Below, piece by piece: positions 1-17,821 of a stretch of 17,821 nt of DNA (positions within the stretch are counted from its first letter, which is position 1; every line of letters begins with the position of its first letter). Made by a program: the position numbers and the translations under genes. The notes below the pieces were generated by a model. That model was given only the letters and a program-made list of their open reading frames with translations, was not told the origin of the DNA and did no database searches. Source of the DNA: Leptospirales bacterium. Lineage in GTDB: Bacteria; Spirochaetota; Leptospiria; Turneriellales; JAOUFE01. The stretch covers positions 1 through 17,821 of the forward strand of contig JBEQLE010000080.1 in the NCBI GenBank assembly GCA_040326155.1, in the 5' to 3' direction.

Positions 1-458
1 GCAGGAATATCGGCGAAGTTTTTTAGAAGACGCTTCGGTATTTCTCGAAATTCGGGTTTTCGCACAAGGCGGCTGTATTCTTCTTGTGGCAATACCCCTT
101 CGAGTTCTGGTTTATACTCTTCGATAGCCGCCATGGCTTCGCGAATGGCTTTGGCTATATCTTCTTCTTCGGGAAGATGCAAGAGGTAGTCGTAACGGGC
201 ATTCTCAGGCAGATAAAAGCCGCATTTTTCAATGGCGATTTCTGAAAGGGGTTTTTCTCTTCGCCCCCCTTTGAGCTTTTTATATTCTGTTTGAATCTCT
301 TTTTCATATAAAGAATATTTGTTATCGGCGAAACGAAGAAAGATCAACCCCAGCACGGGGGTAGCGTACTCCGAAGACTTTAAGTCCGAATTTGCGCGCA
401 GGGTGTCGGCGCTTTCCCATAGAGTTTTTTCAAGTTGTTTGATTTGTTCGGTTGTCAT
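1..458 (-). CDS. hsdM: Type I restriction-modification methyltransferase (M subunit), N-terminal part; runs off the window edge
   Basis: Not in the ORF track. Manual translation from ATG at 458 gives MTTEQIKQLEKTLWESADTLRANSDLKSSEYATPVLGLIFLRFADNKY...GFYLPENARYDYLLHLPEEEDIAKAIREAMAAIEEYKPELEGVLP..., open to the window edge. LWxxADxLR, EYxxPVLGLIFLRF and FYLPExAR are HsdM N-terminal hallmarks. Confidence 0.93.
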   Translation of the reverse strand, partial: MTTEQIKQLEKTLWESADTLRANSDLKSSEYATPVLGLIFLRFADNKYSLYEKEIQTEYKKLKGGRREKPLSEIAIEKCGFYLPENARYDYLLHLPEEEDIAKAIREAMAAIEEYKPELEGVLPQEEYSRLVRKPEFREIPKRLLKNFADIP

Positions 459-641
459 ATTTTTTCTTTCAATGAAACAGATGATAATGCTGCAGAATTT
501 TCAGATTACATATTTTTATTATTATCAACACTGAAAAGATATATTTATATTAAAACTCTTACGGCTGATAGATTTCATTAAGTCAATTCCACCCACACAA
601 ATCGCCCCTGAAATCTGAAATAAAAATCCAGCGCAAAAGAT

Positions 642-714
642 AATAGCGTCGGGGGTAGCGGCGGCTCTTTTAGCCAAAGCGAGGGGGCAGACTTGCCCCC
701 AAAACAACTCAGAG
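642..714 (+). repeat. GC-rich intergenic repeat, family A, copy 1
   Basis: 642-696 is identical over 55 bp to 8779-8833, and both copies share a downstream aactcagag. Contains the hairpin gggggca-gact-tgccccc. Confidence 0.9.
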
Positions 715-720
715 AAATAC

Positions 721-803
721 AATTACGGATTAATAATTGTGGATTGTATTATTTCGTAATTCGTAATTAGAAATTCGTAATTACCTGATAATTCGTAATT
801 AAT
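721..803 (+). repeat. AATTACG/TTCGTAA heptamer palindromic element, family B, copy 1
   Basis: aattacgg...aattgtggattg...ttcgtaattcgtaatt...aattcgtaatt...aattcgtaatt. Same core and arms as the copies at 5418, 5967 and 8511. Confidence 0.85.
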
Positions 804-850
804 CCTGAATCCTGGTTGACAAGCAGACAATAAAGTATTTATACAAGAAT

Positions 851-1462
851 ATGAATCATTCGAAATCCCGAAAAATTGTATTGATAAACCACGCAGATAC
901 CAGTGTCACGGATGGTAGTTTTCTTGGTCTGGAAGATTTGCCTGTTTCCGATAAAGGCAAAAAAGATTTGGAGCAAATGCGACCGGCTATAAAGATTGAC
1001 ATGAATAACTATGTTATTTACACCTCTACATTGAAGCGAGCCATACAATCTGCAGATATCCTGTTTCCAAATGCAGAAAAAATAGAAAATGTCAGATTGA
1101 ATGAAATCGATTTTGGAGATTGGTCCGGTAAAAAGATGAACGACATTATGAGGGAATTCCCGGAAGAGATAAAAAGCTGGATGTCAGATTATACATCTTT
1201 TGCATTTCCCGGCGGAGAATCCATTTCAGGTTTTTTTAACAGACTTCAGGAATGCTCGGAATCTATTTTGAAAAATACAGACAAGAATCTAATATTGGTT
1301 TGTCATGGAGGTGTAATTCGCCATTTGATATGCCATTATCTTGGTCTTCCTTACAATCATCACATGGCCTTCACGATAGATCGTCCTTCTATAAATATAA
1401 TCGACCACTTCGGCAAGAACGGTGTTTTAAGAGCTTTGAATTTAAAAGAATTATCAGAATAA
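851..1462 (+). CDS. Histidine phosphatase superfamily protein (CobC/alpha-ribazole phosphatase or GpmB-like)
   Basis: Motifs TSTLKRAIQSA, RLNEIDFGDWSG, FPGGES and LVCHGGVIR. The N-terminal RHGxT motif is altered to NHADT. Confidence 0.85.
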   Translation: MNHSKSRKIVLINHADTSVTDGSFLGLEDLPVSDKGKKDLEQMRPAIKIDMNNYVIYTSTLKRAIQSADILFPNAEKIENVRLNEIDFGDWSGKKMNDIMREFPEEIKSWMSDYTSFAFPGGESISGFFNRLQECSESILKNTDKNLILVCHGGVIRHLICHYLGLPYNHHMAFTIDRPSINIIDHFGKNGVLRALNLKELSE

Positions 1463-1897
1463 TTACTCTTCAAAGTCAATGTCATTTTGTTTGCACCACT
1501 GCCTGACGGCGTTTTCCTGGGTTGTTTCTTCATAAGTAAACCATTGATCCAAAATCTCTTTTTCGGCGAGGTAATTTTTGAACCTTGCATAAGCCCCCTT
1601 TCGCTCAAAGAAGGAGTATATCTTACTTTGTTCTTGCGGTAAATATTCGGAGGCAAAATTAAAGACAAGTTGCCTGCCCAAATCCAGGTCAGTTTTATTG
1701 GGTATATCCATGTATAGATCGTCGTCGTCGATGTCCTCCGGAAAATCCTCGTCTTCTTCTACGATGTCCGAAATATAATATATTTTCCCGGTCTCCTTGC
1801 ACAAGAGCGCGCGAGCCTCTCCGTATTCATCACCGCTCGCGAAATGAAAACCCAGCATTATATCCGCAAATTTAACCATAGTTTTTACAGTATTCAT
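1463..1897 (-). CDS. UPF0158-family protein (start may be ATG 1879)
   Basis: Acidic 144-aa protein with ETGKIYY, DLDLGRQLVFNF and the family-typical KGAYARFK...W..YE...RQWC tail. Confidence 0.8.
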   Translation of the reverse strand: MNTVKTMVKFADIMLGFHFASGDEYGEARALLCKETGKIYYISDIVEEDEDFPEDIDDDDLYMDIPNKTDLDLGRQLVFNFASEYLPQEQSKIYSFFERKGAYARFKNYLAEKEILDQWFTYEETTQENAVRQWCKQNDIDFEE

Positions 1898-2073
1898 ACG
1901 GGGTGAATTGTGTAAAATATTTTTTTTCGGGATTTCTATAAAATCGATTTCACCCCTTCTTGGCCTAGTCGTTTCAAATGGTAATAATTTACTAATTCGT
2001 ACACGACGCCGATTCGCCCACGGTCCGATAGAATTATTCTTGCTTATTTGAAAGCAACACTGTTTTTGTAAAT

Positions 2074-4614
2074 ATGAAGGCGCAAATTTGCAAGAAATCG
2101 TTTAACCCACGCATAATCATAGCAGTCAGCTGTTTATTCATTTTTATAAATGCAGGCACTCTATTTTCCCAATCTTCAACTAAAAGCAATATCGTTATTG
2201 ACCCTTATCTTGAGCAGATGGATAAAACAACAAAGCTTCTTTTCTTTGCCCAAAACGGAAATATTCGGGAAGTTGAGAAACTTTTAAAAGCAGGTATAAA
2301 ACCGGACGTGCGCGATGCGAGTAAACAGAGTGAAGGTGAAACCGCTTTATTTAAGGCGATCATGTGCGGTGAGATCGAACTCATAAAACTGTTATTAGAA
2401 TCTGGGGCAGACATCAACGCCGTAGACGAAGCCGGAGAGACACCTCTATTCACTGCTATCATGGTGGGTTATTCCGATATCGTGCACTACCTTATACAGC
2501 ACGGAGCCCATGTAAACCAGCGCAGTAAAAAGGGATTTTTGCCGACATTGATAGCCGCAGATCGAGGTCACCTGGCTATTTTAAAAAATCTGCATAGGAA
2601 CGGAGCCCGTCTTCATCAACCGTCTTCGGACGGTTTTACTCCTTTAATGGCAGCGTCTAAAATGCACCCTGAAGTAGTAAGATATTTACTGGAAAACGGA
2701 GCCGATGTCAATGCCGTAACGAATTACGGAGGCACGGCGCTTATGGTAGCGGTCCACACCGGGAATCAGGAAATTACTGAACTGCTTCTTGAACATGGCG
2801 CAAAAGTCGGATTATTGACGAAGAATAAAAGAGGTGTTTTTACGCACATACAAGCTTATTATAATGGAAAAAGAGCAGAACAAATAAATTCAATATTTAA
2901 AATCCTTATACACAAGTGCATCGAGGAAAAAGGGTGCATAACAAATAATTCTGCTTTGTTCTTTAGCCTGTTGCAATTGCGCCAACAACCGAACATATCT
3001 ATGCCTAATGATTGGAGTGAAAAGTTATACACATTTGCCCATATTATCAATCATCCCAATGAACAAGGTTTTCTTCCGCTGGATATTGCTCTGGGTTTGC
3101 AGTTTGAGGGTGAAGCAAAGTGGATCGTAGAGAAGCTGAAGAAACACGGAGCCAAGCAGACTATACCAGATACATATACGCACATCACAAAATTACTCTA
3201 TGAAAAAAAATGGAATTTAGTCAAAGATTCCATAGAGAAAATAGATCTGGAAGAATATTTTACATACCTGAATTCATTAAGAAGGTATTCCGAATATGGT
3301 TTTAAAATCTCGTATTATCTTTCTGGCAAACTGGCAGAACAAGGAACCTATATTCGTGGTATGACAATCGGCAAGGAGCAAGTGAAAGATCTATGCAAGA
3401 AAAATAACTTTCATGCTTTCGACATCATCTATTTTTCGAGAAATTCCAGTGCGCACATGAGTTATACGTTAGCCGTGCAATTCATAGAGAAGTGTCCAAT
3501 AGATTTTACCAAAAAATATCTCTCTAAAGTAGCCAGACAAAAGAGTACCCAAAAACACGAAGACCTGCAAGAATCAATATACTCATACCTCAAACGAAGG
3601 ATGGTATATCCAAAAACCCCCCTTTCAAAAGAGAGATTGAAGCTAGCTCTTGGTTACCTTAAGCAAAGCGGTTTTGAGTTTTCCAAACCCGAGCTTCTAG
3701 CTGCGGCTTTTCGTGGGGGCAACATCGATGCTCTGAAACTTTTAATATCTTTTGAAAACATTCACGCTAATTTTGATGAACAGGGAAACGGCGCCTTGCA
3801 CTACATTCTATTATTTTCACAAGGGAACAAAAAGGCATCTAGCACAAAGTATCCCCGTTATTCCGAAAAGAGTTCTTTGCAAAACTACCGGGCATTTGTG
3901 TGGGCGGTAGAAAATATAAAAAACTATGACAAAGCAAATCAAAATGGAGTCACCCCGCTCATGCTGGCAAGCGCCGAAGGCTATTACAGCCTTGTAAAAT
4001 TATTATTAGAAAAAGGGGCCGATGCAGCGCTAAAAGACAAATGGGGGCTGAGCGCCATAGACTACGCGGTACTTTATGATCACACAGCTTTAATTCAACT
4101 TTTTAAGCAACCAGAACTGGTGAAAAAATCACAATCAAAGTTTGCCGCCTGGGCGCAAAGTCACGAAACATCACCAAAAAACAGTGAGTGGCTGAAGTTG
4201 CCTGCCATACAACGTTATCTGGCTCGCTTCTTTCCTTCGGTAAAATTCCAAAAGGAACCGGTTCAGGAAATACCCTGGCATCATTATATTAATCACTGTG
4301 TGATGAGAGATGACATTTATAGAAACCGCACGGCGAATGTAAAAAGGTGGATAGAGCTCGGTTATTCTCCCAACTGCGCTAGCTCTCTTGGCGCCTTTAC
4401 ATCATCTACTGGAATAGAAATTGCAATTCGAAAAGCCTATGTAGAGATGGTCCGCGTGCTATTAACCTATCCCGGAATTAGAATCGATAACATGGATGCA
4501 TGGATATGGACACCCGAGTTCAAGAAAGATATCGAAAACAAAAATATCATTCGTGGTCTAATAGAGGCATATCGGAAAAAATCAATAACAATAAGGCACA
4601 AAACCCATGAATAA
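2074..4614 (+). CDS. Secreted/periplasmic ankyrin-repeat protein
   Basis: N-terminal hydrophobic signal-like segment. Ankyrin repeats (GETALFKA, GETPLFTA, GFTPLMAA, GGTALMVA, LLESGADINA) in the N-terminal third, plus a later cluster (GNGALHY, GVTPLMLA, GLSAIDYA). Confidence 0.9.
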   Translation: MKAQICKKSFNPRIIIAVSCLFIFINAGTLFSQSSTKSNIVIDPYLEQMDKTTKLLFFAQNGNIREVEKLLKAGIKPDVRDASKQSEGETALFKAIMCGEIELIKLLLESGADINAVDEAGETPLFTAIMVGYSDIVHYLIQHGAHVNQRSKKGFLPTLIAADRGHLAILKNLHRNGARLHQPSSDGFTPLMAASKMHPEVVRYLLENGADVNAVTNYGGTALMVAVHTGNQEITELLLEHGAKVGLLTKNKRGVFTHIQAYYNGKRAEQINSIFKILIHKCIEEKGCITNNSALFFSLLQLRQQPNISMPNDWSEKLYTFAHIINHPNEQGFLPLDIALGLQFEGEAKWIVEKLKKHGAKQTIPDTYTHITKLLYEKKWNLVKDSIEKIDLEEYFTYLNSLRRYSEYGFKISYYLSGKLAEQGTYIRGMTIGKEQVKDLCKKNNFHAFDIIYFSRNSSAHMSYTLAVQFIEKCPIDFTKKYLSKVARQKSTQKHEDLQESIYSYLKRRMVYPKTPLSKERLKLALGYLKQSGFEFSKPELLAAAFRGGNIDALKLLISFENIHANFDEQGNGALHYILLFSQGNKKASSTKYPRYSEKSSLQNYRAFVWAVENIKNYDKANQNGVTPLMLASAEGYYSLVKLLLEKGADAALKDKWGLSAIDYAVLYDHTALIQLFKQPELVKKSQSKFAAWAQSHETSPKNSEWLKLPAIQRYLARFFPSVKFQKEPVQEIPWHHYINHCVMRDDIYRNRTANVKRWIELGYSPNCASSLGAFTSSTGIEIAIRKAYVEMVRVLLTYPGIRIDNMDAWIWTPEFKKDIENKNIIRGLIEAYRKKSITIRHKTHE

Positions 4615-5323
4615 AAAACTTTCTAAAAACCACTTTCCCGCACATAAAAAATTCTATCTTTCGAGATTTGTTTATTCCCGATTTCTTACAACCTGGCTTA
4701 TACTTCTTTGTACATTCATATATCTTCCCATAGTAGCAACTGAGTTCCAAACCATTAACGTGGGCCCGAAAGATGCCGGCCGCCTCAATGATATTATAAA
4801 GAAAGCCCCCGCCCGATCAAAAATTGTCTTTCGAAAGGGAACCTATCATTTTACAAAGCCAATTCGAATAACGTCGAAAAGTCACCTGAACCTGCAAGCA
4901 CAAGAAGGCGTCTATTTTATCTTAGACAACCTTCATTTAAGCGTTTTAAGGATAGGCTCTTCTGATAACATCAAGCTATCAGGATTTCATATTCGCCACC
5001 GTAAGCCAGTGTCTAAAGAAGAGTATTGTTATGGCCAGGTAATCACAATTTCTCGCTCACACGATCTTGAACTAACAAACCTCGAACTGAACGGTTCCGG
5101 AACTGTGGGAGTCCATATATACAGCGGCTCTTCCATCACCATAAAAGACTCCTGGTTTCACCATAACTCCATCGCCGGAATCTGGATGCTGAGCTTTGTC
5201 GATAACATCGTAATTCAAAACAACCGCTTTGACAATAACCCGGTACACATAAAAACCAGAAGGTCAGGTTCGCACGAATGGAAAAAATATGCGACACTGG
5301 ATGGTAATACATTTGATGATTAA
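4607..5323 (+). CDS. Right-handed parallel beta-helix repeat protein, probably exported
   Basis: IVFRKGTY, ITISRSHDLELTNLELNGSGTVGVHI, ITIKDSWFHHNSIAGI and IVIQNNRFDNN are beta-helix rungs. Has a hydrophobic N-terminal segment and overlaps the ankyrin gene by 8 bp. Confidence 0.8.
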   Translation: MNKKLSKNHFPAHKKFYLSRFVYSRFLTTWLILLCTFIYLPIVATEFQTINVGPKDAGRLNDIIKKAPARSKIVFRKGTYHFTKPIRITSKSHLNLQAQEGVYFILDNLHLSVLRIGSSDNIKLSGFHIRHRKPVSKEEYCYGQVITISRSHDLELTNLELNGSGTVGVHIYSGSSITIKDSWFHHNSIAGIWMLSFVDNIVIQNNRFDNNPVHIKTRRSGSHEWKKYATLDGNTFDD

Positions 5324-5388
5324 GGGGCCAAGTCTGCCCCTCGCTCCAAATTTTTATTAAAATAAAAGATTTTCCGCTACCCCATACG
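5324..5388 (-). repeat. GC-rich intergenic repeat, family A, degenerate inverted copy
   Basis: Reverse complement reads cgtatggggtagcgg-aaaatcttttattttaataaaaatttgg-agcgaggggcagacttggcccc. Both conserved blocks of family A are present, with a longer AT-rich middle. Starts immediately after the beta-helix stop codon. Confidence 0.75.
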
Positions 5389-5417
5389 TTTTATTTTTTA
5401 CATGGCTTTCTGCTTTA

Positions 5418-5486
5418 AAATTAATTACGAATTACGAATTGTGGATCGATTTCGTAATTCGTAATTAATTTGTAATTCGTAATTAC
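5418..5486 (+). repeat. Heptamer palindromic element, family B, copy 2
   Basis: Perfect 21-bp inverted repeat (5418-5438 aaattaattacgaattacgaa / 5451-5471) around a 12-nt loop ttgtggatcgat, followed by an extra taattcgtaatta. Confidence 0.92.
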
Positions 5487-5519
5487 TTAGCAATATCTTG
5501 CCGGGCCTTGGTCAGTATA

Positions 5520-5843
5520 TTATTGACACTTGCCAGATGAGCAAGAACCGCTCGGGCACTCTGAGTCACTTCTGCATCTGCCGTCCGGGGCATTGGAGCA
5601 CTTATTATCGTTGCATCGCGCGCCTGAGTGACCGCATTCGCTATCGCTTCTGCATCGGCTTCCGGCAGAATCTGCACAATGGTGGTCAAAGCATGGGACG
5701 CCCGAATGACAATCACTGTCAGTGCTACACTGACCATAATCGCCGGCAGAGACGTAGGTCGGGGTGGCAACAAACACTGCAAACGAGAAGAGCACGAAAA
5801 GTGCCGACAGCATGGAAAGTAAAGTAATTCTTTTTAGTAACAT
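5520..5843 (-). CDS. Small secreted cysteine-rich repeat protein (12 Cys, three CxxDS[DE]C-x-C-x4-C modules)
   Basis: Signal peptide ending ...YVSA. Repeats CSTDSDCHSGVPCFDHHC, CRSDSECGHSGARCNDNKC and CRSDSECPSGSCSSGKC. RBS AAGGAAGGA and a sigma70-like promoter lie upstream. Confidence 0.85.
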   Translation of the reverse strand: MLLKRITLLSMLSALFVLFSFAVFVATPTYVSAGDYGQCSTDSDCHSGVPCFDHHCADSAGSRCRSDSECGHSGARCNDNKCSNAPDGRCRSDSECPSGSCSSGKCQ

Positions 5844-5866
5844 ATATCCTTCCTTATTTTTATACG

Positions 5867-5894
5867 AATATAGCTAAAAGAGAAGGATTGTCAA
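5867..5894 (-). promoter_or_regulatory. Putative sigma70 promoter of the Cys-rich gene
   Basis: Minus strand TTGACA-16 bp-TATATT, ending 23 bp upstream of the ATG, with an RBS in between. Confidence 0.6.
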
Positions 5895-5966
5895 ACTTTA
5901 TTTGGCAAGTAGACTTGATCATTGACAGGAAGCCGGGCCGGAAAACATGTGAAAGGGTCGGGGCAA

Positions 5967-6054
5967 TAATTACGAATTACGGAAATATAAGATAATTACG
6001 AATTGTGGATTTGTATTAATTTGAAATTCGTAATTAATTTGTAATTCGTAATTA
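5967..6054 (+). repeat. Heptamer palindromic element, family B, copy 3
   Basis: taattacgaattacgg...taattacgaattgtggattt...aattcgtaattaatttgtaattcgtaatta. The 3' tail is shared with copy 2. Confidence 0.85.
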
Positions 6055-6122
6055 TTTAGTGGCAATATTATCCTTTACAAACCTCGAGTTCCTGTCATTT
6101 TCTACCAATTATTGTAGAATGA

Positions 6123-6645
6123 TGATATGACCCCATTTTTCTGGACACCTCTGCGTAAAAATAAAAAGGTTATAAAATGGCAAAATATGATGAAGAGTTT
6201 CAAAGAAACGCAGTAGTCCTCAGCAAGAAAACCTTAGCGAAGAGGTGCTGAGGCTGAGACAAGAAAATGCAGAACTCAGAGTAGAAAGAGATATAGAGAT
6301 GCTTGCTAAGATTGACATTATATTCAAAGAATATAGGCAGACATATGGTTACCGTAGAGTAAAAGAGGAACTCAGTGATCGCGGTTTCAAGGCCGGCAAG
6401 AATCGGTCTTTGTAACCGGGAAATCATTGGTTGGTCCTTTGACAAAAACATGAAAACTCAGTTAGTCATTTCTGCATTGTTACAAGCGGTGAAAAAGCGA
6501 GGGTATCCAAAAGGAAAATTGTTTGACTACATAGAAGTATTCTACAATAGAAAAAGGAAGCATTCGAAGCTGGGCTACAAGAGTCCAATTCAATATATTG
6601 CAAAATTAATTGCGTAAACGTGTCCGGTTTTTCGGGGTCATATCA
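6123..6645 (+). mobile_element. Internally deleted IS3-family element (523 bp) retaining both terminal inverted repeats
   Basis: 26-bp IRs with TG...CA ends: TGATATGACCCCATTTTTCTGGACAC (6123-6148) and the reverse complement of 6620-6645, TGATATGACCCCGAAAAACCGGACAC. Inside are fragments of OrfA (MAKYDEEFQRNAV; EEVLRLRQENAELRVERDI) and OrfB ([40 protein letters not shown]). No target duplication seen. Confidence 0.92.
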
Positions 6646-6702
6646 CTACTTTATTTTCATGCTTATTATCCATTTCATTCCCTCATTTAATATTCATTAA
6701 TA

Positions 6703-7215
6703 TCATATCTTTTTGCTTATTAATACCATATGGTTACCAAGACCGCTGTAATCTTTTTGTATACAAATGCCATTTTCGACAGTATCACTTTTCTGTGGTA
6801 ACATGCCGATCTTCTGGTGAAAATTGATCGATTCCTTATTAGATGGCGAAGTAATTGCCTTTATACATGTTTTTTTGTTTTCTCTAGAAATATTCTCAAA
6901 ATGACTAAATAACTTTTTCGCATAACCATTATTTCTTTGGTTTTTGTGGGTGGCTATCATATGTATATAAGCGGCGTCTGTTTCTTTTTGTGAAAAAAAT
7001 CCGAATAAATAAGCAATCACATTGAATTTTTTCTTTATCACAAAACATGTATTTACAAATTGATAAAGAAATATCGGATGATGCAGAATTTTTATTTTCT
7101 TTATCTTTTCCTCATCTACCTCCCAGTAATCTTCGATGTTTTCCAGAATAATGTTGTAGTCCGTTTGTTGAAGCTGTGTGATTTCGAAATTATCAGAAAT
7201 AACCTTTGTTTTCAT
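6703..7215 (-). CDS. GNAT family N-acetyltransferase
   Basis: AYIHMIATHKNQRNNGYAKKLF (acetyl-CoA binding motif A) and TSPSNKESINFHQKIG (motif B). Start placed at ATG 7215, which forms an ATGA overlap with the upstream stop. Confidence 0.88.
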   Translation of the reverse strand: MKTKVISDNFEITQLQQTDYNIILENIEDYWEVDEEKIKKIKILHHPIFLYQFVNTCFVIKKKFNVIAYLFGFFSQKETDAAYIHMIATHKNQRNNGYAKKLFSHFENISRENKKTCIKAITSPSNKESINFHQKIGMLPQKSDTVENGICIQKDYSGLGNHMVLISKKI

Positions 7216-7412
7216 TTGAGATCTCCACAATAATCGATTAGTAATAAATTTAATTTTCCTATAAAGTAATTTAATTCATTATTTGAGAGTTCTAACGGAG
7301 GTACAATTATTACACAAGCTCCATTATACCCACCATGAAACAAGACAATTCCATGTTTTAATGCCAAAGTTGCAAACATTAAAGAATTATCAATAGCGGG
7401 GTTGCCCTTGTC
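7212..7412 (-). pseudogene. C-terminal remnant of a class-III PLP-dependent aminotransferase
   Basis: DKGNPA...ALKHGIVLFHGGYNGACVIIVPPLELSNNELNYFIGKL matches the G(V/I)...GNVIRxxPPLxIS/T..EL tail of class-III aminotransferases. The N-terminal part is absent, replaced by IS21 sequence. Confidence 0.65.
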
Positions 7413-7660
7413 ATCTGCACGAGTTCTGTATTTTCTGGGACTTTTTGTCTGGCTCGGTAACAACCCAGACTTCAAATATTTCTGGGCACTCTTTTCACAC
7501 ATGTTTCCGGCAGCTGCCGCCTGTCGGATCGTCTTATCTTTATTCCTTTCAAGTATCATAATTTTTACCTCTCTGTCTGTTTTCATGACCCATTTTCAGG
7601 GCTCTTACTGAGCGGTAATTTTAATTGTCGTTGGAAGGTACTTCTAATTGTCGCTGATCA
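7413..7660 (-). mobile_element. istA: IS21-family left-end remnant with the 5' part of istA
   Basis: ATG 7586 gives MKTDREVKIMILERNKDKTIRQAAAAGNMCEKSAQKYLKSGLLPSQTKSPRKYRTRAD, matching the IstA N-terminal HTH (AAA.AGM.EKTA.KY...G.LPS...R..RTR.D). The end starts TG at 7660 and carries two 19-bp direct repeats (7614-7632, 7637-7655; 16/19 identical), typical of IS21 ends. Confidence 0.82.
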
Positions 7661-7857
7661 GTTGTCATGGGTTTTCCTGGTAGAAGAAGATATTGTTCAT
7701 TTCAAACGAGTGAACAGGGGGCGATATGTGTCGTCAATCGGAAAGTAGTTGGGGAAAGGTACAACGAGATGGACCGTTTACACCCGAATCGATTTAACTG
7801 TGCTTGTAGATACAGCCATTGCCTTTGGTTACTTTAGATTATTTCTATTCACATTTA

Positions 7858-8172
7858 TTACCGATTTTCAAGATTTTGTCTTGTATCCCAAACCTGTAAT
7901 ATAATAAGGTTGGCATCTTCCATTATATAAATTATCTGATATTCACGATAAATAAAACAACGATTGGTTATCTTATTCGAAAAATTTTTAATTTGTTCAG
8001 TATCGACTTGTCTACCCAGCAAAGGTTAATCTTTCAACAACCTGAAAATTCGGCGAAAACCAAAATCAAGTTTATTGCTGTATATTTTATTGCCGTTGTG
8101 TTTATACCAATAATCGAGAATTTGCAGGCGTTGCGCTTGAGCGCGGTGTGTTAAAATTATTTTGCCAGCCAC
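7858..8172 (-). pseudogene. RelE/ParE-superfamily type II toxin with one in-frame stop
   Basis: Not in the ORF track. From GTG 8172: MAGKIILTHRAQAQRLQILDYWYKHNGNKIYSNKLDFGFRRIFRLLKD*PLLGRQVDTEQIKNFSNKITNRCFIYREYQIIYIMEDANLIILQVWDTRQNLENR*. TAA at 8026-8028 (codon 49); otherwise one frame. The PxxG, YxIxY and WDxRQ motifs are present. Confidence 0.82.
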
Positions 8173-8393
8173 TGGTCGATCATCCGATTGGCTTTATCGA
8201 TATCTATTGTTTCTCCGTTTTTATATTGTTCATAAGAATGTTCGAGTTCTTTTATTTGGTCCAGCGAGATTTGAATCGTTTCCTTCAAATTCTTACTTTC
8301 TGTTAAAATGTCTTGAACAATATTTAACGTATCTTCATCTTCTGCCTTTTCGATGGCTTCATGTAAATGGACTTTTAATTGTGTAATAGACAT
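8157..8393 (-). CDS. Putative type II antitoxin (partner of the RelE/ParE toxin)
   Basis: 78-aa acidic protein ending EQYKNGETIDIDKANRMIDQWLAK. Overlaps the toxin start by 16 bp. TATAAT at 8402-8407 lies 8 nt before the ATG with no RBS, so it is possibly near-leaderless. Confidence 0.75.
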   Translation of the reverse strand: MSITQLKVHLHEAIEKAEDEDTLNIVQDILTESKNLKETIQISLDQIKELEHSYEQYKNGETIDIDKANRMIDQWLAK

Positions 8394-8510
8394 ATAAATA
8401 TATTATACAAACACAACCCATATTGACGACTATTCTTTTATTTTTTATCCGAATTACGGAATTCATTTTAATGATGCGGTCTCTTATTAATACTTTGTCA
8501 TATCAACTCT

Positions 8511-8560
8511 ATTAATTACAAATTACGAATTGTGGATCGATTTCTTAATTCGTAATTAAT
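8511..8560 (+). repeat. Heptamer palindromic element, family B, copy 4
   Basis: 48/50 identical to 5420-5469: 19-bp arms and the same ttgtggatcgat loop. Confidence 0.9.
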
Positions 8561-8699
8561 CAGCAATTAACCAGGCCGCCGCCCTCCGTTGCCAATAAAC
8601 AGCAAAATAAAACATCACAAAAGAACCTAAAAATGGGTCCGATACTCTTTCTACAATTCGATCTTTTACGGACTCTGCAATCTCTTTTATGGGTGTCAT
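8556..8699 (-). pseudogene. Possible truncated membrane-protein gene fragment (47 aa)
   Basis: MTPIKEIAESVKDRIVERVSDPFLGSFVMFYFAVYWQRRAAAWLIAD*. Resembles the 'ERxSxPFLGxFxxxWxxxNW'-type N-termini of hypothetical membrane proteins (from memory). The stop lies inside repeat B4. Confidence 0.35.
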
Positions 8700-8778
8700 A
8701 GGCTATACTGATTTTGTAGGACATATTATCAATTAGAATCATGGTTATGTTTTCATACCCACCCGAAACGATTTCGTA

Positions 8779-8852
8779 AATAGCGTCGGGGGTAGCGGCG
8801 GCTCTTTTAGCCAAAGCGAGGGGGCAGACTTGCACCCCTTTATAACTCAGAG
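8779..8852 (+). repeat. GC-rich intergenic repeat, family A, copy 2
   Basis: 8779-8833 is identical to 642-696. Lies just downstream of the radical SAM gene. Confidence 0.9.
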
Positions 8853-8875
8853 GAATAAATTAGCTTTTCCCTAAA

Positions 8876-9949
8876 CTACAACCAGCATTGAGGATCTTTA
8901 CCATAAATATCCCCGGTGTTTGCATGGGCGATAGCACGGCACCCCTGGCAATATGCTTCATACTTACAAGAATGACAAGAGGTATTGTGTTTCGCTGATA
9001 GCGTGGGTAGATTCGACAAAGTATCTTTGTTGAAATCTTTCAATAGCGAAGGCTGGTATGAGGATAACAAACCGCATAATATAATCTCGGAGCTGCTGTT
9101 TATATTTAAAGTACGACAATACGCATCGCACCCGATATGCCCGGGCGGAATATTTAACTCTTCTAGATTCAGAAGACCCAGCTCGCCCAGCAGGGGAACC
9201 CACAACTTCTCTTTAAAAGCCAAATGAAAACCACTCTTATAGTGCTCCGAGTAATAATTCAAAAGATGTACTAAAAAAGATCTAAACTCTTGTGCGCTTA
9301 TTTCTCGATAATCAGTTGCCTCTTTTAATTTACCGATATGCGCCATGCGACCTACCATAATTCCGTCAGGTTGCGCTTCACGTATTTTTGGTAAATTCTC
9401 GATAATTGATTCAAGATTAAAACTTCCGACTGTCAGGTTCCAGAAAACGGGCATCTCCAACTGCTGCAACATCGCTGTTTTCTCTTTTAAATCGTCAAAC
9501 GTCTCATTGCCTCGCGTTTCGTTATGCAGTTTCTCATCGCCCAGAAAGGTAAACTTTACTCCTTTGCATCCGTGTAAATCGAGAAGATACGCGGCATCTT
9601 CTGTCAGGGTAGACGGATTTGTCTTTAAAACAAAAAGTAAATTCATTTTATCTAAAAAATAAAGTAACTCTTCAAAGTGGGAATAAAGCAACGGGTCGCC
9701 TCCGCAAAGGGAAAAAATCGGTTGCAACTGTTTGCCCCGATAATAGGAAGATACTTTTTTGATAAATTTTTTCAATAATTTAAAATCAATTTCTGACGGA
9801 TTGGGTTGCGAAAAATTTCCGCAAAAAAAGCAGTTGTTTCTACACTTTCCGGTTAACTCAAACTCAATATAAATATTTTGCGCATTTGATTGCGCCAATT
9901 CTATAAACTGCGTTTCAATTTCTTGCTTAAACTGGTTTTCGTACTTCAT
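8876..9949 (-). CDS. Radical SAM/SPASM-domain protein (peptide-maturase-like)
   Basis: CRNNCFFC (CxxxCxxC) and GGDPLL. C-terminal SPASM cysteines: GCDAYC...LC...CHSCKYEAYCQGCRAIAHANTGDIYGKDPQC. Confidence 0.92.
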   Translation of the reverse strand: MKYENQFKQEIETQFIELAQSNAQNIYIEFELTGKCRNNCFFCGNFSQPNPSEIDFKLLKKFIKKVSSYYRGKQLQPIFSLCGGDPLLYSHFEELLYFLDKMNLLFVLKTNPSTLTEDAAYLLDLHGCKGVKFTFLGDEKLHNETRGNETFDDLKEKTAMLQQLEMPVFWNLTVGSFNLESIIENLPKIREAQPDGIMVGRMAHIGKLKEATDYREISAQEFRSFLVHLLNYYSEHYKSGFHLAFKEKLWVPLLGELGLLNLEELNIPPGHIGCDAYCRTLNINSSSEIILCGLLSSYQPSLLKDFNKDTLSNLPTLSAKHNTSCHSCKYEAYCQGCRAIAHANTGDIYGKDPQCWL

Positions 9950-9959
9950 AAATTAACGT

Positions 9960-10012
9960 AAAAGAAAATCCCACGCCCTCTCTTTGCAATATTATGGCAA
10001 AAAGAGAGCGCA
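9960..10012 (-). terminator. Putative intrinsic terminator or attenuator between the RHS and radical SAM genes
   Basis: Minus strand cgctctctttttgc-cataatatt-gcaaagagagggcg forms an imperfect stem followed by tgggattttctttt. Confidence 0.5.
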
Positions 10013-10053
10013 GAATTTAACATAACGGGATCCTTTTTATTTAATAACGGTAT

Positions 10054-13000
10054 TTACCACCCCTTAAAAAACTTTTTAACAGCCCTCCCAATGTCATTTA
10101 GAACACTTTCTACTTCTCTGGCAAAATTATCGATCAAGTCTTTCAGACTTTTTCCGTTAAAGAGGTCGAAAATCCCCTGCATAAAGCCTGCAAACATCTG
10201 CATCGCGACAAGGACTGAGCTCAATATAATATTTAAGGTGAAAAGAGCTACTCCAATAACAAATACTACGACTTCATATACCATTAGCAGAGCCAACAAA
10301 ATCGGGTAAAATACCAATGTGGCGATACCCAGCATTATCCATCCAAGAGCATCCCGATCCCCGTTAGCCCATTTATCGGCAAATTCGGAATTCCAAAGAA
10401 ACTTGGCGTTATGAACGAAGTTTGCCCCTGTTATAAATGAATAAGCCCCACCTATTATCCATAATACATCGGCAGTAATATTATTCATCAGTACGCCAAT
10501 ACTGGTTGCTCTGTTCGAAGTCAACTCTTTTGTAATCATAGGCATCAGGCTTGCACCTGCGGCGTCATGCCCTTGAGACATACAGTCTATCCCCGTTGTG
10601 CATTGGGCTGTCAAACTATCCTGATTGCGGCCCGGCCCCGTATAATTATGTAAGGGTATGGCGCCGCCGCCAACCGGGCTGTGCCCTGTCGGATCAACGT
10701 ATTTTACCGGGTTACCCAGGGTATACATATAGCGGTTAAAACCTTGAGAAATCTGGCCCTCACCCGGTAGTTCTGTATCTGCGGTTGTAAAGCGCCCGGA
10801 TTCCGAATCGTACATTCTGGCGTTGTAGTTATACAAACCGGTTTCCCTGTCTTCTTCCTGGTGCGTGTACTTGTAACGAAGAATATCTGGTCCGGACGAC
10901 TGGTCCCGATCAATTTCACCATAGGGAGTATAATTGATACGCGTTAAAAGGCGACCCTGGCTATCGCTGAGGTAACGCACACTACCCACATGGTCAGGGT
11001 GAAAAAAGAAGGCGCCTTCAACCGGATATCCGCCACGTGCCGATACTTCGAGATTTCCGCCTGGTTCACCGACATCGGATATATCATCCGGTATGTTTTC
11101 TGGAATACTCGACCAGAAATCCGTATCAGACGCATCAACATTAGAAATATTACCGCAACCGGCGCCGAAAAACCAGAAGAATGCGGTAAATATAAGTGGT
11201 GTAGAATAATGGTATACTTTTCTTGCAAAACCCAAAGACGCTGTGTTCGCTTTGCCCAGGTTGTAAATAAATACCATTAAAAACAGTGCAATCGCCAAGA
11301 GAAAAAATACAAGTACCGATTGTTTTATATTTGATATATCGCTGACCCATAAATTCGACAGTAAATAGGCTTTTTGAATAAACCCGGACGCATTCGCCGG
11401 ATTAGCCATCTGTGCGGCAACCGCCTCCGATACTTTATTAAAGGCATATATGTTACCGGATTTTCTCGTTATCTGGGCTACAATTTCATTGTACATTCCA
11501 TAGACATAGTTAGTATGCGTGAAAGATTGACTTCCACCAACGCGTTCGCTTTGCTTCCCGCCCTTTTCATCCGTAATTTGAACTTCAAATAAAGGTTCGG
11601 TCTCAGACAAAAAGTGAAAATAGTACGTTATACGCCCGTCTTTTGTTTTCTTAACCGTTCTTGTACCTTTATCGTTATATTGAAACTCAGCTATTTTACC
11701 ATTTTTCTTTTGGTTAATACTAACCAGTTGGTTATTCACATTGTAATGGAAAATTCGGTCATTATGCTTAACCATGCTCCCATTTTTATCATAAGCATAT
11801 TTATTTCCAATTGTATCAGATGTAACGGTTTGCGGTTGAGACTTGTCCTCATAAAAAAGTTCCTTTTCTCCCTTTTGCAACAAGTTGCCTCCGGGTGAAT
11901 AGCTGTAACTTCTTGCGCCGTATGCGCCCTGGGCATAAGTTAAACGATTTAATCCGTCATATTCAAAATGCTCCGAAGAGCCATTGTCAATGTTATCTAC
12001 AATAGATAACATATTTCCCTGGCCGTCCATAGAGTATTCCAGATCTCGCACCTGAATGCTCTCACCCTCATTATCAAATAAATTAGTTTTAACGCCGGTA
12101 GGTTGCATGCTCAGCCGATCATAGGTAACCATATCTCTTGCACCGTTACCGGTTATTCTCACCAGTTGAAAATCCTTGTCTGGACCGGTATAAGTAACTA
12201 CAGGGTGTCCATCTGTGTCCGGCTCGCTTGCGTCGTACCAACGCACCTGACGAAGGTAACTCGAATTCGAATAGATATTTCCAATCGTAGAACCATCAGG
12301 ATAAGTAATTTGAGTTACTTTCTTTTCGCTATTATATTTAGCCGAAAACCCAAACTTTCGATCTCCAATTTCTTTTACCATATTTGAGATGTTACCGCGT
12401 TCATCATAGCTATAACTGGTTTTACCGGAAGCATCGTAGACATGGCTTAAATGACCAATAGAATTGACCTGCGTGGGGTCATCATAAACATACGTAACTG
12501 CTTTGTTGCGCGGGAATTTAGGTTTACCAAAAACCGTGTTGTTTTTCAAAACGGCGCCATCCTCATCACCGGATAGTTCGTCGCCTACTACTACGTCAAG
12601 TTCATCATCAGAAGAGTTATACGATTTTCGCGCCATTCGATTCATGGCGTCATATTGAAAATAGACGGAATCTCCTTTTGGGTTCACCTGCTGAATTAAA
12701 TTTCCGTTGGCGTCGTGTTTAAATTGCCAAACTTTTGATCCTTCTACAATTTTTTCCGTACGCTCCAGAGTATCATAGGTAGCAACAGTGACACTGCCAT
12801 CAGCGTCTTGCGTAATCTGCTCCAGCGGATTATATGTCGTTTCCAGGCTCGATAGTAAAACATTGCCATCATAATTTTGGCGAATGATTTCTCTGCCCCT
12901 GGCGTCCGCAACCACCCGCTCCAATTTATTATTTACGTCGTACTGTTCCACCACATTGCTTTTATAGGCCAATTGCATGAACGATCCGTCGTAATTTTGA

Positions 13001-16000
13001 ATTTTGGAAATTCTTCCGTATGAATCATAAGAAAATATTTTGAATACCGGTGTCTGTAACCCCTCCAAATAGGGCTTCGATATTTTAATATGGTTTTCAT
13101 CGCTTGTCCCATAAAATTCATATTCGCTTATTATGTTATCTTGTGAAACGTTACCATTTTCATCGACAATTGCACCCTTGGCAATTTTTTTATAGATTCG
13201 ATTTAAACCGTCATAATAGTGCCGTATATAACTATAACCACTCGGCGATTCATCAGAGTAACGAATTTCTATATATTGGCCACTTGGGTCACCTTCACCT
13301 TCTTGATAAAGAATCTCTTTCGAATGTTTGCCACCAGGATAATTTAATTTTGTTAATCTGTAAAACGGGTCAATTTCGCTTGATGAACTATTTCCATTGC
13401 TATCACTCATTGCCACTACCGTAACATAGAGAGGATCATACTCGTACGTTTGAACATGGCCGATAGAGTTTACTTCGCTTATCGCCTTGGTATGATAATC
13501 GGTTTCATATTCTACCGAATACGTATTTCCGTTTGCATCGGTTTTTTGTATGACATTACCGTAAGAATCGTATGCAAAAGTATCAGAGACAAACGAATTC
13601 GTTGAGTTTAAATACCGCTCTTCTTTGACTTTGTTATGGTTAACATAAGTAAATTTATCCCAGTCAACGATCACTCCCTGCACCAGTTTTTTAACGTTTA
13701 TTTGACGATCAAGAATCCACAAGTCCGTATCAATTTCATAAGTATATTGAAACTCTACTGTCTCTACAGAGTCTGCCTGATCAATAACCGAAACAATTTG
13801 TCCATACCCATTGTACGTATAGAATTTACTATTTTTTAAAGAAAACTGACCGGATTCATATTTTTCATAAATCTGTTGATCTGTTTTTATACGATTTGTT
13901 CCAGGAAAAATAGTAGATAAGTCCGATGAATATACATAAGAAAACCTACTCATGATTTGATTCTCGCCATTATATTCAGTTTCAGATAAATACACACCTT
14001 CGAATCCCGGATCCTGGCGAAAACTTTGAACTTTGAAACTTCCTATAAATTCATCTTTAATCGTGAAGTATTGAAAACCAAGTGATTTGGCATTGCTTCC
14101 CCGGCCCGGTCTATAACGCCGGTTTGCATAAGCGTAGCTTTTAAAAAACTCATTTCCCCGACCATCTGCCATGGAAATTCTTTGAACAACAAACCCGGCA
14201 TAGCCCAAAGAAATACCGCAGGGTGCATTATACCCCGTTCCGGTGGCTCCTCCGCAATTTTCGGTTAGTGGGTCGATTGCGCCCGAATGACTTGCAAGCG
14301 TTTCGTAGGAGACTTTAAAAGAGCTACCAAAATTATTTTGTATTTCAACAATTTTGTCATTTACTACAGGATCAGAATTTGCCATGTGTAGAAATTTATT
14401 TTCGATCGTTCCGTCCGAGACGGTGTAGTTAATATCCAGCAGTTGATCTCCGTTAAAATCTCCGAACTTCATAGACATGGAACAATCAGCTCCGCCGGTT
14501 TCGCTGATATTGTAAGTTTGTTCGGCGCTCAACCCTTGTGAGCGATTTTCCATAATCGTAAAATCCATATTACATTTATCATCTTTATTATCTTTCAATA
14601 TAAGATCAGCTCTTCGATCCCCATTTACATCCACCGGGAGCATTTGATACATCCCCGTTCTGGACGATGTATGAATTTGCTCAAAAGCGTTAAACCCCGC
14701 TCCATTGGCGGTCTGCAAACTTACATAGAGAATATTATCACCCGTATTTGAATTATAATCTTGTTTTAAATACATTAAATCGGATTTTCCATCACCGTTA
14801 TAATCGCCTGTCGTCACCTGCCAGTAGGTATCAGGTTCGGACAACTGATATGCTGTAATGAGCTGACTATACCCCCCGTCCTGGCTTAAAATGTATCGAA
14901 CTTGTACGCCGTCTTTTACATTATAAATAATGAAGTCACTATCCAGATCGTCATTCAAGTTTGCACTGGAAAAATACCATTGTGTATTCATCTCCAGAGA
15001 TTCAAAAACCGTTACGGGCGCAGCAAACCCCTGCCCTCTGTTTTTTTGACTTTGTAACATCGTTTTGTGTTCGCATGTCGAACAGGCGGTTTCATGGTCA
15101 GGATAATAATTATAATAATACAGCAGGTCCGTTAGACCATCCTTGTCTATATCTGCCGTACTTAGCGACCATCCAATTGCAACTTCATCGCCGGCGCGCG
15201 CCGTTGTTAATGAACCCCAGGATGACCCATTCCCTAAAGCATATTTAACCGCAGTTCCTTTCGAAAAAACCAGGTCTTTTTTACCGTCGCCGTTTATATC
15301 AGCCGCCTGTAACTCCCAGCCTGTAATATTATAAACAAAGTTCGCCGATTGGGAGGTCCACCCTGATGGTGTCGACAATACATAGGCAATATTTATTTCA
15401 GAACCCGTATCATGGTATCGCAATAAATCAGTTAAGCTGTCGCCATTGATATCAAATGCTGTAGATTCTGAATATACGCCACTTAAAGTTATTGCATCAA
15501 ACTGGGAATTATCGTTTTTCCCTTCAATCCAGCTAAACGTTAGCGGGGGTTTTGAAGAGACGCCGTCATTTCCAATTTCTTTAAGACCGCTCAACAGACT
15601 TCGACCGGTTGTGGTGCCGGTTTTATACTCCATTTCGTATGCGCGAATTAAATCCCCGTCCGTACAAAAGTCAAAGGCGCAATAAACATTTCCGGAAACT
15701 TTTATGGATTGAAGTCTTTTCGAAATTCTTTGAAAAGCGCCGCCCACGTATTTCTCTTGTACATCAGGACGTTCTTCATAATGAAATGTTACAGCATGCA
15801 GCCGAGAGATCCCGGCGCCTTTTGTATACAGAATTCGGTTTAAATATGGATATCCATCTGTGTTTTCATATTCATAGGTTATGGAATTATTATTTAAGTC
15901 AACAGCTGCGCGAAAACCCCAAAAGACAAAACCCTTTCCGTTATCTGCCATAATTCTTGAATTTCCGCTATCTCCGTCTTCATCTACACCAAAATAAAGC

Positions 16001-16437
16001 ACTTGCCCTCCAGGGGAGACGACCTTCCACCCGCAGGGTTCCTTCGGACCCAAACCGCATGAACCGTAAATTGGCGTATAACGATAGTATATTTCATTTT
16101 TTGTATGATAAACGGATTGATCTCCGGAGATGTCTACCAGCTCTCCTCCGATCCCGGAATAAGTAGCGTTCTCGTTAAAGCTTAAACCGTTAACGCCCGG
16201 ATGACGGCGAATGCTCGGAGCTCCCTGCACGGCCCAGCCCATACCCACTATTCCATTTCCCCCACCGGAGTTGTACATCAAACTCAGCGAAGGTTTTGCT
16301 TTATGCCGCCCTTCGGGAAGTTCTATTTCAACTTTTTGACTATACGAACCGTTCGAATTGACAACGCCAAATATGGCCCCAGGAACAAACAATGCAAAGA
16401 ATGCCGTCACTAGATATAATTTGTTAATAATTTTCAT
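10054..16437 (-). CDS. Large secreted SpvB/FG-GAP/TcdB-mid/YD-repeat RHS protein (TcB-TcC-like fusion, 2127 aa) with a C-terminal cargo domain
   Basis: Start at ATG 16437 (RBS GGAGAGG), followed by a signal peptide and the SpvB-like PSLSLMYNSGGGNGIVGMGW. Seven FG-GAP/VCBS Dx(N/D)xD loops (DINGDSLTD, DINGDGKKD, DIDKDGLTD, NLNDDLDSD, DYNGDGKSD, DVNGDRRAD, DFNGDQLLD), then YD repeats. RHS core FHPDHVGS...YTHQEEDRETGLYNYNARMYD...NRYMYTLGNPVKYVDPTGH. Confidence 0.93.
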   Translation of the reverse strand: MKIINKLYLVTAFFALFVPGAIFGVVNSNGSYSQKVEIELPEGRHKAKPSLSLMYNSGGGNGIVGMGWAVQGAPSIRRHPGVNGLSFNENATYSGIGGELVDISGDQSVYHTKNEIYYRYTPIYGSCGLGPKEPCGWKVVSPGGQVLYFGVDEDGDSGNSRIMADNGKGFVFWGFRAAVDLNNNSITYEYENTDGYPYLNRILYTKGAGISRLHAVTFHYEERPDVQEKYVGGAFQRISKRLQSIKVSGNVYCAFDFCTDGDLIRAYEMEYKTGTTTGRSLLSGLKEIGNDGVSSKPPLTFSWIEGKNDNSQFDAITLSGVYSESTAFDINGDSLTDLLRYHDTGSEINIAYVLSTPSGWTSQSANFVYNITGWELQAADINGDGKKDLVFSKGTAVKYALGNGSSWGSLTTARAGDEVAIGWSLSTADIDKDGLTDLLYYYNYYPDHETACSTCEHKTMLQSQKNRGQGFAAPVTVFESLEMNTQWYFSSANLNDDLDSDFIIYNVKDGVQVRYILSQDGGYSQLITAYQLSEPDTYWQVTTGDYNGDGKSDLMYLKQDYNSNTGDNILYVSLQTANGAGFNAFEQIHTSSRTGMYQMLPVDVNGDRRADLILKDNKDDKCNMDFTIMENRSQGLSAEQTYNISETGGADCSMSMKFGDFNGDQLLDINYTVSDGTIENKFLHMANSDPVVNDKIVEIQNNFGSSFKVSYETLASHSGAIDPLTENCGGATGTGYNAPCGISLGYAGFVVQRISMADGRGNEFFKSYAYANRRYRPGRGSNAKSLGFQYFTIKDEFIGSFKVQSFRQDPGFEGVYLSETEYNGENQIMSRFSYVYSSDLSTIFPGTNRIKTDQQIYEKYESGQFSLKNSKFYTYNGYGQIVSVIDQADSVETVEFQYTYEIDTDLWILDRQINVKKLVQGVIVDWDKFTYVNHNKVKEERYLNSTNSFVSDTFAYDSYGNVIQKTDANGNTYSVEYETDYHTKAISEVNSIGHVQTYEYDPLYVTVVAMSDSNGNSSSSEIDPFYRLTKLNYPGGKHSKEILYQEGEGDPSGQYIEIRYSDESPSGYSYIRHYYDGLNRIYKKIAKGAIVDENGNVSQDNIISEYEFYGTSDENHIKISKPYLEGLQTPVFKIFSYDSYGRISKIQNYDGSFMQLAYKSNVVEQYDVNNKLERVVADARGREIIRQNYDGNVLLSSLETTYNPLEQITQDADGSVTVATYDTLERTEKIVEGSKVWQFKHDANGNLIQQVNPKGDSVYFQYDAMNRMARKSYNSSDDELDVVVGDELSGDEDGAVLKNNTVFGKPKFPRNKAVTYVYDDPTQVNSIGHLSHVYDASGKTSYSYDERGNISNMVKEIGDRKFGFSAKYNSEKKVTQITYPDGSTIGNIYSNSSYLRQVRWYDASEPDTDGHPVVTYTGPDKDFQLVRITGNGARDMVTYDRLSMQPTGVKTNLFDNEGESIQVRDLEYSMDGQGNMLSIVDNIDNGSSEHFEYDGLNRLTYAQGAYGARSYSYSPGGNLLQKGEKELFYEDKSQPQTVTSDTIGNKYAYDKNGSMVKHNDRIFHYNVNNQLVSINQKKNGKIAEFQYNDKGTRTVKKTKDGRITYYFHFLSETEPLFEVQITDEKGGKQSERVGGSQSFTHTNYVYGMYNEIVAQITRKSGNIYAFNKVSEAVAAQMANPANASGFIQKAYLLSNLWVSDISNIKQSVLVFFLLAIALFLMVFIYNLGKANTASLGFARKVYHYSTPLIFTAFFWFFGAGCGNISNVDASDTDFWSSIPENIPDDISDVGEPGGNLEVSARGGYPVEGAFFFHPDHVGSVRYLSDSQGRLLTRINYTPYGEIDRDQSSGPDILRYKYTHQEEDRETGLYNYNARMYDSESGRFTTADTELPGEGQISQGFNRYMYTLGNPVKYVDPTGHSPVGGGAIPLHNYTGPGRNQDSLTAQCTTGIDCMSQGHDAAGASLMPMITKELTSNRATSIGVLMNNITADVLWIIGGAYSFITGANFVHNAKFLWNSEFADKWANGDRDALGWIMLGIATLVFYPILLALLMVYEVVVFVIGVALFTLNIILSSVLVAMQMFAGFMQGIFDLFNGKSLKDLIDNFAREVESVLNDIGRAVKKFFKGW

Positions 16438-16487
16438 ACTACCTCTCCGGTTAATTTTATTCATTAAAAATATCTTAATATTGTAAG

Positions 16488-16517
16488 CTTATAACAATAT
16501 CTCTGAGAAAATGTCAA
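16488..16517 (-). promoter_or_regulatory. Putative sigma70 promoter of the RHS gene
   Basis: Minus strand TTGACA-18 bp-TATAAG with a TGn extension, about 50 bp upstream of ATG 16437. Confidence 0.45.
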
Positions 16518-16791
16518 GGCATTTCATGAATTTATTCTATTTTGCCACCAATATGGCGAATAACGCGTACAATAATTGCGTATATCCCCCATTTGGGTGA
16601 GACAAAAATGAAACAATGGAGACATTGACCGACATGCAAATTTGAGACTTTTATTTCTATAAACTTTTTGGAGTAACTAAAACGCAAATATATTTCGTCT
16701 TTTCGTCGACATTTTCATCGCTACGCTCACGTACAGCCCGATGTAATATTCTATAAATACACAGATGATCAACGGGCACACGTACATAGCA

Positions 16792-17673
16792 TTATTGATG
16801 CATCCAGTTTAAAATACTTGATTTTCTGATGGGCAGACCGGGCATATAATAAAAATTCCAATTTATTATATTTTGTTCTATCAGCTCGTGTTCATAAAAA
16901 GAGACCACCACATTATGAAGTTCTCTTTGGCGATAATAATTGCACATAGTACGGGCTCTCTCGCCCGAAATCATTTCTAAGAAGGGGACGGGATCGTGTA
17001 CATGAAAGTGTAAAACCTTGCTTGAATAATTCCTGGAAAAACTAATGTGGACCCACTCGGATTTTTCCATCAGCCTCATCGCCGAGGGATGTAAAACCTT
17101 ACCGATATTTTTTTGAATAGCCTCTTGCTCATATTCATATCTTTTAACATCCGGATATACTTTGACCACATTTCGTCCGTTGAAATAAAAATCAAAACCA
17201 ATCAATAACTCATCATGCAGTGTTAAACTGCGCAAATCTTTGTTTTCCCCGTATAAATGAATTGCAGTTTCTATTTTTTCAGGATAATCTTCAATTATAA
17301 ACCATATCTTAAGGCGAGAGGATGGTAATTCTTCTCGTATATCCACACCCAATATAAACTGTTTAACTTTGCTCCAATCGAATTGGTCGTTATAAAATTG
17401 GGTAAACAAATCCCGGTTAAATAATATATTATCGTTTCGCGCCATGGTCTCAAATAATACCATCATTTTATTTAATTGTTTTTTCTTATGTGGATTTGGA
17501 AACCAGAGATTAAATCGTTTCGCGTCGACCTTTTGCCCCGACACTTTGCACGAACATTCAATTAGAACTTGTTCCATTTCCTCCTCAAAAGATAAAAATT
17601 CCGATAACGGATAACTATCTTTTGCATCAAAATAATCCAAATGCTCTCGTATGTATAATTTATTTCCGCTCAT
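16792..17673 (-). CDS. LynF/TruF/PatF-family (cyanobactin F-type, ABBA-fold) peptide prenyltransferase
   Basis: Family motifs in order: YIREH..FD...YPL..F, IECSCKV, RF.L.F, FDWSKV, GVDIR...SRLK, DYPEK, LIGFDFYFNG, FYY. Start placed at ATG 17673, because the ORF-track GTG at 17715 lies inside the IS3 inverted repeat. Confidence 0.88.
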   Translation of the reverse strand: MSGNKLYIREHLDYFDAKDSYPLSEFLSFEEEMEQVLIECSCKVSGQKVDAKRFNLWFPNPHKKKQLNKMMVLFETMARNDNILFNRDLFTQFYNDQFDWSKVKQFILGVDIREELPSSRLKIWFIIEDYPEKIETAIHLYGENKDLRSLTLHDELLIGFDFYFNGRNVVKVYPDVKRYEYEQEAIQKNIGKVLHPSAMRLMEKSEWVHISFSRNYSSKVLHFHVHDPVPFLEMISGERARTMCNYYRQRELHNVVVSFYEHELIEQNIINWNFYYMPGLPIRKSSILNWMHQ

Positions 17674-17689
17674 GTTTGTAAAATGGTTA

Positions 17690-17821
17690 TGATATGACCC
17701 CGAAAAAACGGACACACCTACGCAATTAATTTTACAGCATATTGAAATGGACTTCTGTAGCCCAGCTTCGAATGCTTCCTTTTTCTATTGTAGAATACTT
17801 CTATGTAGTCAAACAATTTTC
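17690..17821 (-). mobile_element. Right end of a second IS3-family copy, inverted, continuing beyond the window
   Basis: The reverse complement aligns without gaps to 6514-6645 (about 122/132 identical by eye). Encodes [23 protein letters not shown] and carries the IRR at 17690-17715. Confidence 0.92.

Follow-up and report, generated by a model that had tools for sequence, protein, structure and literature searches.

The cocoons built by RHS and Tc proteins carry soluble enzymes as their known cargo. To our knowledge, hydrophobic RHS cargos have barely been explored, the sole structural example being mosquito SGS1. A second family relevant to the locus described here is viral: the Pfam 'Phospholipase A2-like domain', PF08398, which we take to be that of parvoviral VP1u, the group XIII secreted phospholipase A2 (PLA2). 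The Ca2+-binding loop motif of group XIII is given as YxGxG; in the B19 enzyme, the positions of Gly132, His153 and Asp175 place His 21 residues after Gly and Asp 22 residues after His, the second-helix pair is A174-D175, and the Y157F mutation reduced the activity from 0.254 to 0.003 (PMC3626588).

The RHS shell of SGS1 (PDB 8fjp) is described as shielding predicted transmembrane helices behind an aspartyl-protease site (PMC9935623). Among the toxin tips of RHS proteins set out in PMC3482391 are Tox-PLA2, a named domain with the fold of PDB 1kp4 and the motifs DxC[ST], CxxHxxxYxN and C, carried in many phyla, spirochaetes included, and Tox-WTIP, a hydrophobic tip of two helices that is predicted to form pores and bears RxxR in its first helix and Wx[ST]IP in its second. 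Hydrophobic, helical toxin tips are also found among the Lipocones, for which PMC12419801 gives an ancestral set of His in H2, Glu in H3 and Asp in H4, a Gly towards the end of H4, and family-specific motifs consisting of D/K four residues before the His, S three residues before the Asp and N four residues after it; in some two-gene systems a Lipocone is paired with an OMP beta-barrel.

The window (the whole stretch of DNA analysed, 17,821 nucleotides) contains an ORF at 10054-16464 of the minus strand whose translation, of 2136 aa, has the following parts, with a further feature after its stop codon:

10054..16464 (-), RHS/TcB-TcC-type ORF with signal peptide, SpvB, FG-GAP, RHS repeats, Rhs core and cargo
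16354..16437 (-), hydrophobic segment resembling a signal peptide at the N-terminus, residues 10-37, from hydropathy
11140..11337 (-), internal hydrophobic helix pair, about residues 1710-1775, with FGAGCG at its end, from hydropathy and comparison with relatives
10681..10932 (-), Rhs-associated core domain, residues 1845-1928, last motif DPTGH, from TIGR03696
10057..10680 (-), cargo of 208 aa, residues 1929-2136, from translation and homologues
9965..10018 (-), 22-bp hairpin followed by a U-run, right after the stop codon, from RNA folding

The database entry for the same protein (P0002) has 2127 aa and starts at Met10. SpvB, FG-GAP and RHS domains all lie upstream of the Rhs core, the RHS repeats matching PF05593 at E 3.5e-21 in a Pfam search of the whole protein, and the internal hydrophobic helix pair, immediately before the core, is kept in all four full-length relatives. 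The relatives L001 and L002 are built in the same way, L001 with an additional TcdB_toxin_midN domain. The Rhs core is complete (TIGR03696, Rhs_assc_core, E 6.4e-19, model positions 1-76 of 76) and, with its DPTGH end, is presumed to be an aspartyl autoprotease together with its cleavage site. Its best relatives in the PDB are the cores of mosquito SGS1 and SGS4 (SGS1 at the top, E 4e-13), followed by T6SS Rhs cores, including that of Tse5, teneurins and TcC cores. The cargo begins directly after ...GNPVKYVDPTGH, and translation thus bears out the original prediction of a 208-aa cargo after DPTGH, which ends, with the core, at residue 1928. Relatives with a common Rhs core differ in their cargo. 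RHS repeats, a complete core ending in DPxG and a variable C-terminal region are therefore all present, as in RHS/TcC-type encapsulated cargos, and the assignment of the 208-aa C-terminus as an RHS cargo, made up of a polar module and a membrane-insertion tail, is well supported.

Alignment of six homologous cargos and predictions of helical structure divide the cargo as follows:

10459..10656 (-), polar N-module, cargo residues 9-74, with the PLA2-like signature, from alignment, a motif table and AF2 helices 30-40 and 57-84
10630..10650 (-), HNYTGPG loop, cargo 11-17, from alignment of the six cargos
10564..10587 (-), DCMSQGHD helix, cargo 32-39, with D32, S35, H38 and D39 invariant
10459..10479 (-), ITADVLW, cargo 68-74, with D71 in five of six and Asn in P0003/P0008
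10171..10353 (-), 61-residue hydrophobic stretch, cargo 110-170, from Kyte-Doolittle hydropathy
10057..10164 (-), C-terminal amphipathic helix, cargo 173-208, from hydrophobic moment and AF2

The motifs HNYTGPG, HD (cargo residues 30-42 read GIDCMSQGHDAAG) and ITADVLW are as the original prediction had read them, and the codons of His38 and Asp39 (nucleotides 10564-10569) lie where it had placed them, but the PLA2 signature that it had drawn from them is only partly kept across the family. The invariant columns of the N-module are Thr14, Gly15, Asp32, Ser35, His38 and Asp39, and no others, so that the catalytic-type His-Asp dyad is present in 6/6. Within the loop, [YFW]-T-G is likewise found in every cargo, position 13 being always aromatic and position 11 His in five of the six; the second Gly of YxGxG occurs in the window's protein only (1/6). 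The later aspartate is Asp in 5/6, with Asn in P0003/P0008, and is preceded by Ala in three. The Tyr of HDxxY, already said to be missing from this cargo, is missing from all six, its position being held by G, G, G, Q, D and G. The distance from Gly to His is 19-25 residues and that from His to Asp 25-34. A pattern written post hoc, [YFW]xG-x(15-26)-Dx5HD-x(18-36)-Dxx[FWY], was matched by 50 of 200,000 random sequences of 208 residues drawn with the composition of the protein and by 10 of 200,000 shuffles of the cargo; conservation across the six cargos is the more telling evidence for the motif. Judged from the alignment, the invariant T-G, D, S and H-D of the polar module look like a catalytic or metal site, and the loop Gly, the His-Asp pair and the second-helix Asp appear to fall on the sites of group XIII PLA2 at similar spacing.

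Profile searches with the cargo, with the six members and with their six isolated N-modules found no PLA2 family in Pfam or NCBIfam at E <= 10, although HMMER filters discard most matches above an E of about 0.1, where a very weak PLA2 match could be hidden. Among the matches that did appear, DUF1634 (E 0.0071, 16.9 bits where the cut-off is 27.5, in one member of six) was set aside as a match of hydrophobic composition, and CxC6 (E 0.058) and DUF3085 (E 0.062), obtained with the isolated N-modules, as chance matches. PHROGs returned only tape-measure and holin noise for the window's cargo (E at least 0.17), and the ESM atlas gave no usable match. PLA2 was absent from both the PDB sequence search with the cargo (lowest E 0.31) and the PDB profile search; from the latter, potassium channels (E 0.0054, matched through the hydrophobic part) and 3cvg (E 0.72) were rejected. 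In the AF2 model of the N-module (pLDDT 54.5), HD lies within helix 30-40 and D71 within helix 57-84, and when this model was searched against BFVD with Foldseek, 34 among the 50 matches listed were parvovirus or densovirus VP or 'PLA2-like domain' proteins. The top match had E 0.78, probability 0.89, TMq 0.48 and an rmsd of 4.2 over 80 columns; none reached E <= 0.001, all having E of at least 0.78. These matches come from one family and therefore count as one weak match, which derives in part from the motif residues themselves and from a model of pLDDT 54.5. Foldseek against the PDB, with either the N-module or the whole-cargo model, returned no PLA2. The modelled evidence for the PLA2 fold envisaged in the original prediction is suggestive only.

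The remainder of the cargo is as hydrophobic as had been claimed. A Kyte-Doolittle scan gave a single uninterrupted hydrophobic stretch, residues 2038-2098 of the protein, which is presumed to form a helical hairpin; in all six aligned tails it contains a conserved D/E (Glu136 here) and invariant Gly143 and Phe147. The C-terminal helix predicted with it is strongly amphipathic: the last 36 residues have a hydrophobic moment of 0.82, equalled in none of 5000 shuffles, and AF2 places a helix at residues 191-219 of a 220-aa model. In P0007 and P0013 the tails are glycine zippers, with weak matches to Pfam Gly-zipper families (E 0.023-0.22), and P0006 is a 99-aa ORF, on a 19-kb contig, that consists of the tail only. 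Such tails give rise to the main alternative, possible although we hold it to be doubtful, that the cargo is a non-enzymatic permeabilizer of membranes, pore-forming or ionophoric, in which the hairpin with its buried acidic residue and the amphipathic or Gly-zipper tail would make the lesion and the polar N-module, instead of cleaving lipids, would act in targeting, gating or metal binding. The length of the hydrophobic stretch, its conserved D/E and its invariant G...F would fit such a role, as would the glycine zippers and the tail-only ORF. The alpha-pore-forming toxins AhlC, SmhB and ClyA were among the top PDB matches of the whole-cargo model in Foldseek, all of them non-significant (best E 0.66), and Tox-WTIP, a pore toxin of RHS proteins with two transmembrane helices, offers a precedent (PMC3482391). 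However, the Tox-WTIP motifs are absent from the cargo, no pore-toxin family was matched in Pfam, and the invariant polar set resembles a site for catalysis or metal binding.

The N-module and the D/E-bearing hydrophobic helix occur together in all six cargos, an association that would also be expected of some other membrane-embedded, lipid-modifying enzyme, whether a divergent Lipocone-like head-group transferase or hydrolase or an unrecognized fold. In the cargo, His, Asp and D/E lie on successive predicted helices, which may be compared with the set of the four-helix Lipocone cone, and His38, Asp71 and Glu136 would then jointly form an intramembrane active site. Lipocone tips, as described in PMC12419801, are likewise hydrophobic and helical with a His/Glu/Asp set, and in L001 and L002 an ORF with a signal peptide overlaps the RHS stop codon. 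We nevertheless regard this explanation as unlikely: VanZ, Wnt, SAA, DUF2279, DUF4056 and DUF2238 were all unmatched in Pfam, TelC and PTDSS structures were missing from the PDB Foldseek matches, the family-specific motifs given in PMC12419801 misfit the cargo when compared by eye, and an additional hydrophobic helix separates what would be H3 from what would be H4.

An exhaustive phmmer search of 1.84 billion representatives at E <= 0.001 returned six proteins, namely the protein itself, its relatives P0003, P0004, P0006 and P0007, and P0005, which was discarded as a repeat artefact because its match was limited to a 22-aa stretch repeated eight times. Word-index searches added P0008, P0009 and P0013, whereas L003-L006, matching over only 13-15 residues at the end of the Rhs core, were left out. 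The family is thus tiny, with seven relatives found and no annotation; two were placed in genomes, both spirochaete MAGs. A tblastn search of plasmids and phages returned no match. Core and cargo also occur as orphan ORFs, in P0013 (394 aa, on a 25-kb contig) and P0017 (445 aa, on a 407-kb contig). P0010 and P0011, ORFs downstream of relatives, were considered as candidate immunity genes and rejected, being mutually dissimilar (E 1.2); neither has a Pfam family or a counterpart in the window. The hairpin after the stop codon is terminator-like (-32.3 kcal/mol, z -4.49, with none of 200 shuffles equally stable), a scan with a simple terminator consensus did not flag it, and Rfam and tRNA scans of the window returned nothing.

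This neighbourhood bears on a further explanation, in which the cargo is no toxin and its hydrophobic C-terminus serves as an anchor or for adhesion, attaching the RHS shell or a fragment of it to a membrane, in parallel with proposals for the helices of mosquito SGS1 or for teneurins. It would agree with the lack of an immunity-like ORF after the RHS gene within the window, where the terminator-like hairpin follows the stop, with the absence of any conserved partner gene shared by the window, L001 and L002, and with the match to SGS1, whose core comes closest to the present Rhs core among PDB entries and whose shell houses predicted transmembrane helices (PMC9935623). We consider it very unlikely, however, as orphan core-plus-cargo ORFs and modular, variable tails are typical of polymorphic toxin cassettes, and the invariant polar residues suggest catalysis.

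Tentatively, and with less than even confidence, we favour the view that the cargo is a shell-shielded, membrane-anchored, PLA2-like effector, the architecture, conservation, hydrophobicity and amphipathicity described above being its observed basis. Of the effector originally proposed, combining lipase and membrane insertion within an RHS shell, the RHS cargo, the polar module and the tail stand, while the lipase is a tentative identification. On the favoured view, the cargo would be carried by a Sec-exported TcB/TcC-type RHS cocoon, whose core aspartyl protease would cut after DPTGH while the cargo stayed in the shell, unfolded or partly folded; we propose that so hydrophobic a cargo can be made and exported because the RHS shell shields it. 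The polar module, of about 75 aa, would contain the residues minimally needed for catalysis by a group XIII secreted PLA2, that is, the loop Gly, the His-Asp of the first helix and the Asp of the second, and would be followed by a second module comprising the hydrophobic hairpin of about 60 aa and then the amphipathic helix. We infer that, after release, hairpin and amphipathic helix would enter the target membrane and so position the lipase module, which is small and would depend on Ca2+, at the interface for cleavage of sn-2 acyl chains; lysolipids and inserted helices would together breach the membrane. The acidic residue co-conserved in the hydrophobic stretch counts against the favoured reading, as a mere anchor leaves it unexplained. 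More specific, and doubtful, is the proposal that the parvoviral group XIII PLA2 has a cellular, membrane-anchored relative in this RHS cargo family of spirochaetes, namely a Tyr-less, minimal His-Asp lipase that is joined to a transmembrane hairpin and delivered by a cocoon.

We found no description of cellular relatives of parvoviral PLA2 in the literature searched. If the link is true, the family would provide a bacterial counterpart of the parvoviral enzyme, its first relative among bacteria and perhaps its evolutionary origin, would define a Tyr-less minimal active site of secreted PLA2, and would show a new way to position such an enzyme at its substrate. Should the link not hold, the invariant T-G/D/S/H-D set would mark a new membrane-acting toxin domain. 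A conserved bacterial cargo in which a catalytic-looking module is coupled to a transmembrane hairpin also makes a tractable model for the shielding and hand-over of membrane proteins by a shell.

Compared with the known systems, the protein resembles the TcB-TcC cocoons (e.g. TcdB2-TccC3, PDB 4o9x) in its SpvB, beta-propeller and RHS shell and in the hypervariable cargo behind its Rhs core; it differs in having no TcA gene in the window, L001 or L002, in the internal hydrophobic helix pair before the core and in its hydrophobic cargo, that of TcB-TcC being a soluble enzyme. SGS1 is the closest solved relative of the present Rhs core, but it is the product of a eukaryotic gene and lacks the HD module, and a PDB sequence search at E <= 10 detected no similarity between its cargo and ours. 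With Tox-WTIP and other small, membrane-disrupting tips the cargo shares the placing of a hydrophobic toxin tip on RHS proteins, whereas it lacks RxxR and Wx[ST]IP and carries an extra conserved polar module. Tox-PLA2 is alike in being a PLA2-type, lipid-attacking toxin tip on RHS-repeat proteins (PMC3482391), but the cargo family, for which the original prediction had suggested a comparison with Tox-PLA2-type folds, does not fit it: the His of the cargo stands in the context S-x-G-H-D-A-A-G-A, without CxxH, YxN or DxC[ST], prokaryotic PLA2 in Pfam is unmatched, and Tox-PLA2 itself has no hydrophobic tail. The likeness to parvoviral PLA2 is that an aromatic-x-Gly loop, a D-x5-H-D helix and an A-D-x-x-aromatic helix follow one another at roughly the same intervals, A70-D71 matching the A174-D175 of B19 (PMC3626588), although the His-to-Asp spacing exceeds that of B19 (25-34 against 22) and, unlike the viral domain, the cargo module is joined to a transmembrane hairpin in a bacterial host. 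Both are small, helical and without obligatory disulfides, and both would be attached to a large carrier and exposed only at delivery.

The largest ORF of the window (10054-16464, minus strand) encodes the 2136-aa RHS protein, in which the following features were recognized:

N-terminus of the RHS protein, minus strand: signal-like hydrophobic segment (hydropathy)
Within the 2136-aa RHS protein, minus strand: SpvB, FG-GAP and RHS-repeat domains (domain search)
Residues 1845-1928, minus strand: complete Rhs-associated core (TIGR03696, E 6.4e-19)

This layout is that of a fused TcB–TcC cocoon, and the core terminates in GNPVKYVDPTGH. Two family members located by a genome scan, L001 in a Spirochaetia MAG and L002 in a Leptospira biflexa MAG, have the identical build, with a TcdB mid/N domain additionally present in L001; no TcA-like gene was seen in the window or at either of these loci. 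The placement of the two suggests that the window, too, is spirochaetal. An insertion of two hydrophobic helices, joined by a positively charged loop, separates the final YD repeats from the Rhs core (11140-11337, minus strand; residues ~1710-1775), and its second helix terminates in FGAGCG, which resembles a lipobox. All 4/4 full-length relatives keep this insertion, the endings in the others being FGMGCG, FGTGCD and MVSCT. We know of no such insertion in a solved RHS shell; possible roles are membrane tethering, internal processing and a contribution to release. The G+C content over the cargo and the end of the Rhs core (10001-11500) is 0.45-0.46, whereas most of the window lies at 0.32-0.43.

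The 208 residues of cargo past DPTGH (nt 10057-10680) read exactly as in the original prediction, which had also correctly placed the codons of H38 and D39 (cargo numbering) at nt 10564-10569. The long hydrophobic tail and amphipathic C-terminal helix that it described were both borne out: the former is a single unbroken stretch (residues 2038-2098; cargo 110-170), and the latter, the last 36 residues, has a hydrophobic moment of 0.82, reached by 0/5000 shuffles. With the cargo as query, an exhaustive phmmer search of 1.84 billion representatives (E ≤ 0.001) returned only six proteins, namely the window protein, P0003, P0004, P0006, P0007 and P0005; the last was dropped, as a single 22-residue stretch alone matches, eight times. 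Word-index searches, with the protein and family alignments as queries, added P0008, P0009 and P0013. The relatives carry only the database names ‘hypothetical protein’, ‘RHS repeat-associated protein’ and ‘FG-GAP-like repeat-containing protein’. Two ORFs on long contigs consist of Rhs core plus cargo: P0013, of 394 aa (25-kb contig), and P0017, of 445 aa (407-kb contig). Together with the 99-aa tail-only ORF P0006, they look like orphan cassettes of polymorphic toxin loci.

In the six aligned N-modules, the polar part of the cargo, only T14, G15, D32, S35, H38 and D39 are invariant. The loop follows the pattern H-x-[YFW]-T-G-[PAL], with the leading His in 5/6, and is succeeded by a helix, [ILV]-D-x-x-S-x-x-H-D, and a later helix, [IV]-x-x-[DN]-x-x-[WF], whose Asp is found in 5/6 (Asn in P0003/P0008); the motif positions in the window cargo are G15, H38 and D71. 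For the VP1 phospholipase A2 (PLA2) of parvovirus B19, PMC3626588 gives Y130, G132, G134 and D154 as Ca2+-binding residues and H153, Y157, Y168, A174 and D175 as residues of catalysis. The order of Gly, His-Asp and A-D is the same in the cargo family, where the Gly and His-Asp are invariant, and the Gly-to-His and His-to-Asp spacings are 19-25 and 25-34 residues, compared with 21 and 22 in B19. An AF2 model of the N-module (pLDDT 54.5) places the HD within helix 30-40 and D71 within helix 57-84. Foldseek comparison of this model with BFVD gave 62 matches at E ≤ 10; the best 50 comprise 34 parvovirus or densovirus structural or ‘PLA2-like domain’ proteins, which all belong to one family and were counted as one weak match, seven unnamed proteins and nine others. 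The top match had E 0.78, probability 0.89, TMq 0.48 and an rmsd of 4.2 over 80 columns, none was as good as E 0.001, and the amino-acid term of the score draws again on the same motif residues.

These motifs, spacings and matches favour the parvoviral-type PLA2 originally predicted, but the low confidence of the model, the lack of a significant match and the repeated use of the motif residues in the score count against it, as do other results. Foldseek against the PDB found no PLA2, nor did PDB sequence and profile searches of the cargo, and Pfam and NCBIfam gave no PLA2 profile for the cargo, the six members or the isolated N-modules. The second loop Gly occurs in the window protein only, and the Tyr of HDxxY is missing from all six N-modules; in B19, PMC3626588 reports, Y157F lowers activity from 0.254 to 0.003. 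The ‘Tox-PLA2-type’ alternative does refer to a real RHS-borne toxin domain, with the 1kp4 fold and, according to PMC3482391, the motifs DxC[ST] and CxxHxxxYxN, but the window cargo has neither motif. On these grounds the cargo is not filed in either PLA2 family. That it works like a small His-Asp PLA2 is nevertheless, tentatively, the single most likely reading.

The tail bears on a second reading, possible though doubtful, in which the cargo is a non-enzymatic pore or ionophore. Its long hydrophobic hairpin carries a buried acidic residue (E136 in the window protein) present in 6/6 aligned sequences; G143 and F147 are invariant, and C-terminal of them the tails diverge into either an amphipathic helix or a glycine zipper whose end is basic. 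The hairpin with its acidic residue, the zippers of relatives, the existence of a tail-only ORF and the precedent of RHS-borne Tox-WTIP would all suit a pore, whereas the invariant polar residue set looks catalytic and argues against one. That the cargo is another kind of lipid enzyme embedded in the membrane, for instance a divergent Lipocone, is unlikely: successive helices do bear His, Asp and D/E, and Lipocone domains are known toxin tips (PMC12419801), but neither profile nor structure of the member families matched, and by eye the motif details do not fit.

After the RHS stop codon come a 22-bp perfect-looking hairpin and U-run (9965-10018, minus strand; -32.3 kcal/mol, z -4.49), which a simple terminator scan missed, and no ORF of at least 25 aa, except one 25-aa frame, lies between the stop and the radical-SAM gene (8876-9949). 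There is therefore no immunity gene co-transcribed with the RHS gene in the window. At L001 (8639-9358, plus strand; 239 aa) and L002 (8534-9277, plus strand; 247 aa), signal-peptide ORFs overlap the RHS stop codon; they share no mutual similarity, are without a Pfam family and have no counterpart within the window. By eye they are beta-rich with an aromatic or near-aromatic last residue, which makes them possible outer-membrane barrels; they might be immunity proteins, partners or unrelated genes. The gene immediately upstream of the RHS gene, in the same orientation, encodes a DUF5838 protein (16792-17715, minus strand; E 5e-54), with no counterpart upstream of the L001 or L002 RHS genes.

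The radical-SAM protein (minus strand) has CxxxCxxC near its N-terminus and a Cys-rich C-terminus, SPASM-like by eye; with the two small family-less ORFs that follow (8560-8835 and 8157-8393, minus strand), it may form a peptide-modification cluster. A 124-aa ORF without a family (7212-7586, minus strand), transposase helix-turn-helix-like in its first half and resembling the end of another enzyme in its second, by eye, may be a chimeric remnant. A secreted-looking 107-aa protein (5520-5843, minus strand) has repeated Cys-rich RCRSDSEC-type units and only a weak EB-module match (E 0.0074). On the plus strand, a protein of 846 aa (2074-4614) has a hydrophobic N-terminus and ankyrin repeats, which hint at interaction with eukaryotes; it is followed by a beta-helix (NosD/pectate-lyase-like) protein (4607-5323), the start of which overlaps the ankyrin-repeat gene's stop.

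Our literature searches found neither this cargo family, its parvoviral-type signature nor its fusion to a conserved hairpin; a search by the Pfam accession and name of the parvoviral PLA2-like domain found no paper, and one joining PLA2, Rhs, parvovirus and bacteria nothing relevant. Already in print are RHS-borne PLA2 toxins, RHS-borne two-helix pore toxins and an RHS shell concealing transmembrane helices. Mosquito SGS1 is the closest solved relative of the window Rhs core (E 4e-13; 6.7e-13 in a second search), and its shell, according to PMC9935623, conceals predicted transmembrane helices behind an aspartyl-protease site. SGS1 is thus a direct precedent for the shielding of a hydrophobic cargo. 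For the window cargo, a role as an anchor without toxicity, of the kind proposed for SGS1, is improbable.
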